The notes under the pieces: model-generated
The model's database searches: none
What the model saw: the letters and a program-made list of their open reading frames with translations, nothing else
Told to the model about the DNA's origin: nothing
Made by a program: the position numbers and the translations under genes
Source: Chlamydiia bacterium
Lineage (GTDB): Bacteria > Chlamydiota > Chlamydiia > Chlamydiales > JAAKFQ01
Assembly: GCA_041688145.1 (NCBI GenBank)
Contig: JBDNIV010000017.1
Coordinates: 35,682-99,681 of the forward strand
Reading direction: 5' to 3'
Length of the DNA: 64,000 nt
Shown here: positions 1 to 64,000 of the stretch, one piece after another
Layout of the letters: every line of letters starts with the position of its first letter
How positions within the stretch are numbered: the first letter of the stretch is position 1

Positions 1-1
1 C

Positions 2-187
2 ACTGAAAAAGTTTATGTCTACGCAGCACATAATCTTACAAGAAGCCCACTTCCAAAAGACTTAGGTGAAGTCATAGAACTCATAGCGCTTCCCTTTACA
101 AAAGCTTTAGAGAAAGTAAAAAATGGAGAGATCAATGATGCAAAAACAGCTTTTGCCCTTTTGCAATATGCTACTCTTTTCCCTTAG
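2..187 (+). CDS. NUDIX hydrolase (ADP-ribose pyrophosphatase-like), 3' partial
   Basis: Not in ORF track. Frame 2 reads TEKVYVYAA...GEVIELIALPFTKALEKVKNGEINDAKTAFALLQY...FP* (TAG 185-187). GEIxDAKT is typical of NudF-type C-termini. Confidence 0.75.
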   Translation, partial: TEKVYVYAAHNLTRSPLPKDLGEVIELIALPFTKALEKVKNGEINDAKTAFALLQYATLFP

Positions 188-914
188 ACTCTTCTTCGAA
201 AAAGCGGATAATAGCTTTCTTTTTCACAATAGGCTTAATTGAAATAGGCGCCCTTCTGCCTACAGACTCTGGTAAGGTGATTTCAATGGTTGGTTCTAAA
301 GATTCAAAGTTAACAGTACTTTGAGCTCTTGATGAGCCCTTGTTGGCTATTTTTTGTGCATAGGGAAAAACAAGATGCTGCGTTTTTTTACAAGTTGGCT
401 TTGCCTTAGGAAAGAAAATATTTTTTGGTTTAGCCATACATAAGCCACCCATAATAAGCTCTTCACCTTCATAGGCATCTTCATCTACAAGCACTCTGCA
501 ATCTGAGCGTAATGCCTCTACTGAAGCTTCTAAAGTAAGCTCTGATCTCTTTTGGCAATCTTTTTGAAAACGGTTATGGTAACAGTTAATAAGGCTTTTA
601 ATGCCTTTTGTGATTTTTCGAGTAAGGCTTTTTTTCAAAATAGCCATGCCCTTTTGAAAGCGCTTATCTGGAAAGGGAATAATAAGAGATCTATTTTTAA
701 GTCTTAAGGCTACAGCCTCTAAAGATAGCCCCTCCAGGGAAATCACTTTCCAGCCTAATGCTTTAAGTTCTTCCAAAGCTTTTGGATATCTCGGCTCAAT
801 AAAGACAAGCGTATGGCTTTTTTTATCTAAAATAGACTCAACTCCCTGAAAAAGAGGCTGCTGTCCCTCAAAGAAAAGTATTGTCGCTCTCATGTTTAAG
901 GCCTTAAAAGTCAT
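171..914 (-). CDS. hypothetical protein
   Basis: 247-aa ORF with no recognised motif; overlaps the NUDIX 3' end convergently. Confidence 0.6.
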   Translation of the reverse strand: MTFKALNMRATILFFEGQQPLFQGVESILDKKSHTLVFIEPRYPKALEELKALGWKVISLEGLSLEAVALRLKNRSLIIPFPDKRFQKGMAILKKSLTRKITKGIKSLINCYHNRFQKDCQKRSELTLEASVEALRSDCRVLVDEDAYEGEELIMGGLCMAKPKNIFFPKAKPTCKKTQHLVFPYAQKIANKGSSRAQSTVNFESLEPTIEITLPESVGRRAPISIKPIVKKKAIIRFFEEESKGKE

Positions 915-1144
915 TTAACTCTCGAGGTTAGCATAAGGCCCATCAACCGACAAGATGGAAATGTATTAAAAAAAAGATTCTAGATTTGATGCCCTAATTA
1001 TCAAAATGCTTTTAACGCTATTTCTTCTCTTAAATCAGTGCGATATTTAAATTAAAAGAAAAATTGGTATTGATATTTTTGATTTCATCAAAATATAGTC
1101 TCTATAGACATTGAAAAAAACCAACAAAATGGAGCTCTTTTCTT

Positions 1145-1477
1145 ATGACCGCATCTTTTCATCCTACAATTGCTATAGCAAGTGCCCCTGAAGTACACGA
1201 GCGGCTACTTGCGCACGGAAGCAGCAACCAATTCCCCAAGCTCCTTGCTACTGCCGCTCAAGCTAGGGATGAGGGAAAATCTTTTTTTGAGCTAGCGCCT
1301 TTGCTCATAAAAGAACAATATAGCGTGGAAAAAGCTACTCTTAGTCAGATTTCTCCAAAAGAAGCTATCGTAGACCTTGTTGCACGTTTTGCTCAGAGTT
1401 TTCCTGAGAGCTCTACTGAAATAAGAGCTTTACTTAGAGCACTTTATGACTCTTGTGTAGCTGACATGTCAACTTAG
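1145..1477 (+). CDS. hypothetical protein (paralogue of 1579..1956)
   Basis: GGAG upstream; shares IAIA...FPKLL...AR...SFFxLA...V..FA with the next ORF. Confidence 0.7.
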   Translation: MTASFHPTIAIASAPEVHERLLAHGSSNQFPKLLATAAQARDEGKSFFELAPLLIKEQYSVEKATLSQISPKEAIVDLVARFAQSFPESSTEIRALLRALYDSCVADMST

Positions 1478-1553
1478 TTTAGGCGTTTTCAATTTTAGAC
1501 TGCTTTATATCAAGAATCTTTTAGTATTGAAATATTTTTAATCCTCATATCGC

Positions 1554-1567
1554 AGTCTATATAGACT
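1554..1567. promoter_or_regulatory. 14-bp palindrome AGTCTATATAGACT (near-copy GTCTCTATAGAC at 1098-1109)
   Basis: Perfect palindrome found at the equivalent position upstream of both paralogues. Confidence 0.4.
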
Positions 1568-1578
1568 TAATATTAAAC

Positions 1579-1956
1579 TTGAAACAAGGACTTATTCTTA
1601 TCACATCACGCCTTACTTATCCTGAAATTGCTATAGCACATCCCTCTAAAGTAACTGAAAATTTACTCAAGCAAACAGGCTTCGCTTGCTTTCCCAAGCT
1701 CTTAGTTGAGGCGGATAAAGCCCGAAATAAAGAATTATCTTTTTTCCCCCTAGCGCTCGAGCTTATGATTGCACATCAGACTAAAGAAAAAGACCTTTTG
1801 CAACAGGGAAAAATAACGACTCTTTCTCAAAAAGATACTGTACTAAAAATTGTAGCCTGTTTTGCCGATGACCTTACCAGTGAATCGAAAGAAAAAATGC
1901 GTTGTCTTGAGGAGATCTGGACAGCTTATCAAAAAATTAAGCACGGGATGTACTAA
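1579..1956 (+). CDS. hypothetical protein (paralogue of 1145..1477)
   Basis: Clear similarity to the upstream ORF. TTG start; the position equivalent to the paralogue's ATG reads ATC. Confidence 0.65.
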   Translation: MKQGLILITSRLTYPEIAIAHPSKVTENLLKQTGFACFPKLLVEADKARNKELSFFPLALELMIAHQTKEKDLLQQGKITTLSQKDTVLKIVACFADDLTSESKEKMRCLEEIWTAYQKIKHGMY

Positions 1957-2075
1957 ACAAAAATTCATCTAATTGCTTGCTTCTTACACACAGATAAAAA
2001 CCTAGCTTCATGTTTAGTTTCAATCGTTTTATGCATGTACAAAATTAGGCTTGCTTCCGGGCTTTAGACTTAGGC

Positions 2076-2336
2076 TTAGATTGCTTCAACTAGAGGCACT
2101 ATAGTATCAGGATACCCCTCTAAACGTAAAACTTGATTGATCATCTGTTCCATTGTGTTGAACCTCGTGATCAGCTCATGCTCAGAAATATGACCTTTTT
2201 GGTAATACTTGACTAAGTACCTAAAATAATCAATTAGGCGATCGGGCAAAAAGGTAGTTTCTGTGAGCATCCCAAATTCTACGATCTGTTCTTTTGCCTC
2301 ACGAATAAGGCGCTGCTTATAGATATCTTGTTCCAT
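2076..2336 (-). CDS. hypothetical protein
   Basis: 86-aa ORF with AAGG upstream and protein-like composition. Confidence 0.6.
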   Translation of the reverse strand: MEQDIYKQRLIREAKEQIVEFGMLTETTFLPDRLIDYFRYLVKYYQKGHISEHELITRFNTMEQMINQVLRLEGYPDTIVPLVEAI

Positions 2337-2374
2337 ACCTTTTTATTAACATTAATAACATTTAATTAACAAAT

Positions 2375-2418
2375 TAAATTCAATTTGATTTAATTTAAAA
2401 CAAATCAAATTGAATTTA
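2375..2418. repeat. perfect 17-bp AT-rich inverted repeat with 10-nt loop
   Basis: TAAATTCAATTTGATTT (2375-2391) / AAATCAAATTGAATTTA (2402-2418). Confidence 0.8.
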
Positions 2419-2431
2419 GAACGAAAGAAGT

Positions 2432-3352
2432 CTAAGAGCTTTTCTGAGCGCGTTTTAGAGGATCTTTAGCAAAAGCATAGATCATAAGTCCAAGGCCCAA
2501 TGCTACAAAAGGGAGGCTTAACCAAGCTCCCATATTGAGAGAACTGTCAATAACAAAGCTTTGTTCGACTTTTAAGTCCTCTATCCAAAAGCGGAAAGCA
2601 AAAACTGAAGCAATAAAAGCTCCAGCCAAAGCCCCTGAATGAAATCGCTTAAATGTTTTTCTTAATAAAGGGACTAGAAGAAACAAGCTTAAAAAGAAAA
2701 GAGCTTCATAAAGCTGAACAGGATGGCGAGCTATAGGGAAGCTGCCATCAATAGGTCTTTGAAAAACAACTGCCCACGGCAAATCACTAGCTCTGCCCAA
2801 AACCTCTTGGTTGATAAAGTTTCCACAGCGAATGAATACTCCCATAACAGCTGCTGCTGGGACAAACATATCCAAAAGAGTTAACATGCTTATTTTAGAA
2901 AAAAGCTTTTTATGCACTGTGAGTAAAGCAAAAAGAGCAATAAGTGCACCGATTACACCTCCATGACTCGCTAAGCCCCCCTCCCAAGTGCTAAAAAGAG
3001 AAAAAGGCCTTTGTAAAAAAGCAGGGAAATCATAGAAAAAGACGTGGAATAGACGAGCCCCAAGCACAACGCCAATTACTACCCAAAGCGAGAGCTTGTC
3101 AATCATTTTAGAAGCTAAGCTATAAGCTTCTTTTTTCTCTATAAGCCTTTTTCCCACTGTATTTATCTGCCGATCAGGCTGATTATCGCTTCCCTCTCGC
3201 TCTCGTATAAGGTGCTTTTTCAGCTGCTTTAAAACGATTCTATAGGCGAAAAAAAAGGCTAAAGCGAATAGAATTCCGTACCAAAAGACAGGTCTGCCTA
3301 AGTAAGGAATGGTAAAGGCTACCGGATCTGGATTCCAAATAAAAGGGTTCAT
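2432..3352 (-). CDS. lgt: prolipoprotein diacylglyceryl transferase
   Basis: WYG, GARLFHV, GGLASHGG, RCGNFINQE and RHPVQLYE motifs. Start reassigned to MNPFIWNPDP (3352). Confidence 0.95.
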   Translation of the reverse strand: MNPFIWNPDPVAFTIPYLGRPVFWYGILFALAFFFAYRIVLKQLKKHLIREREGSDNQPDRQINTVGKRLIEKKEAYSLASKMIDKLSLWVVIGVVLGARLFHVFFYDFPAFLQRPFSLFSTWEGGLASHGGVIGALIALFALLTVHKKLFSKISMLTLLDMFVPAAAVMGVFIRCGNFINQEVLGRASDLPWAVVFQRPIDGSFPIARHPVQLYEALFFLSLFLLVPLLRKTFKRFHSGALAGAFIASVFAFRFWIEDLKVEQSFVIDSSLNMGAWLSLPFVALGLGLMIYAFAKDPLKRAQKSS

Positions 3353-3772
3353 ATGAGAGTCAAAATCCTTGCTTCTGGCAAAAAGCCAGATGCGTGTTAT
3401 CAAAAGCTTCTGGCTCATTATACCAAATGCCTATCCTCCTCAGCAACCCTTGAGATTGAATACCTCAAAAATAAAGAGGCTATTGAAAAAGCCCTTAAAA
3501 AAGAGCCAAAAGCTATCTGCCTAGATGCTAAGGGTCAAGTCTTTGATAGTAAGGAATTTTCGGAAAATCTCATCCGAGAAATAGAGTCCAGAGGAGCCCA
3601 TATTACGCTCGCTATTGGTCCAGCTGAAGGCTTTGGTGATGAGGTGAAAAAGAGCCATACGCTCTGGAGTCTCTCTACACTCACCCTTCCTCACCATATG
3701 GCTCTACTGATACTCACTGAGCAAGTTTATAGAGCGTTTGAAATTAAAAAAGGATCTAGCTATGATAAGTAA
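3353..3772 (+). CDS. rlmH: 23S rRNA (pseudouridine1915-N3)-methyltransferase
   Basis: LDAKG, IGPAEGF, SLSTLTLPH and EQVYRA...G.SY SPOUT/RlmH motifs. Confidence 0.92.
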   Translation: MRVKILASGKKPDACYQKLLAHYTKCLSSSATLEIEYLKNKEAIEKALKKEPKAICLDAKGQVFDSKEFSENLIREIESRGAHITLAIGPAEGFGDEVKKSHTLWSLSTLTLPHHMALLILTEQVYRAFEIKKGSSYDK

Positions 3773-3820
3773 GCTATTTTTGGAAATCGAATATGCAAGG
3801 TATAAATTAAGGAGCACTTT

Positions 3821-4171
3821 ATGGCTAACTCTTGTGTAGAAGCCTATTTTAAGCCGATTGTCCCAGACATTGGCGGCAAGATTGTATCAACTGAGATATC
3901 TCCAGTTAAGAATTATACCCCTCGTTTTTATGAAGGTGACGGTAGAATCAAAACTTACTGGGCAGTTATGGTTACTTGTCAGTTAGACGATGCAAGTCAA
4001 GCTCATAAAGTTCATAAATTTGATATCCAACTAGAATTCCCCAAGGATAGTTCAGATGATACCATTACCACTCAATCTAAAGAAATCATTCAAAGATATA
4101 TCAGGTCAATCAATGACGTTGCTTTGTTTCAGCTATCAGCTTTTACAGCTCGCCTTGAGCATTCAAAATAA
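3821..4171 (+). CDS. hypothetical protein
   Basis: 116-aa ORF with strong AAGGAG RBS. Confidence 0.7.
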   Translation: MANSCVEAYFKPIVPDIGGKIVSTEISPVKNYTPRFYEGDGRIKTYWAVMVTCQLDDASQAHKVHKFDIQLEFPKDSSDDTITTQSKEIIQRYIRSINDVALFQLSAFTARLEHSK

Positions 4172-4172
4172 T

Positions 4173-4685
4173 CTAACTAGGTAAATGCGTCTTTAAAGCC
4201 TGAGAGAACTTTAAAAATACAAAACCTCCATTAAAAAAAGAAAGGCCCAACGAAACTCCTAGTGCATAAGCGCAATCTACCCATGGCATAAGAGCAATAA
4301 AGAGTCCTATGGCTATAGGGGCTATTAGTAATGCTATAAAAAGACGCGTATGAGGCCTTTCGTGCATCAAAAGAAACACAAGTGCTTTTGCACACGGCAT
4401 CCAAATAAATCGGGTGATCAAAAAACCTAATGCCATCCATATAAGGAGCAAAGCCAGAATTGCAAGCTCGGGGGTTATTAGCTTAGCTAAAAAAGGTAAC
4501 CAGACGAGCTTGGCCTCCCCTATTGTAGAATTGCCAGCTAAAAGAGCCTTAGAAATGGAAAAACTCTCCATAGCAAAATGGACACCTAAAGCGAGTAAGC
4601 CGAATCCAAGCGCCATCCATAAAAGGCTTAAATGGAAAATCTTTTTAGAGGGCATCTTTATCCCAATAGTATAAACGTCAAGCAA
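4173..4685 (-). CDS. hypothetical membrane protein
   Basis: About 4 hydrophobic helices, directly downstream of mgtE. True start probably MPSKK (~4655). Confidence 0.7.
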   Translation of the reverse strand: MLDVYTIGIKMPSKKIFHLSLLWMALGFGLLALGVHFAMESFSISKALLAGNSTIGEAKLVWLPFLAKLITPELAILALLLIWMALGFLITRFIWMPCAKALVFLLMHERPHTRLFIALLIAPIAIGLFIALMPWVDCAYALGVSLGLSFFNGGFVFLKFSQALKTHLPS

Positions 4686-6112
4686 GATGCGATCAGGAAG
4701 TAAATCAGCATCGACAAGAAATCATTACAAGCTGTGATGATCGGGCCTGAAGCAATCGCAGGGTCTACGCCAATTTTAGCAAAAAGTAAAGGCACTAAAA
4801 CGCCCAGTAAGCTTGCTCCAATACATGCAGAAGCAAGGCCTCCACTCACAATCACACTGATTACTCTAGGGGTAATGCCGCCTGTATCAAGGCCTATCTG
4901 ACTCAAGATATAGACAACAAGGCCACATAAAATACCAAAAATAAGGCCTGTCATAACGCCCAGTGTCATTTCTTTAATAGCGACTTTCCACTTGTTTTTA
5001 GGAGAAACAATACCAACGGCAATACCACGAACAAGAACTGTACTAGATTGCAGGCCAATGTTGCCTGAAAGCCCCATGATAAGCGGCACAAAATATAAAA
5101 ATACTTTGGGAGCGCTAGCATAGTACGACATAACTTCCATATTCACTAGGCCTGCCATTAGCGTTACTAAAAGCCAAGGCGCTCTAGAAAAAAACCGGCG
5201 CAGGCCTGATTGGTGCTCAGTGACCTTCTCCGCTGTACCTACCATGCGAGCAAGTGTTTCGTCTGTAAGATCTTCGATAGCTTCAATAACATCATCGTAG
5301 GTGATCACACCCGCAAGCTTTTCTTCATTGTCAAACACTGGAAGTGCTGAGATCTTATAGCGTTCTACAATTTCAACCACTTCTTCTCGTGTGCTATCTA
5401 GATCAACACTATGCGCTACATAGCGTAAAAGACTTTTAAGTGGCGTATCACCAGGAGAAATCAGCAAACTACGTACTGCAACATAGCCCTGCATTCTGCC
5501 CTCTTCATCCAAAATGAAAACGCAACGCGTACAATCAATTTCAGGCCGGTCGCGAATTGATGCTGTAGCTTCAGCTACTGTAGTTTCTAAAGAGAATGTA
5601 AAAAAATCACCGCTCATAAGGCGAGCGGCAGTTGTGCGCTCATGGCTTATAAGTTCTTTTATTTGAAGCGCTTTTTTAGGGTCTAAGAGATCATAAAGCC
5701 GCTTTAGTCTTCTTTCTGGGAGCTCTTCAATCAGGCTTGCAGCCTCATCTAAAGGCATAGCATCAGCAAGGCGCTTAATTTCTTTTTCAGAAAGAGCGCG
5801 TAAAATAGCGCGCCTAGTGTCGCTTTCAGCATTTATTATAAAATCTGCTCGGCGAGCCCTAGAAGGAAGATTTTCATAAATAATAAGACGATAATGAGAA
5901 GGAAGTCTAGCCGCAGCATGCGCTATATCAACAGAAGAATGCTCATAAGCTATTTTTGTAATATCTTTAAGCTTAATCCGGGATAAAGATTGGGCAAAAA
6001 CATCCTCTAATCGCTCTAGGAGCTGATCATCTAGCTGGACGGTCCGCGATTCCATAAGGCTCGTACCATAAGCCACTTCGGGCATGTCGATGGTGTCTGA
6101 TTCGTCTATCAT
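4658..6112 (-). CDS. mgtE: magnesium transporter MgtE
   Basis: N-domain, CBS pair, RAPWLLVTL, GNIGLQSST and DPAIASGPIIT..ND; AGGAGG RBS. Confidence 0.95.
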   Translation of the reverse strand: MIDESDTIDMPEVAYGTSLMESRTVQLDDQLLERLEDVFAQSLSRIKLKDITKIAYEHSSVDIAHAAARLPSHYRLIIYENLPSRARRADFIINAESDTRRAILRALSEKEIKRLADAMPLDEAASLIEELPERRLKRLYDLLDPKKALQIKELISHERTTAARLMSGDFFTFSLETTVAEATASIRDRPEIDCTRCVFILDEEGRMQGYVAVRSLLISPGDTPLKSLLRYVAHSVDLDSTREEVVEIVERYKISALPVFDNEEKLAGVITYDDVIEAIEDLTDETLARMVGTAEKVTEHQSGLRRFFSRAPWLLVTLMAGLVNMEVMSYYASAPKVFLYFVPLIMGLSGNIGLQSSTVLVRGIAVGIVSPKNKWKVAIKEMTLGVMTGLIFGILCGLVVYILSQIGLDTGGITPRVISVIVSGGLASACIGASLLGVLVPLLFAKIGVDPAIASGPIITACNDFLSMLIYFLIASCLTFILLG

Positions 6113-6231
6113 AGCTCCTCCTGATCAGCCCGGATCTTAAAGCAATTCTTAAATAAAATCAATGGCAAGAAGATAAACAGACTAATGGTTATTTTAAATT
6201 ATTTGCCCATAGTTTTGAAAATAACACTGCC

Positions 6232-6260
6232 TTGCCTAAAAACAAAGCTCTCTCTAGGAT
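6232..6260 (+). promoter_or_regulatory. putative sigma66/sigma70 promoter for TPR-yidC
   Basis: TTGCCT-17nt-TAGGAT. Confidence 0.45.
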
Positions 6261-6343
6261 AGGGCCTAAGCTTTAAGGGGATCTTTGAAAGACCTTGGGA
6301 CTTAATTAAACCTATAGATTTGAAGGATTAAAGGCTCAAATTC

Positions 6344-8305
6344 ATGCCTCTTAGACTCAAACGCAAAAAACTCTCAACACTTGATGAAACCTTTTACCTC
6401 ATGGGAGAGGCTGAAAGGAAATGGTTTCAAAGCGCATGGAAAAAGGGTCATGCTCTCTTCAGCAAAGCCCTCAAACTATCTCCAGGATTAAGTGAGCTTC
6501 ATTTTCGTAAAGCTGCTATTTTTTTCGAACTTGGCCTTTATGACAAAACACTTATGCCAATCGCAAAAAGTGCTGTTGAAGATGCCCTGAAAATTGAACC
6601 TCAAAACTATCTTATATGGCAACTTTATGGTTGGATTCTCTACGAGCTTTGGCTCATAGAGAAAACGCCCGCTTTATTTGAAAAGCTTTTAAAAGCCTAT
6701 AAAAAGGCCCGCTCTTTTGCTACTAGCTCCCAAGAAAAAGCTGATATTGATTGGGATTTGGGACTTTCTCATTTTGAGATGGGCAATCTTGCTACAGAAC
6801 CTATCGAATGGCATAAAGCTATTGAATTTTTAGAAAAAGCGCAGCCCTTTTTTAAAAAGAACCCTCGCTATTTACTAGAGCTCAGTGATGCATACCTCGC
6901 TTTTTCTAAAAAAGTACAAAGCGAGTATATCATTCAAAAAGCGCAAAAAACCTTAAAAGAACTTTGCTTAATTGAACCTGAGCAAAAAAGCCTCTATGAA
7001 GCGCGTTTAGCTATGGCCCATTTTAGGCTCTATGAGATCACTTTGAAAGAGAGTTTTCTCAATCAAGCTATCTCCTTTTTTTCAAATGTATGCACTTCAA
7101 ATGCAGACTCTGTGCCTCTTTTAATGCTTTGGAGCAAGCTCTTGTTTTTAGCCACTGAAACCAAGCAAGACCCTGTCTATTTGCAGCTCGCTATCCAGAA
7201 ATTAGAAAAAGCTAAAAGTTTAGACCCTGATAGCAGTGAAATACCACTCCTTTTAGTCGAAGGGATTACAAAACTTTCATTGTTTAACGACACACTCGAT
7301 AAAATTCCCCTTGCTACACAAGTGCTTACAGAACTAGAGAACCGGGAGTATGCTAATCCCAAATTTCTCTATGCTCAAGGCCTTTGCGCCTGCGCTTTAG
7401 GGTTTTTTCATAATAACGCTGATTTTTTCCATAGAGCTGTCTGTTTCTTTGAAGATGCCTTAGAAAAAGAGCCTGCTAATGCTTCATTTTGGCATGCACT
7501 CGGCCTGTGTCACTTAGGTCTTGCTAACATAGAAGGTTTTGAAAAAAGGTGTATTGAAAGAGCCACAACATGCTTTGAAAAAGCATATCACCTTAAGATC
7601 TCTTTAAGTACCCAGATCGATTACGCTTTTGCTCTTACTAAACTCGCTGAAATTCAAGAAGATGCCCTCCTTGCTAAAGAGGCTGTAGACATCTTTGAGT
7701 CTGCTCTTTCTAAAGAGGGGCTGAGTGCCCAAATGCATAGAGAGTGGCTTTTCCACTACGGCTGTGCACTTCGACTATACGCTACTCTAAATGGCGCTGA
7801 AACTTGCTTTTTATCTGCTATAGAGCTTTTTACCGAACAACTAGGAAAAACTAGCTTTGATCCTTCTGTACGCTTTGAGCTTGCCCTATCTATGATAGGG
7901 CTTGCTGAGCTGAGCTCTAATGCTCTTTTATTCAAACAAGCTGCAGACCACCTTGAAATAGTTACCAAAACAGATAAAGAGCACGAGCCTGCTTTTTATG
8001 AACAAGCCTTAGCTCTTATGAATTTAGCTTATATGCAAAAAGAGCCCCAGGACAAAAGCGCTCACAACCTCTATACAAGAGCTGAAAAAAAGCTTATTCA
8101 CTGCGCTCGTTTAGGTAGTCTTAGAACTTTTTATAGCTTGGCCTGCCTCTACTCTCTAACAGACCTTGATCAGACGGCCTTATTTTACTTAAAAAAGGCA
8201 AAAGACTATGGTTCTTTACCTGATAAGGAGCAGATTGAGGCCGACCCTTGGCTCGATAAGCTCAAATATTCTAGTGAATTTAAACGTTTTATTCAGGATC
8301 TCTAA
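6344..8305 (+). CDS. tetratricopeptide repeat protein
   Basis: Repeated TPR-like helices (FEDALEKEPANASFWHALG) and terminal YSLACLYSL..ALFYLKKA motif. Confidence 0.85.
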   Translation: MPLRLKRKKLSTLDETFYLMGEAERKWFQSAWKKGHALFSKALKLSPGLSELHFRKAAIFFELGLYDKTLMPIAKSAVEDALKIEPQNYLIWQLYGWILYELWLIEKTPALFEKLLKAYKKARSFATSSQEKADIDWDLGLSHFEMGNLATEPIEWHKAIEFLEKAQPFFKKNPRYLLELSDAYLAFSKKVQSEYIIQKAQKTLKELCLIEPEQKSLYEARLAMAHFRLYEITLKESFLNQAISFFSNVCTSNADSVPLLMLWSKLLFLATETKQDPVYLQLAIQKLEKAKSLDPDSSEIPLLLVEGITKLSLFNDTLDKIPLATQVLTELENREYANPKFLYAQGLCACALGFFHNNADFFHRAVCFFEDALEKEPANASFWHALGLCHLGLANIEGFEKRCIERATTCFEKAYHLKISLSTQIDYAFALTKLAEIQEDALLAKEAVDIFESALSKEGLSAQMHREWLFHYGCALRLYATLNGAETCFLSAIELFTEQLGKTSFDPSVRFELALSMIGLAELSSNALLFKQAADHLEIVTKTDKEHEPAFYEQALALMNLAYMQKEPQDKSAHNLYTRAEKKLIHCARLGSLRTFYSLACLYSLTDLDQTALFYLKKAKDYGSLPDKEQIEADPWLDKLKYSSEFKRFIQDL

Positions 8306-8309
8306 TCTT

Positions 8310-10202
8310 ATGAACCTAAGACCCCTGCTTTTTGTTGTTTGCACAACAGCTTCTTTTTTCCTTATTAGCCACTTTTTTACCGTCAAACAACTGGGATCAC
8401 TTCCTATAAGTGCACCTTCTACAGAGAGTGTTGCTTCTGCTAATACCAGCTTAGTAACATCATCACCTGAATCTGACAGTAAAGCACATTCGAACAGCAG
8501 CAATTCAACCTTAAGAAAAAAAGCCCTGCCTATTGCCAAAGAAGCTAAAGCCTTAGCTCTAAAAAGCAAAACAATGCAGGTCATTTTTGACATAAACTCT
8601 GCTTCAATCTCAGAGATTAATCTTCCTCATAAGTCCATATCTCCAACAAGTGTTATCCTACCTATTGAAGCAGATGAAAAAGCTCAAAAAATTGATGGTA
8701 TAGGTAATTTTCCTATCAAAGAGGCTTATCTTGCATCAGGCGAAAAAATCTCTTCCCAAATGGGAGGCTACCACCCTCTTTTAAGGCGAGGCACAAAAGC
8801 AGATCCAATGAGAAAAGAGCATTACGCTTTTAGTCTATCGTCTGTAGAAAACAAAGAGCTTATTGAGAATCTTATATTTAAGCCTGTTGCCCACACAGAA
8901 AAAAGCCTCTCTTTTCAAGCTCATTTGCCTACATCAACCATCACAAAAACTTTTACTCTAAACCCCAAAGCACCTTATTCCTTTGACTTAGAAGTAGAAG
9001 TATCCGGAGCCCCTTTAGACCTTTGGGTGAGTTCAGGTGTGCTCGAGACGGAGCTCATCTCTAAAAGAGCCACTTCTACTATCTGTTACAAATATGAAGA
9101 TGGAGGCAAGGTTCATGTAGAATCAACCTCACTACCTAAAGACTCTTCTAATGTCTCGCCTCTTATAGCCGATTGGGTTTCTAGTTCTAACGGTTTTTTT
9201 GGTATTGTTATGCGTCCAAAAACCGCTTTAAACCAAGGCTTTAAAACGCGCCGAGTAGAAGCTCATAAAGCTCAAAGCCGCTTAAGTCACATGGACACAG
9301 TAGGTCAGTTTTCTCCAAATGATCTTTGTGGCTATGAACTTCTTTTACCTTTGAAAGCTCATGAATCTAAAGAAAAATTAAGCATCTATTCAGGCCCTTA
9401 CCATCGCGATATTTTAGCCCTCGTAGATAGTGCAGCTGAAGCAAACGGCGAAAAAGACCCCGAAGTTAAACAGGCCTCTTCATTTTTTGGCTGGTTTGCG
9501 TTTATCTCTGAGCCATTTGCAAAACTTTTATTTGTCCTTATTAACTTCTTCCATAGTTGGACAGGCTCATGGGGCATCTCTATTATCTTGCTTACTATAG
9601 CGCTGCGCGTGATGCTGTACCCTCTAAATGCTTGGGGCATACGCTCTCAGATAAAAATGCAAAAGCTTGGACCTGAGCTTGCTGCTATTAAAGCTAAACA
9701 CAGTAAAGATCCTAAAAAAGCAAATCTTGAGCAGATGAGCCTCTACCGACAAAGAGGCGTTAATCCCATATCAGGCTGTTTGCCTATGATAATTCAGCTG
9801 CCTTTCTTGATTGGTATGTTCGACCTTCTCAAATCGACATTTCAGCTGCGTGGAGCTTCTTTTATCCCTGGCTGGATCAATAATTTAGCAGCTCCTGATG
9901 TCCTCTTTACATGGGGCTATCACTTGCCTATCTTAGGCAATGAGTTTCACCTCCTTCCTGTTTTAAACGCCTTAGGTATGCTCATTCAGCAAAAATTCTC
10001 TTCTAAACTACCTAAGGACTCGAGTCTATGGACTGATCAGCAAAGGCAGCAAAAAGTCATGGGTAATGTTATGGCTATTGTTCTTTTGTTTATCTTTTAC
10101 AATATGCCTGCAGGCTTAAACATCTACTTCTTGTCTTCAATGCTTTTAGCTGTTTTCCAGCAGTGGGCTATGGAAAAATATATGAAGAAAAAGGCTAGTT
10201 GA
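8310..10202 (+). CDS. yidC: membrane protein insertase YidC
   Basis: WGISIILLT, PISGCLP..IQLP, WINNLAAPD and PAGLNIY motifs. Start reassigned to ATG 8310, after the TPR stop. Confidence 0.95.
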   Translation: MNLRPLLFVVCTTASFFLISHFFTVKQLGSLPISAPSTESVASANTSLVTSSPESDSKAHSNSSNSTLRKKALPIAKEAKALALKSKTMQVIFDINSASISEINLPHKSISPTSVILPIEADEKAQKIDGIGNFPIKEAYLASGEKISSQMGGYHPLLRRGTKADPMRKEHYAFSLSSVENKELIENLIFKPVAHTEKSLSFQAHLPTSTITKTFTLNPKAPYSFDLEVEVSGAPLDLWVSSGVLETELISKRATSTICYKYEDGGKVHVESTSLPKDSSNVSPLIADWVSSSNGFFGIVMRPKTALNQGFKTRRVEAHKAQSRLSHMDTVGQFSPNDLCGYELLLPLKAHESKEKLSIYSGPYHRDILALVDSAAEANGEKDPEVKQASSFFGWFAFISEPFAKLLFVLINFFHSWTGSWGISIILLTIALRVMLYPLNAWGIRSQIKMQKLGPELAAIKAKHSKDPKKANLEQMSLYRQRGVNPISGCLPMIIQLPFLIGMFDLLKSTFQLRGASFIPGWINNLAAPDVLFTWGYHLPILGNEFHLLPVLNALGMLIQQKFSSKLPKDSSLWTDQQRQQKVMGNVMAIVLLFIFYNMPAGLNIYFLSSMLLAVFQQWAMEKYMKKKAS

Positions 10203-10268
10203 TAAAAAGGCTTTCTTGTGAATAATGGGGCAACGCTACCTCAAAGCCCATAGCCCCTGTAACCGCCG

Positions 10269-11582
10269 ATGCATATTTGGAAAGCTTTTGTCTTAACTCA
10301 AAAAAACCGCCTTCCTGCGAGATGCTGTAAATGGCTCGATGAGATAGAGCTTGTCCATTATGACGCGAGACGAATTGAGCTAAAAGCGCCCTCAGCTTTT
10401 TTGGCCGCATGGTTTGATGAACATCTGCGCTCTTCTTTAGAAAAATTTGCTCAAAGCACCTCTTCTCGAAGAATAAAAATAGAGATTACCCTTCCCAATG
10501 AGCTTGTAAAATTACCTCCAAAGCCTCTAATTGAGCAGGCTCCTTTAAACCCTCTTTTTACCTTTCAAAACTTTGCTTTTTGGGATAATAATAGCCTTTG
10601 GAAGGGCGCTCTAAGTCATTTAGACCACTACAATCCCCTCTACTTTTTTGGCCCTAAGGGATCAGGGAAAACCCATCTAATGCAAGCGTTTGCCCACAAG
10701 TTCCAACAAGAAAAAAAACGCGTCCTTTTTATAAGTGCAAAAAGCTTTCAAGAAGCTTTTATATATGCTATTCGCTCTAACCAGGTATCCACTTTTAGAG
10801 CGCATTTTACAAATTTAGAGGCTCTTCTTATTGATGACATTGACCACTTAGCAGGAAAGCCTGCTACTTTGGAGGCTTTTTTTCATGTTTTTAATTCCCT
10901 CCATGAGCAAAAGGCTCAGCTTTTTTTCTCAAGTAATAAAGCCCCTCACCATATTGAAGGCCTAGAATCTAGGATTGTATCCAGACTTCAGTGGGGTCTT
11001 TGTCTTAAGCTTGAAAGTCCTGCTGAAAAAGGACTTACAGCTCTTTTAGAAAAAAAAGCCCTTGCTCTGGGAGTTGACCTTGTAAGCGCATCTCATATAC
11101 TCAAACTGATTATGGGACGCTCTAAAAAACCTCATGAGTGCGTAAGAGCTCTAGAAGGCTTTATTTTGAACGAACACCTAGAAGGCAAGTCCTTTCACAC
11201 GCTTAGCTCAAACGCTCTTTCAGAGCGCTTACAATGCCTTATGCATGCACAGAAATCACTTACCCCTGAAGTGCTTATCCAGGCCGTAAGCCATTTTTAT
11301 AAAATTCCCACAGAAGACCTCCTCGGCAAAAGTAAAGCACATGCATTTTCTCGTCCGAGAAAAATTGCCATGTATCTATGTAAAAAAGAGCTTAAACTCT
11401 CTTACCCTGCTATAGGAAAAATCTTTGCTAGGGATCACTCTACCGTCATAAATGCTGTTCGCTCTTGTGAAAATTCGCAGCTAGTCGATGCTCATACGCT
11501 TGATAAGCTTCTTCAATCAGCCTCCAAAGAGATCGCTAGTTTCTCAAGCTTAGAAAAGGCCTCATCAAAAAAGCCTGTGTAA
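10269..11582 (+). CDS. dnaA: chromosomal replication initiator DnaA (chlamydial yidC-linked paralogue)
   Basis: Walker A GPKGSGKTHL, Walker B LLIDDI, RIVSRLQWG and domain IV RDHSTV. Confidence 0.93.
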   Translation: MHIWKAFVLTQKNRLPARCCKWLDEIELVHYDARRIELKAPSAFLAAWFDEHLRSSLEKFAQSTSSRRIKIEITLPNELVKLPPKPLIEQAPLNPLFTFQNFAFWDNNSLWKGALSHLDHYNPLYFFGPKGSGKTHLMQAFAHKFQQEKKRVLFISAKSFQEAFIYAIRSNQVSTFRAHFTNLEALLIDDIDHLAGKPATLEAFFHVFNSLHEQKAQLFFSSNKAPHHIEGLESRIVSRLQWGLCLKLESPAEKGLTALLEKKALALGVDLVSASHILKLIMGRSKKPHECVRALEGFILNEHLEGKSFHTLSSNALSERLQCLMHAQKSLTPEVLIQAVSHFYKIPTEDLLGKSKAHAFSRPRKIAMYLCKKELKLSYPAIGKIFARDHSTVINAVRSCENSQLVDAHTLDKLLQSASKEIASFSSLEKASSKKPV

Positions 11583-12409
11583 GCTTGATCTATTCTTTTG
11601 TGGACAAGATGGATACACTCTGGATTATTTTGCTTAGTACCCTTGGTAAAAGAGCTTTGATCCAAGAGAATTTGTAGGTTTATTTGCTCAAGAGTCTCTT
11701 TTATACTCTTTTGAAACTCTTTGAGCTGCCGGACAAAAGGGTGCTCTATTCCAAGGGCCTTTGTCAGCAAAGACAAACTTTTATCGGAAATGAGCACACT
11801 CTTACAAAAAAACCGACCCGCAAGAGCTGACTTTTCTTCAGAAGTTGCAGCTTTTTGAAAACTTCTTTGCCAAAACAAGCACTCTTTTTTGAATAAGTGT
11901 TCAAGCTCTTTTGGGTGATAAAGCTTGCCTAGTTTTTTTTCGACCGTATAGCTTAAGCCTTGTTCGTAACCCTCTTTTCGCATCTTTGCAACCATTAAAG
12001 GTACTCTAAGTGCTCCATATCTTTGTGCTTTATCCTCCCACTGTGAGGCGCTTTGCAGGCGATCATAAAGAGGCTTTACTCCAAGACTTAGGCTTATAAG
12101 GCTGGAAATTACAGGACTAAGATAAGCTTCCAAGGCCCATTTTATAGTGCAAGCTGCAAAAATCCATAGGAGACAATGCCAAGCGCTTGCTATCCGCATA
12201 ATACGCCCTTGTAATTGACAATCTTTGGCAAGAGTTAAGTGGTCCTCAGATTTTTCCAATAACAAGGCTCCATCAATGAGATACGCCTTTCCCAATTCCT
12301 GTACGCGATTATCTAAGTTTTTTTCTAAAACGCTTTTACTGACCTCATCAAAATTAAAAGAAGGAGTCCACTCAACACAGCAGTTTAGTGCTACAGAAGC
12401 TACTGTCAA
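11513..12409 (-). CDS. hypothetical membrane protein (paralogue of 12406..13506)
   Basis: Shared YLIDG, GYExG, HPxEL and Y.xFFxEA motifs; hydrophobic hairpin. Confidence 0.7.
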   Translation of the reverse strand: MTVASVALNCCVEWTPSFNFDEVSKSVLEKNLDNRVQELGKAYLIDGALLLEKSEDHLTLAKDCQLQGRIMRIASAWHCLLWIFAACTIKWALEAYLSPVISSLISLSLGVKPLYDRLQSASQWEDKAQRYGALRVPLMVAKMRKEGYEQGLSYTVEKKLGKLYHPKELEHLFKKECLFWQRSFQKAATSEEKSALAGRFFCKSVLISDKSLSLLTKALGIEHPFVRQLKEFQKSIKETLEQINLQILLDQSSFTKGTKQNNPECIHLVHKRIDQAYTGFFDEAFSKLEKLAISLEAD

Positions 12410-13506
12410 AATATAGCTCCTATTTTATCTGCCTGTTTTTCGCTCTTGTGTAAATCGTTTAAATAACGCTCTGCACAAGGATGCGCCTCTTCTAAAAAAG
12501 CTTTAGCCTCATTAAAAAAAGAACCGTAATGAGACATCCACTCTTTGCGCTGCACTTTAATTTTATAATCCCGCTCGAATGCGAGCCTATTTTTCTCCAC
12601 TTCTTCTCGGAGATAATCCCGCTTCGTCTCGATATAAGAAGTGCCATCTCTCATATAATGAATCTGAGTTCTCCAGTAAATAACACTATTGATGCGATTT
12701 TGGTAAATCACTTTTAAAGTGCTGATTTCCCCTAGATACTTCTTATCAAAGCTTTCATAAAGTTCTAAACGCCTATTTTCAAAATGCTTGCTCAAGCTAG
12801 ACAAGTCACGAGTAAAAGAGCTGTCCATAAGATCTAAACTACCAAAAAGCGCTTTGCCAAAAAGGTTGCTTTGAAAAACAGTAAAAGCGAGTTTTGCTTT
12901 CTTACAATTACCTAAAGAGCTTTGCTTTTTGAGATCAATTAAGCTTTTCATATAGAGATATCTTAGCTCCTCTGGGTGAAAAGCGTCGCAAGGCAGTTTT
13001 GGATCAAGTCCCAAAGCCTCCTTTTGAATCTTATAAAATCCCTTCTCATAGCCGAGCCGTCTTATTTTTGCGATGTCTTTAGCTAGAGTTGAAGATCTAG
13101 AAATATAAACAGGTATCATATCGAGTAGGATGTGCACTACAACCCCAAACCCAACAATTGTAATAGGTATTATGGGGTTCATAAAATACACTCCAGCTAC
13201 AGCAGTGCTCAATATGATAGGCACCAACATAGTCCCTAGAGATGGATGCTTTTTTAAAAGCTTTTTCGTGTAGGTAGATCTTTCATTAATTTCTCTAAGC
13301 GCTACTACCCCATCAATCAGATAATATTTCTTCCCTTCTAATGAGCTCTTAGGGTGGTATGCGTCTTCTTGAATAGAGCTTGCAGCTACTTTTAAAATGC
13401 GCTCTTTCAGAGGCTTAGCTACTTTTTCAGACATAGACTGAAGATCTAAGCCCTCTTCTCTAAAAGAAGTTAAAGGGTCTGAATATCCTATTAAAGAAAG
13501 GCTCAT
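12406..13506 (-). CDS. hypothetical Inc-like membrane protein
   Basis: Bilobed hydrophobic stretch (LVPIILSTAVAGVYFMNPIIPITIVGFGVVVHILL); GGAG RBS; ATGA overlap with its paralogue. Confidence 0.75.
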   Translation of the reverse strand: MSLSLIGYSDPLTSFREEGLDLQSMSEKVAKPLKERILKVAASSIQEDAYHPKSSLEGKKYYLIDGVVALREINERSTYTKKLLKKHPSLGTMLVPIILSTAVAGVYFMNPIIPITIVGFGVVVHILLDMIPVYISRSSTLAKDIAKIRRLGYEKGFYKIQKEALGLDPKLPCDAFHPEELRYLYMKSLIDLKKQSSLGNCKKAKLAFTVFQSNLFGKALFGSLDLMDSSFTRDLSSLSKHFENRRLELYESFDKKYLGEISTLKVIYQNRINSVIYWRTQIHYMRDGTSYIETKRDYLREEVEKNRLAFERDYKIKVQRKEWMSHYGSFFNEAKAFLEEAHPCAERYLNDLHKSEKQADKIGAIF

Positions 13507-13557
13507 AATAGCTCCGATTCCTAAAAATTAAGGAGCTTGAGGCTAACACAAGAGAGT

Positions 13558-14889
13558 CTAAACGGGATAGATATTTTCTATAAAAACAAGCAAGATGAGA
13601 GCTATAGCTATGAACTTCCATGTTAATTTGAAGTAGATATAGAGCCCTTTTTTTTCTAGCTTAGGGTGATTTGCCCCCTGTTCAATTTCTTCTAGAGCGC
13701 GCCTAGACTTCCAGACCCATCCAATAATTATAGCAACTATAAGACTGCCTAAAGGCACTAAGATGTTGAGAGAGAAAAAGGAAATAATATCGTAAAAAGC
13801 CCATCCATATGCAAAGGAAAGCGCACTGGGTAATCCAACAAGAAAGCAGAGTAAAGCGCAGAGCATAACCGCTGCTTTTCTTTTCCATCCTTTTTCCTGT
13901 AGATAGCAGATGAAAGGCTCCATAGCTGATATTTGAGATGTCAAAGCTGCTATAGCTACTAGCAAGAAAAAGAGTACAGAGAAAAAGTACCCTCCAGGAA
14001 GAGAGGAAAAAGCGACAGGCAGAAGAGAGAAAATAAGGCCTGACCCTGCTGCTTTACTCGCTTGTGATACGCCAGCGATACTAAAAATCGCAAATACACT
14101 TAAAAGAGCCGCTACTGTATCAAACAAAACTACCATAGCGCAGCTTGCGACGATATTTGTTTTTTTAGAAAGATAGCTGCCATAAGTGATCATAGTCCCT
14201 TGCCCTAAGCTTAAAGTAAAAAAAGCTTGCCCAAGAGCAATTAAAACACCTGCTCCAGTGAGCTTAGAAAAGTCCATGCTAAACAGAAAATTAAGCTGCC
14301 CTTTTTCTATATGAGAAAAGCCTTGAATGATGAGAATAATAAGGATAAGAAAAAGAAGCGGAATTAACCAACGGCTCACCCATTCAATGCCTCTTCGGAC
14401 TCCACCGACTAAGACAAGAGCGCTTAAGGCTACAAAAATAGCCTGAAAACCAATACTCCAGCTGGGGTTGTGTATCAAGTGATCGAAATAAGCAGCTGCT
14501 TTAGTTGAAGTGTCTAAATGCACTACATGGCCTATAATCGCTTGCCATAAGTAACCGATGACCCAGCCTGCAATAACCCCATAAAAGGAGCTAATCAAAA
14601 AACCTGTTAAAATTGAGAGTTTACCACATCCACGCCAAAAAACCTTTCTTCGAGCCACCGAAGCAAAAGCTCCAGGAGGACTCGATTTTCCATGACGCCC
14701 TAAAGAGACTTCAGCTACAAGTAAAGGAAAGCTAATCAGCAAAAGAAAGGCAAAATAAACAATGAGAAAAGCGCCTCCTCCATTTTGACCTACGACATAA
14801 GGAAAGCGCCAAATATTCGCAAGGCCAATAGCAGACCCAGCAGCAGCCGTTATAAATCCAAACTTTGTGCCCCATGTCTCTTTTTGCAT
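13558..14889 (-). CDS. sodium-dependent transporter, NSS/SNF family
   Basis: GSAIGLANIWRFPY, NGGGAFL and QAFFTLSLGQG..ITYGSY motifs. Confidence 0.95.
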   Translation of the reverse strand: MQKETWGTKFGFITAAAGSAIGLANIWRFPYVVGQNGGGAFLIVYFAFLLLISFPLLVAEVSLGRHGKSSPPGAFASVARRKVFWRGCGKLSILTGFLISSFYGVIAGWVIGYLWQAIIGHVVHLDTSTKAAAYFDHLIHNPSWSIGFQAIFVALSALVLVGGVRRGIEWVSRWLIPLLFLILIILIIQGFSHIEKGQLNFLFSMDFSKLTGAGVLIALGQAFFTLSLGQGTMITYGSYLSKKTNIVASCAMVVLFDTVAALLSVFAIFSIAGVSQASKAAGSGLIFSLLPVAFSSLPGGYFFSVLFFLLVAIAALTSQISAMEPFICYLQEKGWKRKAAVMLCALLCFLVGLPSALSFAYGWAFYDIISFFSLNILVPLGSLIVAIIIGWVWKSRRALEEIEQGANHPKLEKKGLYIYFKLTWKFIAIALILLVFIENIYPV

Positions 14890-15006
14890 CGCTTAACCTA
14901 TATATTCTATTCTCTTAAAAGCTGTCTTTTTACAACTTTCTTAAGTTTTTCCTCACCATACAAAACCTAAAAAATAAGCGCACGCTTTTCTCTTAAGCAC
15001 TTTTTT

Positions 15007-15696
15007 TTAATCTCCTTTAATCTGTAAGAATGCAAAAGCCTCTCCCCAAGGAAAAATGACCTTCTTCCGTTTTTTTACATAAAAGGGAGTGTCTTTATCG
15101 CACTCTTTTAAAGGGAAGCTAATTGTGATAAGTCGACATCCTTTAGGAGCTGACTTAAGCGCCTGGCTTAGCTTTTGTATGTAAGCCTCATCAAAGCCTG
15201 TAGAATAGAAATAAATGCACTGCGCTAAAGAGTAGTCTATATCAAGCAGATCACTACATATAAATTGCACTGAATTTTCAACGGTAGATTGATCTGTAAG
15301 ACCTTGTCTACACACCTTTTGAGCTTTTTCAATAAAAGGCTCAAAACGATCGACACCGGTTGCTTTGCAACCTAAACATAAACTCAACCAAAGTGAAGAC
15401 CTCCCTGTACCACAGCCAAGCTCGAAGACATGCATGCCTTTAGAAACATTTGCAAGCTTCGCTAGTTCTTCTAAAGTTTTTAGGGGTGTGTGTCCAAAAG
15501 GTGGAAGGGTTTGCTCAATAGAGCCTACTTGCTTCCACTTCTTAGATCGAGCGAGATGGTAGGCGCCAAAAAGGCCGTAAGCTCTTTTCAGTCTTTGATC
15601 TGCTCTTCTGAAAGCAGGCGCACGCCTATACCATTTTAGCGTTGTTAAAAGCTCAATAAAAGGGCCTTTGACCCTTTGAAGCAGCTCAGATCTCAC
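15007..15696 (-). CDS. class I SAM-dependent methyltransferase
   Basis: ELGCGTG motif I and FGHTP. Start reassigned to GTG 15696 just after the upstream stop (uncertain). Confidence 0.8.
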   Translation of the reverse strand: MRSELLQRVKGPFIELLTTLKWYRRAPAFRRADQRLKRAYGLFGAYHLARSKKWKQVGSIEQTLPPFGHTPLKTLEELAKLANVSKGMHVFELGCGTGRSSLWLSLCLGCKATGVDRFEPFIEKAQKVCRQGLTDQSTVENSVQFICSDLLDIDYSLAQCIYFYSTGFDEAYIQKLSQALKSAPKGCRLITISFPLKECDKDTPFYVKKRKKVIFPWGEAFAFLQIKGD

Positions 15697-15703
15697 AGAA
15701 AGT

Positions 15704-16702
15704 CTACCAGTTGATTGTCTGTCCTGGATATAGTACTCGAAAAGCCTCTGATTGCAAACCTTTCTCTTTTTTAGCCCTTTCGAGATCAACTATAGGGCGA
15801 AAACGTTCTTCAGTAGAAAGGCGAAAAGTATTCCAATGGCAGCCTACACTTAAGCTTGAACCTACTTCTTTGTGGATATCAGCTGCTTGATAAGGATCAA
15901 TATGCATAGGGCTTTGAAAAGCTCTTGGGGCAAAAGCTCCAATAGGAATCAAGCTTAAGTCCATCTTACCAAAATGCTCCCCAATAGCTTTAAAGTCTTT
16001 GTCGTTATATCCAGTATCCCCTGCGAAGTAAAAACGCTTATAGAGTTTTTGCTTTTTTTCCATTTGAACTACAAACCCTGACCATAAGCTTTTATTGCGA
16101 TCAAAAAAGCCTCTTCCCGAAAAGTGCTGCGCTGGCACAGCTGTAATGGAGAGCTTCATAGACCCTAAAGGAACCTTGTGGCTCTGCCACCAGTCGAGCT
16201 CAACAACTTTATGGATTTTGCGCTTATGAAACCATGGGCTTAAACCCCGTGGAACTATCCATGAAATTTCAGGATGAAGCTCATGAAGCTTTTTAACGCT
16301 CTTACTATCTAAGTGATCATAGTGATTGTGGCTAATAAGAACGTAATCTACTCTGCCAAGCTCTTTTATATCAAAAGGTGCTTCATGTTGCCTTTTCGGC
16401 CCTAAGACCTGAGAAGGAGAGCAGCGTTTACTCCAAACAGGATCTGTTAGAAAAACTACTCCATCTACCTGAAGCACAAAGGTAGAGTGCCCAGCCCAAG
16501 TAACACTTGGGCTTTCAAAGCAAACCTTCTCTTCAGAAAATATCATCTCAAACCCCTCGGGGACCTTGAGCTCTTCTTGTATATCTCTATATTTGCCCAT
16601 AGCCCATAAAAGCCCATCTTTAAGAGCTCTTTTATCATCGATGATATGAGGATTGACGAAGAGGCGCCCTTTTTGAGCAGCTTGTATTTTCTTATGCATC
16701 AT
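15704..16702 (-). CDS. MBL-fold metallo-hydrolase (NAPE-PLD/RomA-like)
   Basis: WAGHST, SHNHYDH, PAQHFSGR, FAGDTGY, PIGAF and HWNTF motifs. Confidence 0.92.
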   Translation of the reverse strand: MMHKKIQAAQKGRLFVNPHIIDDKRALKDGLLWAMGKYRDIQEELKVPEGFEMIFSEEKVCFESPSVTWAGHSTFVLQVDGVVFLTDPVWSKRCSPSQVLGPKRQHEAPFDIKELGRVDYVLISHNHYDHLDSKSVKKLHELHPEISWIVPRGLSPWFHKRKIHKVVELDWWQSHKVPLGSMKLSITAVPAQHFSGRGFFDRNKSLWSGFVVQMEKKQKLYKRFYFAGDTGYNDKDFKAIGEHFGKMDLSLIPIGAFAPRAFQSPMHIDPYQAADIHKEVGSSLSVGCHWNTFRLSTEERFRPIVDLERAKKEKGLQSEAFRVLYPGQTINW

Positions 16703-16886
16703 GCTTCTTGGGAATAGTGGTTATAATTTAACTAATACCCAAAAAACAAAGATTAGTCAAACTAATATTCAACTAAATTAAACTAATTTATAAAAAATAG
16801 CTTCTTTTTTTTAAAATTAAAAAGAAGCCCCTGATATCAACAAGAAAAGATAAGGTTACTTATCTTTGATTACACCCTGTCTAAAA

Positions 16887-17270
16887 CTAAATTTTTGTGG
16901 GATAAAAGTGTGCCCCGCTACTTATAGTCCTAGAATTTAGATTAATCCTTAGCCTATGGGCTAAATTTGCATTACCTATGCCAGATGGAGATGAAAATAA
17001 TATACGCCTTGCAGCTAAAATAACCCTTTTAAGTGAATAGAAAGGGACATTTTGCGAACTGCTGTCCCCTCTCTTCTCTACCATTTTTTCAGAGGTTAAT
17101 GCCATAGGACGAGAATAAGTGTAACTATGATGCATACCCATCCCATTAGACTCAAACAATCCACGAAAAAATCTAAGATTGATCGTTGCAGCATTAGAAT
17201 GCTGCTGGGACAGAATAGGCCTAACACAGTTTTTATAAGTATCAGACCTTAGAATTAAACCTAAAACCAT
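16887..17270 (-). CDS. hypothetical protein (doubtful)
   Basis: 127-aa ORF with AAGGTG upstream; no motif. Confidence 0.35.
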   Translation of the reverse strand: MVLGLILRSDTYKNCVRPILSQQHSNAATINLRFFRGLFESNGMGMHHSYTYSRPMALTSEKMVEKRGDSSSQNVPFYSLKRVILAARRILFSSPSGIGNANLAHRLRINLNSRTISSGAHFYPTKI

Positions 17271-17392
17271 AAAATCACCTTTATTAAGGAATTCATAAAA
17301 ACATTAAATATAAACATATTTTAGCGAACTAAATGTTAAAAAACATTAAAAATACAAATTTAAAATAAAGTGTATTAAAAGAATGCCCTAAA

Positions 17393-17878
17393 TCAGGCAG
17401 TAGTGACCTTTCCGAGATCTTTTAGGTGTGAAAAAAGCCCTTCTAGAGACTCTTCAAGTATATCAAGAACATGCTCAAAAGCCTCTTGCCCTAGCTGATA
17501 GGGGTCAGGAATATCGGCTTTAGGGTATTTCTTGCTCCATTCGCAGATGAGCTTGATTCTCTTTTTAGACTCTTCTGAGGGCGCATGTTCTTTTAGATGC
17601 TCGGCAATCTCTTCAGTAGCTGCAAGCACATAAAGAGAAGTCTCCATATCTTCTGGGGTAATCGCCTCTGATTTTCCCGGAATCTCAAATCCCCGCTTTT
17701 TTGCTGCTTCACGCATCTGGTAGCTTGAAGGATCTCCAATATTCCATCGGGTAATAGCCCGGCTGCAGATGTCGAGGTTATGCTTTGCTTTTTTTTGCTT
17801 ACACATATGCTTAAAAAGAGCCTCTGCTGCAGGTGATCGACAGATGTTTCCTAGACAGACAAAAATTACCTTTTCCAT
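17393..17878 (-). CDS. low molecular weight protein-tyrosine phosphatase
   Basis: P-loop CLGNICRS and DPY motif. Confidence 0.93.
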   Translation of the reverse strand: MEKVIFVCLGNICRSPAAEALFKHMCKQKKAKHNLDICSRAITRWNIGDPSSYQMREAAKKRGFEIPGKSEAITPEDMETSLYVLAATEEIAEHLKEHAPSEESKKRIKLICEWSKKYPKADIPDPYQLGQEAFEHVLDILEESLEGLFSHLKDLGKVTTA

Positions 17879-17936
17879 AATTGCTTTTCCTTTTTTCTAT
17901 TTTTTCTGTTCTTGTGAGCACATCTCAATAAGAGAT

Positions 17937-18980
17937 CTAGCCTCTATAAGCTTTTTGTCTTCTAGCTTTTAAGCCCAGACCCCTAGACAAAAAAGCTCCT
18001 AAAATAAACATAAGGCCACAACCTAAAATAAGCCCTACTTCATTCACTGCAACAGCCTCGTTCTGTATAGGACTAAGTGCGCCCCTAAAAGGCCACAGTA
18101 TGGGAAGACTACCTAATATAAAGCCCGATAGCAGTGCCATCACATTGTTTTCCCATCTTGCAAGGCAAAAGCGGATACTTCTTGCCCCTAATAAAAAGCC
18201 CACTAAAACGCCCAGGCCTACCTTACTTAAAAAAGTAAACGCCTGCATATCAAACTGCCCTACAAAGAGGCTTTCGCTAAAAAGCGCAAGTGCTGAGATA
18301 AGAGGCGAGTAAAGGCCTACTATCAAAAGCAGTGTGCTACCTGATATACCGGGCAATAGCATAGCTATAGAAGCAAGCATGCCTGCTACGAACAAAAGGA
18401 TATCTGAGCCTAAATTAGACGAGCTCAAAATCAGATCTGGATTTGAAAAAAATGAAATCCCTAAAGTTTTTACGACCATAAGAGCACTTGCAATACCAAA
18501 GCCTAAAAAAAGGCTAAAAAAGGCGCGCTTGTTAAAGCGAATACCTCTTAGGTAAAAGAAAGTACAGACAACAATTAGGCCGAGAAAAAAGCTAAAAAGA
18601 TGCGCGCGTATCCAGGGCATTTCTAGAGCTATATGAAGCACTTTTGAAAAAACAAGAATCGCTAAAATATCTCCAAGAGCTAAGAAAAACCAAAAGCGCG
18701 CTTTTCCTTCAGAAAAAAAGGCTTTAAGTCCCCTTTTAGGACTTTTAAAAATCTCCCCTATAGCTGCAAAGGATCCTAAGAGTTCATCATAAAAACCAAA
18801 GAGGTAAGCTATCGTGCCTCCTGATATACCTGGGACTAAGTCACAAAAACCCATAAAGGCGCCAAAGAAAAAAATCTGGGAGATTTTTCTTCTTGGCTTT
18901 TGAATCTTTTCAGGAAATTCATCTTGCAAATCTGATGGGCCTGCTCTTAGATGAGAGGATTTTTGCGTTTTGGTTATCAT
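17937..18980 (-). CDS. DUF368 membrane protein (undecaprenyl-phosphate translocase family)
   Basis: Two PGISG re-entrant motifs (DLVPGISGGTIA; MLLPGISGS) and many TM helices. Confidence 0.88.
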   Translation of the reverse strand: MITKTQKSSHLRAGPSDLQDEFPEKIQKPRRKISQIFFFGAFMGFCDLVPGISGGTIAYLFGFYDELLGSFAAIGEIFKSPKRGLKAFFSEGKARFWFFLALGDILAILVFSKVLHIALEMPWIRAHLFSFFLGLIVVCTFFYLRGIRFNKRAFFSLFLGFGIASALMVVKTLGISFFSNPDLILSSSNLGSDILLFVAGMLASIAMLLPGISGSTLLLIVGLYSPLISALALFSESLFVGQFDMQAFTFLSKVGLGVLVGFLLGARSIRFCLARWENNVMALLSGFILGSLPILWPFRGALSPIQNEAVAVNEVGLILGCGLMFILGAFLSRGLGLKARRQKAYRG

Positions 18981-18983
18981 CCC

Positions 18984-19388
18984 CTAGAACCATCCAAAAT
19001 GTCTGCTTAGGTACCAAAAAACAGAAAACAGGGTAATGCCTAAAACAGCCCTCAACACATACGTCCAAAGCTGACTTGAAGGCATTTGTGAACCTCTTGT
19101 CTCTACCGTGCTAATACCGTAGGAAAAGTATGGCTTACTTTCAGGACCTTTAAAAAAAATTTGCTCTTCTCTTAAAAGGCGCTCTCCATCAAGTCCAAGA
19201 AAATTGGCATATTGCTTCGTAAAGCCGCGCGCATAGACTGAAGAAATCAGGCTATCCAGTGTTCCCTCTTCAATAGCTTCTAGATAACTAAGCTTGATAG
19301 AGGTTTCATTTTCAATATCTGTTAAGCTCTTTGAGAGCTTTTCTCGGTGTTCCCTTAGCGTCTGTCCAAACTTTTTCTTAGAATCCAT
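18984..19388 (-). CDS. rodZ: RodZ-like HTH membrane protein (short chlamydial form)
   Basis: YLEAIEEG...YARGF.K.YA.FLGLD HTH and one C-terminal TM; adjacent to rnhC. Confidence 0.8.
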   Translation of the reverse strand: MDSKKKFGQTLREHREKLSKSLTDIENETSIKLSYLEAIEEGTLDSLISSVYARGFTKQYANFLGLDGERLLREEQIFFKGPESKPYFSYGISTVETRGSQMPSSQLWTYVLRAVLGITLFSVFWYLSRHFGWF

Positions 19389-19527
19389 AAACCTACCTAT
19401 CGCTTAAAGCCTTAGCCTTTCATCAGCCTTGTATGTCTTTATATTTGCTTTAGTACTCTTGGAGCTTAGTATCCAAAAGCTAAAAAGGCAATATACAAAT
19501 TTAACTCAAAGGGACTATGATACAGCT

Positions 19528-20409
19528 ATGTCTAAAACTTTTGTGAATGAAATCACCCCTGAGCAAGCAACGCTCATGAAGCAAGACCTTGAAGAGGCGG
19601 GCTTCACTTTCTCAGAGCGCCCCTACTCTCTTTTCTTTGCCCAAAAAAAGGGACTTTGTGTCCAAGCATATACAAGCGGCAAGCTTGTTATTCAAGGCAA
19701 GGAAATGGGTGAATTTATTGAGTTTTACATCGAGCCTATGCTGGGGAATTTTTCTTTCACAACAAAAAACCTCACCATAGACAAAACGCCTCATATTGGT
19801 GGTGATGAATCAGGTAAAGGCGACTTTCTTGGCCCTCTTTGTATTGTAGCAGTCTACACTTCATCTGAAGCTATAGAAAAACTCTCAGAAAAAGGAGTGC
19901 AAGACTCAAAGACCCTGACAGATACCCGGATTAAAAAACTGAAGCCCTTGATTACAAGCCTGTGTACATATGAAGTCGTTATAATATCCCCTATTAAGTA
20001 CAACGCTCTGTATGAGAAGTTTCAGAACTTAAATACACTGCTCGCTTGGGGCCATGCAACGGCTATTGAAGCTGTGATCCAAAAGACAGGGAACTATCCT
20101 GTTCTTGTTGATAAGTTCGCCTCTGAAAGCGTCTTAGAAAGCGCTGTACGTAAAAAAGGTCTTGGCATTGAGCTTACGCAAAAAACAAAAGCTGAAAGCG
20201 ACATTGCTGTCGCTAGCGCCTCTATTTTAGCTAGGGCTGCTTTTGTTGAGAGCCTTGAACAGCTGGGCAAAGAGATGGGCATAACGCTTCCTAAAGGAGC
20301 GAGTAAAGCTGTTGATGAGGCCGCTAGAAAAATCGCTCATACTCAGGGCAAAGAGGCTTTGATAAAGTGCGCCAAAATGCACTTTAAAACAGCTGATCCC
20401 TTCAGATAA
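19528..20409 (+). CDS. rnhC: ribonuclease HIII
   Basis: TBP-like N-domain (YTSGKLVIQG), IGGDESGKGDFLGP and VASASILAR. Start reassigned to ATG 19528. Confidence 0.95.
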   Translation: MSKTFVNEITPEQATLMKQDLEEAGFTFSERPYSLFFAQKKGLCVQAYTSGKLVIQGKEMGEFIEFYIEPMLGNFSFTTKNLTIDKTPHIGGDESGKGDFLGPLCIVAVYTSSEAIEKLSEKGVQDSKTLTDTRIKKLKPLITSLCTYEVVIISPIKYNALYEKFQNLNTLLAWGHATAIEAVIQKTGNYPVLVDKFASESVLESAVRKKGLGIELTQKTKAESDIAVASASILARAAFVESLEQLGKEMGITLPKGASKAVDEAARKIAHTQGKEALIKCAKMHFKTADPFR

Positions 20410-20504
20410 ATCTTTCAATAAGTACTCTTATTAGTTCTCTATTTGGACAAAAATACCAAATGCCGTATGATCCCGTATTATTTCACCACCCCGGAGCATA
20501 AATT

Positions 20505-21401
20505 TTGGCTCGCCATTATTCTACCTTTATAGCTACAGTAGCTGCATCTCTTACCTGCGTCCCTTGCACACTTAAGGCAACGCCCCACCAGATCCCGACT
20601 AACTTCTTCAAAAATCAGGGTGAATACCTCTATTACGGGAAAACCCATGTGCACAATCCTGCTATTGCCAATAACGAGGTGAGCTACGCTCAGGTTTTCC
20701 ATGCAGAGAGCAGCTGGAACCATATGTTCAACCGGAAGGCCGGCTTTAAAATAGGAGTTGGAGCCTCAGGCTTAAAGCTAGATTGGCAGCACAATCCTAT
20801 CACCACTCGTAAGCTCTTCGGCCAAGCTGAATTTTCTTTAGGTCTTTTTACCCTCGATGCTAAAGGCTGGACGATAGCTTCTGAATTTACGATGTCCATG
20901 GATCCAGCTGAGATGGATTTTTCTCATTACACGCTGTATCGAGGCATTATCTACACGAAGTATAACTACGAAGACAAGTTCAATATACATGCAGGCTTTA
21001 TTGGTTACTATGGCCTGAGATACAACCGTGTAGTACCTATTGCAGGGATTGACTTTTCTATAGGGAAATACGTTAAAGTAAACGCTGTATTCCCTATAAA
21101 TGTCAGCTTAGAAATAGAGCCAAATCGCTTTTTGACTTTGTTTGCTCGCGCTCGCTTTTTACAATTGCCAAGACGCCTACAAAAAACAGACCCCTTACCT
21201 GAAGGAGTCATGTTCTATAACGGTTCTGGCGCTGAAGGCGGCGTTAAACTTCACTACTTTGAGTACTTCAACGTCCAAGGTTTTGTCGGCCGTACGTTAA
21301 GCCCCCACATTAAAGCAGAGACTTTTGATGGAGCTGAAACAACGTATTACCGCATGCGCTCGTCTACGTACTTCGGGGCAAGCATTCTCTTTTACTTCTA
21401 G
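20505..21401 (+). CDS. putative outer-membrane beta-barrel protein
   Basis: Signal peptide, alternating aromatic strands, C-terminal ...ILFYF. Confidence 0.7.
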   Translation: MARHYSTFIATVAASLTCVPCTLKATPHQIPTNFFKNQGEYLYYGKTHVHNPAIANNEVSYAQVFHAESSWNHMFNRKAGFKIGVGASGLKLDWQHNPITTRKLFGQAEFSLGLFTLDAKGWTIASEFTMSMDPAEMDFSHYTLYRGIIYTKYNYEDKFNIHAGFIGYYGLRYNRVVPIAGIDFSIGKYVKVNAVFPINVSLEIEPNRFLTLFARARFLQLPRRLQKTDPLPEGVMFYNGSGAEGGVKLHYFEYFNVQGFVGRTLSPHIKAETFDGAETTYYRMRSSTYFGASILFYF

Positions 21402-21404
21402 TAC

Positions 21405-21983
21405 CTAATCTTGTACGAACTCAAAAGAACCTACAAAGAAGTCAAAATTCTCTTCTTGAAAGTGCGTTTTATGACTTTCCATAGCGACTAGATATAAGCA
21501 GTTATTTACCATAACAGCTCGCCCTTTCATCATGACGCCATTGTTATTGACCAGAAAATCTACAGCTGTGTTGCCTTGAAAAGAATGCCAGTTGCTTGCC
21601 ATAAGCTCACTCTCTGAGCTATGCGACAAGATCCCTTTCAGAAAAGCATCTAGACCTACTTTAGGGTCTGGCTTTACCTCTGTTTTCGGATACTCAGCAA
21701 TAAGCACCATGTATAGAGCGTGTACGCCATGTTCTGCGATATAAGCATCGTATTTGATAGCGACCTTACCGCTTTTAAGCTTGAGTGTCTCAGAGACATG
21801 ATGTGGGTAGCTTGGGAATGAAACCTTATACTTATTCACACCGCTAGCAACGAAATCTTGCCAGTTATGTCCACTTTCATCTTTGCTCGCTTGAGCTGGA
21901 GAAAGATAAAGCATAGCCACACATGCAACAAGCATGGCAATAAGCCCTTTTAAAATCCCCTTCTTCTGTATTAAATGCGCCAT
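21405..21983 (-). CDS. hypothetical exported protein
   Basis: N-terminal signal peptide (AQA cleavage site); AAGGAG RBS. Confidence 0.75.
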   Translation of the reverse strand: MAHLIQKKGILKGLIAMLVACVAMLYLSPAQASKDESGHNWQDFVASGVNKYKVSFPSYPHHVSETLKLKSGKVAIKYDAYIAEHGVHALYMVLIAEYPKTEVKPDPKVGLDAFLKGILSHSSESELMASNWHSFQGNTAVDFLVNNNGVMMKGRAVMVNNCLYLVAMESHKTHFQEENFDFFVGSFEFVQD

Positions 21984-22009
21984 TGCTTGATTCTCCTTTT
22001 AAGCATGTT

Positions 22010-22672
22010 TTAGGCTATAAGTCCCCCGACTAGCCCTATAAAAAAGACAAAAAACGACGACAAAACAAAGAAGATAACCATGTTAAAAAGCGATCCAATA
22101 ATCCATGTCCCAATCGCTTTTGCCGTCGAAAACTTGTGTACCAGACTAATACCGCTTACGTAGATCACAATGCTCCAAATACTGAGCACAAGACCGACAA
22201 GCCAGTTGGTAAAGGCCCAGCCTGGATAGTGAGCCATAACCGCCATAAGCGGGATATTTCCTAAAATAATACTCGCTCCCATAGAGCGCGCAACGATGAG
22301 GTTTACAACCCACATCACGAAATAGAGACATGCAGGAACATTTGCCCAGATAAAGACTGTTGTGGCGTCTTGTGCATTAGCTTTTCCCCCGAACCATCCC
22401 CCAATTTTACTCATCAGCCATCCCCCAATACGGAAAAAGACTAGAGCCAAAATAGGCGAGAGTACAATTGTTAAAAGCACAACTACAAGCCGACTCCAGC
22501 TGACAAAATTAGAGATGCCTGCACTCAAAATGTATGAAGCGTAGTTCAAACCAATAACAGTCGCAAAAAACAAACGCATATAATGAGGCTTATATTCGAG
22601 CACTTTCGAAAACGTCTCTTTTGGCGACATCCAAATAGTTCCCCAAGGGCTGCGTCTCCATGGCTTTTGCAT
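22010..22672 (-). CDS. Yip1 family membrane protein
   Basis: W..IW.SP.ETF, 5 TM helices, GGKA and VHKFS..KA patterns. Confidence 0.8.
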   Translation of the reverse strand: MQKPWRRSPWGTIWMSPKETFSKVLEYKPHYMRLFFATVIGLNYASYILSAGISNFVSWSRLVVVLLTIVLSPILALVFFRIGGWLMSKIGGWFGGKANAQDATTVFIWANVPACLYFVMWVVNLIVARSMGASIILGNIPLMAVMAHYPGWAFTNWLVGLVLSIWSIVIYVSGISLVHKFSTAKAIGTWIIGSLFNMVIFFVLSSFFVFFIGLVGGLIA

Positions 22673-22863
22673 ACGGCTCTCCAGGGCCTAAGGGCCCATT
22701 ACATTAATCTCTCTTATAATTTCACATTATTAACTAATTGGTATTAATTCAATTAATATTTAAACTAACTATAACTATTTAAAACTAACTAAATTAAGCT
22801 GAATAGATTGTTGTTTGTTAAGTAAAATGTGAATAGAGCTGAAAAATCAGCTTAGATAAGAAC

Positions 22864-22897
22864 AAAAAAAAGCCCCTTATTGCTAAGGGGCTTTTTT
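22864..22897. terminator. intrinsic terminator, bidirectional type
   Basis: A8-GCCCCTTA-TTGC-TAAGGGGC-T6. Confidence 0.85.
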
Positions 22898-22899
22898 AC

Positions 22900-22938
22900 T
22901 CACGCTACGGCTTTATAGAGATTAGTCCAATGGGACAT
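22900..22938 (-). CDS. candidate 12-aa micro-peptide MSHWTNLYKAVA
   Basis: GGAG 5 nt before the ATG; the stop lies immediately before the terminator. Confidence 0.3.
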   Translation of the reverse strand: MSHWTNLYKAVA

Positions 22939-23037
22939 CTTCGCTCCCTGCTGCTACCTTTTAGAATTTTCTTTCCAAAAAATTCCAATTGAGATAAACA
23001 GACGAGACAATTAGCTACCCCAACGGAGATGTGACTT

Positions 23038-23496
23038 ATGGTACGCCCTAAAAGTGAACGCTTAAGAAAGCTTGAAGCCGAATGCCAAGACCTAAAACAG
23101 TGGCTCGACCTTGGTCTTGTGCCTAAAAAAGACCTTACAATCCATGAAGCTGAAATTAAAACGCTTGAGACTAAAATCGAAGAAGAAAAAGAGCGTCTTA
23201 AAGCGATTAAAGATAGCGGTGATACTGAAGAATATATCATCCCTAGAAGAAACAACGCTAAAGCCGGCTACCAAGAAAACGCGCTAGGCTCAGAGCTTGA
23301 GATTGAAGGCGGCAGCAGCCTAACAGATGCAGGCTTAGAGTCTTCTACTTACGAGAGCTCTTCTAGCTTTGCTCCTGATGGGTATGAAACAAGTGATGAC
23401 CAAACAGATGTCACTGAAGAAGAAGAAGATCCTTTCTCAGATAAAAACCGCTGGAAGCGCGGGATGCTGAGTGATCAAGACAACAGCCAGTGGTAA
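23038..23496 (+). CDS. conserved chlamydial coiled-coil/acidic protein (CT053-like)
   Basis: KSERLRKLE..DLKQWLDLGLVPKK and DPFSDKNRW match, from memory, the chlamydial protein encoded next to hemN. Confidence 0.8.
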   Translation: MVRPKSERLRKLEAECQDLKQWLDLGLVPKKDLTIHEAEIKTLETKIEEEKERLKAIKDSGDTEEYIIPRRNNAKAGYQENALGSELEIEGGSSLTDAGLESSTYESSSSFAPDGYETSDDQTDVTEEEEDPFSDKNRWKRGMLSDQDNSQW

Positions 23497-24644
23497 TAGC
23501 ACCTAAAGCTAGTCTCTACTTCCATATCCCCTTCTGCCGTAAAAAGTGTCCTTATTGCCATTTTTATGTCTTGGCTTTTAAGGCCTCGCAAGAAGACCTT
23601 CTGATAGATGCTCTAGAACAAGAGTGGCAGCAAAAACGCGATAAACTCTCACAATTTTCTATCACCTCTATATACTTTGGAGGGGGCACTCCAACGCAGC
23701 TCTCCCCTAAAGCTTTTGAAAAGATCCTTTCCTGGATCCATAGAGACTGCAAAGTTGACTTAGACTGTGAGATCACATTAGAAGCCAATCCTGAAGATAT
23801 CACCCCCTCTACTTTTCCTCTTAAAGACTACCAGTCTTTTGGCATTAACCGCATAAGCTTAGGAATCCAATCATTTGATGATACTCTCTTAAAAGCGCTT
23901 GGGCGAGGGCACTTGGGAGCTCAAGCAAAGGCAGCTATTGAAAAAGCAGATAATTTTGGCTTTGATAACATCACAATAGACCTGATGTATGAGACGCCGC
24001 ACCAAACGCTTGAATCTTGGGAAAAAACGCTTCTTTGTGCAATTAGCCTTCCCATCTCACACATCTCACTCTATAACCTCACTTTTGAAAAAGGAGCGGC
24101 TTTTTTCAGAAAGCAAAAAAGCCTTCTTCCTCTGCTTCCTTCTGAAGCAGACTCAACCCAGATGTTTGAGCTCTGTGATGAAATCCTGCCTAAAGCGGGC
24201 CTCAATCGTTATGAAATCTCTGCTTTTGCTAAAACTAAAAAAGAATCTCGACATAACCTCGGCTACTGGCAAGGTAGATCTTTTTTAGGTTTTGGTCCTT
24301 CTGCTTTTAGCTATTGGGATAAAAAGCGGTTTCAAAATATCGCAAATCTTAAAAAATATAGCGACCTTTTAAAAGAAGGCAAAAGCCCAATAGATTTCAG
24401 TGAAAGCCTAGAGCCCCTAGCTCATCAAGCTGAGATGCTTGCGGTAGGCCTGAGACCTTTAGAAGGCATAGACATATCAAGCTTTGAAGCCCAATATGGG
24501 GCACTCAGCCCTGAGATCGAAAAAACACTTAAACGCTTAGAAGAGGCCAAGTTCATCAAACTTGCCTCTACACAAAAAATAAGCCTCACCCCGAAGGGGA
24601 GGCTTTTTCATGATACAGTAGCTGAAGAGCTCATTCAAGCTTAA
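23490..24644 (+). CDS. hemW: radical SAM heme chaperone HemW (HemN-like)
   Basis: [27 protein letters not shown] and HN..YW motifs. Confidence 0.92.
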
Positions 24645-25699
24645 GCTAAGCCAATATCTTTACAACGGTAGACATCTTGAATACCGTGCAATAGCTCTAT
24701 CCCCTCTTTCATAGGACGCTGGAATGCTTTTCTTCCACAGATAAGACCAAGACCTCCTGCACGCTTGTTGATGACAGCTGTTGATACCGCATCTTGCAAA
24801 TCGTTGTCTCCAGAAGCGCCGCCCGAGTTGATAAGGCCCATACGCCCCATGTAGCAGTTGATAACCTGGTAACGCGTAAGATCAATTGGATGATCCGAAC
24901 AAAGATCTGTGTACATGCCATCGACTTGCTTACCAAACTTAAGCGTCTTAAAACCGCCGTTATTCGTTGGCAGCTTCTGCTTAATGATATCGGCTTCAAT
25001 CGTCACACCAAGATGGTTCGCCTGGCCGGTTAAATCAGCTGCTGTGTGAAAGTCTTTACCCTCTGTTTTAAAACCAGGGTTTCTAAGATAGCACCAAAGA
25101 ATTGTGGCCATGCCAAGCTCATGGGCTCTATCAAACGCTCTTGCCACATCAATAATTTGCTGGTCGCTTTCCTCAGAACCGAAATAGATTGTTGCACCTA
25201 CAGCAGCGCACCCCATCTCATAAGCTTGCTCTACTGAAGCAAACATGATCTGATTAAATGTATTAGGATATGTCATCAACTCGTTGTGATTAAGCTTAAG
25301 AATAAAAGGGATCTTATGCGCGTATTTACGTGCTACAGAACCAAGCACTCCCAACGTAGACGCTACACCACTACATCCGCCTTCAACAGCAAGCTTAACA
25401 ATGTTTTCTGAATCGAAGTAAATTGGGTTTTTAGCAAATGAAGCTCCAGCTGTATGCTCAATACCTTGGTCAACCGGCAAGATACTTAAGTACCCTGTAT
25501 CCGCAAGTCTTCCATGAGAAAAAAGCCACTGCAAGTTACACAGCACTCTGCCATTACGGTTAGAAGGAATAAAGATCCTATCTACCCAATCAGACCCAGG
25601 CTTATGTAGGTCTTTAGAACACTCGATTTTACTTTTGTAGTTTAAAAGGTCATCTGCTTGATTTCCTAGAATTTTTTCAATATCACTTAGTTTTGCCAT
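24641..25699 (-). CDS. fbaB: class I fructose-bisphosphate aldolase (DhnA type)
   Basis: [19 protein letters not shown] and [12 protein letters not shown] motifs. Confidence 0.96.
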
Positions 25700-25726
25700 T
25701 TAGGTATCTCCTCGTTATGAAGCGTA

Positions 25727-25755
25727 ACTTTACCTGAAATGACTGAATGTGACAA
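25727..25755 (-). promoter_or_regulatory. putative sigma66 promoter for fbaB
   Basis: TTGTCA-17nt-TAAAGT on the minus strand. Confidence 0.45.
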
Positions 25756-25777
25756 GGGCCTCTAAAAGAGGCCCTTG
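25753..25777. repeat. 11-bp inverted repeat / hairpin
   Basis: CAAGGGCCTCT-AAA-AGAGGCCCTTG, with no U-tract on the coding strand. Confidence 0.7.
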
Positions 25778-25812
25778 CTTTACTATTTCCTAAGATGATC
25801 AACAAGAGGATT

Positions 25813-27074
25813 TTAACTAAGCTCTCTTTTAGTTAAGTCCCAATGGATAAGTGAGATGTTATCTCCTTTTGAGCTTGCTTGTTCATAAGCTGCTTTCACC
25901 CAAGCTTGAGGCCCCTCTAAAACAGTTGGAAGAAATTTAGAGCTGTCTGGGAAGCTATCTGTCACACCATCGCAACATACAACTACGTGTAACACATCTG
26001 CCATAGCGAAAGGGCCTTGAACATCAGGAACACATAGAAGGCCTACATGCCCATTTGGAAGCTCTATACTAGTTGGAAGCACTATACTAGAATGCCCAAA
26101 AGCATGAGAAACACCAAAGGTATCTTCTCCCCCGTCATCCCAGTGCAAGCCTCCATAGACTGAGCCACCAAGAGGTACTGCTGATTCATCTACTAAATAG
26201 CCCTGCTTACGCATTGCGACTATAGTATCCTTATCGAACCCATGGTCTTCGCTAGCTGCAAGCCATTTATTATCGCGGTCATAGACAATAGTCCGAGAAT
26301 CTCCCAGGTTAATTATCCAACAATTATTTTTTATTCTTAAAAAGAGAGTCGCTGTTGTACCTGCTCGAGCGGTTGGAGGCTGGTCTGTGAGTGAAGGCTG
26401 AGCATTCCTTGGAAACTGTCTTACACACGCTGCTTGTGCCTGCTCAAATATAGCGATAATCTCACCTTGAAAGTTTTCTGGAGCAATCTCTTCTGAGACT
26501 AGTCTTTGAGCAAGAAGAACAAGCTTTTCCCTCATTTCATCTTTAATAAATTCAGAGAGTTGCTTGCCGGGGGGGTCTTGATATCGCTTTCAGGACTTGC
26601 ACTGTGTCCATCGAAAACACCTAAAATAGTGTAATCTCTTGTCTGCACAACAACTGTACTATCTTCTTGATATTTCAGTTCAGGGCCAGTTGTATGAACG
26701 TCTGTTATACCTGAACTAGTTTGAACTTCCACATCAAAAACCTTGTCTGGAAATTTTCCAGAATCAGTAGTACATTTAAATAGCTCACAAGCCATCCGAT
26801 CAAGCCCTATACTTACAGTTTCTTTTTGAGGTGGCTGCTGTTCTAATTCTCTAGGCTGAGCTTGAAGGTAAGATAACGCTAAGCGCGTTAGATACCCAAG
26901 TGCTAAAGAAGAGGCTACAGTCGCAGCAAACAGCTTTAAAGAAGGAGCTTTTATAGCATTTGATTTTAGAGTGCTTTGAGCTACATAAGCTACAAGTCCA
27001 ACAAAAGGCGTGATAGCAGCAGCGGCAGGCAGATAACTGCGACAATTAGTATACGAAAAAGGAAATAGAAACAT
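25813..27074 (-). pseudogene. membrane-anchored PP2C-family Ser/Thr phosphatase, frameshifted at a C7 tract (26569-26575)
   Basis: ORF 26532..27074 has QED and GVFDGH; ORF 25813..26535 has GTTA, NLGDSR, CCDGVTD and DNIS. One extra C joins them as KTPPGKQLSEFIKDEMREK. Confidence 0.85.
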
Positions 27075-27268
27075 AATTTTACACTCTAAGTTGTTTTTTA
27101 TAATAACAATTATAATTCAAATGAGCATTTATTAGAATAGAAAAAGCAAACAGCCCTTGCTGAGAGAAGTCTGTTGTTTATATAAGTAATGCGCAGGCTC
27201 AAATATAAGCAAAGCGCTTATCTTTAATAAAATAAGCCCCCTGCTTAAGATCAAAAATTTTCTAATAC

Positions 27269-27703
27269 TTACTTCTTGTAAAAAGCGAGCTCTACTATTC
27301 CATCTTTAGCCCAAATTGTTCCTTTAGGCTGATGTAATCGGTCTATTTTTGGAGGCAAAGGCAGTGTGTATTTGAGCTCTTTAGAGCTACTATTGAAGCC
27401 AAAAGCTCCACGAGATCTTGCTTGAACAATAAGAACTAGATTGTTGTTTTCGTTGATATGCGATTCAAACGAAGTAATTATCAAACCTTTCAAAGTGGCC
27501 TCTTTACCTTCTTTTTCCTCCCAAAACATAGCTTTTAGATAGATAAACTTATCATCTTCTGATGCTTTCCAATCTCCTTGCAGCAAACTAGCATAAGCTT
27601 CTAAAGAGCACTGATCTGTTCCAATAATATTAATGGAGCCCCCTGCTCGAAAATCTAATCTATCTGTGATGAAGTAATTTCCTGAATCCACTGAATTTGC
27701 CAT
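27269..27703 (-). CDS. hypothetical protein, possibly divergent Hsp20/alpha-crystallin fold
   Basis: AAGGAG RBS; C-terminal YTLPLPPKID...AKDGIVELAFYK resembles LP..VD...A...DGVL.I..PK. Confidence 0.55.
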   Translation of the reverse strand: MANSVDSGNYFITDRLDFRAGGSINIIGTDQCSLEAYASLLQGDWKASEDDKFIYLKAMFWEEKEGKEATLKGLIITSFESHINENNNLVLIVQARSRGAFGFNSSSKELKYTLPLPPKIDRLHQPKGTIWAKDGIVELAFYKK

Positions 27704-27846
27704 GTTATTTCTCCTTATTTCTATTCTGTGTAAACCTTAAAAAAGAGCCAGTGTACCTCCTTCCTTCTATTTTTTTCTAGTGATAAAAAGCCTTTCCTTG
27801 CTACAAGGTTTAAAAAAAATATATTGATACATGAGACAAAAAAACT

Positions 27847-28029
27847 ATGAAGCTTAATGGAAGAAAAGCGCACAGAAAAAAAGGAACTTCTAAGTTTCCT
27901 AAACCCTTTCTTAAGCTGATAGCTCCTTTACACTGGTACCCTGTTTTTGCCAGCCGCATTACCCATGTAGGTGGCGATCCTAACGGCTTTGGAAAAGAGA
28001 TGTTCCAAACATATATCCATCTATATTAA
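27847..28029 (+). CDS. small hypothetical protein
   Basis: 60-aa ORF filling an intergenic gap; TTGCTA-16-TATATT upstream. Confidence 0.35.
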   Translation: MKLNGRKAHRKKGTSKFPKPFLKLIAPLHWYPVFASRITHVGGDPNGFGKEMFQTYIHLY

Positions 28030-28035
28030 AACACG

Positions 28036-28064
28036 TTGAAAATCAAAGGCGTTTTATGCATAAT
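28036..28064 (+). promoter_or_regulatory. putative sigma66 promoter
   Basis: TTGAAA-17nt-CATAAT. Confidence 0.55.
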
Positions 28065-28100
28065 GTGCTTATCTATAAAGACTCTTTTTAAAGGAATGAA

Positions 28101-30029
28101 ATGCGCCGATCGATAGCTGTAAGTGAGCCTGCCATAGCCTATGCAGGACAAAAAAGAACCTGGAAATTTATCTATACAACAGCCACTGCCCTACCTAAGG
28201 GAACAAAGCTAAAGTTTGATCTGCTTAGTGAAGGGCGCCCTACAGACTGGGAATTGCCTGAAACCGATAGCAAAAAGAAAAAAAATGTAATCTACATGGT
28301 TACAGAAGAAGGGGCTAAAGCTTTTGCTAAAGCTGTTATTCCCAAAAATACTCCTGTGCCTCAGTTTGAGTTTGAGCTTCCTGAAGATCTAGAAGCAGAA
28401 GATAGCTTTACTATTTTTATCGGCAAGGGTCCTTCTTCTTCCGTAGAAGACAACTCAGCAGGTAATACGTGCCAATGCCATTTGCAAAGAAGGCGCTCTT
28501 TTTACCTCTATATCGACACAAAGGGAAAAGGCAACTACGGTGATCCTGAAATCTTTACCATCGACGTTAAAGGGGCAGAGCTTTCTCACATACGCGCAAT
28601 TACCCCTTCTTTTGTAGTAAAAAACAAGCGCTTTGATGTTGTGCTCCGCTTTGAAGATGAGTTTGGAAACTTTACTAGCAATACTGAAGAAGGCACACTT
28701 ATCGATCTCAGTTACAATCAGCTACGTGAAAACTTAAGTTGGAAGCTGTTTATTCCTGAGACGGGCTATTTAGCTATCCCCAACCTCTATTTTAATGAGC
28801 CTGGTGTCTACAGGCTTAAGCTTCACAACACTCGTACAGGGGATATTTTCTACTCTGCGCCTATTAAATGCTTTTCTGAAGAGGCGCCAAGCCTTTTTTG
28901 GGGTCAGTTACATGGAGAAAACGAAAAATACGACACAATGGAAGACATTGAACCGTGCCTTAGATCGTTGCGTGATGAAGAGGCTATGAACTTCTTTGCC
29001 ACTTCTAATCCAGAACCTACTGAAGAGACTTCAAATGATGTCTGGAAACAAGTCGTAAATAACGTTGCCCAATTCAATGAAGAAGACCGCTTTGTGAGCA
29101 TGCTTGGCTTCCAATGGCAAGGGGAAGACAATGAAGAGGGCCTTCGACAATTTATTTATGCAAAAGACTCAAAACCTCTTTTGAGGAAAAAAGAGTCTAA
29201 AAATAGCGCTTTAAAAAAGATCTATCGCACCCATACACCTAAAGAGCTGCTAGCTATTCCCTGTTTTACAGGATCGAGCTTAGCTCCTTTTGATTTTAAG
29301 GATTTTAATCCTGAATTTGAACGTGTTGTAGAAATCTATAACGCTTGGGGCTCTTCTGAATGCACTGCAAAACAGGGCAATCCTTTTCCCATCAATTCTA
29401 AAAAGAAAAAAGGCGCAACTGCCTTTGATAAGGGAACGATTCGTCACGCTCTGAACCAAGGCCACCGCTTTGGATTTACAGCAGGAGGCCTTGACGATCG
29501 CTTCACCTATGAAAACCTTATAGATGAGGGGCAAAAGCAGTACTCACCTGGGATTACAGGGATTATGGCACCACAATTTAGCCGCGATGCTCTTTTTGAG
29601 GCGCTTTACCAAAGGCGAACTTTCGCAACAACTGGACCTAGGATGCTGCTCGGCCTAAACTTAGCAAACGCCCCTATTGGATCTGAGCTTTCTACTTTGC
29701 AAAAGCCAGGCCTTATTGTTAACCGCCATATCAGCGGCTTTGCAGTTGGCACAGAAGACTTAGAAAAGATTGAGATTATAAGAAATGGTGAAGTCCTAAG
29801 TACATTTAAGCCAGACTCCTCTGAGTTTTCTTTTACCTACGATGACATGGACCCTCTTGGAGATGTGGTTTTGCCTCCTGGCAGTAATGAAACTCCCTTT
29901 GTCTATTACTATTTAAGAGTCTTCCAAAAAGATGGCCACATTGCCTGGAGCTCACCCATTTGGATCGATTTTATTGCCAATGAAAGTGCTTCTCTCTTGA
30001 TGAAATCAAGGAAAAAAGGACGTAAGTAA
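28101..30029 (+). CDS. DUF3604/PHP-like conserved chlamydial protein (CT425-like)
   Basis: WGQLHGE, VVEIYNAWGSSE, FATTGPR and YYYLRV.Q.DG..AWSSPIW motifs. Confidence 0.85.
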   Translation: MRRSIAVSEPAIAYAGQKRTWKFIYTTATALPKGTKLKFDLLSEGRPTDWELPETDSKKKKNVIYMVTEEGAKAFAKAVIPKNTPVPQFEFELPEDLEAEDSFTIFIGKGPSSSVEDNSAGNTCQCHLQRRRSFYLYIDTKGKGNYGDPEIFTIDVKGAELSHIRAITPSFVVKNKRFDVVLRFEDEFGNFTSNTEEGTLIDLSYNQLRENLSWKLFIPETGYLAIPNLYFNEPGVYRLKLHNTRTGDIFYSAPIKCFSEEAPSLFWGQLHGENEKYDTMEDIEPCLRSLRDEEAMNFFATSNPEPTEETSNDVWKQVVNNVAQFNEEDRFVSMLGFQWQGEDNEEGLRQFIYAKDSKPLLRKKESKNSALKKIYRTHTPKELLAIPCFTGSSLAPFDFKDFNPEFERVVEIYNAWGSSECTAKQGNPFPINSKKKKGATAFDKGTIRHALNQGHRFGFTAGGLDDRFTYENLIDEGQKQYSPGITGIMAPQFSRDALFEALYQRRTFATTGPRMLLGLNLANAPIGSELSTLQKPGLIVNRHISGFAVGTEDLEKIEIIRNGEVLSTFKPDSSEFSFTYDDMDPLGDVVLPPGSNETPFVYYYLRVFQKDGHIAWSSPIWIDFIANESASLLMKSRKKGRK

Positions 30030-30032
30030 GCC

Positions 30033-30212
30033 ATGAGCTTTATTGCCACCTTGCTTCTTACTGTGGGCGCTTTACTCTTATGTACACTTGGCCTTGGCAT
30101 TAGTTATGTTATTCAGGGAAAAAGCCGCCTCTCTTGCAGACGGTGCGGCTTTGACCCTACAAAAGCTAAGCAAAGCTGTAAATTGTGCGGTAAAGCTCCT
30201 AAAGCCCCTTAA
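30033..30212 (+). CDS. 59-aa single-TM protein with CxxC...CxxC
   Basis: Not in ORF track. Reads MSFIATLLLTVGALLLCTLGLGISYVIQGKSRLSCRRCGFDPTKAKQSCKLCGKAPKAP* and starts 3 nt after the DUF3604 stop. Confidence 0.75.
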   Translation: MSFIATLLLTVGALLLCTLGLGISYVIQGKSRLSCRRCGFDPTKAKQSCKLCGKAPKAP

Positions 30213-30238
30213 AGCTTTTTTAAAATGAGGTAATCTAC

Positions 30239-30943
30239 TTGAGTCTATACACAAAAGACAAACCCCAAACTATCGCCTCCTTATTTGACCACATTGCCCC
30301 TCACTACGATAAAGGCAATGCATGGCTCTCATGTAACCTTTTCCGTCTATGGAATCGCGCTCTTGTCCAAAAGCTAAGTAGAAAAAATCCCACAACTTTT
30401 GTTGATCTTTGTGGAGGTACAGGTGCTATTACCGAAGCACTTATGAAAAAAACACCCCTAAAAAAAGCGCTTATCGTAGATTTTTCTAAAGGCATGTTAG
30501 ATGTAGCTGAAAAGCGCCTGAAAGGTTTTCCTATTCAGTGCATCACAGCTGATATAGAAAACCTTCCTTTAGAAGAAAATATCTGCGACTGCGCTGCCGT
30601 CGCCTATGGGATTCGTAATGTAAACGATCGGGTAGCTGCTTTGAAAGAGGCTAAGCGCATCTTGATACCGGGAGGCACCTTTGCTATTTTAGAGCTTTCT
30701 ACACCTAAAAATTTCATCTTAAAACATATGCATGCTCTTTATCTTAACAAGCTTGTCCCCTGGATCGGAAAAAGGGTTGCTAAAGACAAAAAAGCATATG
30801 AGTACTTGAGTCAAAGTATCCAAGGCTTTATCTGCGCAAAACAGCTTGAAAAAGAGGTCTTAGATGCAGGCTTTATCTGTGTCGAAACAAAACCCTTGTT
30901 GTTTGGTTCAGCTGTTTTAATCACAGCTACAAAGCCGTTGTAG
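30239..30943 (+). CDS. ubiE: ubiquinone/menaquinone biosynthesis methyltransferase
   Basis: FDHIAPHYD..N, DLCGGTG, AYGIRNV and AYEYLSQSI motifs. Confidence 0.92.
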   Translation: MSLYTKDKPQTIASLFDHIAPHYDKGNAWLSCNLFRLWNRALVQKLSRKNPTTFVDLCGGTGAITEALMKKTPLKKALIVDFSKGMLDVAEKRLKGFPIQCITADIENLPLEENICDCAAVAYGIRNVNDRVAALKEAKRILIPGGTFAILELSTPKNFILKHMHALYLNKLVPWIGKRVAKDKKAYEYLSQSIQGFICAKQLEKEVLDAGFICVETKPLLFGSAVLITATKPL

Positions 30944-30944
30944 C

Positions 30945-31607
30945 CTAGACTTTGAGTCCTCTTATCAGAAGGCCTTGATCAAAACTTTTCAGATGGTCTT
31001 GTGAATATTTTAAAAGCATCTTTTCAAAATGTATACTCTTAGCTTTTACCTGAGCTAAGCTAACTTTTTCTGAGCTACACATCTGTTCAATTTTCTGGAC
31101 CTCATGTAAAAGGCTTTCTATTAAGACTATCTTTTCTTTTTGCTTTTGCACATTTTTTTTAGTCTTTATAACATTATCAGAGTCATTATGATATTTTATG
31201 TCTATCTGGCTAATCTCTTTTTTTATAGTAGCCTGTCTTGCTTGTAGATGCTTAGGTACAGCTCTTGGAAATTTTTTTCGCTCACCATCTAAAGCGTGAC
31301 GCTTTTTTAAAAGATTCTGAAGATTTTCTAGCAGCTTTTCTTTATGAGTAAGCATTTCCTTAATATCTTTTTCACAAAAGATTTTTTCTGCGCTTAGCCC
31401 TAAAGTCATTTTAATTGCATAGTCTTCAAACTTAGAAAGGTCTGTTTTCTCTACGTATACGGTCTCGCTTAGATAATCTTGCTCTATGCCTGTGTACTCA
31501 TTATATATGATCGGCTCATCATCGTGGGCCTTTACGTCTTCTTCTTTGGTGAAAAGATAGTGCGCAGCAGCATGCAACCATGAAGAAACACCTTCTAAAG
31601 AACCCAT
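30945..31607 (-). CDS. hypothetical coiled-coil protein
   Basis: AGGAGG RBS; Lys/Glu-rich heptads. Confidence 0.7.
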   Translation of the reverse strand: MGSLEGVSSWLHAAAHYLFTKEEDVKAHDDEPIIYNEYTGIEQDYLSETVYVEKTDLSKFEDYAIKMTLGLSAEKIFCEKDIKEMLTHKEKLLENLQNLLKKRHALDGERKKFPRAVPKHLQARQATIKKEISQIDIKYHNDSDNVIKTKKNVQKQKEKIVLIESLLHEVQKIEQMCSSEKVSLAQVKAKSIHFEKMLLKYSQDHLKSFDQGLLIRGLKV

Positions 31608-31714
31608 AACAGACCTCCTCTCAGACTAAATTAAAAAACTAAGTTTACATAGCGCAGGAAAAAGAACCTAGCGAAAACACAGGTCCCTTACATAAGAGTG
31701 GAGAAAAGATAGAG

Positions 31715-32446
31715 CTAAACTTTAACAGGAGGCTTGAGCACATCAAACTCTTTTTTCAAGCTATCAAGCTCAGCTTTAATTGCCTTTTGCTTGCTCTGAC
31801 TCTTTTTTAAAAAAGCTAAAAGCTCTGAAGAAGATAAATCCCCTTTTTCTACAGCTTGAGCGGCTCCTTTTTTGACAGCCTGGTATTCATACAGTTTACC
31901 CTCATAGGAAAAGTAAGCTTTTAGAACTTTTTCTTCAGACTTAAGCTCTTTGCAAAGTTTGTCTAGATTCAGGCGCGCTCCTTCTAAGCGAGAAGTGACC
32001 TTTGTAAGGTCTGGACGCAAAACTCCTAGCTCTTGAAAAAGAGATCGATTTTCCACATGCCACAAGCTTGCGTTTTCATAAGCTTGCATATGCGCCTCTA
32101 GACGGATCACTTCACATTCTAGATCTGTGATCTGAAGGCAAAGCCTTTTATAAATTTCATACTCACTATGATCTAGGGGCAAACTTGTTCGGTCCTGGAC
32201 AGTAAGACTCGCCTCACTGCTAGGCCAGAAAGACAAAGAAGTCGGCCAAGATGGCATCCAGTTCCAATAACTTTTTTCCTCTTTTGCAGAGCTCAATGTA
32301 TCTACTGTAGGCCTCTTTTCATCAGCCTTAACTACGGGCAAATTTTTCTCAGCCTCTAGCTGATTTTCAAGCCCATTTAACTCAACATCTATAAAAGGCT
32401 CTAAAGGAGCTGAGGCTAATTGTGCACTAGAACTTACTTCTGTCAT
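31715..32446 (-). CDS. hypothetical coiled-coil protein
   Basis: GGAG RBS; Ser-rich N-terminus and C-terminal coiled coil. Confidence 0.7.
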   Translation of the reverse strand: MTEVSSSAQLASAPLEPFIDVELNGLENQLEAEKNLPVVKADEKRPTVDTLSSAKEEKSYWNWMPSWPTSLSFWPSSEASLTVQDRTSLPLDHSEYEIYKRLCLQITDLECEVIRLEAHMQAYENASLWHVENRSLFQELGVLRPDLTKVTSRLEGARLNLDKLCKELKSEEKVLKAYFSYEGKLYEYQAVKKGAAQAVEKGDLSSSELLAFLKKSQSKQKAIKAELDSLKKEFDVLKPPVKV

Positions 32447-32540
32447 TGTTTTACTCCAAAGATAAAGGTCAAAAAATACCCCTATAGGATAAGGTAATTG
32501 GGAATGAATAGCAACTTGAAACAGGTGTAGCTTTAGTCTT

Positions 32541-34280
32541 ATGTCTAAATTTTTAAATCACTCTTTGACAGTAAGTGTGCTTTTTTTGGCCCTAGTGGGC
32601 TGTGGGCCTAAACCTGTCTCCATGGATATGACAAAGCTCCCTGACCGCCCTAGAGGCCCTTCAAATCAAAGCTCTGATATAGCTAGCATGCATATCCGCC
32701 AGGCAACTAACCGCGGCGACATTACAAAAGCAATCCATCTATACCAAAATCGCTTCGAGCAAAAACAGATTCATGATTTTCCACTTTTAAGATCGCTTGC
32801 TACAAAAGTGATGTTAAACGGCCTTGCTTCCACTAACCCTCAAATGCAGCTTATGAGCGTTTTTGCTAGTGCCTTTGCAAAAAATGTACACTTGATACCT
32901 TTTTTACATTCTGCTCTTAGTTCTCAAGCGCCTATGGTACAGCTCGCAGCTATTCACGCTTTAGATGCTTTAGAAGATACCCGCGCAACGCAAGCTCTAT
33001 TTGATGCTATGCGCTCAAACTACCCTCTTGTGCGGTTTGAAGCTATTAGCAGACTTTCAGCAAAAAGACATCCTGAAGCCTTCGAGCAGGCCGAAAGCTT
33101 AATGTATAAACTGCCCGATGAACTCCAGCCATTTTTTTCTGACCTCTTTGCTATTATTGGAAACAAAGTAGCCCAAAGTGCATTGAAAAAGCAGATGCTT
33201 AGTCCCTCTTATATTCTAAGAGCCCGTGCTATTAACGCTGCAGCAAGACATAAACTTAGCTCTTGCCTTCCTGACATTCAAAAAGCGCTCTCTCACTCGC
33301 ACCTTCTTGAACTAGAGTCTGCCGCCCATGCTGTAGGTGTTTTTGGGGATGAGAGCGCTTTAAAGCGGCTTTGTGAGCTAAGCGAGCGCCCTGAAAGTGC
33401 CCTTTCTATGGCAGCTCTTATTTCAAGGCACCGCTTAGGTGACTTAAAAGCTAGAGCTCTTATTACAGAGCGAGCAGAAAAAGGAGATCTTTTTGCCCTA
33501 AGCATTCTCAGTGAAATGCCCAAAAGCGCCTCTCTTTTAGAAAAACTACTTAAAAACCCAAGTGCTGATGTTAGGCTGGGAAGTATGCTCTCTTTGCTTA
33601 AGCTTGGGCACGCTCAAGCTTTAGATACAGCTCTTGAGTTTCTTCTTGCTCCAGACCTTGGCTTTTCCTTAGAAGTTTCAGCATCTGGAGCCTTAGAGGC
33701 TTTTTGCGTGCGCCAGCTCCATTCTGAAACTTTAAAAAAGCGCCCTGATATTTTAAGCTCATCAAAAAGACTTGCCCACGAGATTATATTCAGCGCAGCT
33801 TCTTTAGGGACAAAAGCCTTTATCCCCTTTGCCAAAAAGCTCCTTTTTTCTCATGCTACAGACCTTGTGCCTCTAATAACGCAAGCACTTACTTTAGTTG
33901 ACAACGATGCAGCTACTCAGCTTTTGCAAGAGTGCAAAGATGCTCCTGGCATGCCTTTTTTAAGAGTGGAAGCAAATCTCACTCTGTTTTACCTCACAAA
34001 AGAAGAGTGCTACTTTAATGATATCAAAGCATGGGCCCTCAAAGAGCTGAGCGATAATACTATTAAGCTTGAGCCTGTAGAGCCAACTCTTACGCAGCGT
34101 GGGGAAGTAGCTTTTGAACTAAAAGCAGAAGAAAAAACAGAACTTTTCTTAAAAGCTCTTTTAGTTGTAGCCCAATGTGAAAGTGACAAGAGTATCCAGC
34201 TCTTTTTACAGGCCATGGAAAAAGCGCCTCCCTCTCTACAATGTGCGCTTGCAAGCCTTCTTATACAGGCCTTGCAGTAA
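32541..34280 (+). CDS. HEAT-repeat lipoprotein (CT350-like)
   Basis: Lipobox LVGC and HEAT repeats (PMVQLAAIHAL, PLVRFEAISRL, ADVRLGS); TAATG overlap with lptD. Confidence 0.8.
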   Translation: MSKFLNHSLTVSVLFLALVGCGPKPVSMDMTKLPDRPRGPSNQSSDIASMHIRQATNRGDITKAIHLYQNRFEQKQIHDFPLLRSLATKVMLNGLASTNPQMQLMSVFASAFAKNVHLIPFLHSALSSQAPMVQLAAIHALDALEDTRATQALFDAMRSNYPLVRFEAISRLSAKRHPEAFEQAESLMYKLPDELQPFFSDLFAIIGNKVAQSALKKQMLSPSYILRARAINAAARHKLSSCLPDIQKALSHSHLLELESAAHAVGVFGDESALKRLCELSERPESALSMAALISRHRLGDLKARALITERAEKGDLFALSILSEMPKSASLLEKLLKNPSADVRLGSMLSLLKLGHAQALDTALEFLLAPDLGFSLEVSASGALEAFCVRQLHSETLKKRPDILSSSKRLAHEIIFSAASLGTKAFIPFAKKLLFSHATDLVPLITQALTLVDNDAATQLLQECKDAPGMPFLRVEANLTLFYLTKEECYFNDIKAWALKELSDNTIKLEPVEPTLTQRGEVAFELKAEEKTELFLKALLVVAQCESDKSIQLFLQAMEKAPPSLQCALASLLIQALQ

Positions 34281-36372
34281 TGAAATCTCTTAGAATACTT
34301 GCTCTTTTAGCCCCTCTCATCGCTTTTACCACTCCCCCTACTCGCCTGGATTTTAAAGATGCCCATATTACAGAAGATTACATTGAAACGAATGAAGGAG
34401 GCCTTTTAGAAAACCTCGATTTTTGGGTACAGGGAAAATATATCCGCTACTTTAGAAGTGCTGGCAAAAGCCTTGTTCATGCCGCGGGTCAATTGCGCAT
34501 TGAGTACCAAGGCATGCTTTTTATTGGAGATAGAATAGAATATGATCTAAAAAGCCGCTCAGGTGTCTTATACGAAGGAAAGACACAAAGTGGCTCTTTT
34601 TATATTTCAGGCAAAAAGATTATTTTCAGCCAAATGGACAGTGCCGGATTGAAGGTGCAGTGCTCACCACCTGTGAAAATAAAGACCCTTCTTGGCACTT
34701 AAAAGCAAAAAGCATGACGATTGCTCCAGATAATCTTATGCGCGCCAAAGACCTTACCTTTAAAATTGTTAAAATGCCTGTCATGTGGCTACCCCGCATG
34801 CGGGCTAATCTCGATACGCTTCCTAAAAGCCCCTTTGATTTTCAAGCTGCCTGGAAAAGTGAAGCTGGACCGAGGCTCACATTAAAATACCAAATCTACT
34901 CTTGGAAACATGCACGTATTGACACACGTTTTGACTACCGCTTTAAAAGAGGGCCTGGATTTGGACTTGAGAGCTTCTATGACAAAGAAGAGACACTTGT
35001 TAAAACCAGAAGTTACATCACCCGTGATCGTACCATCTTAAACCGTAAAAACAAGGCCCGTTACCGCGTAGAAGGCCTCATGAAACACCCTTCAAAAGAC
35101 GACAAAGTCTTTATCTCTTTATCTTATGATAAGCTCAGCGATCCTCAGATGGCCTACGACTATCCCCGAGACACCTTTGCTTTGCCCTTGCCTAAGCCTA
35201 CGCGCCTTTTCGTATCTGCAAGAGGAGCAGGCCCCCTTTTTTTTAGTATTGAAGATCACGTGAAAATTAACTTCTTTGAAACGATGAAAGAGTCACTTCC
35301 AACGGTCCGCTTTATGGCAGCGCCGATGATGCTTTCGCGCTTTGGTATTATGACAACACTTCCTCTAGAACTCTCTTACCTAGATTACCGCTTTGCTAGA
35401 CAATGGCACTCTGAGCTAAATGACTTTGGCTCTATGCGCTTTTTAGCCAGGCCAAAGCTCATTTGCACACTGCCAACACTCCCATTAAAAAGCAGCTTTG
35501 CCTTAGAGCCTATTTACCTTTTTTACGGAAGCACTGTTGCTGGACGCAGCCAATCTTTTTACCTTTTGCGCTCAAGCGCTAACGTGAGCTTTCCTCTCCT
35601 AAAAGCAATCCGCAAGCACAGCCACCTTATCGCTCCTTTTGCCTCAGTTGAGCACTACACAAAACCGAGTCACTCTCTTGATGAACACCTAATATTTGAT
35701 ACTGAAGATGCTTACTTAAAGCTCACAAAAGCAAAAATAGGTCTTTCAAATCGTTTTGTAAATATCGGCAAACCTGGCGTCCGCATGCTAAGCCTTGATC
35801 TTTATCTCTTAGGCTTATGGCATACACAAACATGGCAAAACACCTGGCCTAAAATCGCCTTGGATCTCGACTGGCAAAAGCCTTACTTGAATGCCCATTC
35901 CCACGCTCTTTGGAACCGAGAAAAAAAAGAAATTGAAGCTTTTAATATTGGCTGTGAATGGACCTTTTCTCAGGATGTAGCGCTGAGCACTGAATTTCGA
36001 CACCGCTCAAAATACTCTTTTAGAAAAGCAGATGCAAGCCGCTTTTTTGTTGAAGCATATAAAACCCTTGATGAGCTTCTAGCTTCACCTTTAAGTGATG
36101 CGAGAAATACAGTCCTTTTTGATCTTTCCTGCAGGCTTTCACCTACATGGCGCCTCCATCTAGAGTCGCGCCACGGCTGGCACAGAACAGGAGAAAAGTC
36201 TTTTAATGACTTCCGTATTGAAGTAGGGAAGCTCTTATCCTGCAACCTCAATATCGCGGTCTACGTTCAGCGTACAGAAGCCAACACCTTTAAAGGGGGC
36301 CTGAAGCTCTCTGTAAACAAAAAGCCTCACCAGCCCCGATTAAAGGTAAAGAGCCTAAGGCCTAAGTGGTAA
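34280..36372 (+). CDS. lptD: LPS-assembly protein LptD/OstA-like, apparent 1-nt frameshift at T4 34623-34626
   Basis: N-terminal OstA-like jellyroll (GDRIEYDLKSRSG), then LTTCENKDPSWHLKA and a beta-barrel. One extra T joins the ORFs as IIFQPNGQCRIEGAVLTTC. Confidence 0.8.
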
Positions 36373-36381
36373 ATACTTAGC

Positions 36382-36939
36382 CTAATTCTGCCCCAGCTTG
36401 TTTCCTTGTAAGGATGTATTCATATGCAACATCCCTAAAGCTACAAGCTGAAAAGCAGCAATAGATAAGCCCTTCTCACCCATGACTGTCACCCAGCTTT
36501 TAGAACGCAATAGAGCAACCCCCATAGAGCCTACTCCAGCAGCAAGTGTTAAATAAGCTGCGCCTTCAAGACCTCTTTTCAAGTACTTACGTGTGTCATC
36601 AGATAGTAAAGGTGCTTTAGCAGATGATTCTACAGCAGTACCTTGAAGCTTCTGTGTAATATCTGTACATTTTGCAGATATCCACGCACTACCCGGAACA
36701 TTCTCCCACATGCGCTGCATATTAGCTTTTGAAAGAGGACGATTATCTAGACTAGGAAAAAGAATAAGGCTCGCAAGCCCTGTAGCTAGAACAGCCTCTA
36801 TTGGGTGTGATCCTGTTAATGCAACAGGTAAAAGGCGCGTGCCTAAACGAAGCGCACCAGCAGTCGCAGCTACTGCAACTGTTTGGCCTATGTGCTTCCA
36901 TTCAAGACCTGGGATACAAAAATTAACTGCTGCTGACAT
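36382..36939 (-). CDS. hypothetical membrane protein
   Basis: Two hydrophobic hairpins; GAGG RBS. Confidence 0.65.
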   Translation of the reverse strand: MSAAVNFCIPGLEWKHIGQTVAVAATAGALRLGTRLLPVALTGSHPIEAVLATGLASLILFPSLDNRPLSKANMQRMWENVPGSAWISAKCTDITQKLQGTAVESSAKAPLLSDDTRKYLKRGLEGAAYLTLAAGVGSMGVALLRSKSWVTVMGEKGLSIAAFQLVALGMLHMNTSLQGNKLGQN

Positions 36940-36995
36940 AAAAAACCTCTTTAGTAAATATTTTCACCCATTTTACTAAAATAGATTAAAAAAAA

Positions 36996-37550
36996 CTACT
37001 TAGATTGTTTTTTATATTCTTTTTTAAGCCTTTTTAAATCAGGCTCAAATATTTTTTTGTCAGCATGAGTCATGCGGTCGATGTTGAGCACCCCATTGAG
37101 GTGGTCATTTTCATGCATAAGGATACGCGCATTAAAGCCTTCTATCCTCTCTTCAAAGGTATTACCCTCTAGATCCATAGCTTTAATGGTTATGGCATAG
37201 GGGCGCTCTACAGTCGCCATAAAGTCTGGAATAGAGAGGCAACCCTCACTTAAGATTTCTGTATCTTCGGAAGGACTAGAAAGCTCGGGATTAATGAAGA
37301 TACGAGGCTCTTCCATCTGAACTGTGCCCTCTTCATCACGTAAAAATTCACCTTGCTTATCACATTTGACAAAGACTGCCGCAAACATCCGAACTGCCTC
37401 AAAAATCTGAGGGGCAGCTAAGCCTGCATTACCTTTAGCCATACGGATAAGATCGGCTGCAAGCTCTTTGATTTCTGGGGTGATTTTTTCTACTTTAGCA
37501 CATCTTTCGCGTAAGACACGCTCCCCATAAAGGGCGATTTCTCGCTTCAT
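36996..37550 (-). CDS. def: peptide deformylase
   Basis: GLAAPQI, EGCLSIP and HENDHLNG motifs. Confidence 0.96.
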   Translation of the reverse strand: MKREIALYGERVLRERCAKVEKITPEIKELAADLIRMAKGNAGLAAPQIFEAVRMFAAVFVKCDKQGEFLRDEEGTVQMEEPRIFINPELSSPSEDTEILSEGCLSIPDFMATVERPYAITIKAMDLEGNTFEERIEGFNARILMHENDHLNGVLNIDRMTHADKKIFEPDLKRLKKEYKKQSK

Positions 37551-37840
37551 TGCACCTCTTGCACAGCTTCTGTTTTAGGCTTAGGCGTAGACTTTTTAGC
37601 GATAGAAGTCGTCCAAAAAGAAAGCACAATGCATAGAATCATAAAGATCGCAAACATCCAGGCAGTAACTTTTTTGAGAACTTCAGCTGTGGAGACTCCA
37701 AAAAGAGAGTCTTGCGTATCGCCTCCAAAAGCAGAGCCGAGTCCGAGACTTTTACCCTCTTGCATCATAATAATGCCGCACAAAAGCAGGCTTAAAAAAA
37801 GAAAAAGGCTAATAACAGTGTAATAAAGAATCATGAACAT
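37547..37840 (-). CDS. secG: preprotein translocase subunit SecG
   Basis: Two TMs flanking QEGKSLGLGSAFGG; follows tpiA. Confidence 0.92.
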   Translation of the reverse strand: MFMILYYTVISLFLFLSLLLCGIIMMQEGKSLGLGSAFGGDTQDSLFGVSTAEVLKKVTAWMFAIFMILCIVLSFWTTSIAKKSTPKPKTEAVQEVQ

Positions 37841-38574
37841 ACTCCTTCGGTCAGTTGAATAAAGCTGTCAGCGTCTAGTGAAGCGCCGCCGACTAAAGCT
37901 CCATGAATGTTAGGTTGAGCTGTTAGCTCAGAAATATTACTTGGCTTAACAGAGCCTCCGTAAAGAATAGGCCTTGGAGTTTTTAAAAGGCTAGCTATAT
38001 GCGCGTGAACTTTTTCTGCGTCTTCAGCAGTAGCCGTTTTCCCTGTACCAATCGCCCATACAGGCTCATAAGCAATCAAAAACTCTTTATCTTCAATACC
38101 AGAGGTAGCTATTTTGAGCTGGCGCTCTACGACTTCTAAAGCCTTGCCTGACTCGCGCTCTTCTAATGTCTCTCCAATGCAAATTACAGGCAGAAGCCCT
38201 GCTTGAATAGCAGCAAATGCTTTTTTAGCAACTATATCATCTGTCTCATGAAAAAGAGTCCTTCTTTCTGAGTGGCCAACAAGCACAAAGCTTGCGCACT
38301 CTTTGACTATAGTAGGAGAAAGCTCACCAGTAAATGCACCCTTAGACTCAAAATGCATATTTTGAGCTCCGAGCTGCACGGGCAGTTTTTTGCCATGAAA
38401 AGCGCCTAGAACGCACGCAGATGGAGCAATACCTACCTCTATTTTATCAGACAATTTCCCAGAAACTTTTTCAAAAAAGCGGCTTGCTTCTTCAATAGTG
38501 TGGTACATCTTCCAATTTCCAATGACCCACGATTTAACCGATCCCATACTTTTCGCCATATTTTTTTTGACCAT
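37831..38574 (-). CDS. tpiA: triosephosphate isomerase
   Basis: GNWKM, GHSERR, AYEPVWAIGTG, YGGSV and LVGGASL motifs. Confidence 0.97.
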   Translation of the reverse strand: MVKKNMAKSMGSVKSWVIGNWKMYHTIEEASRFFEKVSGKLSDKIEVGIAPSACVLGAFHGKKLPVQLGAQNMHFESKGAFTGELSPTIVKECASFVLVGHSERRTLFHETDDIVAKKAFAAIQAGLLPVICIGETLEERESGKALEVVERQLKIATSGIEDKEFLIAYEPVWAIGTGKTATAEDAEKVHAHIASLLKTPRPILYGGSVKPSNISELTAQPNIHGALVGGASLDADSFIQLTEGVCS

Positions 38575-38657
38575 GAATTAACAGGAGTATACCATTTTGT
38601 ATGTAGGGCTTCAAGGCCTCTTATTTGAAATAAATAATTCTAATCCTCTTTGCTTCT

Positions 38658-40196
38658 ATGGATAAAGCTTACAGCGCCTCAGATTCTTCCTTAGAAACGG
38701 TCGATTCTTTAGATGATAGCATCCTCTCTGTCTCAGCTCTTACCTTTCAAATAAAAAGTAAGCTTAGAGCTGCCTTTTCTCCCACATATGTCCAAGGTGA
38801 GATTAGTAACCTTAAAAAGCAGTCTTCTGGCCACTGGTACTTCTCTCTGAAAGATACAAGTGCTCAGCTATCATGTGCTTTATTTAAAGGCTCAGCCTCT
38901 AAACTCTCTTTTATCCCCAAAGAGGGTGATGAAGTTGTTGTTATGGGCAATATTGATGTTTATGCCCCTAGAGGCCAATACCAACTCATTGCCTCTTCTA
39001 TGAGGATTGCAGGCTTAGGTGCTCTATTGCAAAAACTCCAAAAGCTAAAAGAAGAGCTAAAAGCGCTTGGATATTTTGACTCCTCTCATAAAAAGCCCCT
39101 GCCCTCTTTTCCTCAAAAAATAGCTGTGATTACAAGTCCTACCGGCTCTGTTATACGCGATATCATCCATGTGCTAAAAAGAAGAGCGCTCGGCTTTCAC
39201 TTGATCGTCTCCCCTGTCTCAGTACAAGGTGAGCTGTGCCCGAGTGAAGTCTGCTTCGCTATTGAAGAGATTAATCGACATAAGCTTGCTGATGTCATCA
39301 TAGTTGCGCGCGGTGGCGGCTCTATTGAAGACTTATCGGGGTTTAACTCTAAAGTAGTTGCTGAAGCAATATTTAAGAGCCATATTCCTATTATATCCGC
39401 AATTGGTCATGAAACCGACACAACCATTGCAGACTGCGTAGCAGATAAAAGAGCGCCCACACCCTCAGCTGCTGCTGAAATTGTTTTAGAAGAAAGTACC
39501 AAACATCTAAAATTTTTAGAAAAAGCGCACTCTGAGCTTATGCGCTCTTTTAATCACAAGCTTTTGCACACACAAACTCTTTTTTCCCGCTACACACGCC
39601 ACCCTCTTTTGAATACAAGTGATCTTCTACTTGCTCCTTTTTTTCAAAAAACTGATCAAAAACGCCTAGATTTGAGCTTAGCAGCCCGAAGCTATACTGA
39701 AAAAAAAATGCATGCTTTACAAATGCACAAAGAGCGCCTAAAAGCACTTAGACCTAAAGCTCAAGTGCGCACTATTAGCGAGCGTCTTAGTCGTATGGGC
39801 CTCTCTATTCGAAAAAAGCCTCCTATGCTCACGCAAAAAGCGCACACTGATCTTAAGAAAATTCTTGAGCAATTACTACTTGCTGGCCATGAGCGTAAAA
39901 GCCGCTTGCGCCTTCAAACTCGCTCATTAGAAGAGCAGCAAAAAAATTTGCACCGCCTTTTTACCCAAAAGCTAGAAAAGCGACGCCTAAAATTAAAAGC
40001 CCTATGTGATCATTTAGAAGCCGTAGATCCTAGATCGGTTCTTAAAAAGGGGTATGCTCTAATCTTTTCACAAAAAGAGGGTTCTATTATCCTCTCGAAA
40101 GAGGCGCTCGTAAAAGAAGGAGCTGTTACTATCCGCATGCATGATGGTGAAGCTTTTGCACAAATCCTCGATAATCAACCTAAAAGCCGCACCTGA
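38658..40196 (+). CDS. xseA: exodeoxyribonuclease VII large subunit
   Basis: SGHWYFSLKD, ARGGGSIEDL, GHETD and PTPSAAAE motifs. Confidence 0.96.
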   Translation: MDKAYSASDSSLETVDSLDDSILSVSALTFQIKSKLRAAFSPTYVQGEISNLKKQSSGHWYFSLKDTSAQLSCALFKGSASKLSFIPKEGDEVVVMGNIDVYAPRGQYQLIASSMRIAGLGALLQKLQKLKEELKALGYFDSSHKKPLPSFPQKIAVITSPTGSVIRDIIHVLKRRALGFHLIVSPVSVQGELCPSEVCFAIEEINRHKLADVIIVARGGGSIEDLSGFNSKVVAEAIFKSHIPIISAIGHETDTTIADCVADKRAPTPSAAAEIVLEESTKHLKFLEKAHSELMRSFNHKLLHTQTLFSRYTRHPLLNTSDLLLAPFFQKTDQKRLDLSLAARSYTEKKMHALQMHKERLKALRPKAQVRTISERLSRMGLSIRKKPPMLTQKAHTDLKKILEQLLLAGHERKSRLRLQTRSLEEQQKNLHRLFTQKLEKRRLKLKALCDHLEAVDPRSVLKKGYALIFSQKEGSIILSKEALVKEGAVTIRMHDGEAFAQILDNQPKSRT

Positions 40197-40211
40197 AAGG
40201 AAATATGATCT

Positions 40212-40460
40212 ATGAATAAGAAAGCGCTTAAATTTGACGAGGCCTTTGAAAGGCTTGAAGCAATACTCGAAAAAATGAACCACTCCGGTGTAGAGCTTGA
40301 AGAAGCGATTCATCTGTATGAAGAAGCTGATACTCTAATTGGCACCTGCTCAGAAAAACTAAAATCAGCTGAACAAAAGATAGATCAGCTTGTTAAAAAA
40401 CGTGAAGGTGACTTGGATAAAGCACCTCAAATGGTCCCCTTTGAGACTGAAGAACTATAA
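40212..40460 (+). CDS. xseB: exodeoxyribonuclease VII small subunit
   Basis: FDEAFERLEAIL..M...LEEAI.LYEE motif. Confidence 0.93.
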   Translation: MNKKALKFDEAFERLEAILEKMNHSGVELEEAIHLYEEADTLIGTCSEKLKSAEQKIDQLVKKREGDLDKAPQMVPFETEEL

Positions 40461-40463
40461 TCT

Positions 40464-41288
40464 ATGAAATTTATACTCTTTTCCAACTCACAAAAGCCCG
40501 ATGCCTTAAAAATCTCTGAAGAGATCAAATACTTCTTAGAAGGCAAGGGCCATTCAGTAATCACCGAAGACCGTAACCACCCTCTGCATGACTCTCCAGG
40601 TGATATTGATTTTTGCCTTTCCGTGGGAGGGGATGGCACTATTTTAGAGTTCTTCCATAGATACCCTGCTATTGAAGCGCCTCTTTTAGGTATTAACAGA
40701 GGCAACCTCGGCTTTATGGCTGATATTCCCCTTGATGACCTCTACCCCAGCTTAGAAGCTCTTTTAAAAGGCGCCTATACTATTGATGACCATCTAATGC
40801 TAGAATACAACTCTCGCAATGGAGACTCGCCCTATGCCGTTAATGACATTGTGATTCATAGAGGATCTTGTACAAACCTTATCGAACTCAAAATCCACGT
40901 TGATGGGAAGTACTTTAACACCTTCCGAGCTGATGGTGTTATCTTGTCTACGCCGACTGGCTCAACTGCTTACTCTTTAGCTGCTGGAGGACCACTGCTA
41001 AGCCAAGGCTTAAAAGCTATGGTACTCACCCCTATATCTCCTCACACTATCTCTAACCGCCCGATTGTCTTCTTACCTAAAAATGAGTTGCACATCGAAT
41101 ATATCTCTTCATTCGAAGGTGTTGAAGTAAGCAAAGACGGCATGAAACAGTTCGCGCTAAAGCCTAAGGAGTCGCTGACTATAAAGCCATCCCAAAGAAC
41201 ATTCAAAATAGTGAATCTAGAAAGGCGCGATGAGTACCTAACACTACGCACTAAGCTCGGCTGGTCAGGAACGCTTTCTAAGACCTAG
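40464..41288 (+). CDS. nadK: NAD kinase
   Basis: GGDGT, GNLGF, ND and STPTGSTAYSLAAGGP motifs. Confidence 0.95.
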   Translation: MKFILFSNSQKPDALKISEEIKYFLEGKGHSVITEDRNHPLHDSPGDIDFCLSVGGDGTILEFFHRYPAIEAPLLGINRGNLGFMADIPLDDLYPSLEALLKGAYTIDDHLMLEYNSRNGDSPYAVNDIVIHRGSCTNLIELKIHVDGKYFNTFRADGVILSTPTGSTAYSLAAGGPLLSQGLKAMVLTPISPHTISNRPIVFLPKNELHIEYISSFEGVEVSKDGMKQFALKPKESLTIKPSQRTFKIVNLERRDEYLTLRTKLGWSGTLSKT

Positions 41289-42445
41289 CTGAAAGATAAA
41301 GAACTGTTCATTAGTTCCTCGCTAAGTTCTCCCTTTTTGCCTTCATAAACAGCTAATCTTGCAGCTTGCGCCTGAACTTCAGCTTCTGTAACAGCTCCTT
41401 CTGGAAGCGCATTTCTTGCTGCTATCACTTCCTTAAGAGCTTGCTCTGCTGCTGCTATTTCTGCCACTACATCTGTGAGTAACGGGCTATCTTCTTCGGC
41501 TTCTTGTATCCTGGCATCTAATGGCGTATCTAACTGCTGCCATGCATTGACTAAGCTCCTATACGCTATCTCTCGTAGCGTGCCCTCAAGCTCTATCTTC
41601 TTCTCTGCATAAACAGCTAATCTTGCCTCTAGCCCTTCAGCTTCTATAACAGCTCCTTCTGGAAGCGCATTTCTTGCTTCTATCACTTCCTCAAGAGCTT
41701 GCTTTGCTCCTGCTATTTCTGCCACTAGATCTGTGAGTAACTGGCGATCTTCTTGTCCTAAGGCTTCTTGTATCCTGGCATCTAGTGGAGCATCTAAATG
41801 CTTCCATGCATTGACTAAGCCGCTATAGTGTATCGTAGCTAGCTTGCCTTCAAGTTCTGCCTTTTTCTCTGTATAAAGAGCTAATCTTGCAGCTTGCTCC
41901 TGAACTTCAGCTTCTACAACAGTCCCTTGTGTAAGCACATTTCTTGCTTCTATCACTTCCTCAAGAGCTTGCTTTGCTGCTGCTATTTCTACAACTACAG
42001 CTGTGAATAACGGGCTATCTTGCTGTTCTAAGGCTTCTTGTATCCTACCATCTAATGGATTATCTAACTGCTCCCATGCATCAGCTAATTTTTTGTACGC
42101 TTTAACTTCAGAGCTTTCAATTTTACCAGCACCGTAAATAGCTCCTCCTACTAAAATCGCTTGTGCAACAAATGCCACAGCACTCCATGACTTAGGAACA
42201 AGAATACTAAACCCATGCTCTAACGCATATTTTGCACCATAGTTCATAGCCGCTGTGCCAATTAGCGTATAAAGTGCAGAAGTTGCTAAGAAAATACCTT
42301 GAGCTCTGCCCAATGTAGCCTGGCCGACTGTGATTGAAGGAGTCACTTTTCTAGTGACGAAATGCCCAACTGCGGCTTGAAAAGCTCCACCTGCTAGCAT
42401 TAACGCTGGAAAAGCTAAATTTTTTGGTATTTGAAAGTTTGACAT
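41285..42445 (-). CDS. hypothetical membrane-anchored protein with three ~88-90-aa tandem repeats
   Basis: Hydrophobic N-terminal region followed by three helical repeats; its stop overlaps the nadK stop in a shared CTAG. Confidence 0.8.
   Translation of the reverse strand: MSNFQIPKNLAFPALMLAGGAFQAAVGHFVTRKVTPSITVGQATLGRAQGIFLATSALYTLIGTAAMNYGAKYALEHGFSILVPKSWSAVAFVAQAILVGGAIYGAGKIESSEVKAYKKLADAWEQLDNPLDGRIQEALEQQDSPLFTAVVVEIAAAKQALEEVIEARNVLTQGTVVEAEVQEQAARLALYTEKKAELEGKLATIHYSGLVNAWKHLDAPLDARIQEALGQEDRQLLTDLVAEIAGAKQALEEVIEARNALPEGAVIEAEGLEARLAVYAEKKIELEGTLREIAYRSLVNAWQQLDTPLDARIQEAEEDSPLLTDVVAEIAAAEQALKEVIAARNALPEGAVTEAEVQAQAARLAVYEGKKGELSEELMNSSLSFS
41310..42097 (-). repeat. three intragenic tandem repeats (periods 270 and 264 bp)
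   Basis: Units start at Tyr codons at 42097, 41827 and 41563; core AW..LD.PLD.RIQEA...EIA.A.QAL.EVI.ARN.L. Confidence 0.92.
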
Positions 42446-42811
42446 AGTTAAATCCTGTGTTTTTATTATATCTTTTTATATTGCTCAAAGCCTCTAGATT
42501 CTCTAATCTTAACTCAATTTCAGAGGCAAAATAATCAACTAATTCATTCTATTTAAAATGAATAAAAGGGTTAGTTTAATACAAGAAGTAATTAAATACA
42601 ATCTTATAAAAATTTTGAAAACACCAAAAAATTAAGAAGTCTCATAAAAGAGTTAGCCTAAGATAGGCTCGTCACAACAGGGCTCCAAAAAAGAGTAAAC
42701 CTAACGCGAATAGATGATAAAAATAAAATTGATTCCAAAAGACATATCTTAAAAATCGCTCACTAAAATAGTGAAGCCCCAATATTTACACGCAATAGTC
42801 CAAACACAAAG

Positions 42812-44167
42812 CTACTTAGTCTTTTGCTTCCAAAAGTCTTGAATCTCTTCTAAGCTTTTTCCCTTAGTCTCAGGGACTTTGCGCACAATAAAGAGCCAGC
42901 CAATCATGCCTATTACAGCATAAAGCCAAAAAGTACCTGATTTTCCAAAGATACTTAAGAAGGTTAAGAAACTAGATGTGACTAAAAAGTTTGCAAACCA
43001 GTTCATACAGATCGCAAGACCCATCGCTCTTCCACGGACTTTTAAAGGGTAAATCTCAGAATTTAGCAAAAAGCCAACAGGCCCCAAGCTAAAGGCAAAA
43101 AAGCCAACATACATCATAAGACTCAGTGAAGATATGAATCCTTGAAGATCTGCCATGTTAGGTAAAATAAAGCTTAAGCCTAGCATAAATAGAGAGAAAA
43201 TCATCCCTCCAAGGCCTATGAGAAGCAGTGGCTTTCTCCCTACACGGTCAAGGAGCCAAATAGCTACAAACGTCATAAATACATTGACTACCCCAACACC
43301 TGTTGTTGCTAAGATAGCAGATGCAGCAGACTCAAATCCTGAAAACTCAAAGATAGTCGGTGCATAATAAAGTACGCAGTTAATACCTGTAATCTGTTGA
43401 ATCACGGTAACTCCTACCCCTACAAGTAGAGCTTTTCTAACAGGGCGTGCAAAAAGATCTTTGAATGAGCCGCCTTCATGAGAAATGTTCTTCTTAATAT
43501 GATCAATCTCTTTCGTTACATCAGAGGCGCAATCACGCACGCGCATTAAAATAGCATGAGCCTCACTCCCTCGATCTTTCTTAAGGAGCCACCTAGGGCT
43601 CTCGGGTAAAAAGAGCATGCCTACAAACTGAATAGCTGCAGGAACAGCAGCTAAGGCAAACATGGTTCTCCAGCTCCCTGTACTAGCAAAAACAGCCCCT
43701 ATAAAAAAAGCGAGCAAAATACCAATTGTAATTGCGAGCTGGTTAATAGTCACAAGGGCTCCTCTATGCTCTCTTGAAGAAAGCTCTGCAATATATAAAG
43801 GCGCTGTCGTAGAAGATATACCAATAGCAACCCCTACAACAAAGCGTCCAATCACAAGCTCTTCTACCGTTCCAGACATCGCCAAAGCTACAGCACTCAG
43901 TACAAAAAGAAGACTCGAAGCAAGCACAATCTTTTTACGCCCAAAGTAATCGCAAAGAGGCCCAGCTAATGCTGCTCCTAAAACCGCCCCTATAGAGATT
44001 ACTCCAATAACTAGCTCTGTTTGCCTTGACGTAAGCAAAAACTCTTTTCTAATAAATAAAATAGCTCCTGAGATTACCCCTGTATCATAACCAAATAAGA
44101 GGCCTCCAATAGCCGCAAAAAGAGTTGATACATAAATGAATGGATGGGCTTTTGTCTTTTTTTCCAT
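42812..44167 (-). CDS. sugar porter family MFS transporter (GalP/GlcP-like)
   Basis: LFGYDTGVISGA, PESPRWL, QQITGIN..LYYAP and PETKGKSLEEI motifs. Confidence 0.95.
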   Translation of the reverse strand: MEKKTKAHPFIYVSTLFAAIGGLLFGYDTGVISGAILFIRKEFLLTSRQTELVIGVISIGAVLGAALAGPLCDYFGRKKIVLASSLLFVLSAVALAMSGTVEELVIGRFVVGVAIGISSTTAPLYIAELSSREHRGALVTINQLAITIGILLAFFIGAVFASTGSWRTMFALAAVPAAIQFVGMLFLPESPRWLLKKDRGSEAHAILMRVRDCASDVTKEIDHIKKNISHEGGSFKDLFARPVRKALLVGVGVTVIQQITGINCVLYYAPTIFEFSGFESAASAILATTGVGVVNVFMTFVAIWLLDRVGRKPLLLIGLGGMIFSLFMLGLSFILPNMADLQGFISSLSLMMYVGFFAFSLGPVGFLLNSEIYPLKVRGRAMGLAICMNWFANFLVTSSFLTFLSIFGKSGTFWLYAVIGMIGWLFIVRKVPETKGKSLEEIQDFWKQKTK

Positions 44168-44175
44168 GCTGAGTC

Positions 44176-45135
44176 CTATTTTATGTTTGCTTTTGCCACT
44201 GCAATGGCACTAAGTGCACTAATCTTACCTTCTAAAGCGCTTGGCTCAATAATGCAAGCATCTCTCGCTTCTGACCACGCTTTTCCTTTAAGCTCTTTCA
44301 AAAGAGGCTCCATTAAAAACTCTTTTGCATGAATGGCAATTGTCCCTAAAATAATTGCCTCCGGATTAAGGGTCATTATAACAGTGCCAATTCCTTGAGC
44401 GAGCCTCTCTACAAATTCATCCCATATTTTTAGCGCAAAACTATCTTTGTTTTTAGCCGCTGCAATAATGACTTCCATATCAATCTCATCAATAGCAAGA
44501 CCACTATCCGTCATGCATGTTTTTATGTTTTTTTGACGGATCTCTTCTTGGGCTCTTTGAGCCACTGCGAGTCCCCCGCAGTACACTTCAAAACATCCCT
44601 TTTGCCCACAGGCGCACATTGGCCCATCAATATCAAGTACATAGTGCCCGACCTCGCCTGCTGTGTCTGTTGCGCCTTGAATGAGCTTGCCATCTTCAAT
44701 AATCCCAGCGCCCATTCCAGTGCTCGCTGTAAGATAGATAAGGTTTTTCACACCTTTTCTTGCTCCAAAGTGATACTCAGCAAGAGCTGCTGCATTTGCA
44801 TCGTTATTTAGAAATGTTGGTCTTTTAAACCTCTTTGTAAATTCCTCAACAATAGGAGTGTTTTCCCATCCCTTGAGATTAGGAGGATTTACAATCAGAC
44901 CCTTTTTTGAATTGATGGGACCTGGGCATGAAATGCCAATGGCTTCGATATCGTCTAAACAAAGGTCTTTTTCTTTAAGCTGAGCTTGGAAAATAGACTC
45001 AATATTTTCGAGCTCTACTTCAAAGCCCTCTTCAGGGCTTGTAGAAAAGCGCTTTTGTAAAAGGATCTTTCCATCCAAGGTTGCAAGACAGACATTAGTC
45101 TTCGTGCCTCCTATATCTACACCGAGTATATACAT
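44176..45135 (-). CDS. ROK family sugar kinase (glucokinase-like)
   Basis: DIGGTK, NDANAAALAE, GEVGH and CACGQKGCFE motifs. Confidence 0.92.
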   Translation of the reverse strand: MYILGVDIGGTKTNVCLATLDGKILLQKRFSTSPEEGFEVELENIESIFQAQLKEKDLCLDDIEAIGISCPGPINSKKGLIVNPPNLKGWENTPIVEEFTKRFKRPTFLNNDANAAALAEYHFGARKGVKNLIYLTASTGMGAGIIEDGKLIQGATDTAGEVGHYVLDIDGPMCACGQKGCFEVYCGGLAVAQRAQEEIRQKNIKTCMTDSGLAIDEIDMEVIIAAAKNKDSFALKIWDEFVERLAQGIGTVIMTLNPEAIILGTIAIHAKEFLMEPLLKELKGKAWSEARDACIIEPSALEGKISALSAIAVAKANIK

Positions 45136-45180
45136 AATTTAAGATGTAGCAGGATGTAAATTTCTTGAGCAAGGAAATAG

Positions 45181-46077
45181 CTACTTTGCAATCTCACAAA
45201 AACGTCTTAAGCACTTACTAACTGATATGAAATGCTTCCAATACTTACCCTGAAGGTAAGGTCCTAAAAGAGGAACTGTTGAATATAGAATAGCTCTTGG
45301 ATTGTTAGAAGGTGCCCATCTAGCCCCGAGCCTGTTTCTTGCACACAAAGTAAGTGTTGGCGCAGATAAAAGCGCTGCTAAGTGCCCAGGCCCTGAATCA
45401 TTACCAATAAAAGCTCCTGACTCATAAAGGAACTTTGCGAGATCCATAAGACTATCAAACGCTTTAACCTCACAAATCGCTTTTGCTTCTTCCCACTCTT
45501 TCAAGTCCCCCTGTGAGACAATAAAAACAGGAGTAAAGCCTTTTTTCTTGAGACGCTTTGCGAGCTTCAAAAATCTGCGCTTGGACCAATTGCGAAAAGC
45601 CTCTCCACTCATAGGGTGGATGACTACTCTCTTAGAGGATAAAGCCTTTTTCCACCCTTTAGGAATTTTGAAGCTATTTTCTTTATAGGTATGCCTGCAG
45701 TCTAAAAGATCTGAGCTGAGCTCTTCATAGATTTTTCGCATTGGTTTTTTTTCATGAAAGCGAGGATCTTCCCGAAATACTAACCGCTTTTGCCCTTTAG
45801 CTAAGGGAAAGCCGCAATCATCTTCTTGCTGAGGGTAGACTAAAATATCAAAAGAAGAAAAGGCCCCTTTAGCCTCTTTCAGAGAAGGAAAAGGCTTTAT
45901 GTCAGTCTTCGGAAATAGAGCTTTTAAACCCTCTATAGCATTGCCAAAGACAGTGACCCTATAGCCATTTTCCACGAGGCGATCTCTAAGAGACATCGCA
46001 ATAATGCCATCGCCAAGCTTATTGCCGACGATAAGAGCGAGGCTGCATCTTTGAGCAGGCATTAATTTTTTCTGCAT
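45181..46077 (-). CDS. glycosyltransferase family 9 (heptosyltransferase-like)
   Basis: LGDGI, HP....RNW and FIGNDSGPGHLAA motifs. Confidence 0.88.
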   Translation of the reverse strand: MQKKLMPAQRCSLALIVGNKLGDGIIAMSLRDRLVENGYRVTVFGNAIEGLKALFPKTDIKPFPSLKEAKGAFSSFDILVYPQQEDDCGFPLAKGQKRLVFREDPRFHEKKPMRKIYEELSSDLLDCRHTYKENSFKIPKGWKKALSSKRVVIHPMSGEAFRNWSKRRFLKLAKRLKKKGFTPVFIVSQGDLKEWEEAKAICEVKAFDSLMDLAKFLYESGAFIGNDSGPGHLAALLSAPTLTLCARNRLGARWAPSNNPRAILYSTVPLLGPYLQGKYWKHFISVSKCLRRFCEIAK

Positions 46078-46089
46078 ACAAGAATAGGA

Positions 46090-46872
46090 TCATTGACCTT
46101 CTGCTTTTGCTTTCACAGAGCTCACAAGGTCTTCTAGTTCACTGATCATACCTATAGCATTTTGCTCTTTACCCACCGGATAAGTTCGTACCTCTGCCTT
46201 AAATTCCCCAGATTGATCCAATGTAAAATCTAGGGTGTAATTGTCCACTGGACCTTGACGGCGAGGGCTAGCATTAGAAGCTATTGGTGTTGAACTTTGT
46301 GTTGATACTGTAATCTGAAAAGAACGTACTAAATCCTTAGTGCCCTCTTCAGGAAGGATAGTGGAAATCTCGCAACTACAACCCTCATCTGTAAAAAATT
46401 TCTCTAGGGCGCCTTGAAGAGCATCTATTGTCAATACTTCATCCATAGCTGGAGAATACTTTTCAACTTTTGATTTATAGGCCGCTGCTTTCTCAGCTTC
46501 TGTTTGCTCTGTTTCTAAAACCTGTAAGTGATTTTTCTGATAAGCATTATAGGTAAATACAGCTCCAATAGCCACTAGAGCAACACCTAGAACTCGTATA
46601 GACAAAAGATGATTGCCTGCAAATGCTGTAAATTTATTAGCTAGAGATGCACTGTCAACTGGCTCTCCGAGTGCATGAATAGTAGATTTACTTATCACCC
46701 AGCCAATAAAGTCTACGGTATGCTTAGGAAAAGCAGCTGTAGCTAAAGGAACAAGGTATCTAACCCCTTGCCAAATGCTTCTAGGTAAAATAGATGTTAA
46801 GACACCCGGCTTGCTAGGCTCTAAAGGGGGGGTTGGCCTTGATATCGTTGCATTTGATGCTCGTGTTGCCAT
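46090..46872 (-). CDS. hypothetical membrane-anchored effector-like protein (paralogue A)
   Basis: Shares an ~80-aa domain with 47255..48124; TTGTTT-18-TAGGAT upstream. Confidence 0.75.
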   Translation of the reverse strand: MATRASNATISRPTPPLEPSKPGVLTSILPRSIWQGVRYLVPLATAAFPKHTVDFIGWVISKSTIHALGEPVDSASLANKFTAFAGNHLLSIRVLGVALVAIGAVFTYNAYQKNHLQVLETEQTEAEKAAAYKSKVEKYSPAMDEVLTIDALQGALEKFFTDEGCSCEISTILPEEGTKDLVRSFQITVSTQSSTPIASNASPRRQGPVDNYTLDFTLDQSGEFKAEVRTYPVGKEQNAIGMISELEDLVSSVKAKAEGQ

Positions 46873-46965
46873 AATAATCTCTCTCTTAGTTGTTTTCTAA
46901 AGGAGCTATCCTACCATAAATTAAATCTTATAAACAAGAGTAGAAAATGGATTATACAAATTTGG

Positions 46966-47032
46966 CTAAATCTTCAGAAAAACCCGCATGAGACTTGAGG
47001 AGAGTTTAATAGAGTAACGCAGTGAGCTTTTA
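46966..47032 (-). repeat. second copy of the holB 3' end (direct repeat of 48261..48327)
   Basis: 55/67 nt identical; encodes KSSLRYSIKLSSSLMRVFLKI* versus holB KSSLRYSIKLSSSLMRLFLKI*. Confidence 0.93.
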
Positions 47033-47254
47033 AGGCTTAATAAGAGCCGCTAAGTCATTTTCTCAGCAAGCCTGTCTTGTAAAGACATAGCAATAGTCCT
47101 ATCAATAAGCTTTTGGCCAACAATGGGAACAAGTTTAGAAGGCTCAGACTATACAGTTTTTTTGGCATAGATAAAAGCGTCATAATCTAAATAAGAATGT
47201 CAGGCCGTTATATAACTCAAGGTAGTTTTAGACCTGGAGACTCTAATTAGATTT

Positions 47255-48124
47255 TTATTCAGGAAATAAAAATTCCTCTATCCGCGTTGCAAGGTGCTTT
47301 TTCATTAATTCATGACCGCTGTATCCACCAGAAATCATCGTCATCACAAATTCCGCGGGCTTCGTGGTTTTATCAGTATTAACAAAGACGCCTACTGGGC
47401 CTTTAAACATGTCTGATTTATCTGGGCCTTTAAACCTGTCCGATTCATCTGGGTCTCTAAGTATGCATTGAAATGTTAAAGGGTCGTAGTGCTTTCCGTA
47501 GAAACTTGCTTCAATTTTGACGTATAAATATTCTCCCTTAACCCATGTAGTGCAAACTGTTGCTATCTTGGAATGTGTATACCAGCGTTTAACAAACGGC
47601 GTTGCGGCCCATATCTCCTTGCTATTTTTAAAATCCTGGGTGATTGTAGCAAATAACTTATCTAATAAATCGGGCTCTGCTTTTAGCCTTTTAAGGACCT
47701 TTTTATGTTTTATGGGCTCTAATTCCAAAGCGTTTATAAGGACCTCTTTATTTTTTAAGGGGTCTGCTTGCAAAGCGTTTATTAAGTTAGCTTGCTTAGA
47801 TGGCTCATCTAATTTTTGCTGACAAGACCTGTGGATCATTGCCACAGCTAAAGCTAACAAAGCTACACCTACGATGCGCACCGCTAGAAGGTGGTTAGCT
47901 GCAAATGCTCTAAATCTTTTTGCCAAAGCTGCAGTATCATACCGCTCACCAGCTACGTGGATAGTCGAAGCACTAATCATCCAGCCTATAAAGGCTACAG
48001 CTTGTTTGGGGAAAGTTGCTATAGCTGCAGATACTAGATAGCTAGCGCCTTGCCAGGCATTTCTAGGTAAAATAGAACTTATAAAATTAGGAGCTTGGGG
48101 GGTTGTATTTCTGCGAGGCGCCAT
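47255..48124 (-). CDS. hypothetical membrane-anchored effector-like protein (paralogue B)
   Basis: SILPR..WQG..YLV..A.A.FPK..V.FIGW.IS.STIH domain plus TM; C-terminus unrelated to paralogue A. Confidence 0.75.
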   Translation of the reverse strand: MAPRRNTTPQAPNFISSILPRNAWQGASYLVSAAIATFPKQAVAFIGWMISASTIHVAGERYDTAALAKRFRAFAANHLLAVRIVGVALLALAVAMIHRSCQQKLDEPSKQANLINALQADPLKNKEVLINALELEPIKHKKVLKRLKAEPDLLDKLFATITQDFKNSKEIWAATPFVKRWYTHSKIATVCTTWVKGEYLYVKIEASFYGKHYDPLTFQCILRDPDESDRFKGPDKSDMFKGPVGVFVNTDKTTKPAEFVMTMISGGYSGHELMKKHLATRIEEFLFPE

Positions 48125-48260
48125 AGCATCCCGGTTTAAAACAGGTAAAGATGGGCGAACAGGGTTAGAAGAGATGGCTAATCTCTTTTTTAGTTAATAA
48201 AGTGAGTATTTTATCACATTAAAACATTTCCAAGAAACCTAAAAAATTTTCTAACTATAG

Positions 48261-49448
48261 CTAAATCTTGAGAAAGAGGCGCATAAGGCTAGAAGAGAGC
48301 TTAATCGAATAGCGCAGTGAGCTTTTAGCCTCTATAAGAAGATTTTCTATATGAGCTAAAGATTGAATAAAAGTCCCTAGCGCTAGCTGAGAACTTTGTA
48401 GCCACTTTCCTACTTCCTCTTTCTTATAAGCTATACTCATATCAATCGGTAGAGGAAACAACTTATATTCTTCTAAGCCTTTTTCTAGCCCCGGAGCCTC
48501 TTGAGAAAGCTGGAGTAGAGAAAGATCTCTAACAAAAAAAAGGATGAGTTCAAAAAGCTCATCTATCAGCTCAGACTTAAAAAGCGCTGCTTCCCCTTCA
48601 ATCTGCTTTTGCTGCATCTCTGCTACTAAAGGTGTGAAGCGCTCTTTTTGGTCATCAAATCGGGCTAAAAGCTCTTTTTCTAAATGCGCCTTTTGATCTT
48701 CTATATGCTTTTCTAAGTAAGTGGCAAAGTCTGCCATGCTTACAAGACCCATATCCCCAGAAAAGAGCCTTCGCATACCCACTGTAAAAGTTTGTAAAAA
48801 CTCTTCTGAAAGCTCTTGAGCAAGTCTCCGAGCTCTAGCAGGAGATCCTCTTGAAGCTTTAGCAAGAGCCTCGGCCTCTTTACTTCCTACTTCAAATGAC
48901 TGCTCAAGCCACGAGGCAATCTCTTTTTCATCTACGGGGAAAAAGGGCACTTTTTGACAACGGGATTTAAGAGTTGTAAGCAGCTTTTCAGGATCGGAGC
49001 TTGTGAGTATAAAAAGAGTGTCTTCAGGAGGCTCTTCCAAGGTTTTTAATAAGAAGTTCGCAGCAATGTCAGGCAACCGTTCTGCATCTTGTAAGATAAA
49101 GACTTTAAAGGTGCTGAGCGTTGGAGGAAGAAAGACTTGAGAAACTAAATGCTTCATCGAATCGATTGTGTGCAAAGCGAGCTTTCCCTGAGGCTTAAAC
49201 AGGTGTAAATCGGGATGTGACTCCCACAGATTCACATCGATACGAGAGCTTTTCTTTAAAACGTCTAAAGCCCATGTTTTTGCTAAGAAGGCCTTTCCAA
49301 TTCCTTTAGGGCCATGAAAAAGTAGTGCAAGACCGAGGTTCGGCTTTTTATCTTCTTGCCCACTTGAAGAATTATGCAAGTCGCTTTTTTTACAAAGCCC
49401 AAGCAAACGCAGACGCCTTTGCGCCTCTGGGTTCCCAATTACATCCAT
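48261..49448 (-). CDS. holB: DNA polymerase III subunit delta'
   Basis: GPKGIGK, HPDL, ANFLLKTLEEPP and T.KSRC motifs; follows tmk. Confidence 0.92.
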   Translation of the reverse strand: MDVIGNPEAQRRLRLLGLCKKSDLHNSSSGQEDKKPNLGLALLFHGPKGIGKAFLAKTWALDVLKKSSRIDVNLWESHPDLHLFKPQGKLALHTIDSMKHLVSQVFLPPTLSTFKVFILQDAERLPDIAANFLLKTLEEPPEDTLFILTSSDPEKLLTTLKSRCQKVPFFPVDEKEIASWLEQSFEVGSKEAEALAKASRGSPARARRLAQELSEEFLQTFTVGMRRLFSGDMGLVSMADFATYLEKHIEDQKAHLEKELLARFDDQKERFTPLVAEMQQKQIEGEAALFKSELIDELFELILFFVRDLSLLQLSQEAPGLEKGLEEYKLFPLPIDMSIAYKKEEVGKWLQSSQLALGTFIQSLAHIENLLIEAKSSLRYSIKLSSSLMRLFLKI

Positions 49449-50059
49449 TACACAAGAGCCTTTTCCACAATCGACCAGCCAATCTCTTTCACTTCTTCAA
49501 TAGATAAAGAGGCATCAATCTGGACCAGATTGCCCCTCTTTGCCATTTCAGAAAATGCACCGTGTACCCTCTTATGAAAAGCAATCTCTTCAGACTCCAT
49601 ACGATTGGTTTCAGTGCGGCTGTGTGCCCTTTTTAGACCTGCAACAGGATCTATGTCTAAATAAAGAGCAAGATCAGGCTCTATCCCTTGTGCAGCAAAT
49701 GCACATAGAGGCTTGATCTCTTCTATACCCATCTCCCTACCTGCACCTTGATAAGCGAGTGTGGAATGCACAAAGCGATCACAGAGAACGATTGTACCCT
49801 TTTCTAAAGCAGGCAGTATCTTAGTATGAACATGCTCAGCTCTTGCAGCTAGCATAAGAAGAAGCTCGGTACGTTTTGAAGGTGTATTTTCAAAAAGAAG
49901 TGTACGGATTTTTTCGCTAAGAACACAGCCTCCAGGCTCACGGGTTTGAATAACCTCATGCCCAAGACTCACAAGCTTGTCAGCAATATAAGTGATGAGA
50001 GTGCTTTTTCCAGCACCCTCACCCCCTTCAAAAGTAATCAGTTGGCCCTTTTGAGACAT
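49448..50059 (-). CDS. tmk: thymidylate kinase
   Basis: FEGGEGAGKST, TREPGG and CDRF..STLAYQG motifs. Confidence 0.96.
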   Translation of the reverse strand: MSQKGQLITFEGGEGAGKSTLITYIADKLVSLGHEVIQTREPGGCVLSEKIRTLLFENTPSKRTELLLMLAARAEHVHTKILPALEKGTIVLCDRFVHSTLAYQGAGREMGIEEIKPLCAFAAQGIEPDLALYLDIDPVAGLKRAHSRTETNRMESEEIAFHKRVHGAFSEMAKRGNLVQIDASLSIEEVKEIGWSIVEKALV

Positions 50060-50070
50060 GACCTTACTTT

Positions 50071-52566
50071 TTATTTATCAGACTCTTCATCAACTTCAGA
50101 TTCTTGCTGATTCTCTGGGATTTTTATCTGCCCTTCGATCTTTTGCATAGCAACAAGGCCGTCTTCTTTCTTCAGATGCGCTAAACGTACACCTTGTGTT
50201 GAGCGGCCCATTACACGCAGCTCACTCATACGGATACGAATTGCCTGGCCCCCTTGAGACATAAGCACTACGCTATCTTCATCTTTGACGCATAGAGCTC
50301 CGATGACATTACCATTACGAAGACTTGTGATAATAGAGCGCACTCCACTACCCCCTCTTCGAGTTTCACGGAAGTGGTCGACTTTTGAGCGTTTGCCATA
50401 ACCGCGCTCACACACGACAAGGACCGTCTCATCACCTGTAACCACTTGACAGCTGATCACTCTATCATCTTCATTCTTGAGACTTACACCCCGAACACCG
50501 CGAGCAACACGGCCAATAGAGCGCACGTCTTTACTATTAAAACGCACAGCCATACCCTGACGTGTAAAGAGCATAAGCTGCTCATCTTCACGCACAAGTT
50601 TTGCCTGGATCAATTCATCATCTTCATCAATGTTAAGAGCTATGACACCCTTTTTACGAGGATTAGAAAAAGCTGAGAGTAGCGTCTTTTTAATCACACC
50701 ACGCTTGGTTGCTAAGAGCACACTTGCCTCATCATGGAACGTTTTCGTATGCAATACAGCTGCTAAACGCTCACCTTCTTGAAGGTTCTCCAAAAGGTTA
50801 ATGATCGGCTTGCCTTTTGCTCGCCTGCCAATCTCTGGGATTTGCCACACTTTCAGCCAGTAGCACTTACCCAAAGTAGTAAAGAACATAAGCGTATCGT
50901 GGGTCGAAGCAACATAAAACTCTTTAACCACATCGTCTTCTTTTTTCATGTCCATGCCAATCACGCCGTGACCGCCACGCTTCTGCTCACGGAAGGTGTC
51001 AATAGGCATACGCTTGATATAGTCATCTTGAGAAATAGTCAAAAGTACAGGTTCATCAGCAATCAGATCTTCTACTTGAAGCTCACTTTCTGCTGCAATA
51101 ACCACTGTTCTTCTAGGAGAAGGGTGCTTATCACGAACAGCAGTTAGCTCTTCTTTAATGATACCGCGCACAAGCCCTTCACTTGCTAGGACGCCTTTTA
51201 AGTAGGCAATCTTTTCAAGAAGGTCTTTATGCTCATCTTCAATTTTTTGACGCTCTAATCCTGTAAGCTGGTAGAGGCGAAGCTCCAGAACAGCACTAGC
51301 TTGTCGCTCAGACATAGTATAGCGATTCATCAGCTCAGTTTTAGCAATATCTTTACTATCTGAAGCACGAATAAGGCGCACAACTTCGTCTAAGTGATCA
51401 AGTGCTTTTAAATAGCCTTCTAATACATGGGCGCGGGCTTCAGCCTTATTCAACTCATAGCGAGTACGCTTGCGAATAACCTCAATGCGATGCTCAATCC
51501 ATGGAGTGATCATCTGTTTAACATTCATCAGACGCGGAAGGCCCTTGTCTAGGGCAAGCATGTTACAGCCAAAAGTGACTTGCAAGTCACTAAACTTATA
51601 AAGCTGGTTTAAGATCACATCAGGAATCTCAGCTCGCTTTAGCTCTATAACGATACGAAGGCCTCGTTTATCTGACTCATCGCGAAGATCGCTAATACCT
51701 GAGATTTGCTTATCTTGAGTTAGGTGGGCTATTTGCTCAATTAAACGAGACTTATTCACATTGTAAGGAATCTCTGATATCACAATCTGAGAGCGATCTC
51801 CCGGGCCTTTCATGGGCTCTATATCTGTACGACCCCGTAAGATAAGCTTTCCACGGCCTGTATGATACGCTTCATTGATACCGCGATAGCCGCAAATGAT
51901 GCCTCCTGTTGGAAAATCCGGTGCAGGCATTATTTTCATAATCTCTTCAATAGAAGCTGAAGGATTGTCTAAAAGCAGCGTTGTTGTGTCAATGAGCTCT
52001 CTTAAGTTGTGAGGAGGAATGTTAGTCGCCATACCCACTGCAATACCTGAGGAGCCATTTGCAAGGAGGTTAGGGTATTTCGCAGGAAATACCGTCGGCT
52101 CTTTTTTTGTCTCATCGTAGTTGGGTACTAAAGAAACAGTCTCTTTTTCTAAATCTTCCATTAGCGCCATAGCAGCCGCTGTTAAACGAGCTTCTGTGTA
52201 ACGCATCGCAGCTGGAGGATCACCGTCAATAGAACCAAAGTTACCTTGCCCCTGAATAAGGGTGTAACGCATCGCCCAATCTTGTGCCATCCGCACAAGT
52301 GTTGGGTAAATTACAGATTCACCATGCGGGTGGTAGTCTCCAGAAGTATCTCCAGAAATCTTAGCGCACTTACGGTGTTTTGCGCCGGGACTTAAATTTA
52401 GCTGACGCATCGCGTATAAAATACGGCGTTGAGAAGGTTTTAAACCATCACGCACATCAGGAAGCGCTCTCGAGATAATAACAGACATCGAGTAACGAAG
52501 ATAACTTGTCTTCATCTCGTCTTCGATATTGCGCGGTACTAGGGTTTCGTTTTCTGTATATGACAT
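50071..52566 (-). CDS. gyrA: DNA gyrase subunit A
   Basis: [25 protein letters not shown] and GyrA-box QKRGGHG. Confidence 0.98.
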
Positions 52567-52576
52567 TGTCTAGCTC

Positions 52577-55421
<2,845 letters not shown>

Positions 55422-55590
55422 TTGCCACCTAATCTAATCGAGCTAGTAAGGGTTCATTATACCTGACATTCGCTCATAAATCAAGCGCCTTTGGATAATA
55501 AAATCAGGAGAAATTTCGACAAAAAATCGACAAAAATGGACGCCAATCCTACTATGTGACTTTACTGTAAAATCAAAGGTCTTAAACTCT

Positions 55591-56607
55591 ATGAAAAACG
55601 TCAACACTTTCCTTCTAATAGCTGCGACTCTCATCACTACTTTTTTAGCTAAAATAACTTTCGCACTCTCTTCATTTGGCCTAAGCTTTATTGCAATTAC
55701 AACTTGTCTTTTTTTTGTCTGTCTCGACCGTCTTTTACAAAGAGAATCTTTGCGCACTTTTAATACAGTAGCTTTAGGCCTTATCTTTGGTACTCTGTTT
55801 GGTCTTGCACTTAATAACTCTTTTGATGCACTTGTTTCTTTAAGCCGCCCTTCTTCTGATTTTTTAGATTCAAATGCTCTTATTTTTGCTAAAAGCTTTT
55901 TACTTACCTTAAGTCTCTATTTAGGGATTGCCCTTACTAAACGCTGCGAAAATTCTCTTTACCTCAGCATTCCGTTCATCCGCTTCACTCCTAAATCGAC
56001 AAAGAAAAAAGACTTTATTTTAACACCCTCTAGCTTGCTAGATCCACGCATTATTGACCTTGGGTCGTCAGGCCTCTTAGATCATGCCCTTATCTTGCCT
56101 CGCTTTATTTTACGCCACCTGCAAGCTGCTGCAAGCGCTAGCCCCACAAACCTCTCTTTTAAAAGACCTCTAGAAACTATCAAAAAACTTGAATCTATTG
56201 AGCCCCTATCTTTACGTATCTCAGAGGTTGATCCCTCTCACTTAGAAACTCTAGAAGCGAAGCTTGACTACTTAGCTGAAGTACTTGATGCAAACCTTAT
56301 TACAGCTGAAACAACTACAATAGAGGCTCACGGCTCGATTCGCCATATTAACCTCCACAAGCTAGCCTCTGCTTTTAAGCCCCTTATGGAAGGTGGCCAA
56401 AACATGGAAATCAAAATCCAACGCGCAGGCAAAGAACCCGGCCAAGGCGTCGGCTACCTCGATGATGGAACAATGGTAGTCGTCAATGGTGGCGGTGAGT
56501 TCCTAGGTGAAATTATCGATGTCCAGGTCCTTTCTACCAAACATACCTCTAGCGGCCGTATGGTCTTCTGCAATACCTTTGATGAGGGTGATGATGATTG
56601 GGATTGA
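55591..56607 (+). CDS. PIN/TRAM domain membrane protein (YacL-like)
   Basis: 4 TM helices, degenerate PIN domain, TRAM motif GKEPGQGVGYLDDGTMVVV. Confidence 0.88.
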   Translation: MKNVNTFLLIAATLITTFLAKITFALSSFGLSFIAITTCLFFVCLDRLLQRESLRTFNTVALGLIFGTLFGLALNNSFDALVSLSRPSSDFLDSNALIFAKSFLLTLSLYLGIALTKRCENSLYLSIPFIRFTPKSTKKKDFILTPSSLLDPRIIDLGSSGLLDHALILPRFILRHLQAAASASPTNLSFKRPLETIKKLESIEPLSLRISEVDPSHLETLEAKLDYLAEVLDANLITAETTTIEAHGSIRHINLHKLASAFKPLMEGGQNMEIKIQRAGKEPGQGVGYLDDGTMVVVNGGGEFLGEIIDVQVLSTKHTSSGRMVFCNTFDEGDDDWD

Positions 56608-56965
56608 TATTGTCGAATCGAAGCGCATTAAAGAAGCCGAAATGCGCACCCCTGGCTTTTTAGAAAAAGTTTTTACTCCTAAAGAAATTGCTTACTGTCA
56701 AAAACATAAGGACCCCTACCCGAGGCTCGCCGCCCGCTTTGCAGCAAAAGAGGCTATAGTCAAAGCGCTTGGAACGGGCTTTCGGGGCATAAACTTCCTT
56801 GATATAGACATCTCTCATAATGAACTCGGACAGCCCAAAGCTACCTTATCAAAATCTCCCATAAAGAACAAAAGCCCAGAAGAGCTTTCTCAAAATATTG
56901 AACTCTCCTTAAGCCATACTAAGGACTATGGGACTGCGGTCGCATTAATAAACTTCAGACCTTAA
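56591..56965 (+). CDS. acpS: holo-ACP synthase
   Basis: GIDIVE..RI, RFAAKEA.VKALGTG and LSLSH motifs. Start reassigned to ATG 56591. Confidence 0.95.
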   Translation: MMIGIDIVESKRIKEAEMRTPGFLEKVFTPKEIAYCQKHKDPYPRLAARFAAKEAIVKALGTGFRGINFLDIDISHNELGQPKATLSKSPIKNKSPEELSQNIELSLSHTKDYGTAVALINFRP

Positions 56966-57277
56966 TCATTAATATATTTAGGTTCTCTCATAACCGGTGA
57001 TACATCAGGTAGCTATACTCTTTTAAACTACTCTATAAAAGACTACGGGATAGCCGTACCGATTCTTAGATGATCCCGTTTTCGATAAACTTTCACTAAA
57101 AACAGGCAAGAGTCCTTCAGCTATACATAACTATTGCGCAAGACTTCAGTCAGCGCTAATATTTAAAAAATTTATTTACAAAATTCTATCTATTAAATAC
57201 AATTTGTAATTGGTGTTTTTTCATTGAACATGCTAACATTAATAAACTAAACAAAAAAAACACCCACATTAATTAAA

Positions 57278-57750
57278 ATGAATACTTCAATCAGTAGAAT
57301 AATAGGTCCGAATAGGTTAACCCTCCATTTTAACACTAATCCTTCTCATCGCCCATTGGCTTTAACGGCTTGTGCGCTTATTGCTATTGCAATCATCACC
57401 GCTGCAGCAATTATGTATCTTCATAAAAAAAAACCATCTAAAGGAAATTTTACTGGTAAACAGGGGCTTGAAAATTCTTATCAACCACAGACTCCCCGTA
57501 GAGAACCTAAAGATCTAGGGCCCCAACTCCCTATGGAAAAGCAGCCTCCGACGAACTAGTAAAGAATGTGCATCTAGAAAATACCTCGGGTCAGGGCACA
57601 CAAGAGGCACTTTCAGGTCCGGATTCCCCAAATACAAGTTTAGATTGGGATCCATCGGGTCAAAAGCCACAGTACGTAGAGAATGAACAAGGTGAACCTA
57701 CTGAAGTTCTCATGGTTGATGGCGATCAATTCTTAGTATTAGATAAATAG
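57278..57750 (+). pseudogene. single-TM hypothetical protein split by an apparent 1-nt frameshift near 57510-57556
   Basis: ORFs 57278..57559 and 57568..57750 join if one base is added, e.g. A4 to A5 at 57537-57540 giving MEKAASDELVKNVHLE. Confidence 0.5.
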
Positions 57751-57805
57751 CCATAGCCCCTAAGCAATATTACTGTATAGACCCCTCTGGCCTAATAAGA
57801 GGTCG

Positions 57806-58642
57806 CTAAAAAGCAGAAAATGGCAAGTGGTACATTACCTGAAAGCTATACCCGTTTTCAGGACATGAGCGTCCCCAAAACCTACGTGTAAACTGGAACT
57901 TCATATCACCCCATATATCCCAACGGTACTTGAGACTCAAGCCCGCATCAATTGCACGATAGCGCGTATGGCGATACCCTGTAAAATCACTGAGTGTAGT
58001 TAAGCGCTTTTTCCCAAAGCCCCCATTAAAAATACCAAACGCCCCTATGCGAATACGGTCAATGAAATTGATCTGCCAAGACAAGCTCTCTTTACTGAAA
58101 AGCGAAGAGCGCGTTGAGCCTCCAAAGCCCACGTTTGCCCATATACGGTGAGTAAAGATTCTACCTATCGCCCACTCGCGGCCAACTGAAGCGCTAAGTA
58201 CAGATTCAAAACGGCCATGATGAAACTTGCCCAAATTTGCTAAAGCTTTTGTATCCGTAGAGGCCAAAGAGAGATTGATTGTCATGCTAATAGGGTCACC
58301 GACAATATCATCAAAAACAAGGTACTGCCCAAATATTTTGGCCGTATCGAAATAAAGGTTTTTACCCATCACCTTTTGGGTGCCGAGGTTGACGCCCACA
58401 TTAAGTGTTGGCAAAAGCACAAGCCCCAAATCAATATCAAAGTAATTGGCATTTGTAGAAAGTTTCACTGTATCAGGATAGGTGCGGACCCTGCTAAAAT
58501 GCTGAAAAGTGTAGCTACCGGTCAGCTGAAACTCAAAAAGATTGCCGAGCCATGGCTTTAAAAGATCGCTGTGACCCTTTGAAGGAAAAAGACTTAATAC
58601 TAGAGCAGCCAGGCTACCTGCTAGAATAGAAAAATGCCTCAA
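57806..58642 (-). CDS. putative outer-membrane beta-barrel protein
   Basis: Signal peptide, amphipathic strands, terminal Phe; ATG upstream of and overlapping the trxB stop region. Confidence 0.65.
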
Positions 58643-59595
58643 ACAGCAATCCCCCTTTTAGCCAGCCACCGCTCTGCATCGAGCGCTGCCATACACCCTG
58701 TACCTGCTGCGCTAATCGCTTGACGATAGATGTGGTCTTGAACATCTCCTGCAGCAAAAACGCCCTCTACATTCGTATAAGTCGATCCAGGCTTTGTAAT
58801 AATATACCCTGATTCATCGAGCTTTAAAGCGCCATTTAAAAAGTGCGTATTGGGCTTATGGCCAATAGCAAAGAAAAGGCCTGCTGCAGCTCTTTTTTCT
58901 TCTCGCTGCGTCTGAGAATTTTTGATAGTCACACCTTCTACAATGTCAGACCCAAAAACACTTGTAACTTCGCTGTGCCATAAAATTTCTATCTTAGGAT
59001 GATTAAGAGCTCTTTCAGCCATAATCTTAGAAGCTCTAAGCTCTCCTCGTCTGTGAACCATGTAGACTTTAGAAGCGAACTTAGTTAAGAAAATAGCCTC
59101 TTCTACAGCGCTATCTCCTCCTCCAATCACATAGAGCTCTTTATTTCTGAAAATAGGCATTGCTCCATCACATACCGCACAAGCAGTCACCCCTTTTTGC
59201 CAAAGCTCTCCTTCACGGGCCCCGGGAATGTCTAGCTTACGAGCTGTTGCTCCTGTTGCAATAATCAAGCTATCGGCTTCAATTTCCACAGATGAACTTT
59301 TCACCACAAAAGGCTCTTTAGTCATATCTACAGAAAGAACATCTTCTTGAATAAGCTCCGAGCCAAAGCGCTTTGCTTGCGCTTTAAACTTGTCCATAAG
59401 ATCAGGACCCATGACACCTTCTGGAAAACCCGGGTAGTTTTCTACATCAGTTGTGGTCATCAGCTGGCCTCCAGCTACCCCTCCTGATATAAACCCCTCA
59501 AAGACTACAGGCTCTAGGTTCGCCCTTGCTGCATAGATTGCTGCTGTATATCCCGCAGGCCCCGATCCAATAATCACTAATTTGCATCTTCTCAT
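58639..59595 (-). CDS. trxB: thioredoxin reductase
   Basis: [25 protein letters not shown] and [10 protein letters not shown] motifs. Confidence 0.97.
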
Positions 59596-59750
59596 CAGCC
59601 AGCTGATCTCCCAGAGTAATTGCCTTTTTGAAAAGGCTTACTCTATCGCGACTTATGTTTTTCATGCAAGCTCAAGGCCAGCTTCATACCCAGATGAATA
59701 AAGCCCTTTTGCAGTAGATTAAAAGCAAAACTCACGGTAACATACGCCTT

Positions 59751-62537
59751 ATGAAAAGCTTTCAATGGATCAGGTCCGCTTTTAACTTATACCCCGAAGA
59801 AATCAAAAAGACGGGGCACTTTGGGTTGCTCGCTTTTTTGTGGTCATTTGGAGCGTCGTGCTCAGTGACCCTTTTTGATGGTCTTTTCTTAGAGACGCTA
59901 GGCCCTAAAAAGCTTCCTGAAGCTTATGCTGTTATTGCCCTTTGCCTGATCTCTATATCTATTTTGTTGTTTAAAGGGCTTAAGGTTATGAGCCTAAAAA
60001 GTCTTTTTCGCTGTGTGCTTATTGGCACTATCCTCATCTATGCTGCGGGTATACTTTTGATACGCTTTTGGCCGAGCCAAAATGATCTATGGGTCTTCGC
60101 TCTTAAAGTCTTTGCTGCAGTGGGATATGCAGCACTTTCGATTACTTTTTGGTCCTTTATTGATGAATACTACGACCTACAAGATGCCAAGAGGATCTAT
60201 ACCTTAGTAATGGCTGCGGTCTTTACTGGAGCTATTGCTTCAGGATCTGTGATCTCTTTTTGTGTTGAACACATTGGCACAACCGGCCTTATGATTTGCA
60301 TGAAAATAGCTTTCATAACAGCCCATTTTGTTCTGGTTATGATTTGTAAAAAGCATGCTGCTGTTCATGATGAACTCGAAGAAATTTCCAGTGCCTCCAA
60401 GAATAAAAATGGGTTTAAAGAAGTTGTCAAACAGATGATTAAGTCTCCTTATGTGTTTGCTTTAGTTGCGGTAAATATGTTTGCCCAACTACTTTGGAAT
60501 GTGACTGAATTCAACTATATGTCTTCATTTACCTACCAATTTGATGGAAAGCCGACCTATGAGCTGATTGAATTTTTGGGCTCTGTCAAAGCATGGATAT
60601 CCCTTGCTAATGTGACTTTCATGCTGTTTTTATACAGTCGTATGGTTCGAAAATTAGGGCTTAACAACTCAGCACTTGTTCCATGTGGCTGTTTTTTAGC
60701 TCTTTATGCTGCATGGCAATGGCATGCGAGCTTTGCTATGGCTATATTGGGAATCATTGCCGTTGAAGGGATCTTATTCACTATTGAAGACAACAATTTC
60801 AATCTACTGCTCAACATCACATCAGATAAGATTAAACGGCCCCTTAGAATCTTTATTGAAGCGTTCGTAGAACCTGCTAGTATCCTAATAGCAGCAGGTC
60901 TGCTTTCTATCGAAGTAAGCGCTATTATTATAGGTGGACTGCTTGCTTTTTTAGGAACGCTCAGCGCTTTTGTTCTAAAGAAAGGCTACCGTCCTGCTAT
61001 TTTAGAAAATCTAAAAAGCAAAGCTATCCGCTTTGACAAGACTGTAGAAGCTAGATTAGGAAAGCTGAGCCGAAAAGAAAAAAAACGGCAGGTAGAGCAT
61101 CTACTAAAAAGTGAGACTCCTCCTGAAATATTAGCAGAGCTTTTAATTCATCTTGGCTCTGATCATGATTTTCTAAAGCTTATAGACACATCTGCTTATC
61201 TCAACACTACTGCACTAAAAAAAGTGATATCAACCCTTGATAAAGCTTCTTGGAAAAATAGAGACCTCTTTTTTAAGGCGTGTGAAAAGCTTTTAGAAAA
61301 AATACCCGAAAATGACTCTTCTTTAAAACCAACCTTGCTTTTACTATTAGCAGACGCTAGGTACATTGAACCTGATGAAGCTATTAAATTACTTGAAGAC
61401 CCAAACCCTCGCATCCAAGCAGCAGCTATTTTAGCTCTTGATCACGCAGGACATAGCTTAGCTCTTGATAAAGCATATGAGCAAAGGACTTTTGCACTCT
61501 TTTGCCTACAAAAGCTTTTAAGCAGCAAAGATCCTGAAACTCTTTCCATGGGCCTTTTCATCCAAGCTCAAATGAAATACGAAAGCGATATTAAGCTTCT
61601 TTTACCCTATCTTGAACATAAAGATAATCGAGTACAAATAGCTGCAGCAAGATCAATAAATGCCCTTATTCATAAAGAGCATGCAGAGTTTGCCCCCAGC
61701 ATCTTAAAAGCTCTTGGAAAAGCTGCCTCTTTAGCCTTAAGGCTTGAGATCATTTCGATCTTAGAAGTTATCTTAGACCCAAACCCAGACTTTATCAGCG
61801 CTTTTGCTAAAACAACAGAACGCTTTGGACCCAAAGAAAAAAGAGCTGTAGCAATTGCTATTCAAAAATCTGATGTAGAAGAAGAGATGCTTTTACCTCT
61901 TTTACAAGATGAACATAAAGAACTAGGTCCACGTCTCATACTTGCTAGAGCCTATAGCTATAAATGGCCAAAAGCCTTCAGAAAAGCGCTCAAATCTATT
62001 GTAGTGCCTGAAATCCACCGCGCATCTATTTATTTCTACAGCGCTCATGTAAGCAGAAATGAACCTTTAAGCGAGGCGCTTTTAGGTAGCTTTAATCGCA
62101 CTATTGACTTTGTAATTCACCTGCTTGCCCTAGGCGGCTCTGTAGAAGACAGCGACCTTATCACGCATGCGCTTAGAAGCGAAAGTGAAAGAGTCCATAG
62201 CCACGCTCTAGAAACCATCGAAAAAACATGTGAAGCTAAAATCTTTAGACTCTTAGAACCTCTTATTGATGACCGTCCTATTGACGAAAAGCTTAAACGC
62301 CTAGAGTCTAGGCTCCCTGACGCCTTAGTAGAAGGTTCAAAAGGAACTTTAGACTATCTAGAAGCATCGAGCTTTGTCTCAGACAGGCTAATCGCTCTGC
62401 ATGAAAAAGTGCGCACAAAGAAGCTTAAGCCCTCAAAAATGCTGCAAAGCCTCAGATCCGAAGATCAAAAAAATCCCCTATTCCAACACTTTGTTTGTGA
62501 AGTTCAATCTCAAGGAAACGTCCATGAATCTCATTGA
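59751..62537 (+). CDS. NTT/MFS-like membrane domain + HEAT-repeat protein (CT234-like)
   Basis: About 12 TM helices with FWSFIDEYYDLQDAKRIY, followed by HEAT repeats (DPNPRIQAAA, DNRVQIAAA). Confidence 0.8.
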   Translation: MKSFQWIRSAFNLYPEEIKKTGHFGLLAFLWSFGASCSVTLFDGLFLETLGPKKLPEAYAVIALCLISISILLFKGLKVMSLKSLFRCVLIGTILIYAAGILLIRFWPSQNDLWVFALKVFAAVGYAALSITFWSFIDEYYDLQDAKRIYTLVMAAVFTGAIASGSVISFCVEHIGTTGLMICMKIAFITAHFVLVMICKKHAAVHDELEEISSASKNKNGFKEVVKQMIKSPYVFALVAVNMFAQLLWNVTEFNYMSSFTYQFDGKPTYELIEFLGSVKAWISLANVTFMLFLYSRMVRKLGLNNSALVPCGCFLALYAAWQWHASFAMAILGIIAVEGILFTIEDNNFNLLLNITSDKIKRPLRIFIEAFVEPASILIAAGLLSIEVSAIIIGGLLAFLGTLSAFVLKKGYRPAILENLKSKAIRFDKTVEARLGKLSRKEKKRQVEHLLKSETPPEILAELLIHLGSDHDFLKLIDTSAYLNTTALKKVISTLDKASWKNRDLFFKACEKLLEKIPENDSSLKPTLLLLLADARYIEPDEAIKLLEDPNPRIQAAAILALDHAGHSLALDKAYEQRTFALFCLQKLLSSKDPETLSMGLFIQAQMKYESDIKLLLPYLEHKDNRVQIAAARSINALIHKEHAEFAPSILKALGKAASLALRLEIISILEVILDPNPDFISAFAKTTERFGPKEKRAVAIAIQKSDVEEEMLLPLLQDEHKELGPRLILARAYSYKWPKAFRKALKSIVVPEIHRASIYFYSAHVSRNEPLSEALLGSFNRTIDFVIHLLALGGSVEDSDLITHALRSESERVHSHALETIEKTCEAKIFRLLEPLIDDRPIDEKLKRLESRLPDALVEGSKGTLDYLEASSFVSDRLIALHEKVRTKKLKPSKMLQSLRSEDQKNPLFQHFVCEVQSQGNVHESH

Positions 62538-62964
62538 AAAATCACTTTTTCTAAAAAAAACAGCTCTTTTACAAAAGCTCGACTTTGACCTCCTTTTAGC
62601 CATTAGTGATAAGCTAGAGTACATTACAGCTAAAAAAGGCGACACCCTCTTTCTTACTGGAGACAAAGCCCTTGGGATTTACTTTGTCTTAGAAGGAGAA
62701 GTAGCTTTAAAAGGAGCTATTGAAGCTTCTTTGCCTAAAGATAAAAAATCTCAAAGTGTAAAATCCCTCAAAGCCTACAGCTTTTTTGGAGACGAATCTT
62801 TATTTTCTGACCAAAAAAGGGGTTACTCAGCTGTTGCAAAAAAAGAGACCCGCCTTTTTATGCTCGCAAAGCCCCACCTTTTTGCCCTTCTATCAGAGTG
62901 CCCTGAAGTGGCTATCGAGCTTTTAGCTACCTACGCTTCTGAGGTAGCACTTAGGTCTAATTAA
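62524..62964 (+). CDS. cyclic nucleotide-binding domain protein (CT235-like)
   Basis: GD....IYFVLEG.V and FFGDESLF...RGYSA motifs. Start reassigned to ATG 62524. Confidence 0.88.
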   Translation: MNLIEKSLFLKKTALLQKLDFDLLLAISDKLEYITAKKGDTLFLTGDKALGIYFVLEGEVALKGAIEASLPKDKKSQSVKSLKAYSFFGDESLFSDQKRGYSAVAKKETRLFMLAKPHLFALLSECPEVAIELLATYASEVALRSN

Positions 62965-63057
62965 TTTTTTGAATTGTCTAGCTTAGTTTCAGGTTTTTTA
63001 AGCTAGATTTATACATACCCTTTGTGTAAAATTTATCCTATTCAAAGAGAAGATTAT

Positions 63058-64000
63058 ATGAGTACATTAGGTTTAGCACTGTCTACAGGCCTTCTATTTA
63101 CAGAGGAAATGCAGCTTGTTGAGTCTGGACTAGAAGAATATGCTCCTAATTGGCTAAAAGAAGCTAGAAAGGCTCAAATACTTTTTTTTACTTGTTACAT
63201 TCCAGGCGCCCTTTACCTCGGTCACCTTTTAGACTATCGATTTGGCATCATCCGCTCTGGACTCAGCTTAGGTTGGGCCGGGATCTACTCTGAAGAGATT
63301 ATGCTTACAGCGCTCTGTACTACTAGCTTCGTAGCTGCTTATTTAATCTATGAAGCAGCCTCATCTATCATTATGCCTAAAGTATATGAATATTTAGATG
63401 GTTCCCTAAATCCTGAAAGCCTCATATCCAATGACGTGATGAAAGGCGCCTTAGATGATTATAAAGACCACCCTGTTTCAGTTGATTCTAAAATTGAGGT
63501 CCCCTCTAAGCTCATTTTACATAAAAGATCTTTTTGTATCCTTAGAGCAGCTCTAATTGCCCTGCTCTCACCCAAGCATAGAATTTTTTACTGCGCTTTG
63601 CTTATAGCCCAATTAAGCTACTTTATATTTAAGCTGCGCAACCTACGTGCATCCTCCCACACTAAAATTGAGCTCAGCTTTTTTTGGGAAGGCCTACCTA
63701 AAAAAAACTGGCACCCTACTGTTGAAAAATGTGATATCGAATGGGATTTGACTTTTTCTGTAACAGATCAAAGTAAATATCTCTGTCCTAAAGGCCACCT
63801 AATAGCAGAGGATCGTCAAAACCTTATAAAACTTATTGAGGCTAAACGCCGAGCTTTATTAGACAACTCTCAGGTAGATATAAGTAAAACCAATTGGTAC
63901 GATAAAAGCTCTTATTCACATACAACATATGAATCAAAGTTAACGCTACCGAAAAAAGATCATATGGTGTGTGCCAAATGTGAAGAGCCTGCAGACTCGA
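63058..64000 (+). CDS. hypothetical multi-TM protein with CPKGH...CAKC motif, 3' truncated by the window
   Basis: Not in ORF track. Open frame from ATG 63058 to the window end with several hydrophobic segments. Confidence 0.7.
   Translation, partial: MSTLGLALSTGLLFTEEMQLVESGLEEYAPNWLKEARKAQILFFTCYIPGALYLGHLLDYRFGIIRSGLSLGWAGIYSEEIMLTALCTTSFVAAYLIYEAASSIIMPKVYEYLDGSLNPESLISNDVMKGALDDYKDHPVSVDSKIEVPSKLILHKRSFCILRAALIALLSPKHRIFYCALLIAQLSYFIFKLRNLRASSHTKIELSFFWEGLPKKNWHPTVEKCDIEWDLTFSVTDQSKYLCPKGHLIAEDRQNLIKLIEAKRRALLDNSQVDISKTNWYDKSSYSHTTYESKLTLPKKDHMVCAKCEEPADS

What the first reader, a model, noticed from the sequence alone, without database searches (positions are those of the whole stretch)
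46966..48327. Synonymously diverged duplicate of the holB 3' end brackets an effector-like gene, suggesting a cassette-accretion site
Seen: 46966-47032 repeats holB's last 67 nt (48261-48327) in the same orientation with 12 mismatches. Eleven fall on third codon positions; ten codons change synonymously and only one changes amino acid (L to V). On the coding strand the order is holB end, gene B, holB-end copy, gene A, where A and B are paralogues. Inference: a dead copy decaying neutrally would not keep this codon pattern, so both ends were probably under coding selection in separate lineages. A unit of holB tail plus effector-like gene may have entered from a diverged relative by recombination in the essential gene's tail, displacing the old tail. 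No integrase is visible, so this could be a recombination-driven effector array anchored on a core gene.
Basis: partly seen in the sequence, partly recalled or inferred. Interest (0 to 1): 0.8.

Follow-up and report, generated by a model that had tools for sequence, protein, structure and literature searches.

The report
Two gene alleles stacked behind holB
In a lake-dwelling chlamydial bacterium, a short piece of chromosome occurs twice in a row, leaving a spare copy of the end of the essential gene holB and a broken start of the next gene between two related membrane-protein genes; this is most likely the scar of recombination between two diverged relatives, a known kind of event rather than a new system.

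Summary
The whole unit [holB tail, gene, GT9 head] is therefore doubled, and A and B look like two alleles of one locus. A sister holB (84% identical) ends with the copy's valine. Decay since the split is rejected (1 of 44 first/second-position changes, 0.32 per site expected; P = 1e-6). Best reading: one additive recombination between lineages, anchored by homology on one side and joined illegitimately on the other. Direction and cassette-number variation are untested. Two more core genes here (cdsV, lpxB) have tail copies bracketing lone genes; 4 of 1026 tails score 50 or more, against 0 heads. This is a known kind (HFIR, icd/icdC, long target duplication), and this scan has noted similar scars in other genomes. 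Effector function is unproven.

The parts
48261..49448 (-). holB, DNA polymerase III delta-prime subunit, 395 aa, intact, downstream of gyrB-gyrA-tmk
   Evidence: Pfam PF13177 E = 2.8e-28; ORFs
48261..48327 (-). Live 3' tail of holB (leucine version), last 22 codons including the stop
48125..48260 (-). Upstream region of gene B, weakly similar to the upstream region of gene A. Other strains have an ATG at 48173-48175 that gives a 306-aa B
   Evidence: local alignment over about 74 nt, no shuffle control; difference at 48173 in X2, X3, X6 and L032; P0016
47255..48124 (-). Gene B, 289 aa: conserved hydrophobic N-terminal part shared with A, and its own C-terminal part; no Pfam family
47036..47168 (-). 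Decayed 5' head (about 45 codons) of the GT9 glycosyltransferase gene, with a frameshift, stops, and the invariant glycine replaced
   Evidence: tblastx 34 aa, 53%, E = 0.002; DNA score 90, reached by 0 of 500 shuffles; G22 in 19 of 19 homologues, I in the remnant
47032..47033 (.). Junction between the GT9 head remnant and the holB tail copy. In run X6 two records break here, and the tail copy reaches about 30 nt further into holB
   Evidence: records 11 and 12, loose end; 23 of 29 identical to holB 48330-48358 with one gap; 0 of 2000 shuffles
46966..47032 (-). Orphan copy of the holB 3' tail (valine version), with no start codon in frame
46873..46965 (-). Upstream region of gene A
46090..46872 (-). 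Gene A, 260 aa: shared N-terminal part with one predicted membrane segment near residues 84-110, and a C-terminal alpha/beta domain
45181..46077 (-). Intact family-9 glycosyltransferase gene (GT9)
   Evidence: Pfam PF01075 E = 1.9e-12

Best explanation
The doubled unit [holB tail, A/B gene, GT9 head] most likely arose when a chromosome fragment from a diverged relative was added by homologous recombination at one end and an illegitimate join at the other, so that two lineages' alleles of one locus now lie in tandem. Shown: the doubled unit; a junction between a dead GT9 head and a dead holB tail; a tail that differs from the live one almost only at silent sites; the copy's valine in a live sister holB. 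Inferred: both lineages carried holB-[A/B allele]-GT9 and had diverged by roughly 0.8 substitutions per third position. The crossover lay in holB (or in GT9). The far end was joined about 70-100 nt before the holB stop. holB and GT9 each kept one whole copy, so the event was harmless and left the cell with both genes. The leftover fragments have since decayed modestly. Slightly favoured direction (about 60:40, inferred): holB 3' part, B and the GT9 head came in, and the valine tail, A and GT9 are the resident. RecA and a ComEC-family gene are present; the route of DNA entry is untested.
For: (1) Codon pattern of the tail is 1/0/11 of 22 per position. If one copy had been dead since the split, 0.32 of first/second positions should differ; P(1 or fewer of 44) = 1e-6. 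Adding the 29-nt extension seen in X6 gives 4 of 63, P = 2e-4. (2) P0004, a holB 84% identical and seen on another contig, ends with the same valine as the copy. (3) Third-position divergence is about 50% in all three doubled parts: tail 11 of 22, A/B N-terminus 49 of 95, GT9 head 22 of 44, as expected for one pair of parental segments. (4) The GT9 head remnant shows the unit includes both flanks, as a chromosomal fragment would. (5) A third family member with yet another C-terminal part exists (P0019), which fits one variable locus with several alleles. (6) The genome has only two tyrosine-recombinase matches, both on other contigs; recA and a ComEC-family gene are present. (7) GC content of the B region, 37-44%, matches the genome's 41%. 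(8) P0003 and P0004 agree in 259 of 275 columns before alignment column 311, in 20 of 56 after it, and in 29 of 30 in the tail, which fits a swapped 3' part of holB.
Against: No DNA of a single-unit relative could be obtained, so neither the empty site nor either parent is shown. The GT9 head is far more changed at first/second positions than the tail (11 of 44 in the ungapped core against 1 of 44, Fisher p = 0.003), and about as much as plain decay predicts. One event must therefore lean on GT9 evolving faster, plus modest decay. The invariant glycine would need at least two hits (inference from codons). The X6 extension looks more decayed than the distal 67 nt (3 of 19 against 1 of 44, p = 0.08). 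The low-identity block in holB is also variable between other pairs (36-69%), so it does not prove a mosaic. The 67-nt window was defined by similarity, which biases the count toward conservation. The X6 evidence is one 151-nt contig, possibly a single duplicated read, and two other genome sites score slightly higher than the holB site against its loose end (38 against 36).
Confidence: 0.6

Rival explanations
1. Two-step history: an old tandem duplication or capture left a dead GT9 head and a dead holB piece. Ordinary homologous recombination with a valine-tail, single-unit relative later replaced the distal part of the dead tail. The scar would then work as a reusable handle that lets cassette B move by double crossover.
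For: Mixed ages in one scar. The GT9 head has 14/12/22 mismatches of 44 per position, close to neutral decay. The X6 extension has non-synonymous changes and a 1-nt gap, while the distal 67 nt are intact. X6 differs from the window at only 1 of 159 nt over the tail copy and A's upstream region, against 5-10 per 140-240 nt in neighbouring pieces.
Against: The heterogeneity is weak (p = 0.02-0.16 depending on how the valine and the X6 change are counted). A single event with about 0.06 changes per site of decay gives P = 0.25 for the intact tail. It needs an extra event, and it rests partly on one short contig.
Confidence: 0.2
2. Remnant of an integrative element that targeted the holB 3' end and supplied a replacement tail (as with icd, e14 and icdC), and later lost its integrase.
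For: Same geometry as icd/icdC, where the displaced C-terminal fragment differs mostly by synonymous changes (PMC13626634, passages). A 15-nt identical block lies at the inner edge of the repeat.
Against: The insert holds only a paralogue of the next gene and a piece of the gene after that, which is chromosomal content. No PF00589 integrase match lies on this contig. No family match was found in viral contigs. In X6 the copy extends past the 15-nt block. The three tail copies in this genome sit at three unrelated genes.
Confidence: 0.08
3. Plain tandem duplication within one lineage, followed by neutral decay of the spare fragments and divergence of A and B. The codon pattern of the tail would be chance, or the result of an unknown constraint.
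For: The doubled unit has the shape of a tandem duplication. The GT9 head fits neutral decay (26 of 88 first/second positions against 0.32 expected). GT9 and holB share a 9-nt word near the junction. The lpxB tail copy elsewhere shows pure decay (1/3/0).
Against: P = 1e-6 for the tail (2e-4 with the extension). The one amino-acid change matches a live sister gene. There is no start codon in frame and no terminator-like site in the copy to explain a constraint. The 9-nt word is 1 of 25 such words shared by the two genes.
Confidence: 0.08
4. Chimeric assembly of two strains.
For: The genome is a 51-contig assembly, and local depth in the runs laid is low, about 3-5.
Against: Single contigs in runs of three studies cross the junctions with 0-1 differences. 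L032 spans B to GT9. A related strain (X6) has both tails. The 12 mismatches in 67 nt leave no long shared word.
Confidence: 0.02

Closest known systems
Homology-facilitated illegitimate recombination (HFIR) and sequential displacement at Vibrio cholerae T6SS effector-immunity loci (PMC5361080, passages read; the original HFIR papers of de Vries and Wackernagel 2002 and Prudhomme et al. 2002 seen only as reference-list entries in PMC2884548)
   Same: An incoming allele is anchored by homology on one side and joined illegitimately on the other. The older content is shifted downstream, no integrase is involved, and orphan gene fragments remain between units.
   Different: Here the anchor is a housekeeping gene, both full-length alleles are kept, no immunity genes are apparent, only two units are seen, and no population of strains was available to show the steps.
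E. coli icd / e14 / icdC displaced C-terminal fragment (PMC13626634, passages read)
   Same: A live gene end and a downstream dead copy of it that differ mainly by synonymous changes, bracketing inserted DNA.
   Different: e14 is a 15-kb prophage that excises by site-specific recombination. Here the insert is 1.3 kb of chromosomal paralogous content with no integrase.
Insertion with long target duplication (Furuta, Abe and Kobayashi 2010, PMC2853133, passages read)
   Same: A gene inserted without other mobile elements, flanked by direct repeats longer than 30 bp. This fits the cdsV (75 nt) and lpxB (42 nt) sites of this genome best.
   Different: The published cases carry restriction-modification genes, and the repeats in the rows seen are nearly identical (44 of 46, 47 of 47). 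The holB repeats differ at 12 of 67 nt in a coding pattern, and the next gene's head is doubled too.
Staphylococcus aureus lpl tandem paralogue cluster (PMC2568036, abstract and outline only)
   Same: Tandem paralogues with a conserved and a variable part, where the unit of evolution spans gene boundaries.
   Different: In lpl the recombining conserved region lies inside the paralogues and the arrays are long. Here the repeated handles are pieces of the flanking housekeeping genes.

Membership tests
HFIR-type additive capture from a related lineage | Long homologous anchor on one side of the added DNA | tested here: inconclusive
   holB (or GT9) is available as an anchor. The identity drop in holB columns 311-366 against P0004 is suggestive, but the region is variable in other pairs too.
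HFIR-type additive capture from a related lineage | Illegitimate junction joining unrelated sequences at the other end | tested here: met
   GT9 head remnant joined to the holB tail copy at 47032/47033.
HFIR-type additive capture from a related lineage | Duplicated fragments come from two lineages (divergence under coding selection) | tested here: met
   1/0/11 codon pattern, P = 1e-6 against decay since the split; valine shared with live P0004.
HFIR-type additive capture from a related lineage | Microhomology at the illegitimate junction | tested here: inconclusive
   A 9-nt word is shared near the junction, but it is 1 of 25 shared 9-mers, and X6 places the original join about 30 nt further up.
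HFIR-type additive capture from a related lineage | Parental single-unit alleles seen in relatives | not testable with these tools
   The genome is the only one of its genus in the collection. The contigs of P0004 and P0019 were not retrieved.
Integrative element with a replacement gene end (icd/e14 type) | Integrase or recombinase gene inside or beside the insert | tested here: not met
   Two PF00589 matches in the genome, on contigs C26 and C45, none on C32. The insert holds only gene B and the GT9 remnant. Serine recombinases and DDE transposases were not searched genome-wide.
Integrative element with a replacement gene end (icd/e14 type) | Displaced 3' gene fragment in direct orientation beyond the insert | tested here: met
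Insertion with long target duplication | Direct repeat over 30 bp, insert under 20 kb, no mobile-element genes | tested here: met
   67-81 nt repeat, 1295-nt spacing; criteria from PMC2853133.
Insertion with long target duplication | Restriction-modification cargo | tested here: not met
   B has no Pfam match at E up to 0.1.
Insertion with long target duplication | Empty site with a single target copy in a close relative | not testable with these tools
   No close relative's locus was available. Other Chlamydiota have unrelated sequence after holB.
Type III secreted effector / Inc protein | Bilobed hydrophobic domain of about 40 or more residues (Inc; feature named in the abstract of PMC3048545 in the search listing; length recalled) | tested here: inconclusive
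   One clear hydrophobic segment in A and B and a weaker one upstream; none above the threshold in P0019.
Type III secreted effector / Inc protein | Secretion through the type III system | not testable with these tools
   The genome encodes the export gate CdsV. The N-termini are S/T/P-rich and poor in acidic residues. These are hints only.

The most novel reading that the evidence does not exclude
This small-genome chlamydial lineage gains host-interaction genes mainly by integrase-free capture at the 3' ends of core genes (holB, cdsV, lpxB). At holB the dead tail is a reusable recombination handle: a cassette flanked by holB homology on both sides can be added, swapped or lost by ordinary recombination between strains, giving a population-level array of membrane-anchored effectors with exchangeable C-terminal domains.
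Probability: 0.2. Interest if true: 0.6.

Novelty: new member of a known kind. Interest (0 to 1): 0.33.

Why it matters
It is an unusually readable scar. The silent-site pattern, the residue shared with a sister gene and the broken head of the next gene together suggest that an apparent pair of tandem paralogues came from recombination between relatives, not from duplication within one genome. If that is general, some 'gene family expansions' in environmental chlamydiae would be stacked foreign alleles, and tail copies would be a cheap marker for finding recently acquired host-interaction genes (here an F-box gene and two other lone genes). The mechanism itself is known, and the scan has recorded similar scars in several other genomes.

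Tried and rejected
Searches for relatives of A and B: the 5.8-billion-protein search returned only A for query A, and A plus P0019 for the three-member alignment. The 1.84-billion representative search returned 3 proteins. 0 of 299 other scored genomes of the order matched (one genome not scored). Viral contigs gave none. The ESM Atlas gave no usable feature hit for A or B, and structure rows for A had TM under 0.3 by query.

Searches for DNA of a close relative: metagenome scans gave nothing for holB and only L032, the same organism, for the A/B family. The genome-contig scan gave 4 distant loci. No RNA holder was listed.

Folding: the shared N-terminal part gave a low-confidence helical model (pLDDT 58) and was not searched. 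A's C-terminal part gave pLDDT 78; Foldseek found no match at E <= 0.001, and the best VIA match was SPLUNC1 (Z 8.0, rmsd 4.3, 112 aligned), which may be only a common arrangement.

Other checks: the order-wide search with the CdsV C-terminus could not separate tail copies from paralogues, because second matches were not listed, so I drew nothing from it. An IS or MITE end at 47033 was rejected because the spacer is single-copy in the genome and is GT9-derived. A Xer-type site was considered by eye and not pursued. A small ORF using the tail copy was rejected (no in-frame start). A promoter or terminator constraint on the copy is not supported: promoter-like sites were fewer than in shuffles, and none of the 3 terminator-like sites lies in the copy. 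TGA recoding is not indicated (95 of 535 long ORFs end in TGA).

Literature: one search returned irrelevant papers. One search returned 3 papers, none read. One search (holB, integration site, genomic island, duplicated) returned 0. Searches listed no paper on this locus. The library lacks most subscription journals, and I did not look at supplements.
Full report
1. Observation. The repeat is exactly as described. Window 46966-47032 and 48261-48327 align without gaps with 12 mismatches: 11 at third positions, 1 at a first position (L to V), 10 synonymous codons, and the same stop. The first 15 nt on the coding strand are identical. Self-BLAST gives E = 9e-13. The upstream gene is holB (PF13177), after gyrB-gyrA-tmk. 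A (46090-46872) and B (47255-48124) share about 95 N-terminal residues at 53% and nothing detectable beyond; no other paralogue is in the 1.28-Mb, 92%-complete genome. The lineage is chlamydial (source name of a homologue; record title). The five runs that hold about half or more of the stretch are lake or freshwater metagenomes.

2. Assembly. One contig of run X1 covers 45960-48330 with no difference, so it contains both copies, although it ends 3 nt past the live tail. X2 covers 46498-47375 (0 differences) and X3 covers 47878-48486 (1 difference). These come from three studies, one of which may be the source. L032 covers 45569-48213 at 99.2%. A chimera is very unlikely.

3. The 222-nt spacer between B's stop and the tail copy contains a decayed copy of the 5' head of the GT9 glycosyltransferase gene that follows A. 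The tblastx match is 34 aa, 53%, E = 0.002. The DNA score is 90, reached by 0 of 500 shuffles (maximum 68). It has a frameshift and stops, and the glycine found in 19 of 19 homologues is isoleucine. The structure is thus holB(L tail)-B-GT9 head | holB tail(V)-A-GT9: the whole unit is doubled and joined at 47032/47033. The two upstream regions are also weakly alike (no shuffle control).

4. Were both tails under coding selection? Third-position divergence is about 50% in all three doubled parts: tail 11 of 22, A/B 49 of 95, GT9 head 22 of 44. If one copy had been dead since they split, 0.32 of first and second positions should differ. The GT9 head shows 26 of 88 (11 of 44 in its ungapped core). 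The tail shows 1 of 44 (P = 1e-6; Fisher test against the core, p = 0.003). The single amino-acid difference, valine, is the residue in P0004, a full-length holB 84% identical to this one. So the copy was very probably part of a working holB in another lineage for most of the divergence time (inference). One caveat is that the 67-nt window was chosen by similarity.

Run X6, a related strain about 95-97% identical, allows a partial correction. It has both tails. Two of its records break at 47032, and one continues into a sequence matching holB 48330-48358 at 23 of 29 nt with a 1-nt gap. That score was reached by 0 of 2000 shuffles; for the GT9 site 1228 of 2000 shuffles reached the score; two unrelated genome sites score slightly higher. 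My note said 22 of 29, but the printed alignment shows 23. The displaced piece was therefore probably about 97 nt, and the window strain lost about 30 nt. Counting this extension gives 4 of 63 first/second-position changes, still far below decay since the split (P = 2e-4). X6's copy also has one new non-synonymous change, as a now-dead sequence should. This rests on short contigs of 151-180 nt.

5. Mechanism. The simplest history is one additive recombination between two lineages that each had holB-[allele]-GT9: a homologous crossover at one end and an illegitimate join at the other. Each flanking gene keeps one whole copy, so the cell gains a second allele at no cost. Direction is symmetrical in principle. 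P0004 agrees with this holB in 259 of 275 columns up to column 310, in 20 of 56 after it, and carries the valine tail. This slightly favours an incoming holB 3' part with B, but the same block is 36-69% identical in six other pairs, so the hint is weak. RecA and a ComEC-family gene are present; the only two tyrosine recombinases are on other contigs. Inter-strain and inter-species homologous recombination is documented in Chlamydia (PMC8936141, passages). The main tension is that the GT9 head is much more decayed than the tail. A modest decay of about 0.06 per site plus faster evolution of GT9 can cover it (P = 0.25 for the intact tail). A two-step history, in which an old scar was later refreshed from a valine-tail relative, is not excluded (heterogeneity p = 0.02-0.16). 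I give 0.6 to the single event and 0.2 to the two-step version; both involve two lineages.

6. Genome-wide context. I scanned the last, first and middle 80 nt of 1026 ORFs against non-coding DNA within 6 kb. Scores of 50 or more were found for 4 tails, 0 heads and 0 middles. Besides holB these are:
- cdsV, the type III export gate: a 75-nt copy 1.9 kb downstream, mismatches 1/1/4 plus one insertion, bracketing a 561-aa gene with no Pfam match.
- lpxB: a 42-nt copy 1.0 kb downstream, mismatches 1/3/0, bracketing an F-box gene.
- A 494-aa protein on C26, whose C-terminal coding stretch recurs 259 nt downstream.
In the first two, the bracketed gene lies on the opposite strand and has no evident paralogue after the copy, so they resemble insertion with long target duplication more than allele stacking. 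The excess of tails is expected if only insertions that leave the core gene whole survive (inference). The scan missed the known GT9 head (score 32), so it under-counts old fragments. No holB tail copy was found in 29 distinct loci of other genomes where a stop codon could be located (scores 12-26 against 92 here). Three further loci were dropped: two without a stop and one duplicate. Only 129-1422 nt downstream were available, while the copy here lies 1215 nt downstream. The one same-family genome has an unrelated 431-aa ORF after holB.

7. The genes. The family has three known members (A, B, P0019), with a shared N-terminal part and different C-terminal parts. The N-termini are S/T/P-rich and nearly free of acidic residues. 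A and B have one clear hydrophobic segment. There is no Pfam, Atlas or clear fold match. 'Membrane-anchored, possibly type III-secreted' is a fair guess, not a result.

8. Comparison with what is known. It works like homology-facilitated illegitimate recombination as proposed for Vibrio T6SS arrays (PMC5361080, passages). It has the geometry of icd/icdC (PMC13626634, passages) without the prophage or integrase. It meets the length criteria, but not the cargo criterion, of insertion with long target duplication (PMC2853133, passages). Searches listed nothing on this locus; the library is incomplete. The scan's own notes list similar scars at dnaK, rplA, gabD, mfd and alaS, and at yqgE in another chlamydia. 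I did not check those, and I had named the icd/e14 analogy and searched for HFIR before reading them.

9. Verdict. An active effector array is not shown: there are two units, no second accretion step, no cassette-number data and no functional evidence. It is a new, well-resolved member of a known kind. Interest 0.33.

Noticed in passing
L036 (G000 C33:34036-38380): The last 75 nt of cdsV (type III export gate) recur 1.9 kb downstream with 6 substitutions and a 1-nt insertion. They bracket a 561-aa gene with no Pfam match and are followed by an 89-aa hydrophobic ORF.
   Followed up: partly
L035 (G000 C12:25592-27485): A 42-nt copy of the lpxB 3' end brackets an F-box gene (283 aa, PF00646) between lpxB and a small ORF that looks like rpmF (name recalled from its sequence). 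The repeated stretch looks by eye like a terminator hairpin serving the converging gene.
   Followed up: partly
G000 C12:about 25499-25501: lpxB is interrupted by an in-frame TGA, so it reads as two ORFs with LpxB Pfam matches. This is either a pseudogene or an assembly error; TGA is an ordinary stop in this genome.
   Followed up: partly
G000 C26:28200-31002: A 494-aa protein whose C-terminal coding stretch recurs 259 nt downstream, in a 1.3-kb region without long ORFs. It looks like a polymorphic-toxin-type gene with an orphan C-terminal module (impression only; no family search).
   Followed up: no
window 41285-42445: A 386-aa protein with a hydrophobic N-terminus and three helical repeats of about 260 nt (64-85% identical), effector- or Inc-like, with no clear Pfam match. 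Runs X1, X2 and X5 show sequence variants and loose ends here, suggesting further copies or alleles.
   Followed up: no
window 48173: X2, X3, X6 and L032 read a different base here, which creates an upstream ATG for gene B (306 aa instead of 289). The window's start may be a strain variant or an error.
   Followed up: partly
window 47689-47778 and 47395-47448: Gene B has internal tandem repeats (45 nt twice, 27 nt twice). In X2 and L032 the 45-nt units differ from the window at several positions.
   Followed up: no
window 48351-48520 (holB residues about 311-365): A hypervariable segment of holB: 20 of 56 columns identical to P0004, against 94% upstream, with a 9-residue length difference.
   Followed up: partly
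G000 C2, C12, C18, C23, C29, C37: A family of large repeated proteins (up to 1239 aa) with near-identical N-terminal stretches on several contigs, often at contig ends.
   Followed up: no
L031 (G001 C29): In the only same-family genome, a 256-aa ORF lies between tmk and holB and a 431-aa ORF follows holB, so both sides of holB take up lineage-specific genes.
   Followed up: no
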